Assembly (NCBI GenBank): GCA_020060545.1
Contig: JAGUZX010000135.1
Coordinates: 4,734 to 68,733 of the forward strand
Reading direction: 5' to 3'
Length of the DNA: 64,000 nucleotides
Source of the DNA: Desulfovibrio sp.
Lineage (GTDB): Bacteria > Bacillota > Dethiobacteria > DTU022
Shown here: positions 1-64,000 of the stretch, piece by piece
Position numbering within the stretch: the stretch's first letter is position 1
Layout: each line of letters opens with the position of its first letter
Notes under the pieces: model-generated
The model's database searches: none
Seen by the model: the letters and a program-made list of their open reading frames with translations, nothing else
What the model was told of the DNA's origin: nothing
Translations under genes and position numbers: made by a program

Positions 1-553
1 CCTCTGGCTCAACGCCCACGGCATTGACCACTCCACGGTCGAGCCCGGCGGCGCGGCGCGGCAAAAAGGGGTGGGCCATGCCATGACCCTGCCGCGGGAT
101 TACGCCACACCGCGGGAGCTCGCGGTGGTGCTGCTGGAGTTGACCGAAGAGGTCTGCCTGCGGGCCCGCGCCCTGGGGAAAATGGGCGGCACCGTCCACG
201 TCTACTGCCGGGGCGCCGACTTTGACCGCCCCTCCGGCTTTTCGCGCCAAAAAAAGCTGCCCGAGCCCACCTCCGTGACGATGGATGTCTACCCCCACGC
301 GCTGAGCCTTTTTCGCCGCCACTGGGACGGGCAGCCGGTCCGGGCGGTGGGGGTGAGCCTGACCGGTTTAACCGACCGCGACCGCTACCAGCTCTCCCTG
401 TTCAACCGCCGCGCGGCAAAAGACGCCCTCGGCGAGGCCATGGACGGGATCCGGGAGCGTTTCGGCGCCACCAGCATCTTCCGGGCCGCCTCGCTTACCC
501 CCGGGGCCCAGCTTTTCCGCCGGGCCGGCATGATCGGGGGCCACGAGGCATGA
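1..553 (+). CDS. dinB: DNA polymerase IV (Y-family, DinB-like), C-terminal part; 5' end lies upstream of window
   Basis: ORF open to base 1 (frame of 71..553). Translated tail resembles DinB little-finger region. Stop overlaps the next ORF start (ATGA). Confidence 0.7.
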   Translation, partial: LWLNAHGIDHSTVEPGGAARQKGVGHAMTLPRDYATPRELAVVLLELTEEVCLRARALGKMGGTVHVYCRGADFDRPSGFSRQKKLPEPTSVTMDVYPHALSLFRRHWDGQPVRAVGVSLTGLTDRDRYQLSLFNRRAAKDALGEAMDGIRERFGATSIFRAASLTPGAQLFRRAGMIGGHEA

Positions 554-912
554 GTACAAAAAAACTTTACCACCAGTTCGCCTGCAGCAGCATGATGCTG
601 CCGGAACACCGCGGGCGCCTGGAGCGGCGGCGCCGGGAGGCGCGCCGGGAGGAAGAACACCGCCGCCCCCAGTTTGACGAGCAGCAGAGGGATCAGTTCC
701 AGTATCTCCTGGAGCGGTCGCTGTCGCAGGGTCTGAAGCTGCAGGTTACAATTTTAACCGATCAGGGCTGCCGGATCCTGGCGGGGACCGCAAAACAGGA
801 CTCCGCAGCCGGCGTGCTGCGCCTGAAGACTGCCGATGGTGTGCTCAAAGTCGCGGCCGCGCAGATCGTCGCCCTGCAGATTGACGAAAATTCAAGTGGG
901 GATGGTTTTTGA
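550..912 (+). CDS. YolD-like protein (UmuD-like accessory often paired with Y-family polymerase in Firmicutes)
   Basis: 120-aa ORF translationally coupled to dinB (4-bp overlap). Charged N-terminus and C-terminal beta-rich region typical of YolD family. Confidence 0.5.
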   Translation: MSTKKLYHQFACSSMMLPEHRGRLERRRREARREEEHRRPQFDEQQRDQFQYLLERSLSQGLKLQVTILTDQGCRILAGTAKQDSAAGVLRLKTADGVLKVAAAQIVALQIDENSSGDGF

Positions 913-985
913 CTGGCAGTGCTCCTTTTATTTGTGCGCCAGGCGCGGCACGCTGGGCCCCCTCTGCTCCCATCTCATTTCTCAT

Positions 986-1378
986 TCACCAGCGCCGCCA
1001 GGTATTTAGGGAGCCGCTGTCCAGCTTGCGCTGCAGATAACGGCGCAGCGTACTTTTTATCCGCCGCCTCGTAAACGGGATCAGCAGGCAAAAACCGGAA
1101 AGATCGGTCAGCAACCCCGGGGTAAGCAGCAGCGCGCCCCCCAGAAGGATGCACACCCCGTCGAATATTTTATCCCCGGGAATGATCCCCTGCTCCAGGT
1201 CGGCCCACATCTTGCGCAGGACGAACAGCCCCTGGGATTTGGCCAGCAGTACCCCGGCAAAACCCGTGGAGGCAACCAGGAAAATAGTCGGCCACGTGCC
1301 GATCCACCGGCCAAGTTCGATCAGCACCCAGAGCTCAATTAAAGGGAGCAGGGTGAACAGCAGGAACAGTTTAAGCAT
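986..1378 (-). CDS. fxsA: FxsA family cytoplasmic membrane protein
   Basis: 130 aa. N-terminal TM helices plus LLLTPGLLTD motif and basic C-tail typical of FxsA. Confidence 0.75.
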   Translation of the reverse strand: MLKLFLLFTLLPLIELWVLIELGRWIGTWPTIFLVASTGFAGVLLAKSQGLFVLRKMWADLEQGIIPGDKIFDGVCILLGGALLLTPGLLTDLSGFCLLIPFTRRRIKSTLRRYLQRKLDSGSLNTWRRW

Positions 1379-1443
1379 GGCATATACTCCACCCAGAGTT
1401 AGTATTGCCTGTTGCCGGCCGTTTTAGAGGACGAGGACCGTGT

Positions 1444-2076
1444 TTATAGCCCCAGGTCCGCCCGGCCCAGCGGATGCTCCCAGGTGAAATGACCGTCACA
1501 CCAGGGCTCGCCGTTAACCTTGACCAGAACCGCGTCGACCGTGGGGAACTGGGTTGCGGTTAAAACAAGCGACCGGATAAAGAGCGCCCCGGCAAAAGAG
1601 CCCTGCGGGCTTCCCGGGTCGGTCAGTACTGCGGGGGATAAATCAACGATCGCCACCCTGTCCTTGATCCGCAGGTCGAGGATGCGGGTTGTCGCCGGCA
1701 GGGTCGGGGCCAGGTCTCCTTCCCCCGGCAGCGGGCCGCGGATCAGCTCTTCGAGAGAGAGGCGCAGCACCCCCAGCGTATGAGGAAACTCCCGTGTCAC
1801 CTTCTTCATAAATCCTGTTTCACCGGGCTCGTTGCGCGCGACGGCCGCGTTATCGGAAAAATACAGCTCGATCCGGACGGTCCTGTTTTCCGCGCCGCTT
1901 TGGTTCTCTCCTTCCGCGCCGTTACCAGGCCCCTCCGGTTCACCGGGTTTCTGCGTTTCGGGCGGTTCCTTTCCCGGATCCGCGGGCTGATCTTTGAGCA
2001 TCTTGATGCCGGCAAAAACTCCAATTGCCACAAACAATATGACCGTCACCAGCAGCAGCAACAGCGATCTTTTCAT
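1444..2076 (-). CDS. GerMN-domain (germination protein M-like) membrane-anchored protein
   Basis: N-terminal signal/TM (MKRSLLLLLVTVILFVAIG), low-complexity Pro/Gly/Glu linker, then GerMN-like domain. Start chosen at internal ATG with TM. Confidence 0.5.
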   Translation of the reverse strand: MKRSLLLLLVTVILFVAIGVFAGIKMLKDQPADPGKEPPETQKPGEPEGPGNGAEGENQSGAENRTVRIELYFSDNAAVARNEPGETGFMKKVTREFPHTLGVLRLSLEELIRGPLPGEGDLAPTLPATTRILDLRIKDRVAIVDLSPAVLTDPGSPQGSFAGALFIRSLVLTATQFPTVDAVLVKVNGEPWCDGHFTWEHPLGRADLGL

Positions 2077-2114
2077 TTTCTCCCCCCTCAAAACAAGATC
2101 AAGAGTCTAGCCCC

Positions 2115-3137
2115 TTAACTGATCAGTATTTCCTTGATTATTTTCAGGGCCCGGGCGACATCACGGCGGCTAATATCTTTATGGGTGTTGAAGCGCACTT
2201 TTTGCGGCCCGAAACGGGTGACAAGGACACCCCTCGTTTTCAGGGAATCCACAAACTGAAAGGCGGTCATATTAGTGAGCTCCGCCACAACAATGTTCGT
2301 TTCCACCGCCGCCGGGTCAAGGCGAAGACCCGGTAGCCCGGCCAGGCGTTCCGCCATGTAGCGGGCATTGGCGTGATCCTCCGCCAGCCTTTCCACCATG
2401 GTCTGTAAGGCGACGATGCCCGGCGCGGCGATGACTCCGGCTTGGCGCATACCGCCGCCCAGGCGCTTCCGCCAGCGGCGCGCTTCTTTGATCCAATCCC
2501 GCGGCCCGGCAATCACTGAACCCACCGGGGCTGCCAGCCCCTTGGAAAGGCAGATCTGGACGGTGTCCGCGCAGGCGGCAAAGCCGCGCGCGGGAACACC
2601 GGAAGCCACGGCGGCGTTGAACAGCCGGGCCCCGTCCAGGTGGAGCGGGATCTTTCTTTCATGCGCCACCCGGTAAACCGCTTCCATCTTCTCCAGGGGG
2701 ATTACCGCGCCGCCGGCCCGGTTGTGCGTGTTCTCGAGGCAGATCAGCGCCGTGGGAGGATAGTGGATGTTTTCTTCCCTGACGGCGGCGGCTGCCTGGG
2801 CGGCGGAAAACGCCCCCCGCTCCCCCTGCAGGGCGCAGAACTGCACCCCGGCCAGGGCCGCCGCCGCGCCCGCCTCGTAGCAATTGATGTGGGACTCCGC
2901 TTCCAGGATCACCTCGCTGCCGGGGCGGCAGTGTGTTAATATAGAAACCTGGTTTCCCTGGGTGCCGCTGGTCACCAGCAGGGCGTCCTCCTTGCCCAGC
3001 ATCTCCGCCGCCAGCTCCTGCAGGCGGTTTACGGTGGGGTCCTCCCCGTATACATCGTCGCCCACCTCCGCCTCCCGCATCGCCCTGCGCATGGCCGCGG
3101 TCGGCTTAGTCACCGTGTCGCTTCGCAGATCAATCAT
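2115..3137 (-). CDS. ltaE: Low-specificity L-threonine aldolase
   Basis: 340 aa. N-terminal [13 protein letters not shown] and PLP-fold motifs characteristic of threonine aldolase family. Confidence 0.8.
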
Positions 3138-3366
3138 CTTTTTCCTCCGGCTAATTTTCTTTATAAATTTGCGGCGCTGCCGATTGCCTGTTATTTTGTT
3201 TTCTTCGACCGAAATAAGGCGGATCCTGCGCTTACCCGGGGAATATTGAAGGCCTGAAAACCTATTTTTACAGTATGGACAGGAGCGGAATTCTGCTTTT
3301 TCTGGAGAAGCTGGGCTCCCGCGGTACAGGTTATGCCGCTCCGTCTTTTTCGCTCCCGGCAGACAG

Positions 3367-4683
3367 TCAGATCACTTTTCCCAGGAGCTCATTTAAGGTC
3401 GGCTCCCCGATCTCCTGCAGTTCGTAGCGGACCCGCACGGCGGGTTTATTCATTTTGATAATGCGGCGCAGATCGATCGGCGTGGCGATCACCACCAGCT
3501 CGGCGTCCGAACTGTTGATCGTGCTTTCCAGGTCCCTGACCTGCTTCTCCCCGTAACCCATGGCGGGCAGGAGCGTCCCGATATGGGGGTACTTTTCGTA
3601 TGTGGTTTTGAGCGTCCCCACGGCAAACCGGCGCGGATCGACCAGCGCGGTGGCGCCGTACTTCTTGGCGGCGATCACTCCGGCCCCGTAGATCATCTCG
3701 CCGTGCGTCAGGGTGGGGCCGTCTTCAATCACCAGTACTTTTTTACCCCTGATCGAATTGCCGCCCTCGATAAAAATCGGCGAAGCGGCCTCGATCACCA
3801 CCGCCCCGGGGTTGACGCGCCTGATATTTTCCTGCACGATGCCGATCCCCTTAATATCTGCCGTTTCCACCTTGTTGATAATGACCCCGTCGGCCAGGCG
3901 CAGGTTCGTCTCGCCTGGATGGTAGGAAATCTCGTGGCCGGGCCGGTGCGGGTCGACCAGGGTCAGGTAAACGTCGGCCTTGTAAAAGGAGATGTCGTTG
4001 TTGCCGCCGTCCCAGACGATCACGTCCGCCTCCTTTTCCGCCTCCGCCAGGATCCGGCCGTAATCCACCCCGGCGTAAACAATCACCCCGCGGTCGATAT
4101 GCGGTTCATACTCTTCTCTTTCCTCGATTGTGCATTTGTGCCGGTCCAGGTCTTCGTAGTCGGCAAAGCGCTGGCAGACCTGCTTGGTCAGGTCGCCGTA
4201 GGGCATCGGGTGGCGGACCGCCACCACCTTTTTGCCTTTCTCTTTCAAAATCTCGCACACACGGCGGGTAGTCTGGCTCTTGCCCACCCCGGTCCGCACC
4301 GCGGTAACGGCCACCACCGGCTTTGCGGATCGCAGCATGGTGGTCCCCGGCCCCATTAACCGGAAGTCCGCCCCCGCGGCCAGCACCGTGGACGCCTTGG
4401 ACATCACATAATGGTGCGGCACGTCGCTGTAGGCGAAAACCACCTGGTCAACTTTAGCTTTGCGGATCAGGCTTGCCAGTTCTTCTTCGGCGTAAATGGG
4501 GATCCCGTCAGGATAAAGTTTCCCGGCAAGCTGGGCCGGGTAGACCCTCCCCTCGATATCCGGGATCTGCGTAGCGGTAAAGGCTACCACGCGGTACTGC
4601 GCATTATCCCTGAAGTAAACGTTAAAATTATGGAAATCCCTCCCTGCGGCGCCCATGATCATCACTTTTTTGGCTTCCATCAT
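3367..4683 (-). CDS. P-loop protein of the cyclic 2,3-diphosphoglycerate synthetase-like family (function in bacteria unknown)
   Basis: 438 aa. Walker [10 protein letters not shown] mid-protein. Overall architecture resembles archaeal cPGS. Lies 23 bp downstream of argF on the same strand. Confidence 0.45.
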
Positions 4684-4705
4684 GCCAACCTCCCGCGCAA
4701 GATTT

Positions 4706-5638
4706 TCACATTACCAGGGCCAGGATCGCCTTTTGAAGATGCAGGCGGTTTTCGGCTTGATCGAAAACGATCGATCGCGGCCCGTCGACCACTTCTCCGG
4801 TAATTTCTTCACCCCGGTGCGCCGGCAGGCAGTGCATTACCAGGACGTCATCCCTGGCCCCGGCAAGGAGACCGCTGTTCACCTGGTAGCGCTCGAATGC
4901 CTTGAGCCGCTGCGCGTGCTCTTCTTCCTGCCCCATGCTCGCCCAAACATCGGTATAAATAATATCGGCGGTTTTTACCGCTTCGGCCGCATCGCCGTGA
5001 ATGGATATGGCGGCGCCGGTTTTGGCGGCGTCCGCCCTGGCCAGGGCGGTAATCCCAGGATCGGGCTCGTAGCCGGAAGGGGAGCAAATTGTCACGTGCA
5101 TCCCGGCCTTCGCCCCTCCAAACATCAAAGAATGGGCCATATTGTTCCCGTCTCCGATGTAAACCAGGTTAACCCCTTCCAGGCGCCCTTTTTTCTCCTT
5201 GATGGTAAAGAGATCCGAAAGGACCTGGCACGGGTGCAGCAGGTCGGTCAACCCGTTTATCACCGGCACGGTGCTGTATTCCGCCAGGTCAAGCACCTCC
5301 TGGTGCGAGTAGGTGCGGATCATGATCCCGTCCAGGTAGCGGCTTAACACCCGGGCTGTGTCGGCGATCGTTTCACCCCGCTTCAACTGGAGATCCCCTG
5401 CGCTCAGGTAGAGGGCGTAGCCTCCCAGCTGCCACATCGCCACCTCGAATGAAATGCGGGTGCGGGTGGAGGCTTTTTGAAAAATCATGCCCAGGGTTTT
5501 TCCTTGCAAGGGATGGTAAATATCCCCAATCTTTTGCTTCATTTTCAGGATCTGGGCCGTATCCAGGATCTGGTTGACCTCTTCCACGGTCAAATCATGG
5601 ATGGAGATGATATCCCTGCCTTTCATGCTCACCGCCAT
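4706..5638 (-). CDS. argF: Ornithine carbamoyltransferase
   Basis: 310 aa with STRTR carbamoyl-phosphate motif, HCLP motif and DxxMG typical of OTCase. Confidence 0.85.
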   Translation of the reverse strand: MAVSMKGRDIISIHDLTVEEVNQILDTAQILKMKQKIGDIYHPLQGKTLGMIFQKASTRTRISFEVAMWQLGGYALYLSAGDLQLKRGETIADTARVLSRYLDGIMIRTYSHQEVLDLAEYSTVPVINGLTDLLHPCQVLSDLFTIKEKKGRLEGVNLVYIGDGNNMAHSLMFGGAKAGMHVTICSPSGYEPDPGITALARADAAKTGAAISIHGDAAEAVKTADIIYTDVWASMGQEEEHAQRLKAFERYQVNSGLLAGARDDVLVMHCLPAHRGEEITGEVVDGPRSIVFDQAENRLHLQKAILALVM

Positions 5639-5927
5639 ACTTACTCCTCCTTACTATATGTTTTACCTGGCTGTGCCGGTTAAACCTATTTTGCCCCGGC
5701 AGGCAATTCTTTTATTGATTTTCCTTTTCCCTTAGCCGCTTTCTCAAGTGATCATTCTCCCCCGGGCCGGGCAAGTCCTGCTCTTTTGGTTAAGATTGCC
5801 GTTTCGAAAGCACAGGAAGGCAGGAAAGAAATATTCCCTGATAAAAAATTTACAATTCACTGATAGATACTTGAAAATTAACCGTTATCATAATCATGGA
5901 GACTAACGAGATAAAGAAGGTTGGCCC

Positions 5928-7235
5928 GTGTTGTTTATCGTATTGAAAATGATGCAATACCTCATCCTCGGCTTTGGCTTCTATTATTTGATCGTCGCTT
6001 GCGCCGGGTTGTTCAGCCGGCGCTGCCGCAAAGAGCACCCTCCGGCAATGCGTTTTGCCGTCATTGTCCCCGCCCATAACGAAGCCAAAGTAATCGGCAA
6101 TCTTGTCCGCAACTTGAAAGCGCTGGAATACCCGCAGCACCTCTTCGATATCTATGTTATCGCCGACTCCTGCAACGACAATACCGCCGCGGCGGCCAGG
6201 GCGGAAGGGGCCGTGGTTTGGGAACGCTCCGACCCGGTGCGGCGTGGAAAGGGTTATGTCCTGGAGTACGCCGTCAACAGGCTGGGTTTTACCGGCGCCG
6301 CCGCGGCGCCGGCCTATGACGCCGCCGTATTCTTCGACGCGGACAACCTGGTTTCACCCAATTTCCTGCAGGCAATGAACAACCACCTCCTGGAAGGAGA
6401 AAAAGTAATCCAGGGGTTCGTCGATTCCAAGAATCCTGCCGACAACTGGGTTACCTCCGCTTTCAGCCTGACATTTTGGATGTGCAACCGTTTCATCCTG
6501 CTTTCCCGTTACAACCTGGGGTTGAGCGGTGCGCTCATGGGGACGGGGATGTGCATCGCGCGGGAAGTGCTCGCCGGGTTGGGCTGGTCGACGGTGACCC
6601 TCACCGAAGACCTTGAATATTCAGTCCAGGCCTTGCTGCGCGGCTTCCGCACCACCTTTGCCATCGAAACCCGGATTTACGATGAAAAACCGCTGCACTT
6701 CTTTGCCACCTGCCGGCAGCGGCTGCGCTGGGCTAGGGGACAAATTAATGTCGGACTGCTCTACGCGCCGCGCCTGCTCTTGAGAGGAGCGCTCGAAGGC
6801 AACCTGGTCAAATTTGAAGGGGGTATCCGCCTGCTTCAGTTGTTTGTCATCGCGCTGGGAGGAGCGCTGACAGTTGCCTTCTTGATCATGCCGGCGTTCT
6901 TAAGTTCTGCTCCAGTCAATTTCGAGCCGGTCAGGACGGACCCGCGGTTGGGGCTAACCCTTACCGTCGTCCCTTACCTTCTTCCCCTGTTGACGCTCTT
7001 CCTCGACCGGCTGCCCCTGAAACCATTTCGTTATTACCCGGTTTACCCGCTGTTTTGCTTAAGCTGGATCATGATCATTATCGTAGCCTTTTTTACCTGG
7101 CGCAACCGCCAGTGGATGCCCACCGCCCATTCGCGCGCCCTCGACTACCACCACCTTTCCCTTACCCGGGCTGAAACAGCCCTTCCATCCCGCGGCTTCG
7201 GCCGATCCAAAGCCCCCGGTGTATTCAAAATTTAA
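5928..7235 (+). CDS. Processive family-2 glycosyltransferase (NodC/PgaC/cellulose-synthase-like), integral membrane
   Basis: N-terminal TM, DxD (FFDADN), QxxRW (QRLRWARGQ) motif, C-terminal multi-TM region. Confidence 0.7.
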   Translation: MLFIVLKMMQYLILGFGFYYLIVACAGLFSRRCRKEHPPAMRFAVIVPAHNEAKVIGNLVRNLKALEYPQHLFDIYVIADSCNDNTAAAARAEGAVVWERSDPVRRGKGYVLEYAVNRLGFTGAAAAPAYDAAVFFDADNLVSPNFLQAMNNHLLEGEKVIQGFVDSKNPADNWVTSAFSLTFWMCNRFILLSRYNLGLSGALMGTGMCIAREVLAGLGWSTVTLTEDLEYSVQALLRGFRTTFAIETRIYDEKPLHFFATCRQRLRWARGQINVGLLYAPRLLLRGALEGNLVKFEGGIRLLQLFVIALGGALTVAFLIMPAFLSSAPVNFEPVRTDPRLGLTLTVVPYLLPLLTLFLDRLPLKPFRYYPVYPLFCLSWIMIIIVAFFTWRNRQWMPTAHSRALDYHHLSLTRAETALPSRGFGRSKAPGVFKI

Positions 7236-7295
7236 TCAAGACAGCCGCCTGCAAGTCTGCTAAAATGAACACAAACGGACGGGGAGAGGTTTAAG

Positions 7296-7997
7296 ATGAC
7301 CAAGGCTTCGATCCTGGTGATCGAAGATGACAGGCATATTCTGGAACTGCTCAGGGTATGCCTGGGCCAGGAAGGCTATCGTGTCGCCACCGAAGAGAGC
7401 GGCCTGAAAGGGCTGGAAAGGGCGCACCGCGAAGCATTCGATCTGATTATCCTTGACCTGATGCTGCCGGAAAAAGACGGTTTCTCCATCTGCCGGGAGC
7501 TGTCCCAAAGCGGCGGCAACAGAACCCCGATCCTGATCTTGACCGCCAAAAGCGAAGAGGCGGATCGGGTCCTCGGGTTGAAACTTGGCGCCGACGATTA
7601 TGTGGTTAAACCTTTCAGCCCCCGCGAACTTGCCGCCCGGGTGGAGGCGATTTTGCGCCGGGTTTCCCGGGACAAGGCGGAAGATTCAGAAGCGCCCCTA
7701 TCGCGCGGTGAAATAAAAATCGATCCTTCCCGCCACCTGGTCACCGTCAACGAAGAAAAGGTACCGCTCACGCCGAAGGAATTTGAACTGCTGCACCTGC
7801 TGCTCCGCCATCCGGGGCGTGTTTTTACCCGCGGGGAACTGCTGGACCGCGTCTGGGGTTACCACTTTGCCGGTTCCAGCCGGACCGTGGACGAGCATAT
7901 CAAGAATTTGCGTCAGAAAGTCAAGGACGCCGGGGCCGCCTTTCAATACATCCACACCGTGTGGGGAGTGGGCTACAAGTGCGAAGCGGCGGAATAA
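7296..7997 (+). CDS. OmpR-family response regulator
   Basis: REC domain (DLIILDLMLPEKDG) plus winged-helix C-terminus (VWGYHF...RTVDEHI). Confidence 0.85.
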   Translation: MTKASILVIEDDRHILELLRVCLGQEGYRVATEESGLKGLERAHREAFDLIILDLMLPEKDGFSICRELSQSGGNRTPILILTAKSEEADRVLGLKLGADDYVVKPFSPRELAARVEAILRRVSRDKAEDSEAPLSRGEIKIDPSRHLVTVNEEKVPLTPKEFELLHLLLRHPGRVFTRGELLDRVWGYHFAGSSRTVDEHIKNLRQKVKDAGAAFQYIHTVWGVGYKCEAAE

Positions 7998-8002
7998 TCA
8001 AA

Positions 8003-9496
8003 ATGCTGCCTCCGAAGAGAATGTTCACCCGTTTGATGTTCAGCTACCTGCTGGTCACCCTTGCAATCCTGGGCGTGATCAGCATTATCTTTATCAACCT
8101 GATGCAAAAGTATTTTTTCAGTGTCGAAGGATGGCAGCTGGCGGGACGGGTGGAAAGGGCCGTTTCCTTGCTGCATGAACCGATGCTCAGCGGCGACCTC
8201 GAGGCCCTAACACAGCTTGCCGAAACCCTGGCCTTTTCCTACGATGTCTGCCTGTGGGTCACCGATCGGGAGGGTGCGGTGCTTGCCGAATCGGGAGACA
8301 AACGCGATAGACTGGGCCTGCGGGTGGAGGAATTTGAAATTGGCCATGTCCTGGACGGCAACACCATCACCAAGCAGATTGTCGGGCCGGATTACAACAG
8401 CCTTCTTTATATCGCCCCGATCTTCGAAGACGGTGAACGGGGTAGCAGGGAACAGACCCCGGCAAGCTCCTCAAAGGTAATCGGCGCCCTGGCGATCAGC
8501 TCCCCCCTCGGCCCCATTTCCGGCACCATTGCCGGCGTGACCAGGCTCGGCCTCTATGCCGCCATCGGCGCCGCCGTTTTGGCGGCGGGGCTTGGGTTTA
8601 CCTTATCCCGCAATATCGCCCACCCGCTGGAGGAGATGAGCCAGGTCGCCCTGGAGTTGTCCCGGGGCAACTTTGAAAACAGGGTGCGCTACCGCTCCAG
8701 GGACGAACTGGGGCAGCTGGCGCAAACCTTGAACTTCGCCATCGCCAAAGTGGCGGAAACAATCGAAAACGAAAGGCGGCTGGTGAAGCAGCAGCGGGAT
8801 TTTGTTTCGGATATCTCACACGAATTCAGGGCGCCGCTGACCTCCCTGCGCGGTTTTCTGGAGCTTTTCCGTGAAGGGAAAATTAAAAAGCGCGACCAGG
8901 CCAAATACCTGGATATCATCTATCATGACGCCATGCAGCTGAGCCGTTTGGTCCAGGATTTGCTTGACCTGGCCAGCCTCGAATCGGGGCAGCTTGTCCT
9001 TTCCAAGACGGAGCACGAGCCCGGAGAGCTGCTGCGGCTCTCGCTGCAGCACCTGGAACTAAAACTGGCGGAGAAGGAGATCAACCTCGATCTGTCAATC
9101 GCTGAAGATTTGCCTGTGATCGCGGTCGACGAGGGGCGCTTCCGCCAGGTTTTGCACAACCTCGCCGAGAACGCCATCCATTTCAGCCCTCCCCGGGAAA
9201 CGATCACCGTTCGAGTGGAACGCCGCGGCCAGGGCGCCCTTTTTATGGTGAGCGATTGCGGGGCCGGCATTCCTGCCGAGGAGCTGCCCTATATCTGGAA
9301 CCGGTTTTACAAGGTCGACAAGGTCCGCACCCGCGGCGGCACGGGAACCGGGCTGGGCCTGGCCATCGTCCGGCAGATCGTGGAACTGCACGGCGGGTGG
9401 GTGGCGGTGGAAAGCAACCTCGGCGGCGGCTCCACCTTCAGTTTCTGGCTTCCCTCCGGGACGCCGCCCCCGCCCCGGAAAATTGCTGGTGTTTGA
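8003..9496 (+). CDS. Sensor histidine kinase (TM-HAMP-HisKA-HATPase)
   Basis: H-box SHEFRAPLTS, N/G1/G2 boxes (GGTGTGLGLAIV). ATG at 8003 just after the regulator stop; alternative GTG at 7961. Confidence 0.8.
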   Translation: MLPPKRMFTRLMFSYLLVTLAILGVISIIFINLMQKYFFSVEGWQLAGRVERAVSLLHEPMLSGDLEALTQLAETLAFSYDVCLWVTDREGAVLAESGDKRDRLGLRVEEFEIGHVLDGNTITKQIVGPDYNSLLYIAPIFEDGERGSREQTPASSSKVIGALAISSPLGPISGTIAGVTRLGLYAAIGAAVLAAGLGFTLSRNIAHPLEEMSQVALELSRGNFENRVRYRSRDELGQLAQTLNFAIAKVAETIENERRLVKQQRDFVSDISHEFRAPLTSLRGFLELFREGKIKKRDQAKYLDIIYHDAMQLSRLVQDLLDLASLESGQLVLSKTEHEPGELLRLSLQHLELKLAEKEINLDLSIAEDLPVIAVDEGRFRQVLHNLAENAIHFSPPRETITVRVERRGQGALFMVSDCGAGIPAEELPYIWNRFYKVDKVRTRGGTGTGLGLAIVRQIVELHGGWVAVESNLGGGSTFSFWLPSGTPPPPRKIAGV

Positions 9497-9516
9497 GCAA
9501 TTTCCGGTTGGCGGCC

Positions 9517-9927
9517 CTATTCAAGCACCCTGCTTTGCCGCCTCCGGTAGCCGAGCCCCTGGAAGACAGCGACGGTATCCCCCTCTTCGTCCGTAATTTG
9601 GACTGTATATGAGCCCAGTTTCGGGGTCAATGCAACCAGCTTCCCCTCGGCGATTAAACTACCCGTGTTGATCGCTTTAAAGTATGAGATATTGGCGTTG
9701 ATGGAGACGGAAGACTGGTCATGCACATACCCGAGGGCCCCGAAAACCAGGTCGGCCAGGGTGAACAGCGCCCCGCCGTGCACAATATTGACCCCGTTCA
9801 AATGGTGTTCTCGAATCGTCATTTTGGCCTTGGCTCTTTGAGCGGAGATCTCCAACAGCTCGATGCCGACATACTGGGCAAAACGATCCTTTTCACAATA
9901 CCGGGTATGGTCATACCGGTTATCCAT
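9517..9927 (-). CDS. PaaI-family hotdog-fold thioesterase
   Basis: HGGALFTLADLV motif. Start placed at ATG with AAGAGGGG RBS (MDNRYDH...). Confidence 0.7.
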   Translation of the reverse strand: MDNRYDHTRYCEKDRFAQYVGIELLEISAQRAKAKMTIREHHLNGVNIVHGGALFTLADLVFGALGYVHDQSSVSINANISYFKAINTGSLIAEGKLVALTPKLGSYTVQITDEEGDTVAVFQGLGYRRRQSRVLE

Positions 9928-10098
9928 GTCGCCCCTCTTTCCCGTTTCAATTGAGTATTTATGCTCCGGCATTCCGGGCTAACATCGCTAACCCCGGATT
10001 GATCGTAGCAAAAAGAGAGCTGCTTGGCAATTAATCATAAAACCCTGAAACACTCCCTTTTGATATGTAAAAAACCCTGGTTTATCCAGGGTTTTTAC

Positions 10099-10184
10099 TG
10101 GTGCGAGCGAAGGGATTTGAACCCCCACGGGCGTACACCCACTAGGTCCTGAACCTAGCGCGTCTGCCATTCCGCCACGCTCGC
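10099..10184 (-). tRNA. tRNA-Leu (anticodon CAG)
   Basis: Manually folded 86-nt cloverleaf: 7-bp acceptor stem GCGAGCG/CGCTCGC, anticodon loop TTCAGGA, long variable arm, CCA end encoded. Confidence 0.85.
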
Positions 10185-10279
10185 AAGTTTTATCGCTTAC
10201 TCCCGTATTATACCCTTTCGCGGGCCGGATATCAAGGCCCATTTTCCGATAGGATAGATCAGGGGAACGGTTCCATATA

Positions 10280-11182
10280 TCAAGGGGGGGCGAGCACGGT
10301 CAGAAGGCCCGGCCTGATGCTTATTTTGGCCGGCAGCTCTCCCAAGATTTCGCCGTCGATATGCACCGGAATTGACTCTGGCGCGTTGATGGTAATTTCT
10401 TTGGCGGTGGCCGTAAGGATGGCGTTGTGGCCCAGGTGCTTTTTAAAAAATGCTTTAACCGCCAGAGTCGTGGTATTGGCGTAGTTCGTTTTCCTGACCA
10501 GGCAAATGTCCAGTTTACCGTCGTCCACCTTCGCCTGGGGAGCGATGCAAAGCTGTCCCCCGTAGTAACGGCCGTTTGAAACTACTGCCAGAATGGTTTT
10601 CTGTTCTTCGATCGTTTCTTTATCGCAGGTCACTGTCGCCGGAAAGCTGCCGAAAGTCGCCAGCTTGGCCAGAAAGGCGGTGACATAGGCCGGATAACCC
10701 CGCAGTACCTTGTTGTCCACCGTTGCAAGCTTGGCTACGGCGGCGTCAAAGCCGAAGCCGACCACGTTGAGAAAATACATTCCGTTGATCGTACCCAGAT
10801 CGATCTGCCGCGGATTCCATACGGCCAACCCCAGCAGGGCTTGATAAGAATCGCCGGGTATTTTCAGTGAACGGCGGAATCCGTTGCCCGTCCCGCCGGG
10901 GATAATCCCGACGATGTTCTTTTTAAAGTCGAGGCCGTTGACAACCTCCAGCAACGTCCCGTCTCCCCCGAGCACAACGAGCAGTTCGGCCCCGTTCGAG
11001 CGGGCCTGCTCCGCAATAGTGCTGCCGTCACCAGGGAACCGGGTCTGATGAACAGAATAAGACAGCCCTCCCTCTTGCAAGAGCGGCTCCAACCTGCGCC
11101 ACACGCGCAGGGATCGGCCCCGCCCCGCCCGGGGATTGATGATGAAAGCAGTTTTATACGGCAGCGTGGTTTCTCCCTCCAT
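10280..11182 (-). CDS. Diacylglycerol kinase-family lipid kinase (YegS/DagK-like)
   Basis: 300 aa. GGDGT motif and DAGK catalytic-domain architecture. Confidence 0.75.
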   Translation of the reverse strand: MEGETTLPYKTAFIINPRAGRGRSLRVWRRLEPLLQEGGLSYSVHQTRFPGDGSTIAEQARSNGAELLVVLGGDGTLLEVVNGLDFKKNIVGIIPGGTGNGFRRSLKIPGDSYQALLGLAVWNPRQIDLGTINGMYFLNVVGFGFDAAVAKLATVDNKVLRGYPAYVTAFLAKLATFGSFPATVTCDKETIEEQKTILAVVSNGRYYGGQLCIAPQAKVDDGKLDICLVRKTNYANTTTLAVKAFFKKHLGHNAILTATAKEITINAPESIPVHIDGEILGELPAKISIRPGLLTVLAPP

Positions 11183-11286
11183 CTCTATCGTTCGGGATAA
11201 TCTTATACTATTTCATTAGTCCTAACATGCAGCAGATAAAAAAAGGCCGTCCTGAAAATGGATACGGCGCGGTTTCATCGCGGCGT

Positions 11287-12057
11287 TTATTTTTTCTCGT
11301 CTTGCGGCATCGGCAAAAGGCGGCGCAGCTCCACCGGCAGGGGAAAAGCGATAATGGATCCCTGCTGGCTGGCGATTTCGGGGAGGGTCCGCAGCAGGCG
11401 CACAAAAAATCCGCCTTCCTGGCTGTTTAAAATACGGGCCGCTTCGGCCAGTTTTTCGGCGGCTTCCTTTTCGCCTTCGGCCTGGACGATGATCGCCCGG
11501 CGCTCTCTTTCGGCGGTGGCCTGGCGGGATATGGCCCGCTGGAGCCCTTCGGGGATGCCGACATCTTTAATTTCCACGGCGGTAACCTTGATCCCCCACG
11601 GATCTGTGGCTTCATCGAGTATTTTTTGAATTTGCTGGTTCAGCTTGTCCCGCTCGGCCAACAGCTCGTCCAATTCGGCCTGGCCGGCGACGCTGCGCAG
11701 GGTGGTCTGCGCCAGCTGGGCGGTGGCAAAGCGATACTCTTCCACGTTGACCACGGCGCGGCTGGGCTCCACCACCCGGTAGTAGACCACCGCGTTGACG
11801 CTGGTGGTGACGTTGTCTCTGGTAATTACCTCCTGTGTCGGCACATCCAGCGTCACAATGCGCAGAGAAATCCGCACCACCCGGTCCACAAACGGGATCA
11901 CGATCACCAGACCCGGTCCTTTTTCACCGCTCAAACGCCCCAGGCGGAACACCACCAGGCGCTCGTATTCACGCACAACTTTCACTGCCGAACCGAGAAA
12001 GAAAATCAGTACCACCACAACCGGGATCAACAACTGGTTTAACTGGCTAAAAATCAT
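11287..12057 (-). CDS. SPFH/band-7 (stomatin-like) membrane protein
   Basis: N-terminal TM then SPFH domain. Coiled-coil Ala/Glu-rich C-terminus. Confidence 0.8.
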
Positions 12058-12060
12058 TTT

Positions 12061-13413
12061 TCAACCCTCCTTTTTTTCCGGTTCATCCTTAACCGGGCGA
12101 ACCCACAGGGTCAGGGTTTCCGCCCGAATCACCTCCACTTCCGTGCCTACGGCAATGCCTGACCCGTCATGGCTGCGTGCTTTCCAAAGCTCGCCCCGGG
12201 CCTTGATCATCCCCTCCGGTGCAATTTCCGATACGGCGACCCCTTTGACCGGCTTAAAATAGGGGCTCCCGCCTTTCCACTTCCGGCGGCTGACGATCAC
12301 CCGCTGGGCAATAAGCAGGGCTAAAATCGTTATCCCGATTACCACTCCGAAGACCGTCAGGCGGAAAGAGGCGTACCACTCCGCGGCCATCAGCGGTTCA
12401 AACGGTAAAAGAATCGCCCCTGCGAGCAGGCAGACGGCGCCGCCGATCCCCAATACCCCGAAGCCGGCGGTAAAGATTTCCGCTATTATTAATCCTATCC
12501 CCAAAATTAAAAGGACTATACCGGCGGTATTGGTGTCAAAAAGGCCGATGCCGTAGATCCCCATCACCAGCAGGATCCCGCCGATCACTTCTGGTACAAA
12601 TGTTCCCGGCGCGTTTAAGCCGAAGTAGATGCCCAAAACGCCGAGCATCAGCAGCAGAAACGCAATTTGGGGATCGCTCAGCCAGTTCTGCAGCTTTTCG
12701 CGCAAATTCATTTCACCGCGCCGCAGCACCGCCCCGGCGGTGCTCAGCGTATAGCTCCGGCCCTGTTTTTCCACTTCCAGACCGTCCAGCTCCGCCAGCA
12801 GCTCGTCCAGGTCTGAAACCAGGTATTCAATGACGCCCAGCTCCAGGGCATCCCAGGAGTTTAAAGTGAGGTTTTCGGTGACAAATTTTTCGGCGATCTC
12901 CAGCGGGCGGCCCTTGGCCCTGGCCAGGCTGCGCAGGTGCTCCGCCAGGAACAAAGTTGTTTTTTCATCCGCCGGGATGGTCCCTTCCGGCGAAAGGGCT
13001 ACCGGATGAGCGGCGCCGATTGTGGTGCCCGGGGCCATGGCCGCTATATCGGCGGAAAGAACGATAAATGCCCCCGAGGAAGCGGCGATTGCTCCGGAAG
13101 GAGCGACCAATACCGCTATGGGAATCCGGGCGTTCAAGAAAGCCCTGTTGATCTCCATGGTGGCATCTACCAATCCACCCGGGGTATTCAGAATTACAAC
13201 CATCAGCTGCGCGCCCTGCTCCACCGACTCTTCGATCTGGCGCTTGAGGTAGTGCAGTTGACCGGCGGTGATGGTGCCGCCAACCTCGATTACTACAACC
13301 GCCCCTTCCGGGGTCTTTTTTACTGAAGCTCCGGCAGGCTTCACCGCGGCCGCCAGGCCAAGCAACAAAACCAATCCTATCAAGAGGAAGCCGTTCCGGT
13401 TAAACAAGATCAA
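12061..13413 (-). CDS. NfeD-family membrane-bound ClpP-class serine protease
   Basis: 450 aa. Signal peptide, ClpP-like domain, multi-TM region, C-terminal OB-fold. 3-bp gap to the SPFH gene (classic NfeD-stomatin operon). Confidence 0.8.
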   Translation of the reverse strand: MILFNRNGFLLIGLVLLLGLAAAVKPAGASVKKTPEGAVVVIEVGGTITAGQLHYLKRQIEESVEQGAQLMVVILNTPGGLVDATMEINRAFLNARIPIAVLVAPSGAIAASSGAFIVLSADIAAMAPGTTIGAAHPVALSPEGTIPADEKTTLFLAEHLRSLARAKGRPLEIAEKFVTENLTLNSWDALELGVIEYLVSDLDELLAELDGLEVEKQGRSYTLSTAGAVLRRGEMNLREKLQNWLSDPQIAFLLLMLGVLGIYFGLNAPGTFVPEVIGGILLVMGIYGIGLFDTNTAGIVLLILGIGLIIAEIFTAGFGVLGIGGAVCLLAGAILLPFEPLMAAEWYASFRLTVFGVVIGITILALLIAQRVIVSRRKWKGGSPYFKPVKGVAVSEIAPEGMIKARGELWKARSHDGSGIAVGTEVEVIRAETLTLWVRPVKDEPEKKEG

Positions 13414-13511
13414 CCACCCCCTCGCGGAAGCTCAACTTTATTTTATTATAATTTCCACTAGATTTAAAGATAACGTATATTTGGGTTTTCCATTCCTGAA
13501 AATTCTATTCC

Positions 13512-13557
13512 TTGACTCCCGCAACCAGGCAGTTTATAATATAACTATTATAGTTAT
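13512..13557 (+). promoter_or_regulatory. Sigma-A-type promoter (TTGACT-17-TATAAT) followed immediately by palindrome ATAACTAT-t-ATAGTTAT, putative Rrf2 operator
   Basis: -35 at 13512-13517 and -10 at 13535-13540 with 17-bp spacer. Perfect 8-bp inverted repeat at 13541-13557, about 25 bp upstream of the Rrf2 start. Confidence 0.55.
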
Positions 13558-13580
13558 AAATATGGAAATGGGTGGCGCCC

Positions 13581-13988
13581 TTGATTACCAAAAAAGCGGA
13601 ATACGCAATTGCCACCCTGGTGGAACTGGCCTGCCAGGGTAAAGGCTCGAAAATAATCAGCCGCACGATAGCCCAACGACGCCGGATCCCCGCGAACTTG
13701 ATTGTACAGCTGCTCAGCATTCTGCGGGAGGCCGGCTGGATCGCCAGTACCCGCGGTCCTGCCGGTGGGGTGGAACTGGTTCGCGACCCGGACCAAATCA
13801 CCTTGCGCGAAGTGATCGAGCTGATTGACGGGCCGATCGGCATTACCCGCTGCCTGACGCAAGACGGCCCCTGCCACGATCAAATCAGCTGTTCCCTGCG
13901 GGGTGTCTGGCACCGGGCGCAGGAGAAAATGCTGGAAGTGCTCGAGGCGGTTACCATTGCAGACCTGGCGCGGACTACCGGAGGTTAG
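13581..13988 (+). CDS. Rrf2-family transcriptional regulator
   Basis: N-terminal wHTH (ITKKAEYAIATLVELA) and C-terminal Cys residues (CLTQDGPCHDQISC) suggesting Fe-S ligation. TTG start at 13581 preferred; GTG at 13572 possible. Confidence 0.8.
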   Translation: MITKKAEYAIATLVELACQGKGSKIISRTIAQRRRIPANLIVQLLSILREAGWIASTRGPAGGVELVRDPDQITLREVIELIDGPIGITRCLTQDGPCHDQISCSLRGVWHRAQEKMLEVLEAVTIADLARTTGG

Positions 13989-14020
13989 AGTTTGGAAGTT
14001 GGAAGTTAGAAGAAGAATAC

Positions 14021-14063
14021 GGGCGGCGCATGCGCATACGCCGCCTTTCTGGTAGGTTTTTTT
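14021..14063 (+). terminator. Putative intrinsic terminator (GGCGGCG-catgcgcata-CGCCGCC followed by T-rich tract)
   Basis: 7-bp GC stem with 10-nt loop, then tttctggtaggttttttt. Sits between convergent Rrf2 and the 4Fe-4S gene. Confidence 0.5.
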
Positions 14064-14143
14064 GCGATGGGAGGCTGGAAGGGAGGCGGTGCGTCGCCCG
14101 CATCCGGCCTTCTGTTTTTGCCCGGTCCTGGACGGCGGCACGG

Positions 14144-14900
14144 TTAAGCTTGGCTTTTTACCGTTCCGTCGACCCCGATTATTACCTCCTTAACCCCGCT
14201 CTTCCGGCCCGCCTTTTCCAGGGCCGTCCGGATTAACTGGTTTAAACCGAAACAGCACGGCACATCCATGTGGGCGACAGTAATAGCGCCGATGGAGTTG
14301 CTTTTGAAGATCGCAACCAGCTTTTCCAGGTAAGCGGGGCTGTCGTCAAGTTTAGGGCAGCCGATGAGCAGCGATTTCCCTTTCAACAAGCGGTCGTGAA
14401 ATGCGGCATAGGCGAAAGGAACACAGTCGGCGGAGATTAAAAGGTCTTGGCCCTGTAGAAAACGGGCTTGCGGCGATACCAGGTGCAGCTGGATCGGCCA
14501 GTGAGTCAGCTCCGCTTCCGGTTCTTCTTCGACAGCAGCTTTGCCGCCGTTAAGTGCCGGCCTGCTGTGGCGGAGGTCCCTGGCCATGCTTCCGGCGCAA
14601 GCCGGGCCGCAAACTGCTTCCGCTTCAGCCTCAACACCGGGGCCGGTGTTTAAAGAATGCAGGTGCTCCTCCACCGCCGCTTCATCAAACGGCTCCGCCG
14701 CCCGCTCGATAATTTCAATCGCCCCCTCCGGGCATTCACCCAGGCAGTTCCCCAGTCCGTCGCAAAAACGATCGTCAACCAGGCGCGCTTTTCCGTCGAT
14801 GATCTGCAGCGCACCTTCGGCGCAGGAAGGAATACACAAACCGCACCCGTTGCATTTCGCTTCGTCGATTTTGACAATTTTACGGGTCTCCGCAGCCATT
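14144..14900 (-). CDS. 4Fe-4S dicluster ferredoxin-domain protein with Cys-rich C-terminal domain of unknown function
   Basis: Two CxxCxxCxxxCP motifs at N-terminus. Additional Cys (CVPF, GCPKLDD, VPCC) in the C-terminal domain. ATG at 14900 has an AAGGAGG RBS. Confidence 0.65.
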
Positions 14901-14964
14901 TTTAAATCCTCCTTTTTAATGCAAAAGTGAATTGAGCAGTTTCTGTTTTCATCTTGGCCCCGCA

Positions 14965-15469
14965 CTAATTTTCATTGATGATCTGCCGTGCTTTTTCCAC
15001 CGCATCAAGGGGAAAGTCCAGCTCCTGCGACAGCATGTGGAGAAAAGAGTCGGCCTCGCTTGCCTGTTCCGGAGCAAAGGCTCCCCGGACAGCCTCGGCG
15101 ATCAGGGCAGGCAGCGGGTCAACCTTACGGGTGACGCTTTCTGCTTCAACCCGATCCATCTTCGCCCTGATCTCCTTGACCCGGAGCGGTTCTGCCTGCA
15201 GTATCTGCGCCAGCCTCCCGTCCAGAACCCGCCGCAGCGTCTCTCCGGTTCCCAACCCTGCGCCGCCGAGGCATTTATCGGCGGAAGCACACCACTGGGC
15301 GCAGCCCAGGTTAAACTGGGGATTGACGACACTCTTCCGGCAGTTCGGGCAGCGCACCCGCACGTCCGTTTTCCAGAATTCAATTAGTGAACCGCAGTAT
15401 GGGCACTCCTGTTCGTGAATGTCTTCCGCTTTCCAGTAGCGGGTATCCTGCCCGGGGCATTTTGCAGTG
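14965..15469 (-). CDS. Zinc-ribbon protein (CPYCG...CPNC) of unknown function; start codon uncertain
   Basis: Open frame runs from stop at 15490-15492 (minus strand) without an in-frame ATG/GTG/TTG before the CxxC pairs. A G8 tract/RBS-like AAAGGGGGGGG sits just upstream. The track's GTG at 15363 would truncate the zinc ribbon. Confidence 0.4.
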
Positions 15470-15648
15470 AACAGCGGAATCCCCCCCCTTTATATAACTA
15501 ATCAGGTTAGTTATTATTATACTTGTTTTTTCCCGGTTTGACAACTGTTTTTTTTAGTTTTTAAAAGTGAAATAAAAATCGTGAAATAAAAATTAAAAGC
15601 GGAATCTCTTCCGCTTAAAAGCAGCCCTTCTGGACTCGTTCTGATGTT

Positions 15649-16110
15649 CTACGACTCGTATAACCAGCCATCCTGGTCCAGCCGGTAAGCGCATATTTCC
15701 GGTGCGCTAAAAAACAGGTCGATCTCGCGGCGGGCGCTGGCTGTCGAGTCAGAGCCGTGCACAAGGTTATTGCCGGTAAAGATAGCCAGGTCGCCCCTGA
15801 TGGTTCCCGGTACCGCCTGCCTGGGATCGGTGGCGCCAATCAATGTTCGCGCTACGGCTACGGCGTCATCTCCCTCCCAGACCATCGCCACAACAGGCCC
15901 CGAAGTGATAAATGAAAGCAGGCCGTTGTAAAAAGGCTTGCCCCGGTGTTCGGCGTAATGACGCGCAGCCAATTCCGGCGATATTTGCAGCATCTTCAGC
16001 GCTGCGAGCTGCAGCCCTTTACGCTCGAGCCGGCCGATTACCTCCCCCACCAACTTGCGCTGGACTCCGTCAGGCTTAACCATGACAAAAGTTTGTTCTC
16101 TTTTAGACAT
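15649..16110 (-). CDS. ndk: Nucleoside diphosphate kinase
   Basis: [16 protein letters not shown] start and [19 protein letters not shown] motif. Confidence 0.9.
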
Positions 16111-16132
16111 TGACCGGCCTCCCTGGCCCGAC

Positions 16133-17101
16133 TTAATAAATTGTAAACAGGTGATCGTCGTCAATCACCCTGGTTTCGGTGTCACGCCGGTCCCGGTTAT
16201 CCCGCGGGACCGCAAACATGCCCCGGTGAGTCTCCGCATCGTAAAAAGAGAGCGAAAGTTTGCGCTCCCGGAGGCGCCGGTCGATCACTTCCGGTTCAAT
16301 CAGGCCCAAATCGCCATCCCGGGAAACGATGGCATAGCTCCAATCGGTATTGAAAGAAGGAACGAAAGCGTGGTACGAATAAACCCGCGGCATTACTTGC
16401 TTAATTGTGTTGAAAATGACCAGATGTGCGTCCAGGTAAGCTTTGGAGAAATCGCCGGCTTGCAGCGCCAGGATGCCGCCCTCAAAGAGCCGCGCTTTGA
16501 CCAGTTCATAAAACTGCCTGGTAAAGAGCCGGCGCGACGGTCCTTCCTCCACCGGTTCGGACAGGTCGCTGATGATTACATCGAAGCAAAGCGCGTTTTC
16601 TTCAAGGTAACGGCGCGCATCCATGTGGATAAGCTCCAGGCGGGGATCGTTAAAGCTGCCCTGGTGCCACCGCTCCAGGTATTGTTTGCACAGGGTGACG
16701 ACTTCGGCATCGATATCCACCATGACCACCCGCTCCACACAAGCGTGGCGCAGCACCTCCCGCAGCGTGGCCCCTTCCCCGCCTCCGATAATCATAACCC
16801 GGCGGGGGTTCGGGTGCAGCAGCATCGCCGGTTGAACCAGCGCTTCATGGTAAATGTACTCGTCATACTCGGCGGACTGGATCTTTCCGTCTAGCACCAG
16901 GCACCGCCCGAAAAAGTGGGTATCGACTATTTCAGCCTGTTGAAACCCGGTCCGCACGCTGCAAATATAATCCTTCACCGCGAACATGTGCGCCGTGGCC
17001 GGAGATGTATATTCGATATACCATTTATGTTCAGGAGAAGTCAAGGCAGGATCTCCTCCTTTAATAGTTAACCGCCGGTTTATGTTCCAGGGGGACATCA
17101 A
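16133..17101 (-). CDS. speE: Spermidine synthase
   Basis: [16 protein letters not shown] and DIDAEV...HMDARRYL motifs of aminopropyltransferase. Exact start uncertain. Confidence 0.85.
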
Positions 17102-17444
17102 AGATGCCGCGCTTTATTTCACGGGCGGTCATATTTTCTGCGGCAAATCTCTGTTTCAAGTAGTTACATGAAACCCATGGGTCAACGGTCTGACCACAGG
17201 TAAAAATGTCTACCGCAGCGTAACCAAATTCCGGCCAGGTGTGAATAGCCAGGTGTGATTCGGAAATCACTACCACGCCGCTGACACCCTGGGGGCTGAA
17301 CTGGTGAAACACTGTCTCCCTGACTTCAGCTCCCGCTTCCAAAGCCGCTGCCACCATCTCCTGCTTGATCCGATCCGGATTGTTTAACTTCTCCGGTGGG
17401 CAGCCGTAGAACTCGGCCAAAATATGACGGCCTAAAGCGCTCAT
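17061..17444 (-). CDS. speH: S-adenosylmethionine decarboxylase proenzyme (class 1A)
   Basis: [15 protein letters not shown]... with [13 protein letters not shown] self-cleavage motif. Confidence 0.85.
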
Positions 17445-17683
17445 CTCTAATACCTCCTTGTATCCAGTTTTTTTCAAGAGAAAAGCATCAAATTACATTG
17501 TAACAAAGTTCTTTCAAATGTCAATGAAATACACTCAAAATCAGGTAAAAAAACCCGCGTTGCGGCACAAGCAGTCTTTTCCGGGCAAAATGGTGATATA
17601 TTCCTTGCCTAACCCTCTAGCTTTGGCTTAAACTAAAACCAGCGGTTTATAACGTATCATATACCAGTATAAGGAAGCAACTG

Positions 17684-19798
17684 ATGGGCGCACTGGATTT
17701 TTTATTCCATCCCAAGCAAATCGCCGTCATCGGGGCCTCCGGCTCCCCACGTAAAATTGGACGGGTCATCCTGGACAACATTGTTAAAAGCGGCTACCGG
17801 GGACGGATTTACCCGGTCAACCCGCAAGAAAAGGAGATCGCCGGTTTGAAATGTTATCCCGCCGCACATCAAATCGGAACGCCGGTGGAGCTGGCCGTAG
17901 TTGCCGTGCCCGCTGATCGCTCCCTCCAGGTGGCCCGGGAATGCGGCGCCGCCGGCGTGAAAGGGCTGATTGTTATCAGCGCCGGGTTCAAGGAAGTCGG
18001 ATCGGAGGGGCTGAAACAAGAGCGCGAACTGCTCGCCGTCTGCCGCCAGTATGACATGCGCATGGTCGGCCCGAACTGTGTCGGATTAATGGACACCCAT
18101 ACACCGTTAAATGCTTCTTTTGCCAGGGGGTTCCCCGGGCAGGGTAATATTACTTTCATTTCGCAAAGCGGCGCGATGCTGGTCTCCATCCTGGACTGGA
18201 GCTTCGCCATGGGGTTGGGCTTTTCCCGTTTCATCAGCCTGGGGAATAAGGCGGACCTTAACGAAATCGACTTTATTGAAAGCAGTGCCGCCGACCCTCA
18301 GACCAAGGTCATCCTCTGCTATCTCGAGGACGTTACGGACGGTGAACGTTTTATCCGCGTTTGCACTGCAGCCGGCAAGCGAAAACCGATTATTATCCTC
18401 AAATCAGGCACCAGCACCGCCGGGGCCCAGGCGGCCAGTTCCCACACCGGCGCCCTGGCCGGCAGCAACCGCGCCTACGAAACCGCTTTCCGGCAGAGCG
18501 GTGTCCTCCAGGTAAGCCAAATGAGCGAACTTTTTGATCTGGCCGGGGCTTTTGCCGTCCAACCGCCCCCCGCCGGGGACAGGGTGGCAATCGTGACTAA
18601 CGCCGGGGGGCCGGCGATCGTCACTACCGATGCTGTGGAAAGATCCGGCTTGAAAATGGCGCGTTTCGAGAGGGAAACCATTGACGCTTTGCATTTGAAT
18701 CTTCCTCCGGAGGCGAATATTTACAACCCCGTGGATATCCTCGGCGATGCGGGCGTGGAACGCTACCGTTTCGCCCTGGAAAAGGTGCTCCAGGATCAAA
18801 ATGTCGACAGTGCCCTGGTGCTGCTGTGCCCGGCGGCGGTAACCGAACCGGAGAAAACAGCCCGAGTAATTTTGGAGCTGAAGGACGCCTTCCCCCGCAA
18901 GCCTGTTTTCGCCGTTTATATGGGTGGGAAAAGCCTGGCCAGAGGAAAAGAGATGCTGACCCTGGGGGGGGTCCCCACTTTTACCTTCCCGGAAACCGCG
19001 GTCAAAACACTGGAAGGGATAGTGCGCTTCAGCCGTGCTGCGCTGGAAACAGCGCCGCTCCCCCCCCTGCGGCTGGAAGGCGCCGACCAGAATGCGGTCA
19101 AAGCCGCTTTTTATGACGTTTTAAAAGACCGGCGCGTGGTCCTGCTCGGCCACGAAAGTTCCCGGGTCATGGCGGCGTACGGGATCCCGGCCAGCCCGGT
19201 GCGCCTGGCTTCTTCCGCGGAGGAGGCCGCGGCGATCAGTAGGGAGATCGGCTTTCCGGTGGTGCTCAAAATATCCTCGCCCCGCATCGCGCATAAGACA
19301 GACGTCGGCGGAGTTGAAATCGGGCTGCACAACGACCGGTCGGTCGAGCGGGCTTATAAAAAGATCATGGAGCGCGTGCAGCGTTTCCTGCCGGATGCCC
19401 CCATTTATGGGGTCGAGGTTCAAAAAATGGTAGACGAAGGCGTTGAAGTGATTATCGGTATGTCCCGCGATCTCCAGTTTGGCCCGCTTGTTGTATTTGG
19501 GCTGGGCGGTATTTACGTCAACCTGATCGAGGATGTTTCTTTCCGCCTCGCTTCCGCCTTGACCACCCGCAAGGCGGTGGAAGAGCTGATTGCCGAAACC
19601 AAGGCTTATACTCTCCTGAAAGGGTACCGGGGAAAGAAAACCGCCGATATGGAGGCGCTGATCGACGCCATTTTCCGGACGGCGCGCCTGGTGCTCGATT
19701 TCGAAGAAATCTCGGAGATGGACATCAACCCCTTGCGTGTGCATACCCGGGGAGCAACCGCTCTCGATGTAAAGATGACGATCGAACGCGTGCATTAA
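17684..19798 (+). CDS. ADP-forming acyl/acetyl-CoA synthetase, fused alpha-beta subunits (NDP-forming acyl-CoA synthetase superfamily)
   Basis: 704 aa. CoA-binding N-terminus (IAVIGASGSP), ligase-CoA domain, C-terminal ATP-grasp domain. Confidence 0.85.
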   Translation: MGALDFLFHPKQIAVIGASGSPRKIGRVILDNIVKSGYRGRIYPVNPQEKEIAGLKCYPAAHQIGTPVELAVVAVPADRSLQVARECGAAGVKGLIVISAGFKEVGSEGLKQERELLAVCRQYDMRMVGPNCVGLMDTHTPLNASFARGFPGQGNITFISQSGAMLVSILDWSFAMGLGFSRFISLGNKADLNEIDFIESSAADPQTKVILCYLEDVTDGERFIRVCTAAGKRKPIIILKSGTSTAGAQAASSHTGALAGSNRAYETAFRQSGVLQVSQMSELFDLAGAFAVQPPPAGDRVAIVTNAGGPAIVTTDAVERSGLKMARFERETIDALHLNLPPEANIYNPVDILGDAGVERYRFALEKVLQDQNVDSALVLLCPAAVTEPEKTARVILELKDAFPRKPVFAVYMGGKSLARGKEMLTLGGVPTFTFPETAVKTLEGIVRFSRAALETAPLPPLRLEGADQNAVKAAFYDVLKDRRVVLLGHESSRVMAAYGIPASPVRLASSAEEAAAISREIGFPVVLKISSPRIAHKTDVGGVEIGLHNDRSVERAYKKIMERVQRFLPDAPIYGVEVQKMVDEGVEVIIGMSRDLQFGPLVVFGLGGIYVNLIEDVSFRLASALTTRKAVEELIAETKAYTLLKGYRGKKTADMEALIDAIFRTARLVLDFEEISEMDINPLRVHTRGATALDVKMTIERVH

Positions 19799-19819
19799 AA
19801 GGCTAAATGAGGTGAAGCG

Positions 19820-20881
19820 ATGAAAACCATCTATTTCTCGGGCAAAGCAGGCGACGGGAAAACCGCCACCGCCCTCGGGATCGCGCTGAAACTGCAGGAG
19901 CAGGATCTCAAAGTTTCATATTTTAAGCCCCTCGGCTTCCAGAAAGGGGCGGTCAAAAAAGAAGACGACGATGTCCTGCTGATGCGCGAGGTATTGAAGC
20001 TGCCTTTCCCGGGCGAGGTGCTCTCCCCGGTAACGGTTAACGCTCATTACCTGGCGGGACGTTTCCTAAAAGAAGATCCATCAATCTGGTATAAGATTGA
20101 TGAATCGTTCAACCGCTGCAGCCGGGGTTATGATGCGATAATCATCGACGGCAGTGTGGCGCCTTTTGTCGGTTACAACCAGGGCCTTGACGACTTCAGC
20201 CTGGCGAAGCATTTTGGTGCTGCTGTCATCTATATCCTTAAAACGGAAGATGACTTCGAGCTGGATCGCGGCCTTCTCTACATCGAGATATGGTCGTGCC
20301 GGGAGGTCCCTCTGCTCGGCTGCATCTTCAACAATATTTCACGGGCCCAGTGGGATAAAACCAGGGGGGTTTACAGGCCGATCCTGGAGCGAAAACAGAT
20401 CCGGGTTCTGGGGGTAATCCCCCGCCAGGCCGAGATTGCCGCGCCCACGGTGGCGGAATTCTACAATGCTTTGGGCGGGGAGATCCTGGCGGCGCCCGAC
20501 CGGATGAACCGGTTGGTTGAAGAAGTGGTCATCGGTTCCATGACCATTGAAAGTGCGCTGGGGTACCTCCGCCGCGCGCCGAACAAGGCGCTGATCACCG
20601 GGGGGGATCGCAGCGATATGGCTTTGACGGCCCTTGAAACCAGCACCTCGGTCATTATTTTTACCGGCGGGCTCTACCCCGATGTGCGAGTCCTCGCCCG
20701 GGCGGAAGAAAAAGGCGTCCCCGTAATTTTGGTTCACGAAGACACCTTTTCTACCGTGGAAAACCTGCATAAGGTTTACCGCAGCATCCATCCCCAAAAC
20801 AACGAAGCGATCCGGATCGTCATGGATAATATCGAGAAACACGTGGACTTGACACCGGTTTTAGATTACATCCGGCAGTAA
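19820..20881 (+). CDS. Stand-alone phosphotransacetylase-N-terminal-like protein (BioD/MinD-like P-loop plus DRTGG domain)
   Basis: FSGKAGDGKTATALGIA P-loop. C-terminal LITGGDRSDMALTALETS (DRTGG-type). RBS-coupled 21 bp after the ACD stop. Confidence 0.6.
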   Translation: MKTIYFSGKAGDGKTATALGIALKLQEQDLKVSYFKPLGFQKGAVKKEDDDVLLMREVLKLPFPGEVLSPVTVNAHYLAGRFLKEDPSIWYKIDESFNRCSRGYDAIIIDGSVAPFVGYNQGLDDFSLAKHFGAAVIYILKTEDDFELDRGLLYIEIWSCREVPLLGCIFNNISRAQWDKTRGVYRPILERKQIRVLGVIPRQAEIAAPTVAEFYNALGGEILAAPDRMNRLVEEVVIGSMTIESALGYLRRAPNKALITGGDRSDMALTALETSTSVIIFTGGLYPDVRVLARAEEKGVPVILVHEDTFSTVENLHKVYRSIHPQNNEAIRIVMDNIEKHVDLTPVLDYIRQ

Positions 20882-20958
20882 GCAAGTTCAAAAAGTTCAT
20901 TCGGTGCCTGGCACCAAAATGAACTATCTGACAATTTACGGCTGCCGGTAAACGGGGC

Positions 20959-22041
20959 CTAACTACCGTTCTTTTGGCGGTACATTTTCTGATCGGCCAC
21001 CCGTAAAAGCTCTTCCATCGTTTGCCCTTCTACCGGGTATTCCGCCACTCCGCCGCTGATACTGAGCCTTACCTGTTGGCTTTGGAAGAAATAGGGATGG
21101 TTTTGGATCGCATGCCGCATGCGCTGCAAGGCCTGTTCGGCCTGTTCCCGCCCTGCACCGCATAAAAGGAGCAGGAATTCATCTCCACCGTAACGGGCCA
21201 AGGTCTCACCGCCCCGCACCGCAGCCTTCAAAATCCCGGCGACATGTTTTAAAACCTCGTCCCCGGTTGTATGACCGAACCGGTCATTGACCTTTTTGAA
21301 CAGGTCCAGGTCCAAAAAAGCGAGCGCAAAGCGGCCTCCGGTTCGAGGACAGCGCTTAATCTCTTCTCTAATCCTTTCCCGGACGTAACCGCTATGGTAT
21401 AGCCCGGTGAGGTGATCGGTCACCGAAGAAGTGTAGAGTTCTTTCCGCAGTCTGAATTCTTCTTTTACCAATACACTGGTGGTCCAAATGAGGAAACAAA
21501 AGCTGCCCAGACCCGCTAGCAGGTAAAGCTCAATCGGGTAGTTGAAATTATCTGGCGCAAATAAAAAATTAATGGCTGTTAAAACTGCCGTTAGGCCAAG
21601 GCTTAGAAAGCCGAATTTTAATCCAAAGCGCACCGTGCAAACCAGGATGGGAACACTAAAGGCAATCTGGAAAAAACTCTTGACCCCACCGGTTAGGTAA
21701 ACCAGGCTGCCGATTAATAAAAAATCAAAGCAATCCAAAATGAGGTAAACGGGGGTGTTCCTCAAGGAAAGTGTCTTCTTCCGGTAACGAAAAATGCTGT
21801 AGGCAACAGCAAGAAGGATTAATCCCGCGAGCGGTTTTTTCACATGGGTTAAGTAGGGATAGGCCAAACTAAGTATCAAAAAACAAAACAAAAGGAACCA
21901 GATCCGCAGCATTTTATAAAAACGGCTCAGTTCCAGGTTCCGCCTGGCTTCATAATTATGATCGCTATACCGGCCTGAAGTTGTAAGAGTGGCGGTACCG
22001 TCTTCATAATCCAAAGTAGTTTCCCAGCGCTGCAAATTCAA
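20959..22041 (-). CDS. Membrane-anchored GGDEF diguanylate cyclase
   Basis: Five to six predicted TM helices followed by GGDEF domain (RYGGDEFLLLL). Confidence 0.8.
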   Translation of the reverse strand: MNLQRWETTLDYEDGTATLTTSGRYSDHNYEARRNLELSRFYKMLRIWFLLFCFLILSLAYPYLTHVKKPLAGLILLAVAYSIFRYRKKTLSLRNTPVYLILDCFDFLLIGSLVYLTGGVKSFFQIAFSVPILVCTVRFGLKFGFLSLGLTAVLTAINFLFAPDNFNYPIELYLLAGLGSFCFLIWTTSVLVKEEFRLRKELYTSSVTDHLTGLYHSGYVRERIREEIKRCPRTGGRFALAFLDLDLFKKVNDRFGHTTGDEVLKHVAGILKAAVRGGETLARYGGDEFLLLLCGAGREQAEQALQRMRHAIQNHPYFFQSQQVRLSISGGVAEYPVEGQTMEELLRVADQKMYRQKNGS

Positions 22042-22270
22042 ACCGGCCCACCCCCCCCTGTAGCTCCATTATCTTTAGCGGATCGCGCATAATATACGAC
22101 TAACAGAAAACTATTGCATCCCACTTATCAATCATCATTGTCATTTGTGCAAAGTTCAGGAGGTAAACTGCTTTTCTGATCCGGATGTGGTGTGCCATTT
22201 TGCAGCGGTTGCTGCGTTATTATAGCAGAACGATTGGTTAAAGTAAACCTTTTTCTGGACGGTTTGCCTT

Positions 22271-22302
22271 TTATTTATAACTATTTATAACTATTTATAA
22301 CT
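22271..22302. repeat. Tandem 10-bp repeat (C/T)TATTTATAA x3 plus partial copy, about 80 bp upstream of the GH18 gene
   Basis: ttatttataa ctatttataa ctatttataa ct read directly in sequence. Confidence 0.8.
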
Positions 22303-22382
22303 GCCTGCCAGTCATTTCACAAAAAGGAGAAACGGTCTGAGTTGTTGAAAAAAAAGGTACAGTACGGCATGGAGGCCGACCA

Positions 22383-24122
22383 ATGAACAATAGTTTCCCG
22401 GATCCACTCCAAACCGGATCCGTTTTTCCGGTTAAGCGCAAACAACCCGGCATCATGATCCATACCCTGGCGTTACTGCTGATGGCCGCGGTTTGCAGCG
22501 TCACCGTTCATCTGGCTCCGGGTTTAATCCAGGTGCCCTGGGGAAGCCGGACAGTCGTAGTAATCGGGAATCAGAAGGCGGGCGAGGGGAAAGCAAAGGT
22601 TGAAGAGCGCGAAATATACATTCACGTTGAAATCCTGAGATCATACCTGGATCCCAATTTCTTTTGGGACGCGCAGGAAAAGATTGCGGTCATTACCACG
22701 GCCGATCGGGTAATCCACATGTACAGCGAAACGCTGTCGGCGGAGATTAATCTGCAGCCGGTCGAACTCCAGTTTCCTCTCCGGGAAGAAGAAGACGGCC
22801 TTTACCTGCCGCTGTGTTTCCTGGCGGATTATTACGAGCTCCAGGTCGGCTATCATCCTGAAACCGACACATTGGTGATTGACCAATTCGGTGACACGGC
22901 GCACCTGGCTGTTATCGGTTCCCGTAGCGTCCGCCTCCGCGAAAGGCCCGGCTTGCACCACCCTTACCTGACCGTCCTGGAACGCGGCGAAAAGGTCAGA
23001 GTCCAGGAGCTTCAAGCAAGCTGGAGCCTGGTGCGTACCGCCGGCGGGTTAACCGGCTACATCCCGCGAAACAGTTTTTATCTAACCGGTCCCTTTCCGC
23101 TTCCTGAACACCCGCCCGCCGTCGATGCGGTTCGAGAGAAACAGTTTCCGCGGCACCCCCTGGTGATGACCTGGGAATTTGCCTATACCAGGCCAAACAT
23201 CAACACCATCGGACCGATGGCTCCGCTCCAGGTGATTTCTCCAACCTGGTTTCAGCTGCGGGACGCCCAGGGCAACCTTAGCAACCGGGCCGATCCCGCC
23301 TATGCCCACTGGGCCAAGGAAAGGGGTTACCTGATCTGGGCTCTGGCAAGCAACGACTTCCACAGCCCCGGGGATACGGCCCAGGTTCTAGCCAGTTCAA
23401 CGCTCCGGCGAAAGGTGATTAATCAATTGTTGATTTATGCCCGCCTTTACGAACTGGACGGCCTGAACATCGATTTCGAGAATTTTCACTATCAATACAG
23501 AGACTACTTTACCCAGTTTATCCGAGAGCTGGCGCCGCTTTGCCGGTCCGAAGGGTTAGTGCTTTCCGTAGATCTAACCATGATCTCCATGGAGCCGTAC
23601 TGGAGCAGGGGATATGATCGGCGGGCCCTGGCCGAGGCGGCCGACTACGTCATTTTGATGGCGTATGATGAACACTGGGAAAACGGCCCCGTTCCCGGCC
23701 CGGTAGCCTCCCTGCCCTGGGTCGAAAGGGGCCTGCAGAAAGTACTGCAAGAAGTTGACGCCGAAAAACTAATCCTGGGGGTGCCTTTTTATACCAGGCT
23801 ATGGCAGGTGGAGAACCTGGCCGGAGGGGGTGAAAATATCAGCTCCAAATCGTATTCCATGGTGTGGATCGACCAGCTCCTGGCCGAGAAAAAAGCCCGC
23901 TTTGAGTGGGACAGCCGGGCGCTTCAACACATGGCGGAATATTCTGAGGACGGCAGTCTTTACAAGGTTTGGTTGGAAGACGCAGCTTCGCTGACACAGC
24001 GGCTCGAACTGGTCAACCGCTACCGCCTGGCGGGAGTAGCCGGATGGAGGCGGGGACTGGAAAAACCGGAGACCTGGGAGTTAATCAGCACGGTCCTTGC
24101 CGGCTACGGCCAAAACCGGTAG
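22383..24122 (+). CDS. GH18-family glycoside hydrolase with N-terminal cell-wall-binding-like and SH3-like domains (SleL/YaaH/YdhD-like spore peptidoglycan hydrolase)
   Basis: GH18 catalytic motif region (DGLNIDFE), N-terminal signal/TM, SH3b-like segment. Confidence 0.65.
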   Translation: MNNSFPDPLQTGSVFPVKRKQPGIMIHTLALLLMAAVCSVTVHLAPGLIQVPWGSRTVVVIGNQKAGEGKAKVEEREIYIHVEILRSYLDPNFFWDAQEKIAVITTADRVIHMYSETLSAEINLQPVELQFPLREEEDGLYLPLCFLADYYELQVGYHPETDTLVIDQFGDTAHLAVIGSRSVRLRERPGLHHPYLTVLERGEKVRVQELQASWSLVRTAGGLTGYIPRNSFYLTGPFPLPEHPPAVDAVREKQFPRHPLVMTWEFAYTRPNINTIGPMAPLQVISPTWFQLRDAQGNLSNRADPAYAHWAKERGYLIWALASNDFHSPGDTAQVLASSTLRRKVINQLLIYARLYELDGLNIDFENFHYQYRDYFTQFIRELAPLCRSEGLVLSVDLTMISMEPYWSRGYDRRALAEAADYVILMAYDEHWENGPVPGPVASLPWVERGLQKVLQEVDAEKLILGVPFYTRLWQVENLAGGGENISSKSYSMVWIDQLLAEKKARFEWDSRALQHMAEYSEDGSLYKVWLEDAASLTQRLELVNRYRLAGVAGWRRGLEKPETWELISTVLAGYGQNR

Positions 24123-24164
24123 GCGATATTTGCCGGCACCGGGTTGCCGGCGGGCTGTACAAGG

Positions 24165-26147
24165 CTACGACCGCAGAATCCGGTTAATCTCTCTCGCCAG
24201 GTCCTCTACCTTCGACGGTTTGGCAATAAAGCCCTTGAACCCGTAACGGCTGTATTCGCGGGCTACCGGGTCATTTGTATAACCGGTGGAAACTATCGCT
24301 TTAACCCCGGGATCAACCTGCATTAATTTTTGCATCGTTTCTTTGCCTCCCATGCCTCCGGCGACGGTTAAATCCATGATCACGACATCATACGGGCGGC
24401 CAGAATCGAGGCCCCTCCGGTACAGCTCAAGCGCTTCCTGCCCGTCGCCTGCCACTTCGGTTTGATAGCCTAGCTCGGCCAATAAATCGCTGGTTATCTC
24501 CGCCAAGATCTTGTTGTCATCCATCAGCAAAATTCTACCCTGTCCCGCGACAATGCTCTTCTTTTCTACCTCACGAGATATAATTTCACCGGTGAATGCC
24601 GGTAAATAAAGAAAGAAGGTTGTCCCTTGCCCCGGTTTGGAATCAACCCTGATATGCCCGTTATGCTTAGTGATCACAGAGTAAGTAATTGCCAGCCCGA
24701 GACCGCTGCCTTCGGGCTTAGTCGTAAAAAACGGATCGAATATTTTTGCCAGGTGTTCTTCCAAAATACCGCAGCCCTGATCTGCAATCGTGATTTTTAC
24801 ATAATTTTCAGCGGGCAAATCGACACCCCGTAAATACGATTCTCCCTCGCCGGGGACATTTTCCAGTTTAACCCGGATTGTGCCGCCATTCGGCATGGCC
24901 TGCATGGCGTTGATCATGATATTATTAATCGCCTGGCTGATCTGGCCTTCGTCTACTTCAACCGGTAGCAGCTGACCGGGGATGGACAATTCAAAACCGA
25001 TGTTGGAACCGCTTAAAACCAGAGAGGCGGTTTCTTTAATCAAATCTTGCACATAAACAGCTTTCTTTAACGGGACGCTTTCTTTGGCAAAAGTAAGCAG
25101 TTGGGTGCTTAGCCTTTTAGCCTGTTGAACTACCTTTTCGACCTCACCCAGCTTTTCAAGCAGCATGTTCCGATCCCTCAAATAAAGGCGGGCCAAAAAA
25201 ATATTCGCCAGGATAACCGCCAGGCAGTTATTGAAGTCGTGTGCAATCCCACTGGCCAGAATACCGACAGATTCAAGCTTCGATGCTTTCAGGTACTCTT
25301 CATCTCTTTTTTTCCGGTCGGTAACATCCCGGGTCACGAAAACAATCCCTACAGGAGAACCGTTTTCATCCGGCAGAATGCAACCTGATACCTCCGCCCA
25401 GATATAGCTGCCTTTGGCATGCCTGATCCGGGTCTCGATACTTTTGGGTGATGCGGTTAAGATCAGTGTGTGGAAAGTGGCCTTGAATTTTTCCACTTCG
25501 TCCGGATGGATCAAATCAAAAGAAAGCTTTCCCACTATTTCTGCTTCGTCGTAACCCAAAATGTATTTTATGGAAGGGCTGACATAGATATAATAGCCGT
25601 CCAAATCTGTTTGGGAGACTACATCAAGCATACCTTCGGCAATACGCCGCAGTCGGGCTTCACTCTCATAGGCCTCTTTCTCTTGTTGCTTCCGCTCACT
25701 CGCGCGGCCGTAAAACGGTTTGCCGGGGACAAGATCTGCTCCGGTCCTGGCCGGGCTTTCAAGGCAAAAAAAGAAATCCGCCTCTGACAGCGGTTTATAA
25801 ATGTAATCGTCGGCTCCCCGGCCCAAGAACTCATGCAATCTGGCGCGTCTCTCCCATTCCAAAACAACAATTTTTTTTATGGCAGGGGAGTTGCTGCGGC
25901 TGCACTGCAGCAAAACGCTTACGTCCAAACCGGGTAAGCAAGGATCGAGCAGTATATGATCAATTTGATTTTCTTGTACCAGGCGCAACGCTTCTTCCGT
26001 GGAAGCGCAGGTGAAGCAAATGACCTTGTTTTTTCGCTTTGCCAGCAGGATTTTAACCTGATCATGCAGCACCTGATCGCCGGCGATAAGGAGCTTCAAT
26101 CCAGACACCCCTTTAAAAGTATCAAGTATAAGGCAGATTTTAAGCAA
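24165..26147 (-). CDS. Hybrid sensor histidine kinase / response regulator (REC-PAS-HisKA-HATPase-REC)
   Basis: N-terminal receiver-like domain, PAS, H-box ([10 protein letters not shown]), HATPase, C-terminal receiver ([11 protein letters not shown]). Confidence 0.8.
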
Positions 26148-26471
26148 TGGCTTACTTGTCTTGATTACTTTGTTTCCGGGGGTAATGGGTTAGTTTTTAC
26201 GAGTGATGATGTTATTTAAAGGGCGGCACCAGTCGTTGCGACTGCAGATCGGTTCATTCTTCCCCGGCCGGTAAAACCAGCGCCAATCTTATATTGGCTA
26301 AACAACATTCTCTATCCAGGCGCTAATTTCCTGCCTGTCGTAAACCATGGAAATTGGCGAGGCACTTTTCTGCTCCGATAAATACGGCACGCCATGCCCG
26401 TTAACTTGCCAGCGCTTGGACCAATTATGGCGTGCCGTATCGCCGGTAAAGACCGGCTTGGGAGCCCAGTT

Positions 26472-26732
26472 TTAAAACAATCTTTCGTTCAGCTCCGCTA
26501 CGATTTCTTCCGGTCTCTTTCCCGCCGCGTTAATCACGACAGCCCGTCCTGAAATATCCTGCATCCCCATCATGTTGTCGTCCAACCCCGAAACAACAAC
26601 CGCATCGTAATCTCCCATCCCTTGTTCACTGATCCTGGCGTTGCTCTCCAGGTTTACAACATCAAACCCCTCCTGGTAAAGCAGGCGTTTGACCGGCGAT
26701 AAACCATCGCTTACAGCAACTCTTTTGGGCAT
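26472..26732 (-). CDS. YkuS-family small protein (UPF0180)
   Basis: 86-aa protein resembling B. subtilis YkuS. Confidence 0.65.
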   Translation of the reverse strand: MPKRVAVSDGLSPVKRLLYQEGFDVVNLESNARISEQGMGDYDAVVVSGLDDNMMGMQDISGRAVVINAAGKRPEEIVAELNERLF

Positions 26733-26776
26733 CTGTATAAACCTCCCGATTAAATTAACCGCTCTCTATTCGCCGC

Positions 26777-27013
26777 TCAACCGGCGGCGTTTGTAACCGT
26801 AATGACCATGCTTATTTCTCCCTGGCTCCCGGCAGACCTGAACATTTCGCGCAAGCTTTGCCAGACCTGTTCTTCGGAGCCCTGCAGAAAAGTGCTGATT
26901 GAACCCACCGCATAGTGAACGCCGTGGCCGTTTAACAGCTCAATCGAGTTTGTGATGGCCGCGCTTGCGTCATCGGTCTTTAACGGGTAAATGGATACTT
27001 CGGCTGAAATCAT
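26777..27013 (-). CDS. MTH1187/YkoF-family (thiamine-binding-like) small protein
   Basis: MISAEVSIYPL start with GAGGTGAG RBS. DUF77 fold pattern. Confidence 0.65.
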   Translation of the reverse strand: MISAEVSIYPLKTDDASAAITNSIELLNGHGVHYAVGSISTFLQGSEEQVWQSLREMFRSAGSQGEISMVITVTNAAG

Positions 27014-27180
27014 TTTTCTCACCTCGCTTGTTTCGCCCATTCAACCAACTATATTTGTTTTTCCCACCAGGATGGTGATTATGTATCACCCCAAACAGCA
27101 AAAAATGCGTTGACAGATACCGGTAAATTAAGTATGATCAATGTGCACGGGCATGTGCACACAGAACTCGTTACGGGAGG

Positions 27181-28389
27181 ATGCCAGTCGTGGATGCCTT
27201 CGGGCAAAAAATCGCCGCTTTTTCGAAACAGGTTGAGGATCTCCGCCAGAAAGACCACTATTATTACCTGCAGCAGATTGACCGCCTGAACGGCGCCCGG
27301 GTTGAAATCGAAGGGCGGGAGATGGTTATGTTTTCATCGTACAGTTATCTCGGTCTCCTCAAGCATCCCCGGATCGAGGCGGCGGCCAAAGAGGCAGTGG
27401 ATCGCTTCGGTACAGGCACTCATGGAGTGCGGATCCTGGCCGGAACCACGGCCCTGCACAACTAGTTGGAGGAGAAAATGGCCTCCTTCATGGGTACGGA
27501 AGCCGCTATCGCTTACAGCAGCGGCTACGCGGCCAATCTGTCGACTATCTCCACCCTTACGGGGCGGCACGATATCGTTATCACCGATCGCCTCAGCCAT
27601 GCCAGCATTGTGGACGGCTGTATGCTTTCCCAGGCCGAATTCGTGCGTTTTAAACACAACGACCTGGCCGACCTGGCCAAGATCTTGGAAAAAGCGGGCT
27701 CCAACTACAAGGGGAAGCTGGTGGTTGTGGACGCGGTCTACAGTATGGATGGGGACCTCTGCCCTCTCCCGGATCTGCTGCAGCTATGCCGGGATCACCG
27801 CGCCTGGCTGTTGGTCGACGAAGCCCACTCGCTGGGGGTACTGGGTGAAACGGGACGCGGTATTCTTGAATACTACGGTATTACCGCCGATCAACCCGGG
27901 TTGATCCTTTCCGGTTCTCTCAGCAAAACAATCCCGGCCGTGGGCGGTTATATCGCGGGTAAGGCAAACCTGATTAATTTCCTCAAGCACAGCGCCCGCG
28001 CTTTTGTCTTCTCCGCGGCGCTGCCTCCCGCCGCCGTAGCGGCAGCCAAAACCGCGTTTGAGGTAATGGAGGAAGAAACCTGGCGCCTGGAGGCGGTCCG
28101 CCGCAACATCCGGCGTTTTATCGAAGGCTTGCACGCCCTGGGCTACAACACTCTGAACACCAAAAGCTGCGTTATCCCGATCATTATTGGGCAACCGGAG
28201 CCCACCCTCTCTCTAACCTGTGCCCTGCACGATGACGGAATGTTTGTCTCCCCCATCCTGCCGCCGGCGGTACCGGCGGGCACCTGCCGCTTGCGGGCCA
28301 ATGTCACCAGCGCCCATACCGGCGATGACATCGATTTTGCCCTGGGCTTACTGGAAAGACACGGGCAAAGAATGGGCATCATCGCCTGA
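27181..28389 (+). pseudogene. Alpha-oxoamine synthase family gene (SPT/BioF/Kbl-like PLP enzyme) interrupted by an in-frame TAG at 27463-27465
   Basis: ORFs 27181..27465 and 27466..28389 share one frame. Together they form a full-length AOS (DAVYSMDGD, DEAHS, SLSKTIPAVGGY PLP-lysine). The stop replaces a variable residue in the conserved H-x-x-LEEK region. Confidence 0.6.
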
Positions 28390-28395
28390 CCCCTG

Positions 28396-29253
28396 TTACT
28401 TGACCCGGTAATATTGCATCAGGCTCGCTTCGAAAAGCCGCTGCGGTAAAACTTTTTTCAGGAAGATTGCGCTTTTCTGGGACAGGGGGGCAAAGGTATA
28501 GCGCAGGCGGGGTTTAGTGGTATGGATAATTTTTTCGACCAGGCGGCCCAGGGCGTCAGGGAGCGGGCCGTTTTGCTCGTCTTTTTCCATCACGCTCAGG
28601 GAGCGGCGAAAATTTTCCCGGTAGGGTGAGTCATTCTGCGCCGCTTCCCGTGATACAATGCGGTTTGCCGTGAATGCGCTCTTGATATCACCGGGTTCGA
28701 TTAAAACGACCCTGATCCCGTAAGAACGGACCTCCATGCGGAGCGCTTCTGTAAGGCCCTCCAGAGCAAACTTGGCGGCGCTGTAGAAACCCTGGAAAGG
28801 AATGGCGATCAAACCGGCAAGCGAGCTGATGTTGATGATCAGGCCTCCACCGGCAAGGCGCATCAGGGGCAGCGCACACCGGCACACTCGCAATGGGCCG
28901 AAAAAATTGGTTTCAAACTGCGCCCTGGCTTCTTCCAAGGCGGTCTCTTCCACCGCACCGGCCAGGCCGTAACCAGCGTTATTAACCACCACGTCCAGGC
29001 GGCCCTCTCTCCGCCAAATCTGCTCGATCCCGCTCTTAACGGAATCGTCACTGTTCACATCCATATGCAGTATGATCGGCAAACCCGGGGCTTCCCCGGC
29101 AAACCCCGGCGCCGCCCTCCGGCTGGTCCCGTAAACCCGGTAACCTTTCTGCAAAAGGTATCCGGCGATAGATTCACCAATCCCCGACGAAGCTCCCGTC
29201 ACCAGTACAACCTTGCCCCCGCCGCTCACTCCCTCACCTCCCCAGATATTCAA
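28396..29253 (-). CDS. Short-chain dehydrogenase/reductase (SDR) family oxidoreductase
   Basis: TGASSGIG Rossmann motif, NNAG, YSAAK catalytic motif. Confidence 0.8.
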   Translation of the reverse strand: MNIWGGEGVSGGGKVVLVTGASSGIGESIAGYLLQKGYRVYGTSRRAAPGFAGEAPGLPIILHMDVNSDDSVKSGIEQIWRREGRLDVVVNNAGYGLAGAVEETALEEARAQFETNFFGPLRVCRCALPLMRLAGGGLIINISSLAGLIAIPFQGFYSAAKFALEGLTEALRMEVRSYGIRVVLIEPGDIKSAFTANRIVSREAAQNDSPYRENFRRSLSVMEKDEQNGPLPDALGRLVEKIIHTTKPRLRYTFAPLSQKSAIFLKKVLPQRLFEASLMQYYRVK

Positions 29254-29448
29254 CCAGTAATTTAAGATACTTTAAACTGCCGCCAAATTCCTGCCGTATC
29301 GGCAAATATACATTGGCGTTCCTTAGATCTCCGCAAGCTTAAACGAGGTACACATTTCAAAATGCTGAGTAGTATAGCTTTAGAGGATTAACCTAGGCTG
29401 TGGTTGGTCCTTAAGAATTAAGGCTGATGGAGGCAACCGGGTAACATT

Positions 29449-31116
29449 TTGGCGGAACTTGTAGAAGAGAAGTTATGGCATAAAAGTTACAGGCTTGGCT
29501 CCCGCCAGTTGGCGCGAAGTTTAACTCCTTATCCCGAACTGCCCTTATACACAATTTTAGATCACACGGCCTCCCGAAACCCTTCATCAAGTGCCGTAGA
29601 GTACTGCGAAAAAAAACTGAGCTATGCTGAACTGAAGGTGCAATGTGACAGTCTAGCCGCCGCCCTGGCCCGGCTCAAAGTAAAACCGGGGGATAAAGTA
29701 GTTACGATCCTGCCGACCTGCCCTCAATATATAATCAGCACGTTTGCAACCTTAATAACGGGTGCGGCCCATGTTCCATGCAGCATGCTCCAAAAAATAG
29801 AGGAGCTGGAGTACGAAATTCATGAGTCCGGGGCCAATACGGTAATTTGCTTACTTGAGCACTTGGACAGCATCAAATCAATTAGGCCCGGGACAAAGCT
29901 TAAGAATATTATCGTTACTTCAATTGATGATTATACCTTAGCACAGCCTGATCAATTAAAACGAATCAAGGGCGCCTACCAGTTCAGAGATTTAATCGCA
30001 AAATACAGGCCCCGCCCTCCAAAAGTCGTAATTAACCCCAGGGAAGATTTAGCCTACCTTGCTTTTACCGGGGGCGCAACAGGCCGGCCCAAAGGCGTAA
30101 TGCTGACGCACTATAACCGCCTGTGCAACGTACTGCAAGGGCTACCCTGGCTGTTGTCCACCTATGAGAAGCATCTCCGTGGAACCGGCTCGGTGATCAT
30201 CTCGGTCCCCCTTTTTCATTCATATGGTGATTGGATGATGCTGTCGGCGATTTACTGGGGCTTAAGAATAATCCTGGTCAGAGACCCCCGGGACATCGAT
30301 ACTTTGCTCGAGCTAATGATCAAAAACCGCCCTTTCCTGGTCAGTATTGTGCCCACTCAACTGATGAAGCTGCGTGAAAAGGATATCCCCGGCATGCCGG
30401 TGCAAATCATCTCCGGAGCGGCCTATTTACCGGACCATCTTCGTAAATCATTTTCTGAAAGGACTAAGATACCCGTATCGGAGGGCTACGGTTTAACAGA
30501 AGCCGGCCCTGTTACTCATATTAACCTGGCCGGCGCGTTCTCGCGCCAGGTAAAACACAGCATCGGCGTCCCGGTTCCGGATACGGCGGTGAAGTTAATT
30601 GATGAAGAGTCGGGTCAGGAATGCGCGATCGGCGAGGCAGGGCATATGTACATTAAAGGGCCTCAGGTAATGAAAGGTTACTGGCCAAACCCCGGGAACG
30701 GGTTGGTTGACGGTTGGCTCCCTACCGGCGATATCGCCCTGATGGATGAGGACGGTTACTTCTACCTGGTAGACCGCATTAAGGACATGGTAAATGTCTC
30801 CGGCTACAAAGTATATCCAGGCACCGTTGACGATATTTTATACCAGCACCCGGCAGTCTTCGCTGCGGCGTCCATCGGCGTGCCCGATCCGGAAAGGGGC
30901 GGGAGCGAAAGGATTAAAGCTTTTATCCAATTAAAGGAAGACTATAAAGGCAAAATAAGCGCCGCCGAGATCATTGAATTTTGCAAAGCTAAATGCCCGC
31001 CTTATGCCGTGCCGAGGTTTGTTGAATTTCGAGAAGACTTGCCTCTAACAGCAACCCAAAAGCTTTTTAAACGGAAATTAAGAGAAGAAGAGGCCGGCAA
31101 ACCGCAAACACAATAA
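29449..31116 (+). CDS. AMP-dependent synthetase/ligase (long-chain acyl-CoA/acyl-ACP synthetase-like)
   Basis: 555 aa. AMP-binding motifs (TGGATGRPKGV, GYGLTE, C-terminal PKTxxxK-type). Confidence 0.8.
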   Translation: MAELVEEKLWHKSYRLGSRQLARSLTPYPELPLYTILDHTASRNPSSSAVEYCEKKLSYAELKVQCDSLAAALARLKVKPGDKVVTILPTCPQYIISTFATLITGAAHVPCSMLQKIEELEYEIHESGANTVICLLEHLDSIKSIRPGTKLKNIIVTSIDDYTLAQPDQLKRIKGAYQFRDLIAKYRPRPPKVVINPREDLAYLAFTGGATGRPKGVMLTHYNRLCNVLQGLPWLLSTYEKHLRGTGSVIISVPLFHSYGDWMMLSAIYWGLRIILVRDPRDIDTLLELMIKNRPFLVSIVPTQLMKLREKDIPGMPVQIISGAAYLPDHLRKSFSERTKIPVSEGYGLTEAGPVTHINLAGAFSRQVKHSIGVPVPDTAVKLIDEESGQECAIGEAGHMYIKGPQVMKGYWPNPGNGLVDGWLPTGDIALMDEDGYFYLVDRIKDMVNVSGYKVYPGTVDDILYQHPAVFAAASIGVPDPERGGSERIKAFIQLKEDYKGKISAAEIIEFCKAKCPPYAVPRFVEFREDLPLTATQKLFKRKLREEEAGKPQTQ

Positions 31117-31226
31117 AGGGCGCACTTTGGACATTGCAGCGCAGCCCTTTATTTTCGCCTCTCCGGGAACCTTAAATCTTAGAGCTTATAGGATCACGAA
31201 AGTCCGCCGGTTAGGCAAACCCGGTA

Positions 31227-32441
31227 TTAATACCCGAACCCGTTAACACTTAGATTTCTTGCAGTCGCGCCTGGCGAGACGTGGGAAATATTCCTGCTGT
31301 ACGACCCCACTCTCGTTGGTAAAAAAGCGACATAAATTCTCCGGTTTACAGATCCTTCTTTCGGCGGCAGGGTCAAAGTGTTTCCGTAACCGCTCGAGAA
31401 ACTGAAGGAGATCCAGAATCCTTCCGGTGCCTCGATCACAACATTGCCGGTCAAATTAACACCCGTCACCGTATAACTCTGCGGGGTTGAATACCTCCAC
31501 TTCCTGATTAAGCCGAAGTTCAATGCAGCCGGGCTGACGCTCAATACCGGCGCCTGCCGCGTATAGACGCCGCTGAGCGCTGCTGTCTCGCCGTTATTGA
31601 TCGTAACAGCCTGATTTGCGGGCTTGACCCACCCGGGTACATCTGTAAACTCAACCGTGTACTGACCGGCGGGAATCCCGCTTAAAATAAAGCCGCTGCC
31701 GCACCACGTTGCTGTCCCCGCGATTCTCCACTGCGCCCCGGCATCAACCGCTCCCTGGGGGCTGATTGTCACGCGGAGGCCGCCGGTTTGACTGGTGGGA
31801 GGCGGGGTCAGGCGGGCTTTGACAAGACTGGTGGGGTCGTGCCAGAGAGCCAGGATCGCCCTGCCGGCATACCCTTGATATCTCCACCCGCCGTCCGGAT
31901 CCCTTACCGTGCTGTACGGCCCGCTGCGAATCCCGAAATGCAGGTGGGCGAAACTGTATCCGCCATTTTCACGCGGATCGGCTGAAATAGATCCGATTCG
32001 CTGACCCTTAACCACAGCAGTGCCGGCGGCGACAAGCCCATCCTTCTTCAAATGTCCCAGGACTGAACAAACATAAGTATTATCTGGCAGGCGGTGTTCG
32101 ATCACCACAACATGACCGTACCCGCCGTACCCGGATTGGTAACTACTGTACTTTACCTGCCCGTTCGCGGGAGCATATACCGGCAGCTCGGTTTTGCCGT
32201 TTAATGGCAGCAGGTCTTCGGCCAGATGGTAGGCATTTCGAGTGCTGTTCCAGGCCCCGAAATCCTGGCCCAAAAACCATCCTCCAGGATTAAGCGGATA
32301 GCGGAAGTCACTTGCGGTTTCGTAAGCCAAGACGACCGATGGTTTTAGCACGGCAGCCTGTGCGGCGCTGAAACTTAAAGCCAGCAGTAAAACGACAGGG
32401 ACTGTAACGACCGTGCGCCACAAATTTTTCTGTTCCACCAT
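31227..32441 (-). CDS. Secreted M23-family metallopeptidase with C-terminal beta-rich domain
   Basis: Signal peptide. HxxxD (GHVVVIEH...) and HLH (FAHLHFGI) M23 signatures. Confidence 0.6.
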   Translation of the reverse strand: MVEQKNLWRTVVTVPVVLLLALSFSAAQAAVLKPSVVLAYETASDFRYPLNPGGWFLGQDFGAWNSTRNAYHLAEDLLPLNGKTELPVYAPANGQVKYSSYQSGYGGYGHVVVIEHRLPDNTYVCSVLGHLKKDGLVAAGTAVVKGQRIGSISADPRENGGYSFAHLHFGIRSGPYSTVRDPDGGWRYQGYAGRAILALWHDPTSLVKARLTPPPTSQTGGLRVTISPQGAVDAGAQWRIAGTATWCGSGFILSGIPAGQYTVEFTDVPGWVKPANQAVTINNGETAALSGVYTRQAPVLSVSPAALNFGLIRKWRYSTPQSYTVTGVNLTGNVVIEAPEGFWISFSFSSGYGNTLTLPPKEGSVNRRIYVAFLPTRVGSYSRNISHVSPGATARNLSVNGFGY

Positions 32442-32626
32442 TTCCTCGCCCCTTTATTAAATTTACTTAATAATTTTCTTCGATTCTTAATCACTTTCCT
32501 GCTTTATGTTAACTAGTAATTCCGTCCTCTATTGCCAGGCTTGTCCAAATAGATCAGGGGGGCAGTTCTCTTGATCTATTCTTACTGCAGCAGTTTTTTC
32601 AACCTGCGCTCAGTGAAAAAAATAAA

Positions 32627-33742
32627 TCAGGAGAACCGTCCCCCTGATCTGTGCAGGACGTAGGCGAGAGCGTTTGAAAAGGCCCGCCCCACGGTTTTTT
32701 CATCGTAGGCATTGATTAACGAAACCCTGGCCGAAAGAGGGTTGCACTCAATGAACCAAAGCCTATCTTTATTATCGAGGCCGATATCGATGCCAAATTC
32801 ACCGGAAGGGCCTGCATATTGTTCAACGGTACAGTAGATTTTTAACAACAGATCATGGAGCCTGCTTTTTAAGCCATGCAAAGACGATTCACTGTAATTC
32901 ATCATCTGCGTAAAGAAATCTTCAAAGCGATAACTGGAACCGTGCGTGGTTATCGGAGAATCTGCTTGCGACACCCGAACAGGAACAGCGACAATTTCCA
33001 GTTCTCCCCTGCCGTTTCTTTGCACCTCCGCCCTCAAGTCGACTTTTCTACCTTGATATTTGATCAAGTCGATCGGTTCCTGGATGATAAAGTCCCGGCC
33101 ACGGAAAAAGCGATTGATCACCTTCAATAATTCGTTCATATTTACCTTGCCGGTAGCGAGTTTCCCCACAAAATAGCGGTATTCATAAGATCCGCCCCGC
33201 AGCCATGTCACCTGCATTACCTGCTGCCCCCGTCTGCCCCGGCAGGCCTTCAAATACGCCCCGCCATACTTGCGCAGCATTGTTTCCAGATCTTTGCGTT
33301 GTTCGCGGCAAAGGATGGTTTCCGGCAAATGCGGCCTTAATGCGCTGTTATGCCTTAATGCCCGGTATACCTCCCACTTGTTCAACTCCAGCAGTTTATT
33401 CACAATACGAACCTTGAGTTTCTCCACGGCATGCATGAAAAGCGCCTGATCCGCTTGATGGAGTTTTGGCAAACCACTGTAGAGATAGATCACATCAGGA
33501 AAACGGAAGGTTTTATGCTCCCAGCAACCCCGCTTGCGATTAAAATAGGCACCGTTGATGAAATAAGTTTGATAGTTGATATCATGCGGAGAGAAAAAAA
33601 ATACTGCCGCATCGAAGTTTTTTTCGAGTACCGCAATCCTTCTATGGCTGCGGTGAAACAGATCGGCTAGATTTTCTTTCTCTGCAAAAATTCCGATTAG
33701 CAAATGCTTGTCAATAAGCGCTGTATAAGCCGTTTTAAACAT
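32627..33742 (-). CDS. YheC/YheD-family ATP-grasp protein (spore-coat-associated family)
   Basis: 371 aa with YheC/YheD-like ATP-grasp architecture. Confidence 0.65.
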   Translation of the reverse strand: MFKTAYTALIDKHLLIGIFAEKENLADLFHRSHRRIAVLEKNFDAAVFFFSPHDINYQTYFINGAYFNRKRGCWEHKTFRFPDVIYLYSGLPKLHQADQALFMHAVEKLKVRIVNKLLELNKWEVYRALRHNSALRPHLPETILCREQRKDLETMLRKYGGAYLKACRGRRGQQVMQVTWLRGGSYEYRYFVGKLATGKVNMNELLKVINRFFRGRDFIIQEPIDLIKYQGRKVDLRAEVQRNGRGELEIVAVPVRVSQADSPITTHGSSYRFEDFFTQMMNYSESSLHGLKSRLHDLLLKIYCTVEQYAGPSGEFGIDIGLDNKDRLWFIECNPLSARVSLINAYDEKTVGRAFSNALAYVLHRSGGRFS

Positions 33743-34006
33743 TCAAACACCACCGCCTGAACGATTTTCATGATCATGTCCGGTAATAACGGCCAATCTA
33801 AGTTATCATATTCAGGAAGCGGCATCTAGTTCATCCACTGTTTGACCATTAAAGGCCTGGCCATGGGACAGGGAGAAGAAGACAAACCGGCGCCGTTGTA
33901 TCCCATGCACTTGCTGACTTAGGAAAACGGGGCGATAAGTTAGGAAAAAGGATTTAATGCACCGAAATTGAAATAGTAACTAAGCAAATGTTGAAGAAGG
34001 GTTCTT

Positions 34007-34759
<753 letters not shown>

Positions 34760-34829
34760 CAGTGGCGGCGCAGGGGCAAAGTGCGCTGTGCCTGCCGCAT
34801 GAAATTGCTTCCCCCGGGAGGGACACCCC

Positions 34830-36626
34830 TTGTTTTCAGGAATCCGCGGGCGGCTGATCTCTTACTACCTGGCGGTAATCGCCGTGGTGGTCCTGGGCAT
34901 GGGTGCTTTTTTTGTCTGGTTTCTGGACTATTTTTACATGGAAAATCTGCGCGCGCACCTTTTCAGCCAGGCCCGCCTCTCTTCGGCCCTGGTGCTGGAG
35001 CTGCTGGCCCGGGACGCTTCCCGGGAGAAACTGGACGGCCTGTGCAAAGAGCTTGGCCATGAACTGGGGTTGCGCCTGACCCTGGTCGCCCCCGACGGCG
35101 TGGTGCTGGGTGATTCGGTAGAACTGCCTGAGCGAATGGAAAACCACCTGGAGCGGCCGGAAATTCAGGAAGCCCTGCGCAGCGGCCGGGGGACTGCTGC
35201 CCGCTTCAGCACCACCGTCGGTGAAGAGATGTTTTACGCCGCCGTGACGCTGCCGCCCGTTAATGGCAAGGACCCTTCCTCCTCCGCCGGGCCGGTGGGT
35301 TTTATTCGCCTGGCGCTCCCCCTTTCGGCGATCCATGCCGCCGTGCGCAAACTCCGCCTGTTTATCCTGGCCGCCCTGCTCGCTTCGACCCTGGCCGCCC
35401 TGGCTGTAGGGGCAGCTCTTTCCATGCGGATCACCGTCCCTTTGCACAAAATTGCCGCCGCGGCCCGCGCCATCGCCGGCGGTAATTTTGAGCCTCCCTT
35501 GGACACTTCCGGCCGGGATGAGATAGCAGGCCTGGCCCGGACCATCGGAGAAATGGGCCTGGCCCTGCGGATAAAAGTGCAGCAGATCCTGCTGGAAAAG
35601 AACAAGCTGGACGCGGTAATCTTCTCCATGAGCAGCGGGATTGTCCTGGTGGACAGCCAAATGAGAATCGAGCTGCTCAATCCGGCGGCGGAAAAGATGT
35701 TCCAGGTTTCCCGCGAAACGGCGACGGGAGCGCCTGCACAGGCGGCTCTCCGCTACCAATCCTTAAACGATAACTTGCATCAGGTTTACGCAGACGGGAC
35801 GCCCCGCAGCTTTGAGCTGAACATCTACTACCCCCGCCCCATGACGCTGCAGGTATCACTTGTGCCCGTGGCGGGCGCCCGTGGCGAAACCGTGGGTGTC
35901 CTCTCTCTTTTTCACGACATCACCTCCCTGCGCTCACTGGAGCAGATGCGCAGCGAATTCGCGGCCAATGTTTCCCACGAACTGCGCACCCCCCTTGCCG
36001 CCCTCAAGGGTTACGCCGAGACCATTCTCGATCGGAACCTGGATCAAGAACACCTCGAAGACTTTCTGCGGACGATCGACCGGGAAGCGGATCGCCTGGT
36101 CCGCCTGGTGGATGCTCTGCTTGATCTTTCCCGGATTGAAGAAGAAAAAGGGGCGATCCAAAAAGAAGAGCTGGACTTGGCCTTTCTTACCCGTTCGGCC
36201 CTTGAAGGCCTGGAAGGGCTGCGCCGGCAGAAAGGGATTAAGCTGGAAACAACTTTTCCCTGCGGACCGGTTTTGGTCAACGGAAACGCCGACTGGCTGC
36301 GGCAGGCCATTTTCAATATCGCCGAAAACAGCGTCAAGTACGGCCACCCCGGCGGCACCGTTAAAGTGGAGCTCATCCGTGACGCCGCTAAAGCGGTCAT
36401 GAAAATAACCGACGACGGCCCCGGCATCCCCGCCGCCGATCTGCCGCACATATTCGAGCGGTTCTACCGGGTCGACAAGGCCCGCTCCCGCAAAACCGGC
36501 GGCACAGGCCTGGGCTTGGCCATCGTCAAGCACATCCTCGAAGCACACGGCGCCTCTTACGTCATTGAAAGCGAAGCGGGCCGGGGCGCCACTTTTCGCT
36601 TCACCCTCCCCCTTTCGCATCATTGA
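34830..36626 (+). CDS. phoR: Phosphate regulon sensor histidine kinase (PhoR-like; TM-HAMP-PAS-HisKA-HATPase)
   Basis: H-box SHELRTPLAALKGYAE, HATPase G-boxes. Operon context with pst genes. Confidence 0.75.
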   Translation: MFSGIRGRLISYYLAVIAVVVLGMGAFFVWFLDYFYMENLRAHLFSQARLSSALVLELLARDASREKLDGLCKELGHELGLRLTLVAPDGVVLGDSVELPERMENHLERPEIQEALRSGRGTAARFSTTVGEEMFYAAVTLPPVNGKDPSSSAGPVGFIRLALPLSAIHAAVRKLRLFILAALLASTLAALAVGAALSMRITVPLHKIAAAARAIAGGNFEPPLDTSGRDEIAGLARTIGEMGLALRIKVQQILLEKNKLDAVIFSMSSGIVLVDSQMRIELLNPAAEKMFQVSRETATGAPAQAALRYQSLNDNLHQVYADGTPRSFELNIYYPRPMTLQVSLVPVAGARGETVGVLSLFHDITSLRSLEQMRSEFAANVSHELRTPLAALKGYAETILDRNLDQEHLEDFLRTIDREADRLVRLVDALLDLSRIEEEKGAIQKEELDLAFLTRSALEGLEGLRRQKGIKLETTFPCGPVLVNGNADWLRQAIFNIAENSVKYGHPGGTVKVELIRDAAKAVMKITDDGPGIPAADLPHIFERFYRVDKARSRKTGGTGLGLAIVKHILEAHGASYVIESEAGRGATFRFTLPLSHH

Positions 36627-36640
36627 ACTTTTACGCCAAT

Positions 36641-36684
36641 TTAACATAAATTTAACCTTACCTTCCTTTGTCCTTAACCTCCCC
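36641..36684 (+). promoter_or_regulatory. Four direct TTAACA-like repeats with 11-bp periodicity (Pho-box array) upstream of pstS
   Basis: ttaacataaat / ttaaccttacc / ttcctttgtcc / ttaacctcccc, then TATCAT -10-like hexamer. Matches the Bacillus PhoP TT(A/T/C)ACA 11-bp phasing. Confidence 0.55.
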
Positions 36685-36740
36685 GCCTTATCATGACGGT
36701 GGATTCAAAAAACCGCCTTTTTAGGAGGGAAAGGTTAAAG

Positions 36741-37652
36741 ATGAAGAAGTCAGTTCTGTTCAGCCTGGCCGCGTTAGTACTTTTACTGGCCGGATTGGCG
36801 GCCGGTTGCGGACAGGGGTCCGGCCGGGATGCGGTGTCGATCATGATTAAGGGCTCCGACTCCGAAGTAAACCTGGTTACCAGGCTGGCCGAAGAATTCA
36901 TGAAAGAGAACCCCGGCGTGGTCATCGCCGTCACCGGCGGCGGTTCCGGTGTCGGCATCGCCGGCCTGATCGACGGTGATATCGACATCGCCAACTCTTC
37001 GCGCCCGATGAAGGATTCTGAAAAAGAGCAACTGAAAACCAAACAGGGCGCAGAGCCCTACGCCGTCCGTTTCGCCGTGGACGGGGTGGCGGTGATTGTC
37101 AATGGAGACAATCCCTTGGAAGAAATAACGATGGAGGACCTGGGCAAGGTTTACCGCGGCGAAATTACCAACTGGGCGGAACTCGGCGGAGCTGACCGGG
37201 AGATTAACCTTTACGGGCGCCAGAGCACCTCCGGCACCTACGTCTTTTTCATGGAGCTTGTCCTCAAGAGGGACTATGCCGCCACCATGCGTAACCTGAG
37301 CGGAAACGCCGATATCGTGGAAGCGGTGAAAAACGATGCCGGCGGGGTCGGCTACGTGGCCATCGGCTATGCCACGGAAGACGGTAAACCCGCCCCGGGC
37401 CTGAAGGCTTTGCGAATCGCCGCCGCCGCTGGCGCGCCAAGTTACAGCCCGTTACTGCTTGAGAATATTACCGGCGGCAACTACCCGTTGACCCGTCCCC
37501 TCTACCAGTTTACGAGCGGCAAACCGGAAGGGGCCGTGCTGGAATTCCTTAAATTCGCGACGAGTGACGCCGGACAAAATATCGTCCTGGCGGAAGGGTT
37601 CTACCCCATTACCGGTGCGGACAAAACATTTAATCAAAAAGCGCTGGAGTAA
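36741..37652 (+). CDS. pstS: Phosphate ABC transporter substrate-binding lipoprotein
   Basis: Lipobox LLAGLAAGCGQ and PBP-like domain. Start at MKKSV with GGAGGG RBS. Confidence 0.85.
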   Translation: MKKSVLFSLAALVLLLAGLAAGCGQGSGRDAVSIMIKGSDSEVNLVTRLAEEFMKENPGVVIAVTGGGSGVGIAGLIDGDIDIANSSRPMKDSEKEQLKTKQGAEPYAVRFAVDGVAVIVNGDNPLEEITMEDLGKVYRGEITNWAELGGADREINLYGRQSTSGTYVFFMELVLKRDYAATMRNLSGNADIVEAVKNDAGGVGYVAIGYATEDGKPAPGLKALRIAAAAGAPSYSPLLLENITGGNYPLTRPLYQFTSGKPEGAVLEFLKFATSDAGQNIVLAEGFYPITGADKTFNQKALE

Positions 37653-37780
37653 AACTTGAACTGTTCCCCGCTGGTAAAATGGGCGGCAAGAACTGGCCGC
37701 CCTCCATCGTTGGAACCAGCACCTGTACAAGGGGCGGGGCATGCCCCGCCCGCGGAAACTTAACCTCGGGATAGTTTGAT

Positions 37781-38677
37781 ATGGAAGGAGGATCACATTT
37801 GCATTCCTGCGTCGAAAAGGTTATGCACACGGTTTTTTGGATTAGCGGGCTGGCCATTATTTTGTTCTTGGGCGGGATCCTGTTTTCTCTCCTCGCCAAC
37901 AGTTTTCCCGCCCTGAGAGAACTGGGATTGGCGCCCTTCTTCACTACGGGCACCTGGAACCCGGGAGCGTACGGTGAACCTGGCTACAGCCTGATCAATA
38001 TGATCAAGGGCACCTTCATGGTCACCGCCGGCGCCCTGGTTGTGGCGGTGCCGCTGGGTATCGCCGCGGCGGCCTACCTGTCCGAAGTGGCCGGCCCGCG
38101 GGAAAGGGAACTTTTTAAGCCGGTCGTTGAAGTCCTCGCCGGCATCCCCTCGGTGGTGCTGGGCTTTATCGGCCTGGTGGTCCTGGCCCCGCTGATCGCC
38201 AGGGTGTTCAAACTCTCCAGCGGAATTAACGCTTTGAATGGAGCCATCCTGGTGGGGATTATGGCTTTGCCCACCATTATTACCCTCGCCGAAGACGCCA
38301 TTACCGCGGTTCCCAGGGAATACCGCCATGCTTCACTGGCCCTGGGGGCGACCCGCTGGCAAACAATCTGGAAAGTAACCGTGCCGGCGGCCTTTTCGGG
38401 GCTTATGGCTGCCGTAATGCTGGGGATGGGGCGGGCCATCGGCGAAACGATGACCGTATTGATGGTAACCGGAAACATGCTCGCCGCACCGGCATCCTTT
38501 CTCGATTCTGTCCGCACCCTCAGCGCCAACATCGCCATTGAAATTGGCGACGTGGCTTTTCACTCCCTCCACTTTCACGCCTTGTTTGTGGTCGGGCTGG
38601 TGCTCTTTGCCATCACTTTCGCGGTCAACCTGCTGGCGGATATCCTCATTCATCGCAAACCGGGGGTGAGAACATGA
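37781..38677 (+). CDS. pstC: Phosphate ABC transporter permease PstC
   Basis: Six-TM permease with EAA-like loop. Operon position. Confidence 0.85.
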   Translation: MEGGSHLHSCVEKVMHTVFWISGLAIILFLGGILFSLLANSFPALRELGLAPFFTTGTWNPGAYGEPGYSLINMIKGTFMVTAGALVVAVPLGIAAAAYLSEVAGPRERELFKPVVEVLAGIPSVVLGFIGLVVLAPLIARVFKLSSGINALNGAILVGIMALPTIITLAEDAITAVPREYRHASLALGATRWQTIWKVTVPAAFSGLMAAVMLGMGRAIGETMTVLMVTGNMLAAPASFLDSVRTLSANIAIEIGDVAFHSLHFHALFVVGLVLFAITFAVNLLADILIHRKPGVRT

Positions 38678-39561
38678 AAGCACCGTCAATCCTGGTCCGC
38701 GGCCGCGAGTGGCGGGGCGCGGAATACCTGGGGTTGTGGGCCTTGCGGTTTTCCCTGATCCTGGTCATCTTTATTCTGGGCTTCATCCTCTACGACATTT
38801 TGGCGAAAGGGAGCGCCGCCATCAGCCGGGAGTTCCTCACCGCAGCGCCGCGGTCGGGGATGACCGCCGGCGGGATCTACCCGGCCATCATCGGCACGGT
38901 CTATGTGACTCTCATTACCATGGCATTTGCAGTGCCCCTGGGGGTGGCGGCGGCCGTTTACCTGAACGAATACGCCGTCCAGGGCCGCTTTACCCGCCTG
39001 GTGCGGATGGCCCTGCGCAACCTTTCCGGGGTCCCTTCCATCGTGTTCGGCCTTTTCGGCATGGCGGTTTTTGTCAAATACTGCGGATTCGGGCCGTCCC
39101 TCATCGCCGCCGGCCTGACCCTGGGCTTGCTCACGCTCCCGGTAACGGTGACCGCCGCCGAAGAAGCTTTGGCCGCCGTGCCCCGGCCCTACCGCGAAGG
39201 CTCGTTTGCCCTGGGGGCGACCCGGTGGCAGGTGGTGCGCACCGTGGTTTTGCCGCGCGCCCTGCCCGGTATTCTTACGGGAACCATTTTAGGCCTGGCC
39301 CGGGCGGCGGGGGAAACTGCGCCGATCCTGGCTACCGGGGCCGCTTTTTTCTTGCCTTTTTTACCCGATTCGATCAAGAGCCAGTTTATGGCCTTGCCTT
39401 ACCACCTGTTTATTCTTTCCACCCAGCACCATGCCATCACCAAAGTGCGCCCCCTGGCTTACGGTACGGCCCTGGTGCTGGTTGTCCTGGTTTGCCTGCT
39501 GAACCTGGCGGCTGTACTTTTACGCAACTGCTACCGCCGCCGTGCCGCCCGGGGGCTGTAG
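38674..39561 (+). CDS. pstA: Phosphate ABC transporter permease PstA
   Basis: Six-TM permease. 4-bp overlap with pstC. Confidence 0.85.
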   Translation: MKAPSILVRGREWRGAEYLGLWALRFSLILVIFILGFILYDILAKGSAAISREFLTAAPRSGMTAGGIYPAIIGTVYVTLITMAFAVPLGVAAAVYLNEYAVQGRFTRLVRMALRNLSGVPSIVFGLFGMAVFVKYCGFGPSLIAAGLTLGLLTLPVTVTAAEEALAAVPRPYREGSFALGATRWQVVRTVVLPRALPGILTGTILGLARAAGETAPILATGAAFFLPFLPDSIKSQFMALPYHLFILSTQHHAITKVRPLAYGTALVLVVLVCLLNLAAVLLRNCYRRRAARGL

Positions 39562-39623
39562 GATATTAATCACTGGAGAGGAGGCCGGCGGGCTTTAGCC
39601 AAACGCAAAGCCTGCCTGTAAAA

Positions 39624-40475
39624 ATGAATATTACTTTAACCAATCCTCATAATCCATTTGAGCAGCGAACCGCGCCGGCGGGCGGGGCCGCCGGCGCTGG
39701 CCTGCTGCCGGCAAACGGCAAACCCGGTAAAGTTAAAGTGGAAGACCTTAACTTTTACTACGGCGCCAAGCAAGCCCTGTTCAAGATTAATCTGGAAGTG
39801 GCTCAAAACGGGGTTACCGCCCTGATCGGGCCATCCGGATGCGGTAAAACCACTTTCCTCCGGGTGCTGAACCGGATGAACGACCTCATCCCCGGCGCCC
39901 GCCTGGAGGGCAGGGTGCTCCTCGACGGCAGGGACATTTACGAATCGTCCCGGGACGTGGTGGAGCTGCGCAAGCGGGTGGGGATGGTCTTCCAGCAGCC
40001 CAACCCCTTCCCCAAGAGTATCTACGATAACGTGGCCTACGGCCCGCGCATCCATGGCACCAGGGAGAAGCGCAGCCTCGACGAGATCGTGGAGCGCAGC
40101 CTGAAAGGCGGCGCCCTTTGGGAGGAAGTCAAAGACCGCTTGGGAGAGCCGGCGCTCTCGCTATCCGGCGGGCAGCAGCAGCGCCTCTGCATCGCCAGGG
40201 TGCTGGCGGTTCAACCCGAAATCCTGCTGATGGATGAACCCACCTCGGCGATCGATCCGATTGCCACCCAGCGCATCGAGGATTTAATCCGGACGCTGTG
40301 CCATGACTATACCATTATCATCGTTACCCACAACATGCAGCAGGCGGCCCGGATCTCCGACTGGACCGGATTCTTCCTCCAGGGGGAGCTGGTGGAGTTC
40401 GGCAAGACCGCCCGGATTTTTACCAAGCCGCTGGACCGGCGCACCGAAGATTACATCACCGGGCGCTTTGGATAA
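39624..40475 (+). CDS. pstB: Phosphate ABC transporter ATP-binding protein
   Basis: Walker [10 protein letters not shown], signature LSGGQQQR, Walker B ILLMDEP. Confidence 0.9.
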
Positions 40476-40498
40476 TGCAAGGCGAAAGGAGAAAAAAG

Positions 40499-41176
40499 AT
40501 GGATAAGTTCATTTCTGCGGACAAAAAGGTGGTTTTTGAAAAGAAGATGGACTCGCTCCAGCAGAACCTGCACCGCATGGGAGGGCTGGTCGAAGAAGCG
40601 ATCGCCCGTGCGGTCCAGGCGCTTAAAACCCAGAACCTGGACCTGGCCAAGGCGGTGATTGAAGGCGATGACGCCGTCGACCGGCTGGAGCTCGAAATCG
40701 ACCAAAAATGCCTGGAGTTAATCGCCACCCAACAGCCCATGGCCAAAGATCTGCGCCGTGTGGCCACCCTGTTTAAAATGATCAGCGACCTGGAGCGGAT
40801 GGCCGACCATGCCACCGATATCGCCAAGATTACCTTGCGGATCGGCCATGAACCCCTGATCAAGCCCCTGGTCGACATCCCCCGGATGGCCCAGCTGACG
40901 CAAAAAATGGTCAAACAGGCCCTGGACGCCTATGTGCTGGAAGATATCGAACTCGCCCTGGCCGTCGGCAGAGACGACGACGAGGTCGATCACCTTCACG
41001 GGCAGATCTTCCGCGAACTGCTCACCATTATGATGGAAAACCCGCGGACGATTACGCAGGCCACCAATTTGCTTTTCGTCAGCCGCTGGCTCGAGCGTAT
41101 CTCCGATCATGCCACCAATATCGCGGAAAAAGTAATTTTCCTCGTCACCGGTGAGATCAAATTGCTCAACGAATAA
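40499..41176 (+). CDS. phoU: Phosphate signalling complex protein PhoU
   Basis: Two PhoU repeats (E/DxxxD motifs). Follows pstB. Confidence 0.85.
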   Translation: MDKFISADKKVVFEKKMDSLQQNLHRMGGLVEEAIARAVQALKTQNLDLAKAVIEGDDAVDRLELEIDQKCLELIATQQPMAKDLRRVATLFKMISDLERMADHATDIAKITLRIGHEPLIKPLVDIPRMAQLTQKMVKQALDAYVLEDIELALAVGRDDDEVDHLHGQIFRELLTIMMENPRTITQATNLLFVSRWLERISDHATNIAEKVIFLVTGEIKLLNE

Positions 41177-41270
41177 CAAATGGCCGGATCCGGGCTGCCC
41201 CCAGCGGCGGCGCGATCAGTTTAGCAAACAGATTTGATCGGACAGCCGGGAAAGCGGCCGGCCAGCTCTT

Positions 41271-42908
41271 TTAACCACCGTGAATCCGAACAGGCCATCT
41301 GTGATTAAAAGACATCTTGATCAAATATTTAAACAGATCCAAAAACAGGTCCACCAATTCGGGATCGAATTGCGTGCTCGCAAATTGCTTCAATTCTTCA
41401 ATCGCGCTTTCGTGGGGTCTGGCCTTGCTGTACGGCCTGCCGCTGGTCATCGCGTCATAGGCGTCCACGATGGCCAGAATGCGGGACTCCACGGGTATTT
41501 CTTTTCCTTTAATGCCCAGCGGGTAACCGCTGCCGTCCCACCACTCGTGGTGTTTCAAGATAAAATCGGCCACGCCTGACAGATCCGTAGAGGAAAGGGC
41601 GATGCGGTAGCCCTTCTCCGGGTGCTGGCAGATCATATGCCATTCTTCCGCGGTGAGCGGTTCCGTTTTAAACAGAATCCGATCCGGAATGCTCACCTTC
41701 CCCAGGTCGTGAACCCTGGCCAAAAGGGCCAGGTTGGTAAGCCGGTTCGTAGAAAGGTTGATTTTTTCGCCGATTTTCTGGCAAAGTTGCTCCAACCTCC
41801 GCCCATGGCCTTCATTGATGAAGTCCTTTTTGGCCAGGGTTTCCAGGAGAGCCTGGACAGTCCTGCTGCGGACCGTCGCGCTGTGATAGAGCTTCTCGCG
41901 GTACATCATGTCATCGGCCTTTTGATACAGCTCTTTCAGGGCGGTTTCTTTGGTTTCAGCAGTGGCCACACCCAGGGATAAGCCCAAAAGCAGGTTAGCC
42001 TGTTTCAGGTTGTACCCGGCAATATTCTCCTTGATGCGGGCGGCGATCGCGGCGGCGGTTTGCGCATCGGTACGGGGCAAAATAATGCAAAATTCGTCGC
42101 CGCCCACCCGGGCCAATATATCGGAACCCCGCAGGGAGCCTTTTAAAACACCGGCGACTGCGATCAGCAGCTGATCCCCTTTGTCATGGCCCATGGTGTC
42201 GTTGATTAATTTCAAGTTGTCCATGTCCGCGGAAATTAAACTGATCGGGTACTCCCGGCCGGTGCTGAAGCGCTTAATCTCTTCCTCAAAAAAAGCACGG
42301 TTATACAGCCCGGTAAGCTGATCATATAGACTCAAATGCCGCAGCTGCTCTTCAAAAATAATTCGCTCGGTGATGTCACGGGCAACCCCCCGGAAGCCGG
42401 TGATGCCGCCTTCACCCTTGATGGGAGAGATCGAAAGCTCCCCGTAAACGGTGGCGCCGTCTTTTTGGATCAACTCCATGGTGAACCGTTGAGGGCGCCC
42501 GGTTAAATAAACCTGGTGAAAAGCACGATAGGCGGACTCAGGGTTCCTGGCGAGCTGCTTGTAGTTAACGCCTAAAAGTTCCTGACGGGAACAGCCGAGC
42601 AACCGGCCGGCGGCATCGTTGCAAAAAGTGATATTTCCCGCCAGGTCGGCCTCGTAGTACCCTTCTTCCAGAGAAAGCAAGATATGCCGGTACTCGTCGC
42701 CAGGTTCCTGCGGCGCCCGTTCCGTAAGTTTCTGCTCGTCGTATATTTCAGGATCCCTCCCTTCCGCTTCGCTCAATGACACAGGAAAAAATACCATGGA
42801 TAAAATGGAAATATACCGCAAAAGTTGCCAAATTTCTCTTGTATTTCTCTTGTATAATTTTGCTTCTTCCCCTGATCTTCCTGCTTGATTAATCAATTTC
42901 TTCTCCAA
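41271..42908 (-). CDS. PAS-GGDEF-HD-GYP c-di-GMP turnover protein; N-terminus uncertain (alternative ATG at 42797)
   Basis: PAS, GGDEF (RVGGDEFCIIL), HD-GYP (HHEWWDGSGYP). TTG at 42908 versus ATG at 42797. An 11-bp tandem repeat lies in the disputed 5' segment. Confidence 0.75.
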   Translation of the reverse strand: MEKKLINQAGRSGEEAKLYKRNTREIWQLLRYISILSMVFFPVSLSEAEGRDPEIYDEQKLTERAPQEPGDEYRHILLSLEEGYYEADLAGNITFCNDAAGRLLGCSRQELLGVNYKQLARNPESAYRAFHQVYLTGRPQRFTMELIQKDGATVYGELSISPIKGEGGITGFRGVARDITERIIFEEQLRHLSLYDQLTGLYNRAFFEEEIKRFSTGREYPISLISADMDNLKLINDTMGHDKGDQLLIAVAGVLKGSLRGSDILARVGGDEFCIILPRTDAQTAAAIAARIKENIAGYNLKQANLLLGLSLGVATAETKETALKELYQKADDMMYREKLYHSATVRSRTVQALLETLAKKDFINEGHGRRLEQLCQKIGEKINLSTNRLTNLALLARVHDLGKVSIPDRILFKTEPLTAEEWHMICQHPEKGYRIALSSTDLSGVADFILKHHEWWDGSGYPLGIKGKEIPVESRILAIVDAYDAMTSGRPYSKARPHESAIEELKQFASTQFDPELVDLFLDLFKYLIKMSFNHRWPVRIHGG

Positions 42909-43086
42909 TAGCGCCAGGTTAAAGATATTCGTTTAACCTCTAATATGCGGCAGGAAATGAAGTAAACATGTCTAAATAGAAGGGATTATTCTCTAACGTT
43001 TACTTTCGCCTTGTGACGGTATCCCTTTCCCGGAAATATCGCCGCCGCCGCCTTTTTTCCCGAACATGAGCCTGGAGGTATAACGC

Positions 43087-43353
43087 ATGGTCAAATTGGG
43101 CCTGGAAGAGGTGGCCCTGGAAGGCTGCCGGGGCAAGCTGAAGCTTAAACCGAGTAAGAACCCCGCCATTTATAACCCGCCGGAGCAGTTCATCGTTACC
43201 GCCAACCAGGATCTGAACCAATACGGGGGGGGTGAATGTAAACAACCTTTCCATGGCCCCCTACCGCGCCACTGCCGCTGGCGGGCCTGGCTATCCTGGC
43301 CGTTATGGCAACTGGGGCCGGCCTCCTTCACAGGAGAAGGCGTTAACTTATAA
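43087..43353 (+). pseudogene. Possible remnant of a penicillin-amidase (S45/Ntn-hydrolase) family gene
   Basis: Short frame encodes KNPAIYNPPEQFIVTANQDL, resembling the conserved NPxSGxIxxANN motif. Embedded in a 660-bp gap without an intact ORF. A G7 tract sits at the apparent frame break. Confidence 0.2.
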
Positions 43354-43569
43354 ACTGTCGAGCTGATCCTTTGCGCCCATTGATCATGAGCCTTCGAGCT
43401 ACCTGTAACGATAAGTGGCAGTGGAATAAAATTCCTTGCCACTTTATTATTATTGTCCGGAGCGACTGGGTGCACCTGTGCCCTCTTAGCCCCGGTAATT
43501 GGGGGCATACGAAACAAGCAAAGATCAGCGTTTCGCGGGAGGCGGACGGGGAGGCGGCGGGGCAGGAAT

Positions 43570-44766
43570 CTACCGCCGCACTTTCAGTTTCCGGATAGCC
43601 CCCTCCAGCCCTTCCACGGTCAGTTCAAACATGGGGAAAACATCCCGGATGATGGTGATGGTGTAACTGCCGATTGTCCGATCCCAGTAAGGTGCCGGGA
43701 TGGGATTCAGCCAGACCGCATGATTGAAGTGTGCGGCGATACGGCGCAGCCAGGTAATCCCGGGTTCATCGTTGCCGTAATACCAGTCGATGGAGCCGCC
43801 CGGCATGGTCAGTTCACTGGGCGCCATGCTGGCGTCTCCGAGGAAAAGAACCTTGTAGTCCGGCCCCAGCAGGCGCAGGAAATCCTCCGTGCGCACCGCG
43901 CTGTCCATCCGGCACGATGATTTCAAGTAGAGGTGCTGGTAGACGCAGTTGTGGAAATAAAAGAAGCGCAGGTCCTTAAAGTGGCTGGACCGGTTCATCG
44001 CCGTAAAGAGCTGGCTGCAGATGCGCATGTATGGATCCATCGAGCCTCCCGAGTCCATCATCAGGGCGACTTTAACCGTGTTTTTGCGGCCCCTCGTCCA
44101 AACCAGCTGGAGCAGGCCTCCCTTATCCCCCGTCTCCCGGATCGTCTCATCGATGTCGAGCTCTTCCCGGGGGCCCTCCACCTTGCTGCTCAGCTGCCTG
44201 AGCTTGCGCAGCGCTACCTCAAACTGCCTTACCCCGATGGTCTCATCGGTCCGGAAATTCCGGAAGTTTCGCTGCGCCGCCACTTTGACCGCCGATTTGT
44301 TCACCGATTCGCCCCCGATGCGGATCCCCGCGGGGTGATAGCCGGAATGCCCAAAAGGGGATGTTCCCCCCGTGCCGATCCATTTCCCCCCGCCGTGATG
44401 CTCCCCTTTTTGCTCCCGCAGCCGCTCTTCCAACCGGCGGCGCAGCTCATCCAGATCCCACTCCTGGAACTGCTTCCGTTCCGCGGAAGAGATCTGGCGG
44501 GGAGGCAGCGCTTTTTCAAGCCACTGCAGCACTTTTTCCGTCAGCTCCACCGGTGTCTCAATGTCGCGAAAGTAATGGGCGAAAGCCAGGTCATAACGGT
44601 CGTAATGGGTTTCGCTTTTCACCAGCACCGCCCGGGCCAGGTGGTAAAAACCCGTCAGGCTGGATAGGGCCATGCCTTTGCCCAGGGCTTCCATCAGCAT
44701 CATCCATTCCGTGATCGTGACGGGCACGCCGTAAGCTTTGAGCAGGTAAAAGAAGTGGATAAACAT
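43570..44766 (-). CDS. VWA-domain protein (CoxE-like), partner of MoxR ATPase
   Basis: 398 aa. C-terminal von Willebrand A domain. 24 bp downstream of the MoxR gene on the same strand. Confidence 0.7.
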   Translation of the reverse strand: MFIHFFYLLKAYGVPVTITEWMMLMEALGKGMALSSLTGFYHLARAVLVKSETHYDRYDLAFAHYFRDIETPVELTEKVLQWLEKALPPRQISSAERKQFQEWDLDELRRRLEERLREQKGEHHGGGKWIGTGGTSPFGHSGYHPAGIRIGGESVNKSAVKVAAQRNFRNFRTDETIGVRQFEVALRKLRQLSSKVEGPREELDIDETIRETGDKGGLLQLVWTRGRKNTVKVALMMDSGGSMDPYMRICSQLFTAMNRSSHFKDLRFFYFHNCVYQHLYLKSSCRMDSAVRTEDFLRLLGPDYKVLFLGDASMAPSELTMPGGSIDWYYGNDEPGITWLRRIAAHFNHAVWLNPIPAPYWDRTIGSYTITIIRDVFPMFELTVEGLEGAIRKLKVRR

Positions 44767-44790
44767 TTGCCCCTGTCCTCTCCGCCCGCC

Positions 44791-45675
<885 letters not shown>

Positions 45676-45752
45676 TATTTACTTCGAATATTATTATCTT
45701 CTCTGCATTTCTAAAATTCTACTAAACAAATCCAACTCCTGCCGCACCGAAT

Positions 45753-46034
45753 TTACGCACGGGTATCCGAGCCCAAGGTATTCTGTTTGTGTTGCATCGT
45801 TATTGGCCCCTTCAGTTTGTAACGGCGCTCCTCCGGTTCCCAGATGTGAATGCCGCATCCATGGGCAATGGCGCGAAGGAGTGTTGATTTCCCCGAACCA
45901 TTGTCCCCAACGAAAAAGGTGACCGTGCTGTCAAACGTTAATTCCCTGGTGATATTCAAATGGTGGAGATTGAAGGGATAACAATCTCCGGACGGATATT
46001 TTTCCGGAAGAAGAGTTATTTTTCGTATATGCAT
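45753..46034 (-). pseudogene. Truncated N-terminal fragment of an AAA_21/AAA_15-type ATPase (Walker A only)
   Basis: MHIRKITLLPEKYP...FFVGDNGSGKSTLL then stop after about 45 more residues. No room for the rest of the gene before the MoxR gene. Confidence 0.5.
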
Positions 46035-46206
46035 TATCGATTCCCCCTTGCACAGGCAATTCGCCAAAAGGAAGGTTGTTCCTGCCGGCAGTAGCCAATT
46101 GCCTCTCAATCTGAACTCGTATACAATCTGTATGCTTTTTGCCTTCAGACCTTCCAGAGGACAACACCCCGAAAAAAGAAAAAAGCCCTATTTCTAAGGC
46201 TTTTTA

Positions 46207-46283
46207 TGGTCGGAGCGACAGGATTTGAACCTGCGGCCTCTTGACCCCCAGTCAAGCGCGCTACCAAGCTGCGCCACGCCCCG
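46207..46283 (-). tRNA. tRNA-Pro (anticodon GGG)
   Basis: Manually folded 77-nt cloverleaf: acceptor CGGGGCG/CGCTCCG (one G-U), anticodon loop CTGGGGG, T-loop GGTTCAAATCC, CCA encoded. Confidence 0.8.
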
Positions 46284-46454
46284 GTGCTCCTCTATTATAA
46301 CCAATTCTGCATGCCGGTGCAAGGACTAACGGCGGCACACATCGTATGTTAGCTCGTGCCAGCAGTTGGCATGGCGATCGGGCAGCGTGATGCAACGTGT
46401 TTTTTTTGAATGCAATTAATTGTCCCGGCGAAGCACCGCTCCATTTGCAGGCGA

Positions 46455-47633
46455 TCAGGATAACCCCATTTTCTTTTTCACTTTTTCAAACGCGGCCAGC
46501 GCTTTGTCCAGGTCGGCCCTGGTATGGCCGGCGGTGACGATCGTCCTGACCCGGGATTTATCTTCAGCCACCGTCGGGAAGCCGATGCCGGTACAGAAAA
46601 CGCCGTTTTCGAGCAGCGTATCGCTGAAGGCCATCGCCTTGGCCCCGTCGCCGATGATCACCGGCGTGATCGGGGTCTCACTGTTCCCGGTGTTGAAGCC
46701 GAGTTCTTTGAGCCCTTTTTTGAAGTACCTGGCGTTGGCCCACAGCCTTTCCTGCAGATCTTCTTCCTGCATCACCTCCAGGGCGGCGATGTTGGCGGCC
46801 GCGACGCCCGGCGGATGCGAGGTGCTGAAAAGGAAAGGGCGCCCCCGGTGGATCAGGTAGTCCACCAGACGCCGGCTGCCGGCGACGTAGCCGCCGAGCA
46901 CGCCGATCGCCTTCGACAAGGTGCCGATCTGGATGGCCACCCGGCCGTGTAAATCAAAGTGATCCACGCTCCCCCGCCCGTGCCGTCCCAGGACGCCGCT
47001 GGCGTGGGCGTCATCGACCATGACCACGGCGCCGTACTTCTCCGCCATCTTGACGATATCGGGCAGCCTGGCGATATCGCCGTCCATGCTGAAGACGCCG
47101 TCGGTGACAACGAGCTTCAGGCGGTAGCCGCCGCACTCCTGGAGCCGCTTCTCCAGGGCGTCCATGTCGCTGTGGGCGTAAATGCGCCGGTCGGCTTTGC
47201 TCAAGCGGATCCCGTCAATGATGCTGGCGTGGTTCAGCTCGTCGCTGATAATGACATCATCCTTGGTGAGCAGGCACTCGAGCACGCCGGTGTTGCAGGT
47301 AAAGCCCGATTGAAAGACCAGGGCGGCCTCGGTCTTTTTGAACGCGGCCAGCTTCTCTTCCAGTTCCCGGTGGATTTGCAGGGTGCCCGCGATGGTGCGC
47401 ACCGCGCCAGCCCCCACGCCAAACTGCTCCGTGGCCTTTACCGCGGCGGCGATCAGCTTCGGGTGGGCGGCCAGGCCCAGGTAGTTGTTCGAGGCGAGGT
47501 TGATCACCTCCCGGCCGTTGATCCGGACATGCGGGCCCTGGGCGCTTTCCAGGATGGTAAGCGCGCGGAATATTTTTTTGGTTTTGAGCTCATCGATTCT
47601 TTCAGCCAGTACTTTTTCCAGCAAAGCGTTCAT
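46455..47633 (-). CDS. kbl: 2-amino-3-ketobutyrate CoA ligase (glycine C-acetyltransferase)
   Basis: 392 aa AOS-family enzyme with [16 protein letters not shown]-lysine. Directly downstream of tdh. Confidence 0.85.
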
Positions 47634-47639
47634 CTCCTT

Positions 47640-48674
47640 TTACTTCTCTCCCGGGAAAAGAATGATCTTGCCGCATGCGCCGGAATTCATGATCCGGAAA
47701 GCCTCTTCAAATTCTTCCAGGTTCATGCGGTGGGTGATTACGGGGCTGACATCCAGCACGCCGCTTAGGAGCGCCGCCGTTTTATACCAGGTGGCGTAGA
47801 TTTCCCTGCCGGTGATGCCGGCCAGGGTGATCCCCTTGAAGATCACCTCGTTGGCCAGGTCCAGGCAGACCTTGTCTTGGGGAAGCCCCAGTAAAGCCGC
47901 CCGACCCCCGTTTTTGACGGCTTTCAGCCCGTCGTGGATCGACTGCTCGTGGCCGCTCATCTCGGCGAAAAGGTCCACGCCGCAGCCGCCTGTGTCCTCC
48001 AGCACTGCAGCGGCAACGTTTTCCCGAAGCGGGTTGATGGTTGCCGCCGCCCCCATCTGCCGGGCGAGATTCAGCCGGTAATCGATTATGTCGGCGGCGT
48101 AAATTTTAGCCGCGCCCGCGGCCCTGGCGATGCCGACGGCAAAAAGGCCGATGGACCCGCACCCGGTGACCAGGACGGTTTTGCCGGTTATATTTTCGGC
48201 TAGAACAGCCAGCACCGCGTTGCCGATCGGATCTTGCAGGCAGGCTGTTTCCGGGGGAATCAGCGGGTCATTTGGCCACAGGTTTGCCTCGGGGACACGG
48301 ACATATTCAGCAAAGCAGCCGTCTGTATCCAACCCGATTATCGAATAGCGCGTGCAGATATGGGCCTGGCCGGTGCGGCACTGGTAGCACTGCCCGCAGG
48401 TTTGGTGGCACTCCACGCTGACGTAATCGCCAGTGCGGCAGCGTTTTACCGCCGCACCCAATTCCACGATTTCACCCGCCATCTCGTGGCCCATAATGAC
48501 GGGAGGCTTCACTCGCGAAGCGGCCCACCGGTCCCAGTTATAGACATGCAGGTCGGTGCCGCAGATCGAGGATGCCAGCACCTTTACCAGGACATCATGG
48601 GGACCGGGCTCCGGAATGTCCGCCTTGATCAAGGCCGCCCCCGGGCCCGCTTTCTCTTTTACCAGCGCCTTCAT
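47640..48674 (-). CDS. tdh: L-threonine 3-dehydrogenase (Zn-dependent MDR family)
   Basis: GHEMAGEIVELG and structural-zinc Cys cluster (CGQCYQCRTGQAHIC). Start at MKALVKEK. Confidence 0.85.
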   Translation of the reverse strand: MKALVKEKAGPGAALIKADIPEPGPHDVLVKVLASSICGTDLHVYNWDRWAASRVKPPVIMGHEMAGEIVELGAAVKRCRTGDYVSVECHQTCGQCYQCRTGQAHICTRYSIIGLDTDGCFAEYVRVPEANLWPNDPLIPPETACLQDPIGNAVLAVLAENITGKTVLVTGCGSIGLFAVGIARAAGAAKIYAADIIDYRLNLARQMGAAATINPLRENVAAAVLEDTGGCGVDLFAEMSGHEQSIHDGLKAVKNGGRAALLGLPQDKVCLDLANEVIFKGITLAGITGREIYATWYKTAALLSGVLDVSPVITHRMNLEEFEEAFRIMNSGACGKIILFPGEK

Positions 48675-48726
48675 TTTACCTTTCACCGCCATGTCCTCCC
48701 ATGGTCGATCTTTTTTGGTTTTTCTT

Positions 48727-49713
48727 TCAGCATACCGGCCCGAAGACAATCTTCCCGCCGGCTTCCTTGCTCTGTACCGATCCCTCCAGCTCGAGGTAGC
48801 GCAGGTGGGAGACCGCTTCTCCCGTGGCGAACCATTTTTGCATCAGCGGGAACAACTCCCAGCTTTCGGCGATGATGTCCCAGTTCATTTTGGAAGCGAC
48901 CTGGAAAGCGCTGCTCATGCCGTCGCTTTTCAGGATCTGCATTACTTCATCCAGCCTGTGCCGGTGGTGGATTTTTAGTTCGCGGATCCGCTTGCGGCAG
49001 TCGGGGAAAGGATCCCGGTGCCCCGGCAAAACCAGGTTTATCTCCAGATCATCGATTTTGTCGAGACTCTGCAGGTACTGCCGGAGCGGATTTTCCAGGC
49101 CAAACCATTCCGCAATGTTCGGGGTGATATTGCCGAGGATATGGTCCCCGGAGACAAGTATTTTCCGGTCCGCCTCGTAGAGGCACAGGTGGCCCGGGGT
49201 GTGCCCGGGAGTCTCGACGCACTTGAAGCGATAATCTCCGGCGAGGACGGCGTCCCCTTCTTTCAACAGCGTAAAGGTAAAATAGTCCTTCGGCCGGTAT
49301 TTGTTCGCCGGGTGCATTTCAACGGCGCTCTGTAAAATACTTTCGGGAAAACCGTGCTGCCTGGCGAAGGAGATCGCCAGCTGCCACAGGTCCTGATAAT
49401 CGATCACCGCGGCGTCGGGTTGATTAAAGTAAACGGTTGATGATTTTGCGGCCATTTCGCCGACCAGCCCCAGGTGATCGACATGCAGGTGGGTAATAAA
49501 AAAATCGGTTTCTTCCAGGTTCACATGAAGTTGCCGCAAGGCCGCGGCCATGGCGCTTTTGCATTCTTGCCGGTTCATTCCCGTATCGATGATCAGGTTT
49601 CGCTTGCCGGCCGTGATGATATATGCATTGGTTTGTTTAAGCGGGTTGTTGGGCAGGGGAATCTCGGCCCGGTAAAAATGCGGCAGGACTTCTTCGATTA
49701 CCGGAACGCTCAT
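48727..49713 (-). CDS. MBL-fold metallo-hydrolase
   Basis: HxHxDH motif (THLHVDHLG) and downstream His/Asp ligands. Confidence 0.75.
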   Translation of the reverse strand: MSVPVIEEVLPHFYRAEIPLPNNPLKQTNAYIITAGKRNLIIDTGMNRQECKSAMAAALRQLHVNLEETDFFITHLHVDHLGLVGEMAAKSSTVYFNQPDAAVIDYQDLWQLAISFARQHGFPESILQSAVEMHPANKYRPKDYFTFTLLKEGDAVLAGDYRFKCVETPGHTPGHLCLYEADRKILVSGDHILGNITPNIAEWFGLENPLRQYLQSLDKIDDLEINLVLPGHRDPFPDCRKRIRELKIHHRHRLDEVMQILKSDGMSSAFQVASKMNWDIIAESWELFPLMQKWFATGEAVSHLRYLELEGSVQSKEAGGKIVFGPVC

Positions 49714-49996
49714 TTAAGTTTCTCCTTCTCTTTTGCCATTGTTCGATTAAACGGTTCCCGTTTATAATTCCATACGCTGGCTGGTTTCCCTGCTTCATTT
49801 ATGGCCGTCGCGCGGGTTTATCTTGGCCCAAAAATCTCCCGGTGCGGGCAGCCCGGCGAAACAGCAAGCGAAGGCTTCCGGCTGCAAGAACTTAGTCGAC
49901 GCTGTAGGAAAATCCATGGCCGGAAGAGAATTAGAGTATTAATGAAAGGTTAATGTAAATTAAACCACTGCTATTTATTTTCCCGGAGAAATAGTC

Positions 49997-51973
49997 ATGA
50001 CCATTTTTAAGCGCACCGTGTTCATTATTTTTCTCAGTTTCGTAACCCTGTTTCCACCGGCGCCGGGCGGGCGGAGCGGCGGCGCAGCCCTGGAAACGGA
50101 GCTTTTCTTCACGATCCTGCACACAAACGATGAACACAGCGCGCTGCTCCCGGCGCCCCTGGTCGATTACGACCCCGCCGGGCCCGGCCCCACCCGGGGC
50201 GGCTTCGCCCGCCTGGCGCACCTGGTCGAGGCGATCCGGGCGGCTAAATCAGGGGACAACGAGCCGGTCCTGCTGATCTCCGGCGGCGATTTCCTGGGAG
50301 GGTCCCCGTACAGCTGGCTTGCTTTCCGCAACCGGGCGGCGGAACTGGCGCTGATGCTCGGACTGGGCTACGATGTCGTCACGCTCGGCAACCATGAATA
50401 CGACTTCGGCCCGGAGCGTCTGGCTGAATATCTAATGGCGGCCGGTTACCCGGAAGCCGCCGCGCGGACGGCTATCGTCGCTTCCAACACCCACCTCCCG
50501 CCCGGCCACCCGTTGGGAGAGGTCGGGATCAGGCAAACTTACATCAGGGTGCTGAACAACGGGTTGATCCTCGGTTTTTTCGGCCTGATCGGCAGGGACG
50601 CGCTCCAGGTATCGCCTTTTAAAGATCCGGTCGAGTTCAGCGGCCAGCACGAAACCGCCCGCGCGGACGTAGCGGCGCTCCGGCAGGCCGGGGCGCAGGT
50701 GGTGATCGCAGTGAGCCACTGCGGGATCGGCGAAGACCGGGCGCTGGCCCGCGCGGTCCCGGGAATCGACGTGATCGTGGGCGGGCACTCCCACAGCAGG
50801 CTGGAGGAACCGGTAATCGAGGGCGGCACGGTGATCGTCCAGGCCGGTTCTCTCCTGAGATACCTGGGCGTCCTGGAACTGGCCTACAACCCGTCCACCG
50901 GAAAAGTGCGCCCCCGCAATTGTGACACAGGGCGGCCCTTCCTGCTGCCGGTTGACGGTGCCATCCCGGAGCACCCGGCCGCCGCCGCCGCGCTGGATCT
51001 TTTTACCCGGGAGCTAAACCGCCTGGCCAGCGAACTGACCGGGGGGAAGTTCGGTTCCGTCCGCGACATCGTGGCTGTTTCCGGTTTCGACGTGCCGATC
51101 GCCGGCGGCCGGGAAGCACCGCTGGGCAATTTCGTCACCGACGCCCTGCGGCTGGTCGCCGCGGAAACCCTGGGCGAAAAGGTCCATTTCGCCTTTCAGG
51201 CCAGCGGGCCGATCCGCGGCAGCATCATCACCGGTAAAACGGCGCACTCGCAGGGAAAGATTGCTTTTTTCGACCTGGCCAACCTGGTCGGCCTGGGATC
51301 CGGCCTGGATGGCAACCCGGGGTTCCCGGTAGTGTCCTTCTATTTAACCGGGGCGGAGGTGGTAAAAGTCATGGAGATCTCGATTTTCCTCTCCGAGCAC
51401 ATGGGGCAGGACTATTTTCTGCAGGCATCCGGGCTGAGGGCAACCTACGATTTCAAGCGGGCCATCCTGGGGCAGATCCCCTTTACCGGGCTGCCCGTAC
51501 CCACCGGGCGGGCGGTTCTGGCGGTGGAGATGTTTACCGGCGAAGGGGTCCAGGGAGGGGGCGCTGATGCCTATACCCCGCTTTCCCGCCGCGACCGGAA
51601 CCTTTACCACGTGGTGACCGATTACGGCGTCGCCACGGCGATCCCCCGGGTGGGCGAACTGGTGCCGTTTTTCCTGCTGCAGCCGAAAGACAGCGCGGGA
51701 AACCCCGTCGCGCTGGAGGACCGCATTATCCGTCGGGAGGGCCGGGAACTGAAAGTATGGCAGGCGGTGGTTGAATACGCCTCCCGGCAGCCGCTGGATG
51801 AGAGGGGCGCTCCCCGCATCGCCGATCTTTACGCGGGAACAACCGGCCGCCTGGTGGAAGGAAAGGGAACGCCGCTTTGGATCTGGCCGGCATTATTCCC
51901 GGCGCTGCTTGCAGCGCCTGCCGTCTTCCTGGCCAGGCGCCGGCGCTTGCGGCGCAGGGCAAGGCAAAAGTAA
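49997..51973 (+). CDS. Bifunctional metallophosphatase / 5'-nucleotidase family protein, with signal peptide and C-terminal hydrophobic anchor plus Arg-rich tail
   Basis: Calcineurin-like phosphoesterase motifs (GNHEYDFG, GGHSH) and 5'-nucleotidase C-terminal domain. Tail ...LLAAPAVFLARRRRLRRRARQK. Confidence 0.7.
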   Translation: MTIFKRTVFIIFLSFVTLFPPAPGGRSGGAALETELFFTILHTNDEHSALLPAPLVDYDPAGPGPTRGGFARLAHLVEAIRAAKSGDNEPVLLISGGDFLGGSPYSWLAFRNRAAELALMLGLGYDVVTLGNHEYDFGPERLAEYLMAAGYPEAAARTAIVASNTHLPPGHPLGEVGIRQTYIRVLNNGLILGFFGLIGRDALQVSPFKDPVEFSGQHETARADVAALRQAGAQVVIAVSHCGIGEDRALARAVPGIDVIVGGHSHSRLEEPVIEGGTVIVQAGSLLRYLGVLELAYNPSTGKVRPRNCDTGRPFLLPVDGAIPEHPAAAAALDLFTRELNRLASELTGGKFGSVRDIVAVSGFDVPIAGGREAPLGNFVTDALRLVAAETLGEKVHFAFQASGPIRGSIITGKTAHSQGKIAFFDLANLVGLGSGLDGNPGFPVVSFYLTGAEVVKVMEISIFLSEHMGQDYFLQASGLRATYDFKRAILGQIPFTGLPVPTGRAVLAVEMFTGEGVQGGGADAYTPLSRRDRNLYHVVTDYGVATAIPRVGELVPFFLLQPKDSAGNPVALEDRIIRREGRELKVWQAVVEYASRQPLDERGAPRIADLYAGTTGRLVEGKGTPLWIWPALFPALLAAPAVFLARRRRLRRRARQK

Positions 51974-52155
51974 CGGCCGATGTGCCTCCCTTCCTCCCTC
52001 CCGATCATTACCACCACCGACCGGCAACCGGCAAAAGGGACTCTGAAATTTGAGCCCGGTGGTCAATCTTGAAAAGAGGAAAATCCGCGTCCGGCAAGGA
52101 ATAACTGTACGGGTTTCCCGGCGGCGGCCGGGCGGAATATTAGATCAGGCGGTGA

Positions 52156-52740
52156 ATGCTGATGGACTTTCTTCTCCCGGCGGTGCCGGCATACCTGCTT
52201 GGCACGTTTCCTTCAGCCTATATCTTCACGAAGCTATTCAGCGGGATGGATATCCGCAAGCTCGGCTCGGGCAACGTGGGAGGCATGAATACCATTAGAT
52301 CCGTGGGAAAGCTGCCCGGCCTAATGACCATCGCCGCAGACATCGGGAAGGGGATCCTGGCGGTCTACCTGGCGCGGGCCCTTGGCGGCGGCCAGGCTGC
52401 GCTCCTGCTGGCCGCTTTCCTGGCGGTAATGGGGCACAATTACAACCCTTTCCTGGGATTCAAAGGAGGCAAGGGGCTCGGCACCTCCCTGGGGGCGCTG
52501 CTGGCGCTTTCGCCGCTTACCGTTTTAGTGATGCTTCTCTTCATCGCCGTGCTGCTCTTCCTGCTGCGGGATTCGAACACGGCGGCGGGGCTCGGGATCG
52601 CGGCGCTGCCGGCGGTGTTCTGGTTTATCTACCGTGATTGGCTCTGGGTCGCGGCGGGAGCGGCGCTGGCGCTGGTAATCGCCGTGAAGCACGCGCGGGA
52701 TTTCAAGGCTTACCGGAATGGCCGGCGGAAGCTGATCTAA
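52156..52740 (+). CDS. plsY: Glycerol-3-phosphate acyltransferase PlsY (paralogue 1)
   Basis: GSGNVGGMN and HNYNPFLGFKGGKG motifs. Confidence 0.8.
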   Translation: MLMDFLLPAVPAYLLGTFPSAYIFTKLFSGMDIRKLGSGNVGGMNTIRSVGKLPGLMTIAADIGKGILAVYLARALGGGQAALLLAAFLAVMGHNYNPFLGFKGGKGLGTSLGALLALSPLTVLVMLLFIAVLLFLLRDSNTAAGLGIAALPAVFWFIYRDWLWVAAGAALALVIAVKHARDFKAYRNGRRKLI

Positions 52741-54881
52741 CCGGCCTGTTTGATGGAGAGGGAGATGCGGTGGCGGACCGGGTCGATGGAGAGGATCTTG
52801 ACCGGCACGACCGCTTCAATCTGCAGCGCCTCCAGCGGATGCTTGATATAGCGGTCCGCGATCTCCGAAATATGGACCAGGCCGTCCTGGTGCACCCCGA
52901 TATCGACAAAGGCGCCAAAGTCGACGATGTTGCGCACGATCCCCATCAGGACCATACCGGGCTTGAGCTCTTCCAGCCCGGTGACCGATTTTAAAAATAC
53001 CGGCTTGGGCAGCTCTTCGCGGGGATCCCGGCCCGGCTTGCGGAATTCATCGAGGATGTCGCGCAGCGTCGGTTCACCCGCGCCCAGGCGGCCAGCCAGG
53101 CCGGCGATCTCCGCCGGGGTAAGGTCGGGGATTAAGGCGGGGTGGCCCAAATGCTCCGGCTCAATCCGCAGTTCGCTCATGACCCGGCGGCCCAGGTCAT
53201 ACGATTCGGGATGCACGGCGCTGCGCTCGAGGTAGTCCGCGCTTTCCGGGAGCCGCAGGAAGCCGGCGCACTGGCGGAAAACTTTCGGCCCCAGCCCGGG
53301 AACGGCCAGCAGCTCCGCGCGAGACTTGATCGAACCTTTTTCCCCGCGGTAGCCGACGATCCGCTCGGCTACCGTCTTGTTAATCCCGGCCACGTAGGAG
53401 AGCAGCGGCGCGGAAGCCGTGTTCAAGTCCACGCCGACGCTGTTCACGCAGCTCTCCACCGAACCCGCCAGGGCCTCCTCCAGCTCTTTCGGGGGCATAT
53501 CATGCTGGTATTGCCCCACCCCGATCGACTTGGGGTCGATTTTCACCAGCTCGGCCAGCGGATCCTGCAGGCGGCGGGCGATCGAAACAGCGCTCCGCTC
53601 GGCCACATCGAGGGCCGGAAACTCCCGGCCGGCCAGGGGCGAGGCCGAGTAGACGCTGGCCCCGGCCTCGTTGACGATGGTATACTCCAGGGGGAGATTG
53701 TGCTCTTTGATCAGGTCGGCGATAAACTGCTCGCTTTCCCGCGAAGCGGTCCCGTTGCCCACGGCGATGCAATTGATCCGGTGTTCCTGCAGCAGGCGCA
53801 GGACCACCGCCGCGGCCCCCTCGCGGTCGTTCTTGGGCGGGGTGGGATAAACGGTGGCCACCGCGAGCAGCGCACCGGTTTCGGAGACACAGGCCAGCTT
53901 GCACCCCGTGCGGAAGCCGGGATCCCATCCCATCACCCGCCGCTGCCGCACCGGGGGGACGAGAAGCCTCTTTTTTAAATTCTCCTTGAACACACCGATC
54001 GCTCCCGCCACCGCCTCCTCGACCAGGCTGCTCCAGGTCTCCCGCTCCAGGGAAGGAAAGATAAGCCTCCGGTAGCTGTCCGCGGCCGACGCCTTAAGCA
54101 GTGCGCGGCATGGCTCCGCGGCGCCGGGCTTGATCAGCTGCTTTTCAATCAACCCCAGGCAGGCGTCTTCCGCTATCTCAATTTTTAAACCCAGTGCATT
54201 TTCTTTCAGCCCCCGGTTTATCGCCAGCACCCGGTGGGGCTTAATCCGGGCTGCCGGTTCGCTGTACCCGGCATAATCGTCGTAGGTGTGCAGCTCCGTT
54301 TCCGCTTTTTCGGCACGGATGACGCCCTGCCCCTTAAACAGGGCGCGCAGCTCCTTTCGCACAGCCGCGTCGTCGGAGACGATCTCGGCGATGATATCCA
54401 TGGCGCCCTGGAGCGCCGCCGCCGCGTCAGGCACGCCAAGCTCAGGGTTGACGCACCCCTCCGCCGCCGCCCGCGCGTCGCAATCTCCGGCCATGATCGC
54501 CAGCGCCAGCGGTTCCAGCCCCTTCTCCCTGGCGGCGGTGGCCCGGGTCCGCCTTTTGGGGCGGAAAGGGCGGTAAAGGTCGTCCAACTCCGTTACCGTT
54601 GCCGCCGCCTCCACCCGGGCGGCTAGTTCGGGAGTCAGCGCGCCCTGGGCTTCGATCAGGCGCAGGACGTCCAGGCGTTTCTGTTCGAGGTTGCGGTAGT
54701 GCAGCAGCCTTTCGGAGAGCCGGCGGATCGCCTCGTCGCTGAGGCCGCCGGTCATCTCCTTGCGGTAGCGGGCGACAAAGGGGATCGTATTGCCCTCGTC
54801 GAGCAGCGCCGCCGTCTGCCTGACTTGCGGTTCGGGAATGTTTAACTCATTGCTGATGCGCCGGCAGATTTGTTCATGCAT
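52737..54881 (-). CDS. tex: Transcription accessory protein Tex (S1 RNA-binding domain protein)
   Basis: 714 aa. HTH/YqgF/HhH/S1 architecture. N-terminal FVARYRKEMTGGL motif. Confidence 0.9.
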   Translation of the reverse strand: MHEQICRRISNELNIPEPQVRQTAALLDEGNTIPFVARYRKEMTGGLSDEAIRRLSERLLHYRNLEQKRLDVLRLIEAQGALTPELAARVEAAATVTELDDLYRPFRPKRRTRATAAREKGLEPLALAIMAGDCDARAAAEGCVNPELGVPDAAAALQGAMDIIAEIVSDDAAVRKELRALFKGQGVIRAEKAETELHTYDDYAGYSEPAARIKPHRVLAINRGLKENALGLKIEIAEDACLGLIEKQLIKPGAAEPCRALLKASAADSYRRLIFPSLERETWSSLVEEAVAGAIGVFKENLKKRLLVPPVRQRRVMGWDPGFRTGCKLACVSETGALLAVATVYPTPPKNDREGAAAVVLRLLQEHRINCIAVGNGTASRESEQFIADLIKEHNLPLEYTIVNEAGASVYSASPLAGREFPALDVAERSAVSIARRLQDPLAELVKIDPKSIGVGQYQHDMPPKELEEALAGSVESCVNSVGVDLNTASAPLLSYVAGINKTVAERIVGYRGEKGSIKSRAELLAVPGLGPKVFRQCAGFLRLPESADYLERSAVHPESYDLGRRVMSELRIEPEHLGHPALIPDLTPAEIAGLAGRLGAGEPTLRDILDEFRKPGRDPREELPKPVFLKSVTGLEELKPGMVLMGIVRNIVDFGAFVDIGVHQDGLVHISEIADRYIKHPLEALQIEAVVPVKILSIDPVRHRISLSIKQAG

Positions 54882-54898
54882 AGCTTCCTCCCTGCCCC

Positions 54899-55041
54899 TG
54901 GGGTCAGACCTTGAATTGTGAATTAATTAGATTTCCCGAGGAAATATCCTACGCCCTGAATCGAGAACTCACATTTCAAAGTCTAACCCTATTTTTCCCC
55001 TATTTTTCCCAAGTTAGCTCACAATTCAAGGTCTGACCCCA
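54899..55041. repeat. Perfect 23-bp inverted repeat (TGGGGTCAGACCTTGAATTGTGA) flanking a 97-bp spacer with internal tandem CCTATTTTTCC x2 and palindrome ATTTCCcgaGGAAAT
   Basis: Arms at 54899-54921 and 55019-55041 are exact reverse complements. Lies between the HD-gene stop and the tex start; the tex RBS begins 7 nt from the proximal arm. Confidence 0.85.
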
Positions 55042-55042
55042 T

Positions 55043-56239
55043 TCATTTTATTTTGAAGTAGCCGAAAAGACGGCCGAAATCGATCCCGGCCACATTTTTA
55101 TGTTCGTACATGGCGAAAAGCTGCCGGTTTGCCTGCTCCAGGGGAAAGGATTTAATCCCGTGCGAGATGGAAAGGAAGGTTTCGATATACGCCGCCAGCT
55201 GGTCGCAGGCTTTGATCACCTCCCCGTCAAGAGGGGAAAAGCGGTCAAAGTTATATTTTTCGTTGATTTCCAGGGAGGTCACCGGAGTGATCAAGCCGTC
55301 CCGCACGATTTTGCTCTGGAACTCGTTCTCGGTAAAATACCTGATTTCAGAGTGCCAGGAGGCCGGCAGAAGCGGAAAAATCCGTTCCTCCATCTGCCTG
55401 TGTTCAATCTCCTTGATGATCTCTTCGATCCCTTCCACCGAGCGCTTCACCGGGGAGACGATATCCCGCGTCATCACCTCGGGCAGGTCGTGGAAGAGGC
55501 CGGCGAAGTAGTTGTTGTAGATCCGTTTCGGGCAGGCCTCCAGCTCGACGGAGCAAAGGAAGGAGAACAGGGCGACGATGAGCATGTGTCCCATCACCGA
55601 CGTCTTGGGCACCCGGGGCGATTGAGCCCAGCGCTGCTGGAACCGGAGCTGCCCCACCAGGTCCAGGAAGTTTCCGGTTTTCTTGTTCAGGTTCAGCTTT
55701 TGCACCCCGGCCAGGTCGAAATGCTCTTCAATCTGGTTTTCGATGGCGGCCTTTGTCTCCGCCAGGCCGTAAAGATTGGCATTGAGGTTGTAGATGATTT
55801 TAAACTCCCAGTTGGTGGCCATGTAGTGGGCCGCCTTGAGGATCTTTTTTTCCAGCAGCCCTTGATCGCCCGGCGAAAAGTAGCGCTCCATCCGGCCCGG
55901 GAGATCACCTTTGAGCGGGGCCAGCGGGCCGCGCAGTTTCTCCAGGACCCAGCGGTTCAGCTGCTCTCCCTTTTCGGCCATCAATTTGTGGAATACGGGC
56001 GGCTTAATGTCGGTAAGCACAATCCGGTGCAGGAATTCATAAAGCCCGCCTTCAATCAAGGTGCGCCAGTCGACGGCAGCGCCCCGGTCCGCTTCTTCCA
56101 TCCTGGCCAGGACATAAGCGAAGACCATTTTGTGGGCTTGCTTGTCCAGCTCGGTGAAGTGATCCGGCCTGAGATGGTCGTTCCAGCGCTGGATGCTGGC
56201 CGCTTCAAACAGTAGTTCGAGCAGTTCCTTGCCAATCAT
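55043..56239 (-). CDS. HD-domain phosphohydrolase family protein
   Basis: About 400 aa. H...HD...D metal-binding pattern (GLFHDLPEV). Start at MIGKELLELL. Confidence 0.55.
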   Translation of the reverse strand: MIGKELLELLFEAASIQRWNDHLRPDHFTELDKQAHKMVFAYVLARMEEADRGAAVDWRTLIEGGLYEFLHRIVLTDIKPPVFHKLMAEKGEQLNRWVLEKLRGPLAPLKGDLPGRMERYFSPGDQGLLEKKILKAAHYMATNWEFKIIYNLNANLYGLAETKAAIENQIEEHFDLAGVQKLNLNKKTGNFLDLVGQLRFQQRWAQSPRVPKTSVMGHMLIVALFSFLCSVELEACPKRIYNNYFAGLFHDLPEVMTRDIVSPVKRSVEGIEEIIKEIEHRQMEERIFPLLPASWHSEIRYFTENEFQSKIVRDGLITPVTSLEINEKYNFDRFSPLDGEVIKACDQLAAYIETFLSISHGIKSFPLEQANRQLFAMYEHKNVAGIDFGRLFGYFKIK

Positions 56240-56414
56240 GGTCCCGCCCCCAAGAGTATCAATTCTTACGGTCAAGCGGTACAGGTAAGTTATTTTCGCC
56301 TTAAAGCCCGGTAATTCCTGCCGCAGGGAATCTAAAGTTAGAGAGACAAAATACCCCTTTCAGGAAGGGGTATTGAGAAAAGAAACTATTTATTTGCGCC
56401 CGGCTGGCCGTTTC

Positions 56415-57890
56415 TTAGAGGATGATGGCGATCAAGCCGCCGCTTCCCTCGTTGATGATCTTCTCCAGCGTTTCCTGGAGCTTTTCCTGCGCGTTGGGAG
56501 GCATATTACCCAGCTTGCCGGTAATGCCGTCCTGGACCAGTTCATGGAGGGATTTGCCGAAAATCTGCGACTCCCAGAGCTTTTCGGGATTATCCTCGAA
56601 TTCGCCCATGAGATAATTGACCAGCTCTTCGCTTTGTCTCTCCGAACCCACGACCGGGGTAAACTCTGATTTCACGTCCACCCTGATCAGGTGTAAAGAC
56701 GGAGCGCTGGCCCGCAGCCTGACCCCGAAGCGACCTCCCTGGCGGATGATTTCGGGCTCCTCCAGGGTCATCTCTTCCAAGGCCGGGGGAACGATCCCGT
56801 AGCCGACTTCCGAGACCTGGTAGAGAGCCTCTGCTAGTTTGTCGTACTCCCGCTTGGCCCTGGAGAAATCCTTGATCACCCGCATTACATCCGCGTCCCC
56901 GCTGATCTCTTCGCCGCAGTATTCCGCCAGGATCTGCTCAAACATACCGGCAGGCGTGTCCAGGCGGATTTCCGCTTCCCCTTTCCCCAGGTCGATTTGC
57001 CGCAGCACGGCACTTGCCACAAAATCGTAGGTTTTGAATTTTTCCAGCAGGCCGCTCACTTCGCGCACCCGGTTTACCGCGGCCACGTTTTCCCCGATGC
57101 ACCGGTCAAAACCGTCTTTCAACCAGTGCCCTTTATCGAGGACGTCCACCCAGGCCGGGGGGTGCACCACCACGTCCCGCACCGGGAACTCGTAGAGGGC
57201 TTCTTCCAATACGATATCCAGGTCAGCCTGGTTCAACTCCAGGCAGTTCAGGTTGATCACCGGCACGTCATATTTGATCGACAGCTCCTCCTGCAGGGCG
57301 CAGGCTTCCTCGGAGCGCGGGTAAACCGAGTTCAGCAGCACGACAAAAGGTTTTCCCAGCTCTTTCAACTCCTCGATTACCCTTTCTTCGGCCTCCACGT
57401 AGCTTTCCCTGGGTATCTCGGTAATCGAACCATCAGTCGTAATCACCACGCCGATGGTAGAGTGGTCGGCAATAACCTTCCGGGTGCCCAGCTCCGCCGC
57501 TTCCTGAAACGGGATATCGTAGTCAAACCAGGGTGTTGAAACCATGCGCGGGCCTTCCTCGTCTTCGTAGCCGGAAGCTCCCGCCACGGTATAGCCGACG
57601 CAGTCAACCAGGCGGATCCGCATCAGGATATTCTCGCCCACGGTAATTTCCACAGCATCATCGGGCACAAACTTCGGCTCCGTGGTCATAATCGTTTTCC
57701 CGCCGCTGCCCTGAGGCAGTTCGTCGCGCGCCCGCTCCAGTTCCATCGGGTCTTCAATCTTGGGCAGGACAAACATTTCCATAAACTTGCGGATAAATGT
57801 TGATTTTCCTGTCCGGACCGGCCCGACCACTCCCAAATAGATATCGCCCCCGGTACGCTCTACCAGATCGCTAAACAGGTCAAATTCCAC
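56415..57890 (-). CDS. spoIVA: Stage IV sporulation protein A (spore coat morphogenetic ATPase)
   Basis: 491 aa. Walker A GPVRTGKST, with full-length SpoIVA-like architecture. Confidence 0.9.
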   Translation of the reverse strand: MEFDLFSDLVERTGGDIYLGVVGPVRTGKSTFIRKFMEMFVLPKIEDPMELERARDELPQGSGGKTIMTTEPKFVPDDAVEITVGENILMRIRLVDCVGYTVAGASGYEDEEGPRMVSTPWFDYDIPFQEAAELGTRKVIADHSTIGVVITTDGSITEIPRESYVEAEERVIEELKELGKPFVVLLNSVYPRSEEACALQEELSIKYDVPVINLNCLELNQADLDIVLEEALYEFPVRDVVVHPPAWVDVLDKGHWLKDGFDRCIGENVAAVNRVREVSGLLEKFKTYDFVASAVLRQIDLGKGEAEIRLDTPAGMFEQILAEYCGEEISGDADVMRVIKDFSRAKREYDKLAEALYQVSEVGYGIVPPALEEMTLEEPEIIRQGGRFGVRLRASAPSLHLIRVDVKSEFTPVVGSERQSEELVNYLMGEFEDNPEKLWESQIFGKSLHELVQDGITGKLGNMPPNAQEKLQETLEKIINEGSGGLIAIIL

Positions 57891-57957
57891 CGTTCATCCC
57901 TCCTTTGCTTTCTGATTGTATCCTCACCGTGTTGGAGGATCAGCGAAATCTAACAAT

Positions 57958-57987
57958 ACATATATATGTTCAAGGGAGGACAATATG
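57958..57987 (-). promoter_or_regulatory. Sigma-E-type sporulation promoter upstream of spoIVA (-35 TCATATT, 13-bp spacer, -10 CATATATA)
   Basis: On minus strand: TCATATT (57987-57981), 13-bp spacer, CATATATAT (57967-57959). About 65 nt upstream of the spoIVA ATG with AAAGGAGGG RBS. Confidence 0.5.
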
Positions 57988-57998
57988 ACCACCTGTAC

Positions 57999-58056
57999 AT
58001 AAAAAAAGACTAACCGGTAGAGCCGGGCCGCAGGGGCGCGGCGCGCCGGGCAAACC
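57999..58056 (-). terminator. Putative intrinsic terminator after the der-plsY-gpsA operon (GC-rich palindromic stem followed by U7)
   Basis: Minus strand: ...CCGGCGCGCCG... GC-rich structure then TTAGTCTTTTTTT. Confidence 0.45.
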
Positions 58057-58223
58057 GGAAGCCAGGGGGCGCATCACTGAGGTCGGAGCTCGGACGAAAA
58101 AGCATCTTCTTTGAAAAGCTGGCAGATGCGCTCTTGTAAAGGCGAAAGGGTTCTGTCTCAATGGCGCGGTAAGCCGCACCCTGCGGCGGGAAAAGTGACG
58201 TGCTTTTGTGTGTGCTACACGTC

Positions 58224-59240
58224 TTAATCGAAGGCGATGTCTTCGATTTCCGCCCTGGGCTCCCGCAGCATTAAAGCCTCCACCGCCTGCCGGGGCAGCT
58301 TTCCTTCGTAAAGGACGCGGTATATTTCGCCGGTGATCGGCATCTCCACCCCCACCTGCCGGGAAAGCTCCCACGCGGCCCTGGTGGTAAGAACGCCTTC
58401 GGCCACCATCTTCATCCCGGCCTGGATTTCCCCGAGGGGTATCCCCAGGCCCAGCTTCAGGCCCACGGCGCGGTTGCGGCTGTGGCCGCTGGCGCAGGTG
58501 ACAAACAGGTCCCCCAGCCCGGCCAGTCCCGTAAAAGTGCCGGCGCGGGCGCCCATGGCCGTGCCGAGGCGGGTTATTTCCACCAGGCCCCTGGTAAGCA
58601 GGGCCGCCCGGGTATTGTCACCCAGGCCCAACCCTTCCACGATCCCCGCCCCCAGGGCGATCACGTTTTTCAAGGCTCCGCCCATTTCCACCCCGATCAG
58701 ATCGGGGTTGGTATAGACCCGGAAGTAAGGGTTAAACAAGGCCTCCTGGACTTTGAGCGCGGTTTCCCGGTTGCCGGAGGCGACCACCGTGGCGGTGGGG
58801 ATGCCCCGGGAAACCTCTTCGGCATGGTTGGGGCCGGAAAGGACGGCGATCCGGTCGTGGTAGAGCGCCGGCAGCTCCTGCGCCAATACCTGAGACATGC
58901 GCAGGTAGCTCCGCTCTTCAAGCCCCTTGGCCCCGCAGACGATCACCGCCCGCGCCGCCAGGTGCTCCCGGATCATCTTTGCCACCGCCCTGACCCCGTG
59001 CGAGGGAACCGCCAGCAAGACCAGGGTTTTGCCATGCAGCGCTTCGGCCGCGTTCATGGTCGGGCGGACTCCCGCAGGCAGTTTTACCCCGGGCAGGTAG
59101 GTCTCGTTGATCCGCTTCAGGACAATGGTTTTGTAAGCTTCGCTGCCGCGCACCCACAGGCTTACTTCCGCCCCCTGCCCGGCCAGCATGACCGCCAGGG
59201 CTGTTCCCCAGCCGCCCGCCCCGATTACCGCCGCCTCCAT
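58224..59240 (-). CDS. gpsA: NAD(P)H-dependent glycerol-3-phosphate dehydrogenase
   Basis: AVIGAGGWGTALA Rossmann motif and GpsA C-terminal domain. Confidence 0.9.
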   Translation of the reverse strand: MEAAVIGAGGWGTALAVMLAGQGAEVSLWVRGSEAYKTIVLKRINETYLPGVKLPAGVRPTMNAAEALHGKTLVLLAVPSHGVRAVAKMIREHLAARAVIVCGAKGLEERSYLRMSQVLAQELPALYHDRIAVLSGPNHAEEVSRGIPTATVVASGNRETALKVQEALFNPYFRVYTNPDLIGVEMGGALKNVIALGAGIVEGLGLGDNTRAALLTRGLVEITRLGTAMGARAGTFTGLAGLGDLFVTCASGHSRNRAVGLKLGLGIPLGEIQAGMKMVAEGVLTTRAAWELSRQVGVEMPITGEIYRVLYEGKLPRQAVEALMLREPRAEIEDIAFD

Positions 59241-59241
59241 T

Positions 59242-59859
59242 TTAGGAGGCACCTTCTTCGGGCCGCTTGACCTTTTGCCCGAATTTGGACTCGGTTCCCT
59301 TCAGCAGCCGGCCGATATTGGCATGGTGGCGCAGGACAACCAGCAGGGCCATGGCGGCGCCGAACCATACGTACAGCGAAGAGAACCCGGGGAACAACCA
59401 GAATAAGAGGGGCAGCGAGAGCGCGCCAATGATGGAACCGAGGGAAACATAACGGGTTGCCGCGACGGCGGCGGCGAACAGGAATACCACGATCAGGGTA
59501 AGCCAGCCGGCCAGGGGGATCAGGACGCCGACCCCGGTGGCGGCCCCCTTGCCTCCCCTGAAACCAAGAAATACCGGAAAGCTGTGCCCCACCAGCACCG
59601 CCAAACCGGCCGCCAGCGGGTAGACCGCCGCTTCCGGGCTCAAGGCCCGGGCGATTAAAACCGCGGCGGCGCCTTTCCCCGCGTCAAGCAGGAACACCGG
59701 GAGCGCATAGCGCCACCCCAGCAGGCGCAATACATTGGTAGCGCCGATATTGCCGCTGCCGTGGCGGCGGATATCGATTCTTCCCACCAGGCGGGTCAAC
59801 AGGTAGCCGAAAGGGATTGACCCGAGCAGATAAGCGAGTCCGATCACCAGGTAACCCAT
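59242..59859 (-). CDS. plsY: Glycerol-3-phosphate acyltransferase PlsY (paralogue 2, in conserved der-plsY-gpsA block)
   Basis: GSGNIGATN and HSFPVFLGFRGGKG motifs. Confidence 0.85.
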   Translation of the reverse strand: MGYLVIGLAYLLGSIPFGYLLTRLVGRIDIRRHGSGNIGATNVLRLLGWRYALPVFLLDAGKGAAAVLIARALSPEAAVYPLAAGLAVLVGHSFPVFLGFRGGKGAATGVGVLIPLAGWLTLIVVFLFAAAVAATRYVSLGSIIGALSLPLLFWLFPGFSSLYVWFGAAMALLVVLRHHANIGRLLKGTESKFGQKVKRPEEGAS

Positions 59860-59862
59860 TTT

Positions 59863-61188
59863 TTACTCTCCTTTCCCCAACCGCTGCCGTAATTTGATCC
59901 TGATCGGGGTGCCGCTGAAACCGAATGATTCCCGCAACCGGTTTTCCAGGTAGCGGCGGTATGAAAAATGCATCAATTGGGGGTTGTTTACAAAAAAGAT
60001 AAACGTCGGCGGCTTCACCTCCGGCTGGGTGGCGTAGTAAATCTTCAGGCGCTTCCCCTTCTGGGAGGGGGGCGGGTTAACCGCCAGCGCGTCTGCGACC
60101 AGCTCGTTCAGCAACGGGGTGGCAATCCGCTTATGCTGCTCCTGCCAGGTCTGCCGGATCAGCGGAAAAAGCTGTTCCACCCGGCGGCCGGTCAGCGCGG
60201 ATACAAAAACGGCAGGCGCGTAAGGCACGAAAGCAAAGTTATGCCGGAGCGCTGCGGTGAATTTTTCGCGGGCCTTTTCATGCTTTGCCGCCAGGTCCCA
60301 TTTATTCACAACCAGGATCAATCCACGCCCCACCTGATCCGCGTAGCCGGCCAGCTTCTGATCCTGTTCGGCAATCCCTTCGGAGCCGTCCAGCACCAGC
60401 AGCGCCAGGTCGGCCCGCTGGATCGCTTTGAGGGAGCGGACGACGCTGTAGTATTCCACCGCCTCCTTGACCTTGCTTTTGCGGCGCACTCCGGCGGTAT
60501 CGATAAAGATATAGCTCTCGTCCCCGCGGCGGAACCAGGTATCCACGGCCTCCCTGGTCGTGCCGGGGGTATCGTTTACGATCACCCTCTCTTCGCCGAG
60601 GATGTTGTTGATCAGGGAAGACTTCCCCACGTTGGGCCGCCCCACCACCGCCACCCTCACCGCATCGGCGGGGTAAGCCGCCTCTTCCCCCGCGGGCAGC
60701 AGGCTGCAGATCCGGTCGAGCAGGTCGCCGGTGCCGCGCCCGTGGGACGCCGAAACGGGCATGATCTCCCCCAGCCCGAGACGGTAAAAGGGGTAAACTT
60801 CAGCCGCGGCCTCCGGATGATCGATCTTGTTTGCCACGGGGATAATAGTTTTGCCGCTGCGGCGCAGCAGGCCGGCGATCTCCTGGTCCAGGGCGGTCAG
60901 CCCTTCCCGGGCGTCCAGGATAAAGAGGATCAGGCCGGCCTCTTCCACGGCGAGCGCCGCCTGGCGCCTGACCTGTTCGGTCAGCGGGTTGTCCCCGTCA
61001 AAAGTGATCCCGCCGGTGTCGATCACGATAAAGCTGCGCCCGCACCATTCGGCTAAACCGTAAAGGCGATCCCTGGTGACCCCGGGCACCTTCTCCTCGA
61101 TCGCCGTTCGGGCGGCGGTAAGGCGGTTGAAAAGGGTTGATTTCCCCACGTTGGGGCGGCCGACGATGGCGACAATACCGCTGCTCAT
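59863..61188 (-). CDS. der: Ribosome-biogenesis GTPase Der (EngA), tandem GTPase domains plus KH-like domain
   Basis: Two G-domains (GRPNVGKS twice). Confidence 0.9.
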   Translation of the reverse strand: MSSGIVAIVGRPNVGKSTLFNRLTAARTAIEEKVPGVTRDRLYGLAEWCGRSFIVIDTGGITFDGDNPLTEQVRRQAALAVEEAGLILFILDAREGLTALDQEIAGLLRRSGKTIIPVANKIDHPEAAAEVYPFYRLGLGEIMPVSASHGRGTGDLLDRICSLLPAGEEAAYPADAVRVAVVGRPNVGKSSLINNILGEERVIVNDTPGTTREAVDTWFRRGDESYIFIDTAGVRRKSKVKEAVEYYSVVRSLKAIQRADLALLVLDGSEGIAEQDQKLAGYADQVGRGLILVVNKWDLAAKHEKAREKFTAALRHNFAFVPYAPAVFVSALTGRRVEQLFPLIRQTWQEQHKRIATPLLNELVADALAVNPPPSQKGKRLKIYYATQPEVKPPTFIFFVNNPQLMHFSYRRYLENRLRESFGFSGTPIRIKLRQRLGKGE

Positions 61189-62546
61189 TTGATTAGCTCC
61201 TCCTTGAACCCGGGGGCCGGCGCAAGCGACAGCTTGCGGACTGCTTCAACCAGTTCCCGGGGGCCGGAAACGGCCCGCAAGCGCACCTTCAGCGAGCGCT
61301 CGAGCTGCGCTGTAGTGCCGCCGTCCAGGAACAGGCCGCTCCCTTCCTTCAACAGCGAGCGTGAAATAAAAAGGGCTTCTCCCAGATCGCAATCTTTCAA
61401 CCCCGCTTCCAGGTCGGAGGCCGTCAGCAATCCGGCCACGGTAACGGGGCTTCCAAAAAAGCGGTTTTCCACGACCGCCAGGGCCGGGAAGAGGTTGCCG
61501 GCCGCCCGCAGGCGCCGCACCGCCTCCTCCAGCAGCGGCGCGGCCTCTTTTCCCGTAGCCAGAGTCACCTTTACCGGGCGGGGCAGCTTTTCCAGGGGCG
61601 GATCCCCAAGGCGATCAAGCTCATCCAGGAAGAGACGGGCCAGGCCGACCCCGTTTTCCAGTTGGGGAAAGCCTTCATACGCTTCCGCGGGAGGATAAGG
61701 CCTCCCGGCCAGGCGATAAAACTCGTCGGCCAGGAAAACAAGGCGGGATCCCCTGGCGGCGAGAAAAAACCGCTGCCAGCGTGACGCTTCCTCAACCAGC
61801 GCTCTGGCCTCGGCGGCTTCGAAGCGGCGTAAAGCTACGCCCGCTTCAGGCCGGTGCGCGGTCAAGCCGACCGGCACCAGGGCAATGCTGGCGGCGCCGC
61901 GCCCCAGCCGGGCCAACTCCTTCACCGTGTCGCGCAGTGCGGCTCCTGTGTTCAACCCGGGGCACAGCACAATCTGCAGGTGGACTCTTATGCCGCCGCG
62001 CACCAGGCGGCGCAAGTTTTCCAAGCCCCGCCCGGCACGCGCGGATCCGAAAAGGAGGCGCCGCAGCGCGGGATCGGCCGCGTGGACGGAGATATAGAGC
62101 GGGCTCAGCTGGAGCTTGATTATCCGGGTCAGATCGCCCGGCCGCAGGTTGTTCAGGGTGATAAAGTTTCCGAAGAGGAACGAGAGGCGGTAGTCATCGT
62201 CTTTCAGGTAAAGCGAGGGGCGGAGGCCGGGGGGGTTCTGGTCGACAAAGCAGAACAGGCAGCGGTTGCCGCAGCGGTGCAGCGGGGCCATCGTCGGGGG
62301 GTTGAAGCGCAGCCCCAGGGGGCTGCCCGCCGGCTTTTCCACCCGGACGCGCCGCAGGCGCCCCTGCGGCGCCAGCAGCAGGAGGCCGACCGTATGGTCC
62401 GCCTCATTGATTTGATAATCGATAATATCCCTGACCGGACGGTTGTCCATCCGGAGCAGCCTTTCCCCGGGCACAATCCCGGCGGCGGCGGCGGGCGAGC
62501 CCGGGACAACGCTCTCAATCAGGTACCCCTGTTCTGCCTGCATCAA
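61185..62546 (-). CDS. DUF512-family protein (PDZ domain plus radical-SAM-like Fe-S domain) conserved upstream of der
   Basis: N-terminal PDZ (PGSPAAAAGIVPGERLL), CxxxCxxC-like (CGNRCLFC). 4-bp overlap with der. Confidence 0.7.
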   Translation of the reverse strand: MMQAEQGYLIESVVPGSPAAAAGIVPGERLLRMDNRPVRDIIDYQINEADHTVGLLLLAPQGRLRRVRVEKPAGSPLGLRFNPPTMAPLHRCGNRCLFCFVDQNPPGLRPSLYLKDDDYRLSFLFGNFITLNNLRPGDLTRIIKLQLSPLYISVHAADPALRRLLFGSARAGRGLENLRRLVRGGIRVHLQIVLCPGLNTGAALRDTVKELARLGRGAASIALVPVGLTAHRPEAGVALRRFEAAEARALVEEASRWQRFFLAARGSRLVFLADEFYRLAGRPYPPAEAYEGFPQLENGVGLARLFLDELDRLGDPPLEKLPRPVKVTLATGKEAAPLLEEAVRRLRAAGNLFPALAVVENRFFGSPVTVAGLLTASDLEAGLKDCDLGEALFISRSLLKEGSGLFLDGGTTAQLERSLKVRLRAVSGPRELVEAVRKLSLAPAPGFKEELIK

Positions 62547-62662
62547 TTTACCCTACCCTCTGGCTTTACAAATTGTTTCCTCTCATTATCCCAGATCCGC
62601 CGGCCCGCTGTCAATATTATGGTAACAAAATATGCCAGAAAGTCCGCGCCGTTTTTTCAGGA

Positions 62663-63130
62663 TCACTTCAGCAAAAAAAAAGAGGGATCTTGCTCGAAAG
62701 TTTCAACCAGCTGCAGCAGCAGGGGAAAGCTTCTTTTAACCCCCAGGCTGACCAGGGGACGGCCAAAACGGGGCAGGCCGAGGCGGCGGGAGAGGATGCC
62801 GCCTAAGCGCGTCAGTGGAGTCACATACTTGAGGCACTCCACCACAGCCACCGGCTGGGGGAAATCGATTACGGCGAGAAAAGAGGCGATCAGCTGCCTT
62901 ATTTCATCACCCCAGCCGGCGCTGCCCAGGGCGAATACCAGGTTGCCCTCCTGATCCTTGCCGATAAAATGCAGATTCCCCATCTGGCCGTGGCCGAGGC
63001 GGTCGAAATAGGGCAGGGCGGCCAGGTCGCGCACCCGCGGGGGCCGGCCGCGCGGCAGCGCTCTGGTATAGACGGAGGCCGCGACAACCGAGGTATGGGT
63101 CCCGCCGTAGCATTGAAAAATAACGATCAT
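62663..63130 (-). CDS. DUF3189-family protein (copy 1)
   Basis: 155 aa. N-terminal IVIFQCYGGTHTS motif. Confidence 0.5.
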   Translation of the reverse strand: MIVIFQCYGGTHTSVVAASVYTRALPRGRPPRVRDLAALPYFDRLGHGQMGNLHFIGKDQEGNLVFALGSAGWGDEIRQLIASFLAVIDFPQPVAVVECLKYVTPLTRLGGILSRRLGLPRFGRPLVSLGVKRSFPLLLQLVETFEQDPSFFLLK

Positions 63131-63579
63131 ACCCGCGCTTCGCGCAAAGCGAGCTGCAGCCGGACCTGGCCGACCACGGCGGTGATTTCAGGCCACAGCG
63201 TGCCGGCCTCTATTTCGCGGCGCGGCCGCCGGAAACCGGGCAACGGCGCAACCAGCAGCCTGTTTGTCCCGCCCCGGGGAAAAAGGTGATCGACCGCCAT
63301 CAGCGTCCGTTCCACCAGGCCCGGAGCGGCATTTGCCGTGGCCACAAAAAGAATGTAACCGCCTTCCAGGCGGCTGAACGGTTTCAGCATAACGCTTGCT
63401 TCCTCCGGTAAATGAGTGGTTTTCCACACCGCGGCGCAACGCAAACCCTGCTCGAGAGAGATTTCGGGATCGCGGTGCAAGGCGGCGGCGAGCAGGGCCG
63501 GGACAACACTGCCCCTGCTGTAGTAAACTACAATCAGCTCAGTGTTTGACCAGGATATAGACGCCGTTTTCGAGGTCAT
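63127..63579 (-). CDS. DUF3189-family protein (copy 2, tandem paralogue)
   Basis: Same family pattern (LIVVYYSRGS...). 4-bp overlap with copy 1. Start set at MTSKTASISW. Confidence 0.45.
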   Translation of the reverse strand: MTSKTASISWSNTELIVVYYSRGSVVPALLAAALHRDPEISLEQGLRCAAVWKTTHLPEEASVMLKPFSRLEGGYILFVATANAAPGLVERTLMAVDHLFPRGGTNRLLVAPLPGFRRPRREIEAGTLWPEITAVVGQVRLQLALREARV

Positions 63580-63751
63580 GGACAACTCCTTCGGTGATCC
63601 GGGCCAGGTAAGTGGCGATGCGATCCTGCTCAATCCGGTCGCGGGCGATAAATACCGGCGCGCCGCCGCCCCTGACCAGTTCTGGATCCTGCAGGATCAC
63701 CGCCAGGATTAACTTTTTAATCGAAGTATCCACTTTCCCGCCAACCTCCAT
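63539..63751 (-). CDS. Small hypothetical protein (70 aa)
   Basis: Intact ORF in operonic position upstream of the DUF3189 pair. Not confidently recognised. Confidence 0.3.
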   Translation of the reverse strand: MEVGGKVDTSIKKLILAVILQDPELVRGGGAPVFIARDRIEQDRIATYLARITEGVVHDLENGVYILVKH

Positions 63752-63758
63752 TGACCGA

Positions 63759-64000
63759 TCAATCGGCCGCCCCGTGCCCGGCCCTGGACTGCAAAGGGCG
63801 GGAGAGCGAACTTTCCAGCACCGGGACCTGCCTTACCGCCGTGAGCAGGCATTCCAGATCCGTTTCCAAGGGTAAAATGATCATGGCGATCCGCCCCGTG
63901 TCCAGATCCCGCCTTAATACCGGGGTAAATTCTGCCGTATCCACGTCTTTATAGATACCCAGCTGGGTCACCGCGTCATGCGCGATCGCCATGCGCTGTC
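63759..64000 (-). CDS. Hypothetical protein, C-terminal part (5' end beyond window)
   Basis: Open frame running to the window edge. Not recognised. Confidence 0.25.
   Translation of the reverse strand, partial: QRMAIAHDAVTQLGIYKDVDTAEFTPVLRRDLDTGRIAMIILPLETDLECLLTAVRQVPVLESSLSRPLQSRAGHGAAD

Follow-up and report, generated by a model that had tools for sequence, protein, structure and literature searches.

A conserved palindrome pair at the rrf2 and znr-fd promoters, a putative Rrf2 regulon and a probable CTG start codon in znr

Overview

The window, which is the whole stretch of 64 kb of DNA that was analysed, encodes an Rrf2-type regulator (rrf2) and, convergent with it, an operon of a zinc-ribbon gene (znr) and a ferredoxin gene (fd). 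The promoters of rrf2 and of znr-fd each carry a copy of one palindrome. This palindrome pair is non-random, conserved and specific to these two promoters. It is likely that the arrangement represents a small Rrf2-controlled regulon, with operators on rrf2 and znr-fd, repression by the regulator and a znr gene that is started at CTG. An ordinary self-repressing switch for an uncharacterised stress module is the most likely form of such a regulon. The features on which this reading is based are listed in Table 1.

In the proposed mechanism, an Rrf2 dimer would bind the two ATAAC-N7-GTTAT/G operators, at 13541-13557 and 15494-15510. As the expected transcription start lies within each operator, Rrf2 bound there should keep RNA polymerase off and so repress rrf2 and the znr-fd operon. 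If the sensing centre were damaged or lost through NO, oxidants or a shortage of Fe-S, both transcription units would then be derepressed. Translation of znr, the first gene of the operon, would begin at CTG 15474, with the G8 tract acting as the Shine–Dalgarno sequence. We infer Rrf2 as the binding protein, the repression and the nature of the signal.

Table 1. Positions of the genes and of the predicted regulatory features in the window
Feature	Position	Strand	Description
rrf2 promoter	13512..13540	+	-35 TTGACT 13512-13517, 17-nt spacer, -10 TATAAT 13535-13540
Operator 1 (putative)	13541..13557		ATAACTATTATAGTTAT (ATAAC-N7-GTTAT); abuts the -10 hexamer and spans the expected transcription start
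rrf2 gene	13581..13988	+	135 aa from a TTG start; Rrf2 regulator of the winged-helix type; Cys91, Cys98, Cys104
Terminator-like hairpin, convergent rrf2/fd	14022..14045		GC-rich, 10-pair stem; scored on -, T-run on +
fd gene	14144..14902	-	252 aa; 2x[4Fe-4S] ferredoxin domain and C-terminal AF_0155 (PF27217) domain
znr gene	14965..15474	-	169 aa from CTG 15474 (probable start); Zn-ribbon N-domain with 8 conserved Cys, helical C-domain
G8 tract (C8 on +)	15481..15488	-	znr Shine–Dalgarno sequence (predicted) AAAGGGGGGGG, 6 nt before CTG
Operator 2 (putative)	15494..15510		Conserved 17-mer, ATAACTAATCAGGTTAG on + strand, inside the 21-bp palindrome 15494-15514
znr-fd promoter	15516..15544	-	-35 TTGTCA 15544-15539, 17-nt spacer, -10 TATAAT 15521-15516
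Terminator-like hairpin and T-run after ndk	15597..15616	-	Separates ndk from the znr promoter

The promoters and their palindromes

The original prediction had described a TTGACT-17-TATAAT promoter that is followed directly by a perfect palindrome. Both are confirmed on reading the sequence, and the other sequence features that it named were likewise found in place. The promoter reached 11/12 in a promoter scan, and the palindrome at 13541-13557 reads ATAACTAT-t-ATAGTTAT. About 45 related loci likewise have a TTGACx-17-TATAAT promoter in front of rrf2, and the operator follows the -10 hexamer with a gap of 0 nt in 35 of 48 rrf2 promoters. The rrf2 start is TTG 13581 (MITK...), which aligns with the ATG-ATT-ACx-AAA of 50 homologues, and not GTG 13572, the first start codon of the open reading frame.

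The znr-fd promoter, which the original prediction had not named, also scored 11/12, and its architecture is kept upstream of znr in related loci. Operator 2, which is CTAAC-N7-GTTAT in gene orientation, lies 5 nt past the -10 box. A 4-nt gap between -10 hexamer and operator is seen at 33 of 58 znr promoters. The original prediction had read this site as ATAACTA-atcaggt-TAGTTAT at 15494-15514. Those letters are present, as an 8+5+8 palindrome of ATAACTAA-tcagg-TTAGTTAT, but the conserved unit is the ATAAC-N7-GTTAT/G 17-mer, as at rrf2, and not a 7+7+7 arrangement. The outer symmetry of the 21-bp element at the znr promoter is confined to the closest clade, and in the nearest relative (locus L081) the inner 17-mer is intact while the outer ATAAC is broken. 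An origin of the 21-bp palindrome by TAAC duplication was considered and, on comparison of L002, L003 and L081, dropped in favour of an inner 17-mer with an AT-rich spacer.

Two occurrences of ATAACTA-N1-9-TAGTTAT are found in the window, against 0 expected from 100 shuffles. A position weight matrix (PWM) was derived solely from sites in other genomes (44 at rrf2, 49 at znr) and run over the 64 kb window. It found operator 1 (13538-13560, 33.2 bits) and operator 2 (15491-15513, 30.6 bits) alone, and the best score on shuffled sequence was 14.4 bits (20 shuffles). In 598 kb of related loci there are 112 matches to ATAAC-N7-GTTAT with at most one mismatch, and 90 of them fall in the 90 nt that precede znr (51) or rrf2 (39). 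Two further copies of ATAACTA in the window, at 22277 and 22287, were rejected as operators, being part of an unrelated tandem direct repeat (TTTATAACTA x3) that stays below 8 bits with the PWM. Operator control of nfeD was also discarded. The best nfeD promoter candidate (13468..13440, 9/12) is some 70 nt off, only two weak, non-AT-rich operator matches occur upstream of nfeD in other loci, and control of this gene is unsupported.

Synteny of the block ndk>znr>fd><rrf2|nfeD>SPFH extends over about 50 MAG species of related Bacillota, and in these both the rrf2 and the znr promoters have ATAAC-N7-GTTAT/G directly after TTGACx-17-TATAAT. The gene rrf2 adjoins znr in 51 loci, and neither the absence or fusion of fd nor a changed gene order (L044, L046 and L078) breaks the linkage. 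Phylogenetic footprinting strongly backs the earlier proposal of a putative Rrf2 operator on the regulator's own promoter, as does this conserved linkage. The same evidence, including loci where fd is absent or fused, supports the suggestion that one regulator may also act at the Zn-ribbon/4Fe-4S operon.

It could be argued that some transcription factor besides the neighbouring Rrf2 recognises the palindromes, or that they are AT-rich promoter-proximal elements without a dedicated regulator. The left half-site does overlap AT-rich sequence beside the -10 box and might be conserved as part of the promoter. However, the distal half-site GTTAT/G shows equally strong conservation beside a variable centre, which is the signature of a dimeric transcription factor site. 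The motif also recurs on the rrf2 promoter and on the always-linked znr in about 50 species with several different gene orders, and Rrf2 repressors typically have a dyad operator overlapping the -10 box (PMC6067689). A factor other than Rrf2, or none, is thus considered improbable.

A role as RNA hairpins in the 5′-UTR, instead of DNA operators, would suit the perfect inverted symmetry of both elements and their place after a -10 box. The predicted hairpins are nevertheless weak (-2.5 and -3.7 kcal/mol), and positions 6 and 12 lack covariation, with C/A in 18 of 48 sites. In addition, the transcription start is expected within the left arm and neither element has an Rfam match. Such a role is given next to no credence. 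In the Rfam scan of 13300-15700 the sole hit, to the THF riboswitch, stayed below threshold (19.9 bits against 36, E 0.71) and was taken as chance.

The Rrf2 protein and its known relatives

The regulator belongs to the Rrf2 superfamily, with 130.4 bits for PF02082 (cut-off 30, 6e-38) and 108.9 bits for TIGR00738 (cut-off 73.3). Within the superfamily it falls under every NCBIfam equivalog cut-off for IscR, NsrR, CymR and RirA. The IscR models gave 80.6 bits against 207.55 (TIGR02010) and 64.6 against 275 (NF008110), and the NsrR model NF008240 gave 47.1 against 182. For this reason, the signal cannot be transferred by homology. Cys91, Cys98 and Cys104 are invariant in 52 orthologous sequences, as in the cluster-binding members of the family, and could ligate an Fe-S cluster. 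The most likely reading of the protein is that of an Fe-S repressor of the NsrR/IscR-like type, which would block the -10/start region of rrf2 and znr-fd. Comparative evidence supports a clean assignment of operator, regulator and target in a subfamily of Rrf2 proteins that goes unnamed in the curated models.

NsrR is a [4Fe-4S] NO-sensing repressor of the Rrf2 family that controls hcp, hmp and ytfE. The window protein shares with it the Rrf2 fold, the three conserved cysteines and a dyad operator overlapping the promoter, hence a predicted repressor role, and in other phyla hcp neighbours relatives of the fd and Zn-ribbon genes. It differs in its score below the NsrR cut-off and in the absence of hcp and hmp from the window, and a response to NO is putative here. 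Published NsrR sites differ in sequence from the operator of the window.

The best PDB match is 4cic (E 1e-18), the IscR of Thermincola potens. This best solved relative, from a Gram-positive anaerobe, likewise carries a three-Cys motif. In contrast to IscR, the window protein has a C-x6-C-x5-C spacing with no His three residues past the last Cys, and its gene is monocistronic, as in the syntenic loci, and lies outside any isc or suf operon. A third relative is HypR of Staphylococcus aureus, a redox-sensing autorepressor of the Rrf2 family that binds TAATTGTAACTA-N3-CAGTTACAATTA overlapping its own -10 box (PMC6067689). The HypR operator core, GTAACTA-N3-CAGTTAC (PMC6067689), resembles the ATAACTA-N3-TAGTTAT of the window. 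HypR is, however, a thiol switch (Cys33) without the three-Cys cluster motif and controls merA, and the window protein scores an insignificant 16 bits with the NCBIfam HypR model (cut-off 180).

The start codon of znr

It had been noted from the sequence that znr has no in-frame ATG, GTG or TTG before its CxxC motifs and that it is preceded by a C8 run on the plus strand at 15481-15488. Both points hold, and the first canonical in-frame codon is GTG 15363. On the minus strand the frame runs from TAA (15492-15490) through R, G, G, I (ATT 15480), P, L (CTG 15474), F, T, A, K, C, P, G and Q. Between the -10 box of znr and the G8 tract there is no ATG, GTG or TTG in any frame.

The homologues of Znr start M-[IL]-x-x-K-C-P-G-Q, and in the alignment their Met column falls on CTG 15474. 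The start regions read GGGGGGGG-attccg-CTG in the window, GTGGGAGAG-attgac-GTG in L081 and GGGGAGG-cggtcta-ATG in L003. In relatives the place of the G8 tract is taken by GGAGG, GGGGAGG, GGGGGTG or GTGGGAGAG, and in L081 the GTG follows a 6-nt ‘att...’ spacer of the same length. Over the 33 codons K5-D37, which precede the first canonical start, 11 synonymous and 3 nonsynonymous differences separate the window from L081. Judged from these substitutions, the 33 codons are under purifying selection, as measured against one relative of 63% identity and by a comparison that is blind to very recent inactivation. The Met column, the Shine–Dalgarno spacing and the purifying selection upstream all back the rare start that had been offered as one option. 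The gene is probably translated from the rare CTG 15474 codon, and we infer the choice of CTG over ATT.

The original prediction had left ATT and CTG as possible initiators. ATT 15480 is near-cognate and in frame, but it abuts the G8 tract and so has no Shine–Dalgarno spacing; CTG 15474 is the better fit of the two. GTG 15363 was chosen by gene callers (P0001 and P0031), giving the 132-aa protein of the public annotation. A start at this codon would cost the protein three of its conserved Cys as well as the family's most conserved block, whose codons are under purifying selection, and no SD-like sequence stands in front of it. Initiation at either ATT 15480 or GTG 15363 is very unlikely, and the public annotation is very probably truncated by 37 residues.

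The sequence G8+ATTCCG+CTG is identical in three further assemblies that were reached via the cluster members P0031 and P0032, namely one Logan assembly from another run and two JGI assemblies (L082, L083 and L084), although two of the three may stem from the same samples as the genome of the window. The Logan assembly differs from the window by 1 mismatch in 1922 nt. No contigs encoding P0001 were found, and exact-match scans of metagenome contigs yielded no more strain variants of the G-tract.

Homopolymers of eight are indel-prone, and the tract could thus be a phase-variable element or an error that masks a canonical start. Its length is nevertheless equal in all four assemblies, which speaks against an error as well as a switch, and it sits in the 5′-UTR at the Shine–Dalgarno position seen in relatives, rather than within the ORF or between the -35 and -10 boxes. 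An in-frame TAA lies directly upstream. A length of G7 or G9 would restore no upstream start, since no ATG, GTG or TTG precedes the tract after the -10 box for a shift of ±1 G to bring into frame. Runs of G8/C8 are not rare: the window has four others, of which two fall within an intact ORF of 704 aa. Because the 5′-UTR holds no canonical start, neither a phase switch nor an error is supported, and both are regarded as extremely unlikely.

A more serious alternative is that the start codon was recently lost by a change from ATG or GTG to CTG, which would leave znr silenced or on the way to a pseudogene, with only fd being made. Among the aligned homologues the window is alone in having CTG at this position, where the others use ATG, GTG or TTG. 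Furthermore, CUG initiates in Escherichia coli at only about 1–2% of the level of AUG (10.1101/063800), and fd has a strong Shine–Dalgarno sequence of its own (AAAGGAGGA) with an ATG. On the other hand, the ORF is intact and retains all 11 invariant and 31 nearly invariant residues of the family. The promoter, the operator and a correctly spaced Shine–Dalgarno sequence are intact as well, and CTG is fixed in the four assemblies, one of which differs elsewhere in znr. Loss of the start is accordingly unlikely, while carrying more weight than the other alternatives to CTG initiation. If znr is translated from CTG, the weak initiation at this codon in E. coli makes it probable that far less Znr is produced than ferredoxin, whose gene carries a canonical Shine–Dalgarno sequence and ATG.

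Near-cognate AUU starts are established for infC and pcnB of E. coli. The znr gene resembles them in having a conserved coding region without a canonical start and a near-cognate codon at the correct Shine–Dalgarno spacing. It is unlike them in that the codon is CUG rather than AUU and that CTG is not conserved among orthologues. To our knowledge, no autoregulatory logic such as the control of infC by IF3 is attached to the znr CUG. The gene offers a good test case for the calling of near-cognate start codons.

The znr and fd products and their neighbourhoods

The AF2 model of Znr has a pLDDT of 80. A Foldseek search of this model against the PDB gave no match with E below 1, with generic zinc ribbons only, and a PDB profile search with the Znr alignment returned nothing meaningful. 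The source names of fd homologues are ‘ferredoxin’ or ‘4Fe-4S binding protein’ and are uninformative. A literature search for ‘AF_0155’ retrieved unrelated accession numbers only.

In distant phyla, hcp adjoins znr/fd in 6 of 23 distant loci. It is absent from the window and from the Bacillota loci, and hmp is absent from the window. A second neighbour, again in distant loci only, is iscS-nifU, which stands beside fd-znr; in one case (L058) the znr-fd pair follows iscS-nifU. The hcp and iscS-nifU neighbours in distant taxa give hints of a role of znr-fd in nitrosative or Fe-S stress. The gene hcp is a classical target of NsrR/HcpR (PMC1274295).

A comparable pair is hcp-frdX of the HcpR regulon in Desulfovibrio and Clostridia, in which a ferredoxin-like protein is tied to hcp and nitrosative stress (PMC1274295, PMC12915319). 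The FrdX-type ferredoxins of hcp operons matter for NO tolerance, with their role unknown (PMC12915319). The fd of the window is likened to FrdX by neighbourhood, through its homologues beside hcp in the six distant loci. The window differs from the hcp-frdX systems in having a regulator of the Rrf2 family instead of CRP/FNR and an extra Zn-ribbon gene. Useful leads on what FrdX-type ferredoxins do would be a partner gene that is conserved and a regulator of a second type.

A more far-reaching reading, which is possible but rather doubtful, would join Rrf2, an FrdX-like ferredoxin and Znr, seen as a Cys-rich Zn ribbon plus a domain of HD type or derived from it, into an undescribed, widespread module with which strict anaerobes respond to nitrosative or Fe-S damage. 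Rrf2 would then replace HcpR/NsrR as the sensor, and CTG would have been selected to keep Znr sub-stoichiometric to the ferredoxin. The analysis ties two uncharacterised and widespread families, the KCPGQDTRYW Zn-ribbon and the Fer4+AF_0155 ferredoxin, to a testable regulatory signal. Both are linked via distant relatives to the hybrid cluster protein and to IscS/NifU. Relatives of Znr occur in at least 409 species-level genomes.

Conserved putative operators at the rrf2 and znr promoters

The regulator gene rrf2 on the plus strand and the Zn-ribbon gene znr on the minus strand, the latter followed by the ferredoxin gene fd, each have a promoter matching 11 of 12 consensus positions. The rrf2 promoter, its palindrome, the half-sites near znr and the C8 run had all been part of the original prediction and were read from the sequence where it had placed them; the znr promoter is an addition to it. 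The spaced half-site motif occurs twice in the window, against none expected from 100 shuffles.

Sequence features of the rrf2 and znr-fd region (window positions)
Feature	Position	Strand	Basis
rrf2 promoter: TTGACT, 17-nt spacer, TATAAT	13512-13517, 13535-13540	+	read from sequence
Operator 1, perfect palindrome ATAACTAT-t-ATAGTTAT	13541-13557		read from sequence
GC-rich hairpin between convergent rrf2 and fd	14022-14045		
C8 (G8 tract on the minus strand)	15481-15488		read from sequence
ATAACTA-atcaggt-TAGTTAT	15494-15514		read from sequence
Operator 2, cross-species unit ATAACTAATCAGGTTAG	15494-15510	+	comparison with other species
znr promoter: TTGTCA, 17-nt spacer, TATAAT	15544-15539, 15521-15516	minus	consensus scan
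Terminator-like hairpin ending ndk, upstream of znr	15616-15597		
znr product: 169-aa Cys-rich Zn-ribbon protein		minus (operon)	
fd product: 252 aa, 2x[4Fe-4S] ferredoxin domain and C-terminal AF_0155 (PF27217) domain		minus (operon)	

Related loci were collected in a one-genome-per-species scan, giving 80 loci with a Znr relative from the 409 confirmed; the window's own species lies outside this set, in which the top match is 51% identical. The gene order of the window (ndk, znr and fd, then rrf2 convergent to them, then nfeD and SPFH divergent from rrf2) is shared by about 45 Bacillota MAG species, a large part of them labelled Syntrophomonadaceae. At nearly all of these syntenic loci, TTGaCx-17-TATAAT followed directly by ATAACyA...rGTTAT/G is located 5' of both znr and rrf2. 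A position weight matrix (PWM) was trained on 44 rrf2 and 49 znr sites from other genomes, with the window left out. Over the 64 kb only two places exceeded 8 bits: 13538-13560, scoring 33.2 bits, and 15491-15513, scoring 30.6 bits and overlapped by a second register of 23 bits. The top score in 20 shuffles was 14.4 bits. The related loci, 598 kb in all, contain 112 matches to ATAAC-N7-GTTAT when one mismatch is allowed. Of these, 90 are found no more than 90 nt 5' of znr (51) or rrf2 (39), and the remainder are random-looking, without the AT-rich centre. Among 48 rrf2 promoters the operator abuts the -10 hexamer (0-nt gap) in 35; among 58 znr promoters, 33 have a gap of 4 nt.

The predicted recurrence of half-sites near znr stands, with a narrower conserved unit. 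The 8+5+8 palindrome is common only to the closest clade (L002-L005, L054), and what is kept across species is ATAAC and GTTAT/G set seven bases apart, the spacing seen at rrf2. The nearest relative, locus L081, has a broken outer ATAAC (ATAC) and retains the inner CTAAC-N7-GTTAT.

Reading the operators as RNA hairpins was rejected. In 18 of 48 sites, operator positions 6 and 12 carry C/A, so that the sequence is conserved without covariation, the predicted hairpins are weak (-2.5 and -3.7 kcal/mol) and an Rfam scan of the operator region gave no match. Together, these features argue that the palindromes are putative DNA sites for protein binding. A sub-threshold Rfam score for a THF riboswitch at 14011-14113 (+), overlapping the terminator hairpin between rrf2 and fd, is regarded as chance: it reached 19.9 bits (E 0.71), where the gathering score is 36.

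A 10-bp direct repeat stands three times in tandem, TTTATAACTA TTTATAACTA TTTATAACTG, in an intergenic stretch (22272-22303); a 579-aa ORF (22383-24122, +) begins about 80 nt downstream. Their period is one helical turn and resembles a response-regulator direct-repeat binding site; as Rrf2 operators they were discarded, scoring below 8 bits with the PWM.

A candidate Rrf2 autorepressor

The plus-strand ORF encodes an Rrf2-family regulator (PF02082, 6e-38; TIGR00738 over cut-off) that falls under every equivalog cut-off for IscR, NsrR, CymR and RirA. Its closest solved structure is Thermincola potens IscR (4cic, E 1e-18). The start, TTG 13581, aligns with the ATG-ATT-ACx-AAA (MITK) of about 50 homologues, and Cys91, Cys98 and Cys104 are invariant across 52 sequences.

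The gene invariably linked to znr is rrf2. It is convergent to znr-fd in syntenic loci, co-directional in L044, L046 and L078, and still directly downstream, convergently, in two variant architectures. One (P0029; L085, L086) is a natural fusion of the Znr N-domain to the ferredoxin's AF_0155 domain; the other (P0030; L087-L090) joins the Znr N-domain to a weak HD-like C-domain, and the fd gene is absent.

Dyad operators overlapping -10 boxes are typical of Rrf2 repressors. This habit, the linkage to znr, the motif on the regulator's own promoter and the invariant cysteines lead us to infer an autoregulated repressor. Rrf2 would bind both operators and repress its own gene and znr-fd, with cluster- or thiol-based sensing; binding, direction of regulation and signal are all proposals. 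The original prediction of an Rrf2 operator over its own promoter, with a related site at znr-fd, gains strong comparative support from the PWM, synteny and fixed position, and the architecture appears to be that of a classical Rrf2 autorepressor. A putative operator and two-gene regulon are newly assigned to an unnamed Rrf2 subfamily. The operator core resembles the HypR operator, GTAACTA-N3-CAGTTAC (PMC6067689).

The start codon of znr and its G8 tract

In the minus-strand frame of znr, TAA (15492-15490) is followed by R G G I P L F T A K C P G Q..., and no in-frame ATG, GTG or TTG lies ahead of GTG 15363, which agrees with the predicted lack of a canonical start before the CxxC region. Public annotations at NCBI and JGI/IMG (P0001, P0031) give 132 aa from GTG 15363 (14965-15363). 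This start would cost the protein 37 conserved residues at its N-terminus, among them three conserved cysteines and the block best conserved across the family. The 33 codons before it differ from L081 by 11 synonymous and 3 nonsynonymous codons, which indicates that they are translated now or were until recently.

Thirty homologues (170-206 aa) begin M-[IL]-x-x-K-C-P-G-Q, and their Met column aligns with CTG 15474. In loci with an aligned N-terminus the start is mostly ATG, GTG in three, TTG in two and never CTG. The nearest relative L081 (63% identity) has GTGGGAGAG-attgac-GTG, against GGGGGGGG-attccg-CTG in the window, and at the G8 position further close relatives carry GGAGG, GGGGAGG or GGGGGTG. 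As relatives carry G-rich sequence at the same place, the G8 tract is taken to be the Shine-Dalgarno sequence of znr. A G-rich Shine-Dalgarno with a 6-nt spacer appears normal in this organism, given GGGGGTGG-ttgatc-TTG at nfeD (minus strand, 13405-13425). There the start is probably TTG 13407; TTG 13413 is the first start codon of the ORF but abuts the Shine-Dalgarno. The fd gene has its own AAAGGAGGA-N8-ATG.

Both ATT and CTG had been offered as rare initiators. ATT 15480 is less likely, since it abuts the G8 tract with zero spacing, and CTG 15474, behind the G-rich Shine-Dalgarno, is the probable start. The GTG 15363 call is very probably a mis-annotation caused by the CTG start, and this likely mis-annotated near-cognate start is new. 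CUG initiation in E. coli reaches about 1-2% of AUG (10.1101/063800). That a recent start-codon mutation effectively silences znr is unlikely; the absence of CTG among homologues fits this reading, and the codon differences from L081 accommodate it only if translation ceased recently.

A phase switch or a sequencing error at the G tract, both raised originally, were rejected. Three other assemblies carry the same G8, spacer and CTG: two from JGI, and the Logan assembly of run SRR22388167, in which 1 of 1922 bases differs from the window (V99A in znr). With no ATG, GTG or TTG anywhere from the -10 box to the tract, and an in-frame TAA just upstream, G7 or G9 could not restore a canonical start, and the tract holds the Shine-Dalgarno position. 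Five G8/C8 runs occur in the 64 kb, the others at 18964-18971 and 19060-19067 (both within an intact 704-aa ORF, 17684-19798), 22051-22058 and 43225-43232; such runs reflect a compositional tendency of the genome and are not special switches.

Over 1013 nt the JGI contigs L083 and L084 match the window at 100% identity. Bases 1-124 of L083 and 1-61 of L084 do not align beyond 15835, inside ndk, possibly because of a strain-level rearrangement or an assembly-end artefact.

Gene neighbourhood and possible signal

Znr has no family match in Pfam or NCBIfam, and its helical C-terminal domain in the window gave no HD-domain match. In distant taxa (the hcp loci and L058), Znr has a bona fide HD domain (26-43 bits vs threshold 22). 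The hcp gene (Prismane, E 1e-165 to 1e-184) directly adjoins znr and/or fd in L064, L065, L071, L076, L077 and L078, from Thermodesulfobacteriota, Planctomycetota and other distant phyla; none lies within the window. The order in L058 is iscS, nifU, fd, znr and DUF438/hemerythrin/PAS.

Ferredoxin-like frdX genes linked to hcp are established members of HcpR regulons, which respond to NO (PMC1274295), and frdX of C. difficile is NO-induced and required for NO tolerance, with its role unknown (PMC12915319). The fd of the window is likened to frdX through the hcp neighbourhood of its distant relatives. Because of the hcp and iscS-nifU neighbours and the frdX link to NO, the signal would most likely be nitrosative or oxidative damage to Fe-S clusters, or Fe-S status, a proposal drawn from gene neighbourhood. 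The link of an uncharacterised Zn-ribbon/HD family to FrdX-like ferredoxins and hcp is new.

Beyond ndk, speD (AdoMet decarboxylase) and speE (spermidine synthase) precede znr in the order speD-speE-ndk-znr (about 15649-17477), as also in the soda-lake relative L085. The JGI samples in which the identical sequence occurs (Ga0104751, Ga0104761) have a sample prefix in common with the 'SURF_39' Dethiobacter MAG (L051), which suggests a deep-subsurface origin of the window.

Follow-up and report, generated by a model that had tools for sequence, protein, structure and literature searches.

A stand-alone P-loop and DRTGG protein linked to ADP-forming acyl-CoA synthetase in bacteria and archaea: a putative accessory subunit

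ADP-forming acyl-CoA synthetase (ACD) is a one-enzyme alternative to the phosphotransacetylase-acetate kinase (Pta-Ack) system for gaining ATP from acetyl-CoA, and many characterised ACDs function without a partner such as the PtaN-like protein dealt with here. Class-IIa Pta carries a module of the same kind as its N-terminus, a P-loop domain followed by a DRTGG domain. In the enzymes of E. coli and Salmonella this module controls how Pta oligomerises and how it responds to pyruvate and NADH, and the effects of pyruvate, PEP, NADH and ATP on Pta are those of whole-enzyme kinetics, not of mapped sites (summarised in PMC12724200); the Pta literature describes DRTGG as a domain of unknown function (PMC12724200). 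DVU3031 of D. vulgaris, a stand-alone AAA+DRTGG protein described as uncharacterised (PMC10102598), has pta-ack and lactate dehydrogenase genes as its neighbours, and D. vulgaris requires it to grow on L-lactate (PMC4481167, PMC10102598).

One closely similar system that has been described is haloarchaeal. A 2024 study of Haloferax noted next to ACD a gene for a "putative PTA" that is widespread in haloarchaea, whose function was left undetermined there, and which is upregulated together with ACD on glucose; the cluster is HFX_0998/HFX_0997 in H. mediterranei and was also given for H. volcanii and Har. hispanica (PMC11784441). The adjacency is, thus, not new as an observation, and that study took the gene for a PTA candidate rather than for a partner of ACD. 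Purified recombinant haloarchaeal ACD alone was active in both directions (PMC11784441), so that catalysis does not depend on the partner. For growth on acetate the chromosomal ACD was insufficient, and an additional ACD gene supplied by itself on a plasmid sufficed, for which the authors cite expression level (PMC11784441); the result would also fit the titrating out of a restraining partner.

A further relative is AF_1212 of Archaeoglobus fulgidus, deposited as PDB entry 2IOJ with a chain of 139 residues, the DRTGG half only. The consecutive locus tag, AF_1211, belongs to a protein that we take to be a characterised ACD, and a search of the literature on AF1211/AF1212, COG0857 and "BioD-like" proteins found nothing relevant.

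The acd-ptaN gene pair and its surroundings

The window, by which we mean the whole 64-kb stretch of DNA that was analysed, contains the same gene pair as the haloarchaeal cluster.

17684..19798, plus strand: acd, encoding a fused alpha-beta ACD of 704 aa (ORF and domain matches)
19809..19815, plus strand: Shine-Dalgarno (SD) sequence GAGGTGA of the ptaN-like gene, within the 21-nt spacer and 4 nt before the ATG
19820..20881, plus strand: ptaN-like gene, encoding a stand-alone BioD-like P-loop and DRTGG protein of 353 aa (ORF, Pfam and NCBIfam)
20893..20925, no strand: hairpin separating the ptaN-like gene from a convergent GGDEF gene, with a terminator-like site at 20918..20900 of the minus strand

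Both reading frames, the gap of 21 nt and the ribosome-binding site agree exactly with the first-pass annotation, which had also called the genes translationally coupled. Their close same-strand spacing is as described there, but the coupling itself can only be presumed, because acd has its own stop codon and the ptaN-like gene its own start codon 21 nt away. The two genes share one reading frame. Most relatives have either a gap of 10 nt, in which case the SD sequence overlaps the ACD stop codon, or genes that overlap by 1-8 nt; the median gap over 80 genome loci is 11 nt, and overlaps of 4-8 nt occur in several archaeal pairs. In nearly all related loci the second gene has a GAGGTG-type SD sequence before it, which in many of them lies over the ACD stop codon. 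The hairpin is probably a bidirectional terminator that closes a two-gene operon, from which ACD and the PtaN-like protein would be made on one transcript and in near-fixed proportion. No Pta, Ack or second ACD was found within the 64-kb window. Only two tRNAs in the whole window reach the Rfam gathering score, and the idea that the 206-nt leader of acd holds an RNA element was rejected because no Rfam family does so there.

Upstream of acd lie two features to which the first-pass annotation had drawn attention.

17061..17477, minus strand: speH (AdoMet_dc, TIGR03330)
17493..17503, no strand: palindrome TTACA-T-TGTAA, an 11-mer (sequence read)

The divergent speH is present as claimed, and the palindrome, which had been given as the 12-mer TTACAatTGTAA, is actually one nucleotide shorter. 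It overlaps the -10 box of a minus-strand sigma-70 promoter (11/12 match) that serves speH and is found upstream of ACD in just 2 of 71 other loci, and on these grounds it was rejected as an operator of acd. The speH/speE/ndk synteny is confined to 16-17 close relatives. Both speH and the palindrome are incidental to the acd-ptaN pair.

The product of acd has all five subdomains of ADP-forming acyl-CoA synthetases. Pfam matches to CoA_binding_2, Succ_CoA_lig, Ligase_CoA_2 and ATP-grasp_5 span residues 10-700, TIGR02717 scores 579.5 bits (cutoff 567), and the nearest solved structure is 8WZU, a 4-hydroxybutyrate--CoA ligase [ADP-forming] (543 bits), with which both histidine motifs align.

18437..18463, plus strand: ACD residues 252-260, SSHTGALAG, the phosphohistidine loop (His-alpha), aligned with msHTGALmG of 8WZU
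19289..19315, plus strand: ACD residues 536-544, AHKTDVGGV, the second histidine (His-beta) in the ATP-grasp domain, aligned with iHKSDaGGV of 8WZU

The role of His-alpha is established for ACD and succinyl-CoA synthetase, and that of His-beta is known from work on P. furiosus ACD. Judged by these motifs and domains, the window ACD is a catalytically complete enzyme predicted to carry out acyl-CoA + ADP + Pi <-> acid + ATP + CoA. The equivalogs for 4-hydroxybutyrate-, acetate- and 3-hydroxypropionate-CoA ligases match it best, yet all of them score far under their cutoffs.

Domains, conserved motifs and relatives of the PtaN-like protein

The second protein is made up of two domains, whose conserved motifs are located as follows.

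19820..20446, plus strand: P-loop domain (AAA_26, BioD/CobQ-type), residues 1-209 (Pfam AAA_26, residues 11-209, E 1e-18)
19841..19864, plus strand: Walker A motif GKAGDGKT, residues 8-15, with GDGKT at 11-15 (family conservation)
19919..19975, plus strand: YFKPL (Lys36) and EDDDV (Asp49/Asp51) motifs, in positions resembling those of BioD Lys37 and Asp54
20462..20773, plus strand: DRTGG domain, residues 215-318 (Pfam DRTGG, 99.9 bits, E 9e-29)
20594..20680, plus strand: glycine-rich motifs ITGGDRSD and FTGGLYP of the DRTGG domain, with TGGDR at 260-264 (family conservation)

Pfam finds AAA_26 and DRTGG in the 353-aa protein and neither PTA_PTB nor CBS. The Pta equivalog NF004167 matches its whole length (residues 4-349, E 3e-36) with 125 bits against a cutoff of 418, and because only profile positions 5-369 of 708 are matched, the catalytic half of Pta is absent. 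The initial description as a P-loop and DRTGG module detached from the Pta catalytic domain is, thus, borne out, and we classify the protein from its domain content as a stand-alone homolog of the non-catalytic N-terminal module of class-IIa Pta and not as a phosphotransacetylase. There is almost no chance that it is a true Pta providing a Pta-type route beside ACD, as its listing among PTA candidates (PMC11784441) and its names would have it: PGAP and JGI give the name "phosphotransacetylase family protein", but the PTA_PTB domain is missing, NF004167 is aligned over its N-terminal half alone, and the same conclusion, that it is no true Pta, has been reached for DVU3031 (PMC4481167).

Compared with the N-terminus of Pta from E. 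coli and Salmonella, the PtaN-like protein has the same two domains in the same order and can be aligned end to end, and both accompany an enzyme that converts acetyl-CoA and Pi via an acetyl-phosphate stage. It differs in being a separate polypeptide whose partner is ACD instead of a Pta catalytic domain, in sharing only 19% identity with E. coli Pta (residues 1-400 aligned), and in its intact Walker A lysine, which is Leu in E. coli Pta (VGLTS). The first-pass annotation had the module "repurposed" from Pta. Descent could equally run from the stand-alone protein to Pta, because the stand-alone family keeps a GK[TS] Walker A motif and in the tree E. coli Pta is an outgroup to that family with a long branch. 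By its published description, DVU3031 resembles the window protein in lacking the Pta catalytic domain and in belonging to an acetyl-CoA/acetate-related operon; its neighbours are pta, ack and lactate dehydrogenase genes, in contrast to the ACD gene of the window.

It had also been asked whether the protein might instead cluster with the regulators of CBS/DRTGG pyrophosphatases. It does not: models of CBS-pyrophosphatases match the DRTGG stretch only (E 1e-10 against 3e-36 for Pta N-termini), with 16-41 bits against cutoffs above 330, and CBS domains are absent. The regulatory insert of those enzymes (CBS-DRTGG-CBS; 3L2B/3L31) does share the DRTGG domain, which it holds within a nucleotide-regulated module, but it has no P-loop, the PtaN-like protein has no CBS, and the two match only weakly (sequence E 0.004, ~80-100 residues).

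The AF2 model is a compact, confident two-domain fold (pLDDT 95, pTM 0.87) that amounts to BioD plus AF1212. In Foldseek the P-loop domain matches dethiobiotin synthetases at TM 0.73-0.74, and the DRTGG domain matches 2IOJ with E 2e-26, TM 0.86, an rmsd of 1.4 A and 52% identity. Across 121 diverse members of the family, the Walker A residues Gly13, Lys14 and Thr/Ser15 are kept in 119, 116 and 113, respectively, Lys36 in 118, Asp49 in 117 and Asp51 in 115. In the DRTGG domain, Arg264 is invariant, as is Gly239 just upstream of the motifs, and Asp263 and Gly283 are each found in 119. Selection acts on the functional sites: the Walker A lysine, Lys36, Asp49/51, Gly239 and Arg264 are kept in 115-121 of 121 members. 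From the order of the motifs, Lys36 and Asp49/Asp51 would be equivalent to BioD Lys37 and Asp54.

These motifs suit an enzyme as well as a sensor, and two readings follow from them. One, which we consider quite unlikely, is that the protein is an independent enzyme of the same pathway, its BioD-type domain phosphorylating a carboxylate with ATP, as do BioD, CobB/CobQ and CTP synthase, so that an acyl-phosphate used by ACD or another enzyme might be made or consumed. The Walker A Lys/Thr, the KP lysine and Asp-x-Asp occur in more than 90% of members and an acidic Walker-B-like residue in 77%, dethiobiotin synthetases are the best structural matches to residues 1-210 (TM 0.73), and the Walker A lysine has been lost from E. 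coli Pta, whose module certainly has no catalytic role. BioD and the ATP-binding domains of CobB/CobQ share the fold of residues 1-210 and the order of the Walker A, KP-lysine, Asp and acidic motifs. The identity to BioD/CobQ is, however, 14-18%; the BioD/CobQ substrate-binding signature is missing; the protein matches no BioD or CobQ equivalog, and no BioD family is among its NCBIfam matches in spite of the BioD-like fold. Where CobB/CobQ carry a glutaminase domain this protein has DRTGG, and it has no other second catalytic domain. Moreover, ACD alone does the full conversion in vitro (PMC11784441), and acetate metabolism has no orphan reaction requiring such an enzyme. The other reading, to which we assign a slightly lower probability still, is that the protein is an active BioD-type ATPase/kinase forming a two-subunit machine with ACD, in which ATP binding or hydrolysis would gate the direction of the reversible reaction acetyl-CoA <-> acetate + ATP or would supply or accept an acyl-phosphate, and that it might be ancestral to the now-degenerate N-terminus of class-II Pta.

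Linkage with ACD and its meaning

Counting from loci that hold a PtaN-like homolog, a full ACD lies directly upstream on the same strand in all 80 genome loci with homologs of 38-73% identity; Bacillota, a Desulfovibrio MAG and members of three archaeal phyla are among these. The linked pair occurs in Syntrophomonadaceae, Pelotomaculum, Desulfotomaculum, Desulfofundulus and Dethiobacteria, and among archaea in Hydrothermarchaeota, Thermoproteota and Bathyarchaeia. Seven of ten distant representatives (28-35% identity) and all four haloarchaeal megaplasmid copies inspected are likewise linked. The annotated plasmid copies have the same order, an ACD of ~700 aa and then a P-loop and DRTGG protein of ~350-364 aa; the haloarchaeal partners differ in having 30-32% identity to the window protein and 4-nt overlaps in place of the 21-nt spacer. 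Because the next commonest flanking family is found in just 17 of 83 loci, only the ACD-PtaN pair is conserved. Pairwise distances of ACD and the PtaN-like protein correlate with r = 0.93, indicating co-inheritance, and the association is far beyond chance. The co-occurrence that the first-pass annotation made its claim depend on thus exists, and the DRTGG protein accompanies ACD in conserved, tight linkage in bacteria and archaea.

The three of ten distant members that are unlinked are P0237/L088 (with its relative L091), P0254/L098 and, probably, P0164/L095; a metagenome scan with P0237 alone found one relative, L091, which likewise has no adjoining ACD. Because of these members, and of DVU3031 beside pta-ack, the module is not exclusive to ACD.

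The family comprises 258 clusters (50% identity) at E <= 1e-30. The best 120 of 684 homologs are ~350 aa long and share the precomputed Pfam architecture AAA_26 + DRTGG, and the best 150 of 1566 representatives are also ~350 aa except for a few shorter, partial ones, with no protein of the length of Pta or of an ACD fusion among them. Stand-alone P-loop and DRTGG proteins form a large, length-constant lineage. No natural ACD-PtaN fusion was found among the best 120 of 684 or the best 150 of 1566 matches, and therefore these provide no Rosetta-stone evidence. That the protein is a decayed remnant of pta, or an operon hitch-hiker with no functional tie to ACD, is effectively refuted: the idea can draw just on the fact that adjacency alone proves no function, but hundreds of diverged bacterial and archaeal lineages keep the length of ~350 aa, the motifs and the place after ACD, and the predicted fold is compact and confident.

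The partnership of ACD and the PtaN-like protein is well supported. We think it probable, at somewhat better than even odds, that the two genes form an operon in which the PtaN-like protein is a dedicated accessory subunit controlling ACD. Adjacency and co-inheritance would, however, also be expected of two independent enzymes of one pathway. As an accessory subunit, the protein would most likely act in a complex with ACD and is probably a sensor of nucleotides or metabolites: the P-loop domain, which is of the BioD type and has an intact Walker A motif, may bind an adenine nucleotide, and the pocket of the DRTGG domain, rich in Gly and containing the Asp-Arg pair, may bind a metabolite and/or mediate oligomerisation. 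The module would pass its state to ACD and set the activity or direction of this reversible, near-equilibrium enzyme, so that acetyl-CoA is spent for ATP only when appropriate and no ATP is wasted on acetate activation. Control of this kind would act on ACD in trans, as the same module acts on Pta in cis.

Another possibility, which we consider unlikely, is that the protein is a scaffold or assembly factor that senses no metabolite and organises ACD dimers into higher oligomers, or that aids assembly in an NTP-dependent manner like other SIMIBI P-loop proteins. Oligomerisation of native Pta requires the N-terminal domain (PMC12724200), the DRTGG domain of CBS-pyrophosphatases sits in an oligomerising regulatory insert (structural matches 3L2B and 3L31), and the P-loop half resembles MinD, ParA and HypB, which dimerise on ATP. 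In contrast, ACD requires no metallocentre or known maturation step, the recombinant haloarchaeal enzyme works alone (PMC11784441), and the conserved Asp-Arg and glycine-rich pocket of DRTGG looks more like a ligand site than a mere interface.

ACD has a central place in the energy economy of syntrophs, fermentative archaea and haloarchaea, and a review of syntrophic propionate oxidisers describes these ligases as uncharacterised in any such organism (PMC8892533). The present analysis corrects the "putative PTA" annotation, which could mislead metabolic reconstructions into a nonexistent Pta step. If the PtaN-like protein were, improbably, an active ATPase/kinase, it would be an unrecognised layer of control on substrate-level phosphorylation in syntrophic Firmicutes, TACK archaea and haloarchaea. 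A small, confidently folded partner that accompanies ACD in both bacteria and archaea makes for a clean two-protein system, which could be used to learn what the module binds and how an acetyl-CoA-consuming enzyme is controlled.

The acd-ptaN gene pair and its surroundings

The fused ADP-forming acyl-CoA synthetase (ACD) and the stand-alone P-loop/DRTGG protein that follows it (PtaN) are encoded exactly where the first-pass annotation had placed them, and no second ACD, phosphotransacetylase (Pta) or acetate kinase gene occurs within the 64-kb window.

Features of the gene pair
17684..19798, plus strand: acd, 704 aa, with the Pfam domains CoA_binding_2, Succ_CoA_lig, Ligase_CoA_2 and ATP-grasp_5
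19809-19815, plus strand: GAGGTGA, within the acd-ptaN spacer
19820..20881, plus strand: ptaN-like gene, 353 aa; Pfam domains AAA_26 (residues 11-209) and DRTGG (215-318)

The domain content of ACD is the full set for a fused alpha-beta ADP-forming acyl-CoA synthetase, and at 579.5 bits the protein clears the curated 567-bit cutoff of the "acetate--CoA ligase alpha subunit" model TIGR02717. Its nearest solved structure is 8WZU, an ADP-forming 4-hydroxybutyrate--CoA ligase, relative to which both histidine motifs are kept (SSHTGALAG, 252-260; AHKTDVGGV, 536-544). The acd stop codon TAA (19796-19798) is separated by a 21-nt spacer from the ATG of the partner at 19820. The two genes share a reading frame (2136-nt start-to-start offset), with the stops TAA and then TGA between them, and no natural acd-ptaN fusion was found among the best 120 or the best 150 homologs of the partner.

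Pfam detects no domain in the partner besides AAA_26 and DRTGG. The NCBIfam Pta equivalog aligns with it only through the N-terminal half of the profile (positions 5-369 of 708) and scores 125 bits where the cutoff is 418; the partner can therefore be described as a Pta minus the catalytic domain. The two resources thus agree with the earlier description of a Pta N-terminal-like protein, and the idea that it is a true Pta is scarcely credible because the catalytic domain is missing.

Other features of the window
3367-4683, minus strand: 438-aa ORF between the genes for a beta-eliminating lyase and an aspartate/ornithine carbamoyltransferase
14144-15363, minus strand: 273-aa protein, N-terminal 2x[4Fe-4S] ferredoxin domain, C-terminal half unassigned; then a Cys-rich 132-aa protein
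20959-22041, minus strand: membrane GGDEF cyclase
24165-26147, minus strand: PAS-histidine-kinase-receiver hybrid
29449-31116, plus strand: AMP-forming acyl-CoA synthetase (AMP-binding, AMP-binding_C), 8.5 kb downstream
41271-42908, minus strand: PAS-GGDEF-HD protein

With the AMP-forming synthetase, the organism has acid-CoA ligases of the ADP- as well as the AMP-forming type within this region. Signalling genes lie densely here, and the one for the membrane GGDEF cyclase is convergent with ptaN. Homologs of the ferredoxin-domain and Cys-rich proteins lie near acd in about eight related loci; the latter has no Pfam match, and the 438-aa ORF has none at E <= 1e-5.

Conservation of the pairing

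A scan of GTDB (one genome per species), using an alignment of twelve partner homologs as the query, found relatives of the partner encoded in at least 585 genomes. The 80 best, with 38-73% identity to the partner, were taken with their flanks, and in all 80 the gene immediately upstream, in the same orientation, encodes an ACD homolog (47-75% identical; full-length or contig-truncated), which bears out the conserved co-occurrence by which the pairing was to be judged. The hosts are mainly Bacillota (Syntrophomonadaceae, Pelotomaculum, Desulfotomaculum, Desulfofundulus and Dethiobacteria), but a Desulfovibrio MAG and three MAGs from archaea (Hydrothermarchaeota, Thermoproteota and Bathyarchaeia) are among them too. 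In related loci the median distance from ACD stop to partner start is 11 nt, and the GAGGTG Shine-Dalgarno sequence of the partner often overlaps the ACD stop codon; the architecture is co-transcriptional, and translation of the pair is probably coupled in these relatives. Pairwise distances of ACD and partner are correlated (r = 0.93), the partner evolving about 1.3 times faster.

When flanking ORFs were clustered over 83 loci, acd and the ptaN-like gene were the sole genes common to the loci. Conservation of the pair, and of nothing but the pair, spans two domains of life. The next commonest neighbours, speH, speE and ndk, accompany it in only 16-17 of the 83 loci, all from close relatives of the window organism, and this synteny is therefore lineage-specific and outside the acd-ptaN unit.

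Features on the speH side
15649-17477, minus strand: speH-speE-ndk cluster (SAM decarboxylase, spermidine synthase, nucleoside-diphosphate kinase), divergent from acd
17493-17524, minus strand: sigma-70 promoter of speH, TTGACA-16 nt-TACAAT, 11/12, with a TG extension

The palindrome reported near speH is present, not as it had been written but as the 11-mer TTACATTGTAA at 17493-17503, which overlaps the -10 hexamer of the near-consensus speH promoter on the minus strand. The speH start is probably not the TTG at 17477 but the GGAGG-preceded ATG near 17444 (MSALGRH...). Neither the palindrome nor the surroundings of speH are related to the pair; both are local features.

When 1.84 billion representatives were searched exhaustively with the partner in HMMER, 1566 relatives came out, of which 258 reach E <= 1e-30. 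The best 150 have a length of about 350 aa, save a few shorter partial ones, and none has the length of a Pta or of an ACD fusion. Neighbours were also checked for ten distant representatives (28-35% identity), seven of which have ACD directly upstream (P0141, P0188, P0211, P0212, P0269, P0181 and P0225); the three not linked to ACD are P0237 (with its relative L091), P0254 and probably P0164. A tblastn search of PLSDB plasmids located further relatives on haloarchaeal megaplasmids: in RefSeq, Halolamina, Halobaculum and Halomicrobium plasmids carry an "acetate--CoA ligase" and next, overlapping it by 4 nt, a "phosphotransacetylase family protein".

Orphan P-loop/DRTGG genes away from ACD
428-1480: locus L088 (P0237)
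426-1505: locus L091
902-1975: locus L098 (P0254)
70-1149: locus L095 (P0164), a probable orphan

Neighbours of the orphans include a HIT-like gene, ketol-acid reductoisomerase, an anti-sigma-type kinase and a PAS-GGDEF sensor, the PAS-GGDEF protein being downstream in L095; the L091 orphan has TRGDR and TNN instead of TGGDR and TGG. In a rough NJ tree, ACD-linked members occur throughout the stand-alone family and the few orphans branch from within them; the E. coli Pta N-domain forms an outgroup on a long branch. The ancestral state of the stand-alone family therefore appears to be linkage to ACD, lost now and then. Some pairs adjoin genes for protein acetylation, namely an HDAC-type deacetylase gene in locus L096 (5726-6763, minus strand) and a GNAT acetyltransferase gene directly upstream of ACD in the Halomicrobium locus L094 (2086-2724, plus strand), which may be coincidence or may point to control by acetylation at that same node.

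Structure and motifs of the partner

The partner does not cluster with CBS/DRTGG pyrophosphatase regulators: with E 3e-36, its match to the Pta N-terminal half covers residues 4-349, models for CBS-pyrophosphatase and SpxR match the DRTGG stretch only (E 1e-10 or worse), and Pfam finds no CBS domain. An AlphaFold2 model, built from an alignment of 121 diverse family members, is a compact two-domain structure (pLDDT 95, pTM 0.87). In Foldseek searches of the PDB, its C-terminal half matches AF_1212 of A. fulgidus (2IOJ; TM 0.86, 1.4 A, 52% identity), and its N-terminal half matches dethiobiotin synthetases (TM 0.73-0.74), then MinD, HypB, ParA and CobB; no solved structure spans both halves.

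Residues of the partner kept in the same alignment
Walker A Gly13: 119/121
Walker A Lys14: 116/121
Thr/Ser15: 113/121
"KP" Lys36: 118/121
Asp49 and Asp51: 117/121 and 115/121
Acidic residue at 110: 93/121
DRTGG Gly239 and Arg264: 121/121 each
DRTGG Asp263: 119/121

The motifs of the partner are intact and under selection. It is no decaying remnant, and a meaningless one is highly improbable in the face of this conservation. E. coli (MG1655) Pta, which is 19% identical to the partner, has VGLTS at the position of the Walker A GK[TS] kept in the stand-alone family; the nucleotide site of the partner therefore looks like one that still works, beside a strictly conserved DRTGG pocket. These intact, catalytic-looking motifs keep alive the idea of an autonomous BioD-type ATP-dependent enzyme, although we regard it as quite unlikely. 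They also leave the proposal that the protein was repurposed from Pta unjustified, since the canonical P-loop belongs to the stand-alone family: Pta may have acquired the module instead of donating it.

Possible role of the partner

The module to which the partner is homologous along its whole length is known to modulate a different acetyl-CoA/acetyl-phosphate enzyme. Class-II Ptas carry the P-loop/DRTGG module in cis, and truncations and point mutants in E. coli and Salmonella implicate it in oligomerisation, maximal activity and the response to pyruvate and NADH, while the function of the DRTGG domain itself is called unknown (PMC12724200). A stand-alone AAA/DRTGG protein, DVU3031 of D. vulgaris, lies beside pta-ack (PMC4481167) and is needed for growth on L-lactate, though termed "experimentally uncharacterized" (PMC10102598). 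The alpha part of the window ACD (residues 3-450) aligns with positions 217-663 of NF045494, the Archaeoglobus-type acetate--CoA ligase, which indicates a reverse (beta-alpha) domain order in that enzyme. For AF_1212, the apparent neighbour of that enzyme, the chain in 2IOJ has 139 residues and contains the DRTGG domain alone.

In Haloferax mediterranei, HFX_0997 (364 aa), a "putative phosphate acetyltransferase", adjoins the ADP-forming ACS HFX_0998 in an arrangement described in 2024 as widespread among haloarchaea, and both proteins are up-regulated by glucose (PMC11784441). The purified ACD is active by itself in both directions; the chromosomal gene does not support growth on acetate, but an added plasmid copy of the ACD gene alone does, even with the native promoter (PMC11784441). 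The effect of the plasmid copy would fit a restraining partner being titrated out, and the authors' expression-level account is simpler and equally good. The adjacency is thus on record for one archaeal class. An excerpt from a review of syntrophic propionate oxidisers calls the ADP-forming ligases of these organisms uncharacterised and makes no mention of the ACD neighbour (PMC8892533). As far as we could find, the breadth of the pairing, the impossibility of a Pta and the partner hypothesis have no earlier record in the literature.

On the best-supported reading, the partner serves ACD as a dedicated accessory subunit. It would bind ACD, its P-loop would sense an adenine nucleotide, its DRTGG pocket would bind a metabolite or mediate oligomerisation, and the output would be control over the rate or direction of the near-equilibrium ACD reaction. 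That it acts purely as a structural scaffold or assembly factor seems unlikely. The proposal of a regulatory or partner subunit is supported in part: the ACD-PtaN partnership has strong support, while the regulatory role is unproven, and so is the direction of evolution between Pta and the stand-alone family.

The window locus adds a bacterial example of a gene pair noticed before and never characterised. The "PTA" label borne by the partner is misleading and is corrected here, and with its two proteins the pair is a clean system in which to approach a long-standing question, the function of the Pta N-terminal/DRTGG module, as well as the control of ACD.

Follow-up and report, generated by a model that had tools for sequence, protein, structure and literature searches.

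A single in-frame amber codon in an alpha-oxoamine synthase gene that adjoins a KdsR-like SDR gene

Several described systems resemble the locus studied here, in which an alpha-oxoamine synthase (AOS) gene lies beside an SDR gene and an AMP-dependent acyl ligase gene within the window, the whole 64-kb stretch of DNA that was analysed. Among solved structures, the SPT of Sphingobacterium multivorum (PDB 3A2B/8GUH) gave the best sequence match to the window AOS (302 bits, ~37-40% identity), with a predicted fold match of TM 0.94 and rmsd 1.8 Å. Its catalytic residues His138, Asp210, His213 and Lys244 are conserved in the window AOS, and the succession of SPT and 3-KDS reductase is echoed by the KdsR-like SDR that adjoins the window gene. 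In contrast, the L-Ser pocket of this SPT (Asn52, Ala79 and Ser81) is altered: the window AOS has Tyr-Ser for Asn52-Ser53, His for Ala79 and Val for Ser81, and its PLP motif reads G-S-L-S-K-T and not G-T-F-S-K-S, the replacements being invariant across its family. The promiscuous thermostable AOS of Thermus thermophilus (ThAOS, PDB 7POA) was the top Foldseek match (E 1e-40, 37% identity) and the second-best sequence match (276 bits). It is not an orthologue and, like the window AOS, it fits no single classical subfamily.

Two further synthases invite comparison. Kbl, with its partner Tdh, shares with the window AOS and its relatives a common fold and chemistry, a dehydrogenase partner gene and a G-V-R-like pocket loop; the differences are that the MDR partner found in related lineages is only distantly Tdh-like and that the partner in the window is an SDR on the opposite strand. 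BioF gave the window AOS its highest NCBIfam score (TIGR00858, 400.5 bits), yet this lies under the cut-off of 426.45, and bio genes (bioA/B/D/W-type) were found beside the AOS neither in the window nor in at least 20 orthologous loci.

For the neighbouring enzymes, the best NCBIfam model of the window SDR is that of KdsR (3-ketodihydrosphingosine reductase; NF049977, 298 bits, next PRK06179 at 253), as it is for the relatives of this SDR (305 and 318 bits); the model corresponds to BT_0972, the 3-ketosphinganine reductase of Bacteroides thetaiotaomicron. Both motifs cited for BT_0972, Tyr-x-x-x-Lys and Gly-x-x-x-Gly-x-Gly (PMC9278070), recur in the window SDR, which does not reach the KdsR cut-off of 400. 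The Spt-AcpR-AasR module of Caulobacter and other Rhodobacteria (PMC9386255) is similar in placing an AMP-dependent acyl ligase close to an AOS; however, the window locus has no ACP gene, and its ligase is FadD-like and is not kept beside the AOS in any relative.

Layout of the interrupted gene

The original prediction had joined the open reading frames 27181..27465 and 27466..28389 into one complete AOS broken by a single amber codon, and the joined domain, the motifs and the orthologue alignment all bear this out. Both the sequence and the ORF list place the TAG at 27463-27465 in frame with the two halves, and the joined product matches Pfam Aminotran_1_2 over the full-length domain (PF00155, 185 bits, residues 47-387). 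This match, together with a H/S/D/H/S/S/K pattern identical to that of the references, places the product in the alpha-oxoamine synthase superfamily; in agreement, every top PDB match of the model built for an 87%-identical orthologue (pLDDT 91) was an AOS enzyme. The PLP lysine, within SLSKTIPAVGGY (Lys codon 27925-27927), and the VDEAHS and DAVYSMDGD motifs were confirmed in the joined product, as predicted. The gene occupies 27190..28389 (plus strand), with all catalytic motifs intact and the TAG as its sole interruption, and no other real gene in the window is split by a lone stop codon. Its true start is almost certainly GTG 27190, 9 nt after a Shine-Dalgarno sequence, and not ATG 27181, because the Shine-Dalgarno abuts the latter, the orthologues begin M-D/N-A/S-F and a 91-aa gene call is on record. 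The features of the locus are as follows.

27110..27138, plus strand: promoter-like TTGACA-17 nt-TATGAT upstream of the AOS, matching 11/12 consensus positions
27175..27180, plus strand: Shine-Dalgarno GGGAGG for GTG 27190, 9 nt before that codon and 0 nt before ATG 27181
27190..27462, plus strand: N-terminal 91 codons of the AOS, with the substrate-pocket segments S-S-Y-S-Y-L-G-L and G-T-G-T-H-G-V-R; called as a 91-aa gene
27463..27465, plus strand: in-frame TAG, codon 92; CAG, CGG, AAA or GAA in orthologues
27466..28389, plus strand: remaining C-terminal portion of the AOS, for which gene callers give 303 aa from ATG 27478 (P0005, 100% identity), with the His/Asp/His/Lys residues and the PLP lysine codon
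27468..27480, plus strand: GGAGG (27468-27472) and ATG (27478-27480), a possible re-initiation site formed by conserved E-E-K-M codons
28396..29229, minus strand: classical NADP-type SDR, KdsR-like, convergent with the AOS
29449..31116, plus strand: FadD-like AMP-dependent acyl-CoA ligase, divergent from the SDR (Pfam AMP-binding, 257 bits)

The promoter-like site is a consensus match only, and such sites are not more numerous in the region than expected by chance. The amber codon replaces a variable residue, as the original prediction had proposed from the H-x-x-LEEK segment: 17 orthologues have Q, R, K or E at this point of H-x-x-L-E, whose His and Glu on either side never vary. The structure modelled for orthologue P0001 (pLDDT 91) places the position, residue 92, inside helix 88-101.

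Origin and possible decoding of the stop codon

The window reads CACAAC-TAG-TTGGAG, and aligning the orthologues, a check suggested in the original prediction, revealed a sense codon at this site. It is CAG in the three closest relatives (L112, L001 and L007, 89%, 87% and 82% identical to the window AOS, respectively) and CGG, AAA and GAA in the more distant L005, L095 and L003; no stop was seen at this position in any of the 18 family members aligned. The rest of the gene carries no lesion. Its dN/dS against L001 is 0.109 (dS 0.69), like that of intact orthologue pairs (0.07-0.11), and it breaks an otherwise invariant column once, by a conservative F>Y change, compared with 0-14 breaks in intact orthologues; its lineage-specific residue changes number 11, those of its relatives 5 to 23. 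An old, decayed pseudogene was rejected on these grounds: the lesion is single, dN/dS is 0.11, the catalytic residues are kept and the one change at an invariant column is conservative. The picture that would have marked a plain dead gene, orthologues with the same stop and decayed catalytic residues, was not found. Since the closest orthologues read CAG, no orthologue has a stop and decay is absent, the TAG, judged by the alignment, is a derived state produced by a single, very recent C>T transition from a Gln codon (CAG to TAG).

Conserved pyrrolysine recoding was likewise rejected, the orthologues having CAG, CGG, AAA or GAA and never TAG. On the same alignment, either the stop is genuine and the allele has lost its function, or the consensus is wrong; these are two of the options listed in the original prediction, and both outlast the alignment and the search for decay.

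Our preferred reading, to which we give a probability of roughly 0.48, joins a real and very young loss-of-function allele of the AOS with the proposal that the intact protein is a condensing enzyme paired with the SDR reductase. Purifying selection would have maintained the gene until very recently, when C>T at codon 92 would have left either a pseudogene at its very outset or an allele particular to the strain. Ribosomes that start at GTG 27190 would stop after 91 residues, and any that restarted at ATG 27478 would yield a 303-residue fragment, predicted to be inactive because the N-terminal segment is missing and, with it, a loop by which a subunit of this fold completes the active site of its partner. 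This loop, equivalent to Ala79-Ser81 of the S. multivorum SPT, where it reaches the active site of the other subunit, is carried by the N-terminal fragment. Full-length enzyme would arise at most in traces, through near-cognate read-through of UAG, most probably with insertion of Gln, the ancestral residue.

It is possible, if doubtful, that the organism itself has CAG here and an intact, functional gene, the TAG having arisen during base calling, polishing or consensus building, or having entered a metagenome-assembled consensus from a minority strain. A single transition would restore the CAG found in the three closest orthologues, the AOS shows strong purifying selection and no decay, and the SDR partner and the promoter-like site are both intact. 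The sequence is also probably metagenomic: a 100%-identical 3.1-kb contig is present among the roughly one million contigs of run SRR22388167, and the window may come from a metagenome-assembled genome, an origin that makes consensus artefacts and strain mixtures more likely. Moreover, the AOS is more conserved than Tex between the source genome and its nearest relative (89% vs 74%), which makes its casual loss somewhat surprising. Against an error, consensus assemblies seldom contain wrong substitutions and the site lies outside any homopolymer or repeat; the NCBI and JGI/IMG copies both carry the split, though they represent the same 109,645-bp contig and are not independent.

The original prediction had also pointed to a strong GGAGG box at 27468-27472 and the ATG at 27478 as signals that could restart translation. 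Both are present at those positions, but they are a by-product of the conserved codons TTG GAG GAG AAA ATG (L-E-E-K-M) that follow the TAG, not a special signal; L001 has TTGGAGACAAAGATG without any stop, and GGAGG-N4-9-ATG occurs 27 times in the window, where about 15 are expected by chance. This bears on whether the locus might encode a functional two-piece enzyme, coupled re-initiation at ATG 27478 supplying pieces of 91 and 303 aa that assemble. The spacing would allow it (GGAGG 5 nt before the ATG, which lies 13 nt past the stop), and gene callers predict the 303-aa ORF. We nevertheless regard this arrangement as exceedingly unlikely: the Shine-Dalgarno and ATG pre-exist as codons, the break falls inside a helix with four residues lost, no relative is split at the same point, and the GGAGG is predicted to be sequestered by pairing with CCUCC at 27483-27487 in a local hairpin.

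Decoding of the amber codon, by pyrrolysine, a suppressor tRNA or efficient read-through, would give a full-length active enzyme, possibly under certain conditions only. Some anaerobic Bacillota possess Pyl systems, the gene is otherwise perfect, and a variable helix residue that tolerates Q, R, K and E could accommodate Pyl or Gln. However, TAG is an ordinary stop in the window, where it ends 10 of the 51 long ORFs, no orthologue has it at this site, and the 64 kb contain no tRNA-Pyl, pyl genes or second TAG-split gene. Nor do the surroundings suggest a recoding element: Rfam gave no match over 26000-32000, and the 120 nt 3' of the stop fold only mildly better than shuffled sequences (z = -2.2), with GGAGG:CCUCC as the main hairpin. 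We therefore consider decoding very unlikely. Genomes and assemblies of every sort contain one-base lesions of this ordinary kind, and the locus is better annotated as one disrupted gene than as two 'glycine C-acetyltransferase' proteins.

A separate synthase family and its partner genes

The window AOS fell under the cut-off of every curated model of the SPT and Kbl types. The scores were 388 vs 640 (NF047600), 355 vs 500 (NF047599) and 299 vs 670 (NF047603) for SPT, and 354 vs 460 (PRK06939), 292 vs 493 (TIGR01822) and 373 vs 535 (TIGR01825) for Kbl. SPT identity was rejected because three curated models failed and the serine-pocket residues and SPT PLP motif are absent, and the sphingoid-base reading of the original prediction consequently lost its support. 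Kbl identity was rejected as well, all cut-offs having been missed, and the claim that this is not the housekeeping Kbl held: the genuine kbl of the window (46455..47633), 41% identical to the AOS, scored 607 bits against a cut-off of 535 and also passed a second Kbl model with 533, and its tdh scored 450 against 380. In the NJ tree the window AOS family forms a separate clade, with Kbl and BioF across the root; BioF identity was rejected on the missed TIGR00858 cut-off, the absence of biotin-operon neighbours and the separation from the curated BioFs (L052, L057 and L062) in this tree. By its sequence, the enzyme is a member of a distinct and uncharacterised clade whose substrate pocket is altered.

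The wider value of the locus lies in this well-conserved clade, which stands outside the curated SPT, Kbl, BioF, ALAS and CqsA models and combines a unique substrate-pocket signature with a recurrent reductase or dehydrogenase partner. A more ambitious and rather improbable version holds that this is an undescribed clade of anaerobic Bacillota, Chloroflexota, Caldisericota and Thermodesulfobiota, its pocket remodelled by a Tyr-Ser-Tyr that stands without variation where an Asn-containing motif is usual, and by a His that is equally invariant in the trans-subunit loop. Acting with a KdsR-like SDR, or in sister lineages with a translationally coupled Zn-dehydrogenase, the enzyme would form an as yet unknown amino alcohol: spore-forming Gram-positive anaerobes could be producing a sphingoid-type base, or the starting amino acid could be a non-canonical one. 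The amber codon might, in addition, be decoded under certain conditions. Should long-chain amino alcohols be what intact members produce, the bacteria known to make sphingoid-like lipids would come to include anaerobic Gram-positive and Chloroflexota lineages; a different amino acid substrate would mean a new AOS specificity of interest for biocatalysis.

The acyl ligase had been predicted to complete a trio with the AOS and the SDR, but this role is unsupported. It is a neighbour in the window only: none of the orthologous loci has a ligase beside the AOS, the nearest being a 36%-identical one 2.5 kb away in L024. There is no ACP-like ORF between 24000 and 35000, the three genes are not co-directional, and the best NCBIfam models of the ligase (~349 bits) are far from reaching their cut-offs. 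The adjacent ligase is probably unrelated to the AOS.

The SDR does adjoin the AOS as predicted, but not as the gene 28396..29253 first proposed: it lies convergently on the minus strand, most likely at 28396..29229 (277 aa), with the two stop codons 6 nt apart. Its motifs TGASSGIG, NNAG, S...YSAAK and YGTSRR are intact, and its dN/dS is 0.17-0.23. Adjacency is kept in four of six close lineages, being convergent in the window, L001/2, L005/6 and L095, and is absent from L007 and L112. Orthologues of 60-73% identity have instead a same-strand Zn-MDR dehydrogenase gene directly downstream of the AOS (gaps of 3-112 nt or a 4-nt overlap), and in a clade of 50-58% identity neither SDR nor MDR adjoins it.

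The MDR partner is most similar, weakly, to L-threonine 3-dehydrogenase (90-104 bits), which raises the possibility that the family is catabolic and Kbl-like, whatever the state of the window gene: the MDR or SDR would oxidise a beta-hydroxy amino compound and the AOS would cleave the 2-amino-3-keto product with CoA to glycine and acyl-CoA. The order of AOS then dehydrogenase is that of kbl-tdh in E. coli, the AOS of L001 sits 190 nt downstream of tdh-kbl, and the pocket loop ends in G-V-R, closer to the A-V-R of Kbl than to the G-S-R of SPT. Several results speak the other way and make this role unlikely. All Kbl models failed, Kbl lies across the tree root, an SPT is the nearest sequence of solved structure, and the window already has its own genuine tdh-kbl pair; in addition, the YGTSRR of the SDR is an NADP-type motif typical of reductive enzymes, and this SDR subfamily also pairs with an SPT-like AOS.

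Under the preferred reading, an intact AOS would join a small amino acid to an acyl-CoA by PLP-dependent decarboxylative condensation, and the alpha-amino ketone formed would be reduced to an amino alcohol by the neighbouring NADPH-type, KdsR-like SDR, a function suggested solely by the gene neighbourhood. Reduction of the AOS product is the probable role of the SDR, and the predicted pairing of the two enzymes gains support from the KdsR best model, from adjacency in close relatives and from an operon in an unrelated metagenome (L113/L114). There, an SPT-like AOS (NF047600, 591 bits; 40% identical to the window AOS) is followed after 80 nt, on the same strand, by an SDR of the same subfamily that is 60% identical to the window SDR, the one independent case in which the association extends beyond shared ancestry.

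Structure of the gene and origin of the stop codon

The original prediction described one alpha-oxoamine synthase (AOS) gene split by an in-frame amber codon, with its motifs intact and a GGAGG and ATG after the stop, and both the sequence and Pfam show this description to be accurate. ORFs 27181..27465 and 27466..28389 lie in one common frame, and translation across the TAG (context ...CTG CAC AAC TAG TTG GAG GAG AAA ATG GCC...) gives an AOS protein of about 400 residues, which Pfam Aminotran_1_2 covers end to end (185 bits) and which carries the PLP-lysine motif SLSKTIPAVGGY, VDEAHS and DAVYSMDGD. The start is most probably the GTG at 27190, since the SD sequence GGGAGG (27175-27180) lies 9 nt before this codon but touches the ATG at 27181, and since orthologue N-termini read M-D/N-A/S-F and public data hold a 91-residue call. 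The JGI/IMG annotation gives two separate 'glycine C-acetyltransferase' proteins of 94 and 303 aa (27181-28389); the locus is better described as one interrupted gene from an AOS subfamily that has no name.

Features of the AOS locus and of a related operon
27190..28389, plus strand: AOS gene, interrupted by TAG at 27463-27465
27334-27357: codons for SSYSYLGL
27409-27432: codons for GTGTHGVR
27468-27472 and 27478: GGAGG and ATG after the stop, positioned as originally predicted
27478 onwards: possible restart product, predicted N-terminus MASFMGTEAAIAY
28396..29229, minus strand: SDR, 277 aa, with 6 nt between its stop codon and that of the AOS
29449..31116, plus strand: FadD-like ligase, divergent from the SDR
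L113:4721-6822 and L114:642-2719: two-gene AOS-SDR operon from metagenomes 3300035099 and SRR11714386

Uninterrupted full-length orthologues were found by protein search at 87, 85, 82 and 78% identity, with many more at 50-73%, and a metagenome scan for close AOS relatives returned the locus L095 alone, at 79%. In an 18-sequence alignment the column of the stop is variable (Q, R, K or E) and sits between two invariant ones, His and Glu. Orthologue alignment had been proposed as a check on the stop, and it places a sense codon at the site: CAG in the nearest relatives (L001/L002, 87%; L007, 82%; and L112, from the closest genome, GCA_040751775.1, 89%), CGG in L005, AAA in L095 and GAA in L003, with TAG shared by none of the relatives compared. 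Since the window reads TAG where L001/L002, L007 and L112 read CAG, the lesion is a single C>T transition from an ancestral Gln codon.

The rest of the gene resembles its intact counterparts. Against L001 its dN/dS is 0.109 (dS 0.69), with 0.19 upstream of the stop and 0.09 downstream, and pairs of intact orthologues give 0.07-0.11. The window AOS departs once from an otherwise invariant column (Phe>Tyr), a count that ranges from 0 to 14 in intact orthologues, and it has 11 lineage-specific replacements, with 5, 9, 21 and 23 in relatives. Normal purifying selection acted on the AOS over practically the whole of its divergence, which makes the stop very young. An old dead pseudogene is ruled out by the single lesion, the normal dN/dS and the lack of decay, and conserved recoding is ruled out because no orthologue has a stop at this codon.

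The original view of the stop as recent or artefactual therefore holds up, on the lone C>T change, the lack of decay and the sense codon in relatives, and we give a real young nonsense allele slightly less than an even chance (about 0.48). An artefact or strain-consensus effect is somewhat unlikely. Bearing on this alternative is a Logan contig (L111, SRR22388167_945315; 3,124 nt) that is 100% identical to window 27969-31092 and that stops at 27969, ~500 nt short of the TAG; its number, ~945,000, suggests that SRR22388167 is a metagenome, and the window may thus come from a metagenome-assembled genome. Whether by a young nonsense mutation or an erroneous base, the stop is an ordinary single-base gene disruption, and the disrupted enzyme belongs to an uncharacterised AOS clade of modest interest.

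As a separate observation, the window and L112 (JBFMGD010000017.1) share 89% identity in the AOS protein, just 74% in Tex and 71% in the SDR, so that the AOS is either unusually conserved or was exchanged.

Read-through and restart

Decoding or suppression of the amber codon is improbable. The 120 nt downstream of the TAG fold with mild stability (z-score -2.2), the main hairpin being trivial, and no local sign of recoding was seen: TAG behaves as an ordinary stop, terminating 10 of the 51 long ORFs of the window, domain scans of ~50 window ORFs detected no Pyl machinery, ARAGORN reported tRNA-Leu and tRNA-Pro only for the window, and no Rfam match falls between 26000 and 32000. Lone-stop splits were found in no other real gene of the window, and the AAA/VWA pair at 44791, considered as a split gene, consists of two ordinary genes.

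The GGAGG and ATG had been put forward as signals for restarting translation, a reading that reaches too far, since they are pre-existing codons for the conserved L-E-E-K-M, present also in L001, whose counterpart TTGGAGACAAAGATG lacks the stop. The window contains 27 copies of the pattern GGAGG-N4-9-ATG, where ~15 are expected by chance. In the predicted fold the GGAGG pairs with a CCUCC nine bases downstream, in Ala-Ser-Phe codons, and the resulting 8-bp hairpin (27467-27490, AUG in the loop) is a product of the codons themselves. A restart at 27478 makes mechanical sense, and the 303-residue ORF from this ATG is among the genes predicted by gene callers. A working split enzyme assembled from the two AOS fragments is nevertheless very improbable, given a restart motif made of conserved codons and a break inside a helix (88-101 in a model of the 87% orthologue, pLDDT 91). 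The N-terminal 91-residue piece also holds the trans-subunit loop equivalent to Ala79-Ser81 of S. multivorum SPT, which in that enzyme extends into the active site of the partner subunit; because of the broken helix and the separated loop, the C-terminal fragment alone should be inactive.

Subfamily of the synthase

Scores of the joined AOS on NCBIfam models (all below cut-off)
BioF, TIGR00858: 400.5, cut-off 426.45
SPT, three models: 388, 355 and 299, cut-offs 640, 500 and 670
Kbl, PRK06939 and TIGR01822: 354 and 292, cut-offs 460 and 493
TIGR01825: 373, cut-off 535

The prediction that this gene is not the housekeeping Kbl was correct, since it scores below the Kbl cut-offs and the second AOS of the window (46455..47633) passes them, next to a gene that passes as Tdh. 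That tdh (47640-48749, minus strand) scores just below the cut-off of TIGR00692 (455.9; 458.35) and passes PRK05396 (450 against 380).

The solved structure closest in sequence is S. multivorum SPT (302 bits), followed by Thermus ThAOS (276), Sphingomonas SPTs (265-274), BioF (220-240) and Kbl (212-236); in Foldseek the SPT, ThAOS, BioF and Kbl structures were not separable. In a 110-locus alignment, S-Y-[S/G/A]-Y-L-G-L is shared by all proteins with 46% or more identity to the window AOS, with an invariant Tyr-x-Tyr in place of the usual Asn-containing motif, and nearly all of them have G-T-G-T-H-G-V-R (L096, L097 and L025 differ at one to three positions). This pocket signature, with the Tyr-x-Tyr and an invariant His in the trans-subunit loop, was seen in none of the ~80 other AOS examined, and the His itself is absent from all other AOS of the set. 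Compared with S. multivorum SPT, the window AOS has Tyr-Ser for Asn52-Ser53, His for Ala79 and Val for Ser81; counted from the GTG, the new residues are Tyr51, His78 and Val80. The SPT residues that they replace touch the serine side chain or carboxylate through water. The PLP motif of the window AOS reads G-S-L-S-K-T instead of G-T-F-S-K-S.

In a neighbour-joining (NJ) tree without bootstrap the family forms a clade of 29, with an unlabelled clade as sister and then the S. multivorum SPT group, and the curated BioFs and Kbl lie beyond the midpoint root; the labelled references were only S. multivorum SPT, the window Kbl and three loci passing the BioF cut-off. Score, gene context and tree all argue against BioF, and this identity is rejected. 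Taken together, the sub-cut-off scores, the pocket signature and the NJ clade mark the window AOS as a distinct, uncharacterised subfamily outside BioF and Kbl and not a demonstrable SPT. The sphingolipid label originally attached to it was an over-reach, with the SPT models failed and the serine-pocket residues and PLP motif different.

Partner genes and possible pathway

The SDR was rightly predicted, with its strand and span now corrected: it is convergent with the AOS. Its best NCBIfam model is KdsR (298 bits, cut-off 400), the Bacteroides 3-ketosphinganine reductase (PMC9278070). Its motifs, among them an NADP-type YGTSRR, are intact, and it has a dN/dS of 0.17-0.23. The convergent pair recurs in L001/2, L005/6 and L095 (partial gene) and is missing from L007, and in L112 the SDR lies 7 kb from the AOS; the synteny is shallow.

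In the loci of orthologues at 60-73% (L003/4, L008-L011 and L088-L094; Bacillota and Halanaerobiales MAGs), the next gene on the same strand encodes a Zn-dependent dehydrogenase (MDR) of 413-477 residues, after a gap of 3-112 nt or, in L088, a 4-nt overlap. The pairing (L003:8001-10484, L088:7001-9627, L092:7001-9544, L008-L011) is kept in all these orthologues save L012. In the metagenomic loci L113/L114, an AOS from a different clade (40% identical to the window AOS; motifs GSNNY/GTGCSGSRF/GTFSKS; 591 bits against SPT model NF047600, cut-off 640) has, 80 nt downstream of it, a KdsR-like SDR (318 bits) that is 60% identical to that of the window. The MDR and L113/L114 pairings support a real link between the AOS and an oxidoreductase, and a reductase as AOS partner, as first proposed, is plausible from the KdsR match, the adjacency in close relatives and the L113/L114 pairing.

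An intact AOS would join a small amino acid and an acyl-CoA into an amino ketone, which the SDR would reduce to an amino alcohol, a scheme that we infer; the chemistry may be long-chain and sphingoid-type. In this genome, either the pathway would have been lost very recently or the base is an error. A Kbl-like catabolic role is doubtful and seems less likely than a biosynthetic condensation with subsequent keto-reduction. The MDR is weakly Tdh-like, its best NCBIfam match being Tdh at just 90-104 bits.

The L113/L114 operon may itself encode sphingoid-base synthesis by a Gram-positive organism; a Cu_amine_oxidN1 domain protein adjoins it, a neighbour associated with Bacillota. A related MDR lies 1.6-2.7 kb downstream of another AOS clade in Gemmatimonadota/Krumholzibacteriia (L081, L058, L065), and the MDR at L088:8194-9627 has a ~60-residue low-complexity Gly/Ala/Ser/Pro-rich insertion between its zinc-ligand motifs.

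Including the ligase in an enzyme trio went too far. With the SDR on the minus strand and the ligase divergent from it, the three genes cannot form one operon; the ligase scores far below all NCBIfam cut-offs, and among the orthologous loci compared it adjoins the AOS in the window only, so we reject it as a pathway member. Unlike the Spt-AcpR-AasR module, the locus has no ACP gene.

In the clade at 50-58% identity the AOS neighbours are unrelated (gltX, EamA, amidohydrolase), except in an Anaerolineales MAG (L019:9938-12167), where the end of the AOS runs into the beginning of a DAGK_cat/YegS-type lipid kinase gene, so that the two overlap. At L005, the locus of the 85% orthologue, 280 nt separate the AOS from an upstream CDP-alcohol phosphatidyltransferase (L005:847-1422), and the SDR is followed by a Pr6Pr-family membrane protein (L005:3779-4420). 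The kinase and the phosphatidyltransferase hint weakly at a role in lipid metabolism. The window has its own YegS-type kinase far from the AOS (10280-11182, minus strand), and two PlsY (G3P_acyltransf) paralogues within 7 kb of each other (52156-52740, plus strand; 59242-59859, minus strand), one adjoining Tex and the other in a gpsA-plsY-der cluster.

Follow-up and report, generated by a model that had tools for sequence, protein, structure and literature searches.

A perfect 23-bp inverted repeat upstream of tex is very probably part of a transposase-less cluster of TIRtron-type terminal repeats

Directly upstream of the tex gene, in the 64-kb stretch of DNA analysed here (hereafter the window), two identical 23-bp arms face each other across a 97-bp spacer, and the question that this arrangement raises is whether it serves tex or came to lie there for reasons of its own. 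An earlier note on the locus had offered three readings: a long-stem hairpin set against the tex ribosome-binding site, a paired operator and a MITE-like relic. The local gene order is spoIVA, a gene for a YfbR-like HD-domain protein (HD), tex and then the convergent plsY, which indicates a spore-forming member of the Bacillota. The 143-bp unit delimited by the arms occupies nearly all of the 161-nt spacer between HD and tex, which would measure only around 19 nt without it. In the text of Di Nocera, De Gregorio and Rocco 2013 (PMC3733652), RAYT-like genes bracketed by terminal inverted repeats (TIRs) are termed ‘TIRtrons’ and their enzymes ‘TIRYTs’. Here, we report that the 143-bp unit is very probably a non-autonomous cluster of three TIR copies that belongs to this TIRtron/TIRYT family.

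The inverted repeat itself is exact. Positions 54899–54921 (TGGGGTCAGACCTTGAATTGTGA) recur as their precise reverse complement at 55019–55041 in the window sequence (23/23), as the earlier note had described, and the pairing of the arms runs on to 26 of 28 nt (54899–54926 with 55014–55041). Among 100 dinucleotide-preserving shuffles of the window, none contained a match to the 23-mer at three or fewer mismatches; the view that the repeat lies far beyond chance is thus upheld, and chance or artefact is excluded as its source. The smaller features that had been listed are likewise present. The tandem repeat of two units reported as CCTATTTTTCC is another register of CCCTATTTTTC (54987–55008), and the 6-3-6 palindrome falls at 54931–54945, in the 37-nt stretch between copies B and C of the repeat (Table 1); this palindrome has no counterpart among the other elements compared, and we assign no significance to it. 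The spacing to tex also agrees with the earlier description: the arm ends at 54899 and is followed by 7 nt (GGGGCAG), the Shine-Dalgarno sequence and the ATG at 54881. The element has a GC content of 41%, against 57% for the window.

Scoring with a 24-nt PWM resolved three copies of one repeat in the unit. The two arms are copy C (37.5 bits) and copy A (34.3 bits). Between them lies the degenerate copy B, which scores 22.2 bits, where shuffled sequence reached at most 17.6 bits, and matches the perfect arm at 19 of 23 positions over the core and at 20 of 27 overall. This third copy was absent from the earlier note. On the minus (tex) strand, the unit reads as copy A (55041–55014), two 11-nt units, copy B (54990–54964), the 37-nt stretch and copy C in inverted orientation (54926–54899). 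Copies B and C together form a 91-bp dimer whose tips point outward, a size as found at other loci, and copy A is a direct copy of B placed 50 nt further out. Direct doublets also bracket the transposase gene of locus L001/L019, with a 62-nt spacing on both sides. Over the first 23 nt from its GGGG tip, copy C is identical to the TIRs that flank the transposase genes of L037 and L001/L019. The combination of perfect copies A and C with a decayed copy B could reflect a recent event or gene conversion, or selection on the stem.

Table 1 Features of the HD–tex region, in window coordinates
Feature	Position	Strand	Description
tex	52737–54881	−	Pfam Tex_N, Tex_central, Tex_YqgF, HHH_3, S1
tex Shine-Dalgarno	54892–54884	−	GGGAGGAAG; 7 nt downstream of copy C
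TIR copy C (left arm, tex-proximal)	54899–54926	+	TGGGGTCAGACCTTGAATTGTGAATTAA; tip GGGG from 54900
6-3-6 palindrome	54931–54945		ATTTCCcgaGGAAAT; in spacer; small internal stem in folds
TIR copy B (inner, degenerate, oriented as A)	54964–54990	−	AGGGTTAGACTTTGAAATGTGAGTTCT; tip 54990
Tandem 11-mer, two units	54987–55008		CCCTATTTTTC on plus strand; GGGGAAAAATA-type units on minus strand; abuts copy B tip
TIR copy A (right arm, tex-distal)	55014–55041	−	TGGGGTCAGACCTTGAATTGTGAGCTAA on minus strand; tip 55040
HD-domain (YfbR-like) gene, upstream of tex	55043–56275	−	Pfam HD_3 and YfbR-like; stop TGA 55045–55043

The arm GGGGTCAGACCTTGAATTGTGA, followed as a 19- to 23-mer, is not specific to tex: outside the window, it turns up on metagenome contigs as well as in MAGs with the labels Spirochaetes and Vicinamibacterales. 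In 596 Gb of representative genomes, the exact 22-mer has just three occurrences, one in a MAG labelled Spirochaetes, one in a MAG labelled Vicinamibacterales (Acidobacteriota) and one in an unclassified ‘bacterium’. In two of them, the 22-mer is an arm of a short hairpin dimer; the third (L001) and a near-identical inverted copy roughly 1.2 kb away bracket a transposase gene. The 19-mer was present at 43 metagenome loci. The earlier note had proposed a search for additional copies, which in its view would favour a MITE if flanked by target-site duplications, and multiple copies were indeed found: 46 other loci carry the arm, in many cases as an end repeat that flanks a transposase gene. Within the 64-kb window, the PWM scan detected no further TIR copy, and the three copies form a single group. 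No match to the 19-mer was found in viral contigs, so nothing points to a phage origin, and a blastn search of 72,556 plasmids with the whole unit gave no match. In the full-text literature, the tip sequence, read in both orientations, matched only unrelated eukaryotic or viral primers.

To describe the family, we catalogued copies with at most three mismatches to a 15-nt core, obtaining 117 copies, 98 of them distinct. The catalogue holds 17 tips-outward dimers of 36–91 bp versus one tips-inward pair, together with 8 short direct pairs, 60 unpaired copies and 13 inverted pairs set 940–1,220 bp apart; several copies share a single 117-kb contig (L025/L027). Similarity among the copies breaks off at the first G of GGGG, T being only weakly preferred at position −1, and this sharp stop fixes the outer boundary of the element. 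In the window, the junctions read TGAAT, the element and then GGGGCAGG, with the immediate flanks CCCCT on one side and ATTCA on the other. These flanks show no target-site duplication, and no consistent one was found at the other dimers (16 loci). The right-arm end, which is the tip of copy A, lies only 1–2 nt from the HD-gene stop codon. In this sample, repeat tips lay 0–10 nt from stop codons in 12% of cases versus 1.2% for random positions, an enrichment that is partly confounded by the TGA that the repeat carries in two frames (positions 13–15 and 20–22) and by the persistence of the elements in intergenic DNA only. Dimers, too, often lie a few nucleotides from stop codons.

The genes enclosed by distant inverted copies connect the repeat to a class of enzymes. 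At L001/L019, L025, L036, L037 and L041, two inverted copies 940–1,220 bp apart bracket one ORF of 285–316 aa, and the TIRs at these loci are identical to the window arm over 19–23 nt. In a Pfam scan of four of the ORFs, the three intact ones showed an IS200-like Y1_Tnp domain (PF01797) at the N terminus and Bac_DnaA_C or HTH_23 at the C terminus; no Pfam domain was assigned to the frameshifted L036 ORF, which nonetheless matches the others by BLAST. The best NCBIfam model was REP_Tyr_transpos (NF047646), with scores of 74.8, 79.4 and 76.4 bits, just below its cutoff of 80. Across 11 aligned proteins of this kind, the catalytic H-x-H motif (H60 and H62) and a tyrosine (Y119) are invariant. The N-terminal half of a profile built from these 11 proteins matched E. 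coli TnpA_REP (4ER8, E = 6e-6), and its C-terminal half matched DnaA domain IV (E = 1.5e-8); a single TIRYT sequence searched against the PDB gave no match. The transposases bracketed by the identical 19-mer share only 33–47% identity with one another, so that, in this sample, 15–23 nt of the end are identical between elements whose enzymes have diverged to that extent. No TIRYT gene was detected by tblastn in the 64-kb window.

Because the first loci had come to us by way of the DNA motif, we controlled for ascertainment bias with seven homologues chosen by protein alone. These comprise the L050, L051, L054 and L055 proteins, a second Y1 gene on L050 and two tblastn matches on plasmids of the cultured species Legionella adelaidensis and Sporomusa termitida, and they are 28–60% identical to the L037 protein. 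All seven carry repeats with the family tip, and six of the genes are bracketed by inverted repeats, five of which start with GGGGTCAG and that of Legionella with GAGGGTCAG; at L054, the scan detected upstream repeat copies only. Past position 8, the ends drift, reading GGGGTCAG-G-CCTTGAATCTTGAA, GGGGTCAG-C-CCTCGAAATTAGAA, GGGGTCAG-T-CCTTGAAATGGGAA and GGGGTCAG-G-CACTGAATCGTGAA. Since homologues selected by protein share the tip and drift only beyond it, the window version (...ACCTTGAATTGTGAA) is one variant, and a widespread one, of an end that the whole family shares. The end is conserved over 8–23 nt, and the transposases are only 28–60% identical; the elements that share it come from MAGs and plasmids labelled Bacillota, Spirochaetes, Vicinamibacterales, Omnitrophota and Gammaproteobacteria.

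These properties place the unit close to the published TIRtrons, units of roughly 1 kb whose TIRs, according to the text of PMC3733652, share the motif GGGGWSAS and whose repeat families occur as singles, dimers and clusters. Both window arms start with GGGGTCAG, which fits that motif. Elsewhere, the same repeat brackets Y1/HUH genes with a C-terminal Bac_DnaA_C or HTH_23 domain, it is found as singles, dimers and groups, and its right-hand copy overlaps the 3′ end of the transposase gene, as in TIRtrons. The window differs in having repeats only, with no TIRYT gene within 64 kb, and the shared end of 15–23 nt in this sample is much longer than the published 8-nt motif. Most TIRYTs fall into TnpA_REP subclass 2.1, which is marked by a C-terminal Bac_DnaA_C, HTH_23 or HTH_28 domain, and whether that domain reads the TIR was left open (Quentin et al. 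2018, PMC6006769). Neither this variant nor the lineage that hosts it (uncultured, spore-forming Bacillota) appears in the text of PMC3733652 or PMC6006769, the TIR listing in Figure 9 of the former apart.

Comparison with related systems narrows the assignment further. Like REPINs with their RAYTs (Bertels & Rainey 2011, PMC3116915) and REP/BIME units with TnpA_REP (Ton-Hoang 2012, PMC3333891), the unit is a hairpin made from an inverted pair of short repeats, the repeats are extragenic and dispersed, a homologous Y1 transposase gene is bracketed by them, and the mechanism is likely to involve single-stranded DNA and leaves no target-site duplication. In contrast to REPs and REPINs, however, the window arms are not palindromes, and they have a GGGG tip and lack the GTAG/CGTC tag; the TIR-associated proteins score below the NCBIfam cutoff, carry an extra HTH domain and, unlike the single-copy RAYTs, can be encoded by several genes per genome, which makes them more IS-like. 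With the IS200/IS605 elements and their palindrome-associated miniature derivatives, the family shares the Y1 HUH superfamily (Pfam Y1_Tnp) and the lack of target-site duplication, but those elements have sub-terminal hairpins that differ between their ends and lack terminal inverted repeats, whereas the repeats here are truly inverted. The unit is REPIN-like in function and TIR-type in structure. Among the readings of the earlier note, the MITE-like relic comes closest: the unit is a non-autonomous mobile derivative, as that reading has it, but it is of the Y1/HUH kind, has no target-site duplication and is not a classical DDE MITE.

Among Tex homologues, even the closest reach no more than 74% identity, and in three relatives (L047–L049) the spoIVA-HD-tex-plsY order is kept, with HD orthologues in the same position. 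Their HD–tex spacers (55, 289 and 223 nt, respectively) contain no copy of the repeat. The spacers of L048 and L049 share a different conserved sequence of roughly 200 nt (78% identity), which has no Rfam match. This absence from the three syntenic relatives, together with the GC content of the element relative to the window, indicates that it was gained in the lineage of the window, although at 74% Tex identity the comparison is a coarse one. A comparison of orthologous tex upstream regions had been proposed in the earlier note, and its outcome, absence from the three closest syntenic relatives, means that the element is not a conserved regulatory device of tex.

We then considered what the element would do in the transcript. 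Scans found no promoter-like site on either strand of the spacer and no terminator-like site on its minus strand, and a terminator-like hairpin follows spoIVA at 56374–56350; HD and tex are therefore probably co-transcribed, with the RNA stem probably forming. Since the promoter scan was empty, we dropped the idea that tex takes a promoter from the element, in the way that the transposase gene may take one from the left TIR region. An intrinsic terminator was ruled out: on the minus (tex) strand, the stem is directly followed by GGGGCAGGGAGG rather than a U-tract, and the scan has no minus-strand site. A T-rich run after the stem exists on the plus (antisense) strand only.

Folded as RNA, the 143-nt element has a predicted energy of −60.6 kcal/mol, and the surrounding 191-nt region has z = −6.4; as single-stranded DNA, the whole unit reaches −28 to −30 kcal/mol (z = −6.9). 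A single arm does not fold (−0.7 kcal/mol, z = +0.7), so the arms are not REP-type palindromes. In the predicted fold, the tex Shine-Dalgarno sequence is unpaired and lies outside the stem, and because of this and of the GGGGCAGGGAGG that follows the stem, the model leads us to expect no direct occlusion of tex initiation. An Rfam scan of positions 54700–55300 identified no family, yielding just sub-threshold chance matches to miRNA hairpin models. The hairpin that the earlier note had placed against the tex ribosome-binding site is therefore borne out in its geometry and its strong fold, but the Shine-Dalgarno sequence is free and the element is missing from the three syntenic relatives.

A regulatory role has nonetheless to be weighed. 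The unit could be a dedicated or exapted cis-regulatory RNA hairpin of the HD–tex operon that acts on tex translation or on mRNA processing or stability and whose stem is kept perfect by selection. We consider this unlikely, given that the three closest syntenic relatives do without the element (two have the other roughly 200-nt spacer sequence and one a 55-nt spacer), that the same arm flanks transposase genes and recurs at unrelated loci of MAGs whose labels name unrelated phyla, that the Shine-Dalgarno sequence is not sequestered in the predicted fold and that no Rfam family matches. What speaks for it is a very stable RNA stem with the tex Shine-Dalgarno sequence 7 nt away on one side and the HD stop codon 2 nt away on the other, the outer arms having remained perfect (23/23) while the inner copy decayed, and a spacer without a promoter-like site, from which both arms are probably transcribed. 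REP hairpins, moreover, are reported to affect mRNA stability and translation, and Liang and Deutscher reportedly dealt with REP elements and translation. The paired operator of the earlier note, in which a host transcription factor would bind both arms, loop the 97-bp spacer and repress tex, fares far worse. Two identical inverted 23-bp sites around 120 bp apart just upstream of a gene, each arm containing a small dyad (GGTCAGACC), would suit such a factor, but the recurrence of the identical sequence at unrelated loci, on many metagenome contigs and in MAGs carrying the labels of unrelated phyla (Spirochaetes and Vicinamibacterales), its absence upstream of tex in relatives and the lack of a promoter-like site to control make the proposal extremely improbable; the only DNA-binding protein linked to the repeat by context is the transposase, through its own HTH domain.

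The remaining alternative keeps the mobile origin and changes the enzyme, taking the unit as a classical DDE-type MITE or a Tn3-derived TIME moved by a cut-and-paste or replicative DDE transposase. All scanned autonomous-size units with a Pfam match encode Y1/HUH enzymes and none a DDE enzyme, and target-site duplications are missing in the window and at the 16 other dimer loci, even though terminal inverted repeats, small size, AT-richness and intergenic position are what such an element would show. The GGGG tip is superficially like the Tn3-family inverted repeat. That repeat measures 38 bp and begins GGGGTCTGAC..., whereas the window repeat spans roughly 23–28 nt and lacks the Tn3-type TAAG inner end. 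With no target-site duplication and Y1 enzymes as partners, both the DDE MITE and the Tn3 TIME were rejected, and we hold them to be very improbable.

We return to the cluster of TIRtron-type repeats and to how it may have come about. To our knowledge, no TIRYT has been studied biochemically, so its mechanism is extrapolated here from the IS200/IS605 transposases and TnpA_REP. Both process single-stranded DNA (PMC3333891, PMC8266576). By analogy, the unit would have kept only the ends that a transposase recognises, as an analogue of a REPIN or a MITE, and it probably serves as a substrate that a TIRYT mobilises in trans, a view in keeping with the marked excess of tips-outward dimers and with the missing target-site duplications. 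Acting on single-stranded DNA in which the arms snap into a hairpin, such an enzyme presumably placed or duplicated the unit, which would have inserted 2 nt after the HD-gene stop codon, into an otherwise roughly 19-nt spacer before tex. The element would then be transcribed within the HD–tex mRNA as a long stem with 23 perfect base pairs that leaves the tex Shine-Dalgarno sequence unpaired.

Any regulatory effect on HD and tex would, on this account of the unit as a mobile repeat cluster, be a by-product of its insertion. By analogy with REP hairpins, it is plausible that the stem shields the HD message from 3′ exonucleases, that it hampers termination at the HD stop codon, from which it is 2 nt away, and that RNase III cuts the 23-bp duplex. 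A candidate riboregulator or operator of tex is thus replaced by an insertion of mobile DNA, and positions 54899–55041 should be annotated as a repeat element. The interest of this particular locus is low, and the leads that it opens at the level of the family (the long end, the reiterated tips described below and the placement near stop codons) are modest. The long conserved end, the frequent transposase-less dimers and the near-stop-codon placement nevertheless offer concrete substrates for tests of the enzyme.

At the tips, the family shows a peculiar kind of reiteration, which we denote ‘tip stutter’. In at least five independent loci (L011, L013, L030, L033 and L055), [flank+GGGGTCA]n arrays adjoin the TIR tips, the tandem unit consisting of the first 4–10 nt of the tip and the adjacent flank, as in the AAACAAT[GGGGTCA] repeated five times in L055 and the [GGGGTCA]GAAATCCGA repeated three times in L030. 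We infer that the tandem 11-mer of the window, CCTATTTTTCC twice, is the same stutter of tip and flank. Two further readings can be put forward. In one, the Y1 transposase would recognise an unusually invariant duplex end, GGGGTCAG-N-CC(T), through its DnaA-domain-IV-like HTH rather than hairpins, and the stutter would be a footprint of its cleavage and rejoining site; the window copy would then be one of many natural substrates that make the mechanism testable. In the other, the window copy would have been exapted, and its perfectly maintained 23-bp RNA stem, set 2 nt beyond the HD stop codon, would uncouple or tune the expression of HD and tex, for example by RNase III cleavage or by stalling at termination. 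Even taken jointly, the two are rather doubtful. TIRYT elements are very common, with homologues in at least about 7,500 protein clusters at E ≤ 1e-10, yet they are little studied and rarely named in the searchable literature. Different TIRYT genes can also reside in one genome, as on L050 and on L054 and L055, which come from one MAG.

Many TIR tips adjoin a tandem reiteration, two to five units long, of the first 4–10 nt of the tip (GGGGTCA...) together with neighbouring flank, which we denote the tip stutter. At L055, a locus chosen for TIRYT protein similarity, it reads AAACAAT[GGGGTCA] x5, and further examples lie at four other repeat-bearing loci and, probably, in the window. The tip stutter may mark the point of cleavage or rejoining by the TIRYT transposase; the literature naming TIRYTs (Di Nocera 2013, text of PMC3733652; Quentin 2018, PMC6006769) contains no mention of it that we found.

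The ends of the TIRtron at L001, and likewise at L019, are composite. Each end spans around 85 nt and contains a direct pair of GGGGTCAG boxes, spaced at 62 nt with a homologous spacer in between, and therefore offers two putative binding sites. In the window, copies A and B form a direct pair at 50-nt spacing, perhaps the remnant of a composite end of this type.

All TIR copies contain TGA in two of the three reading frames, at repeat positions 13–15 and 20–22, and many of the stop-to-stop open reading frames that run into a copy terminate precisely at these triplets (peaks at −15 and −22). In three of the loci chosen for TIRYT similarity (L050, L051 and L055), the left TIR contains the end of the called upstream gene. 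For 12% of copies the tip follows a stop codon by 0–10 nt, versus 1.2% of random positions, an excess partly confounded by the repeat's own TGAs.

Features of TIR copies and of the HD–tex neighbourhood
Feature	Locus	Coordinates	Strand	Remarks
Composite ends	L001	763-850 and 2020-2106		also L019
Dimer, 71 bp	L028	region 989-1142		between sigma-70-like gene and tRNA-Met
Repeat-internal TGA triplets	window	54912-54914 and 54919-54921
Tip stutter	L055	6347-6440
Tip stutter	L030	1195-1275
Tip stutter	L033	1718-1745
Tip stutter	L011	185-205, 950-975 and 1255-1275
Tip stutter	L013	6665-6690
Probable tip stutter	window	54987-55008
Terminator-like hairpin with T-run	window	56350-56374	minus	just downstream of spoIVA

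Like the window element, the dimers (two inverted TIR copies) at L028 and L040 are tight intergenic insertions: the former fills its gap to within 1 nt of the stop codon of the protein-coding gene and 5 nt of the tRNA 5′ end, and the latter (region 5629-5758) lies roughly 10 nt from a tRNA-Ala. In a Vicinamibacterales MAG, at L003 (6740-6790), a run of N and long tracts of poly-C and poly-A come directly after the hairpin dimer; they have the look of an artefact of assembly or scaffolding at the palindrome.

A single genome can hold more than one distinct TIRYT gene. L054 (1-20948) and L055 come from the same MAG (GCA_964441745.1); L054 carries two TIRYT genes, one full-length and one truncated, and the left TIR, along with the adjoining upstream region, is present there three times, in an island shared with AbiE, IS21 and IS110 genes. 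L050 (10001-20228) holds two TIRtrons, 9 kb apart, with differing TIR variants. Such multiplicity is more IS-like than the single-copy RAYTs.

Two of the closest relatives, L048 (3780-4000) and L049 (3800-4000), which are syntenic but lack the element, share a conserved, GC-rich HD–tex intergenic sequence of around 200 nt (78% identity). Neither the window nor a third relative, L047, contains this sequence, and it has no match in Rfam; a possible identity is an as yet undescribed tex leader or a small gene. In the window, the position of the terminator-like hairpin just 3′ of spoIVA suggests that the HD–tex transcription unit begins past it.
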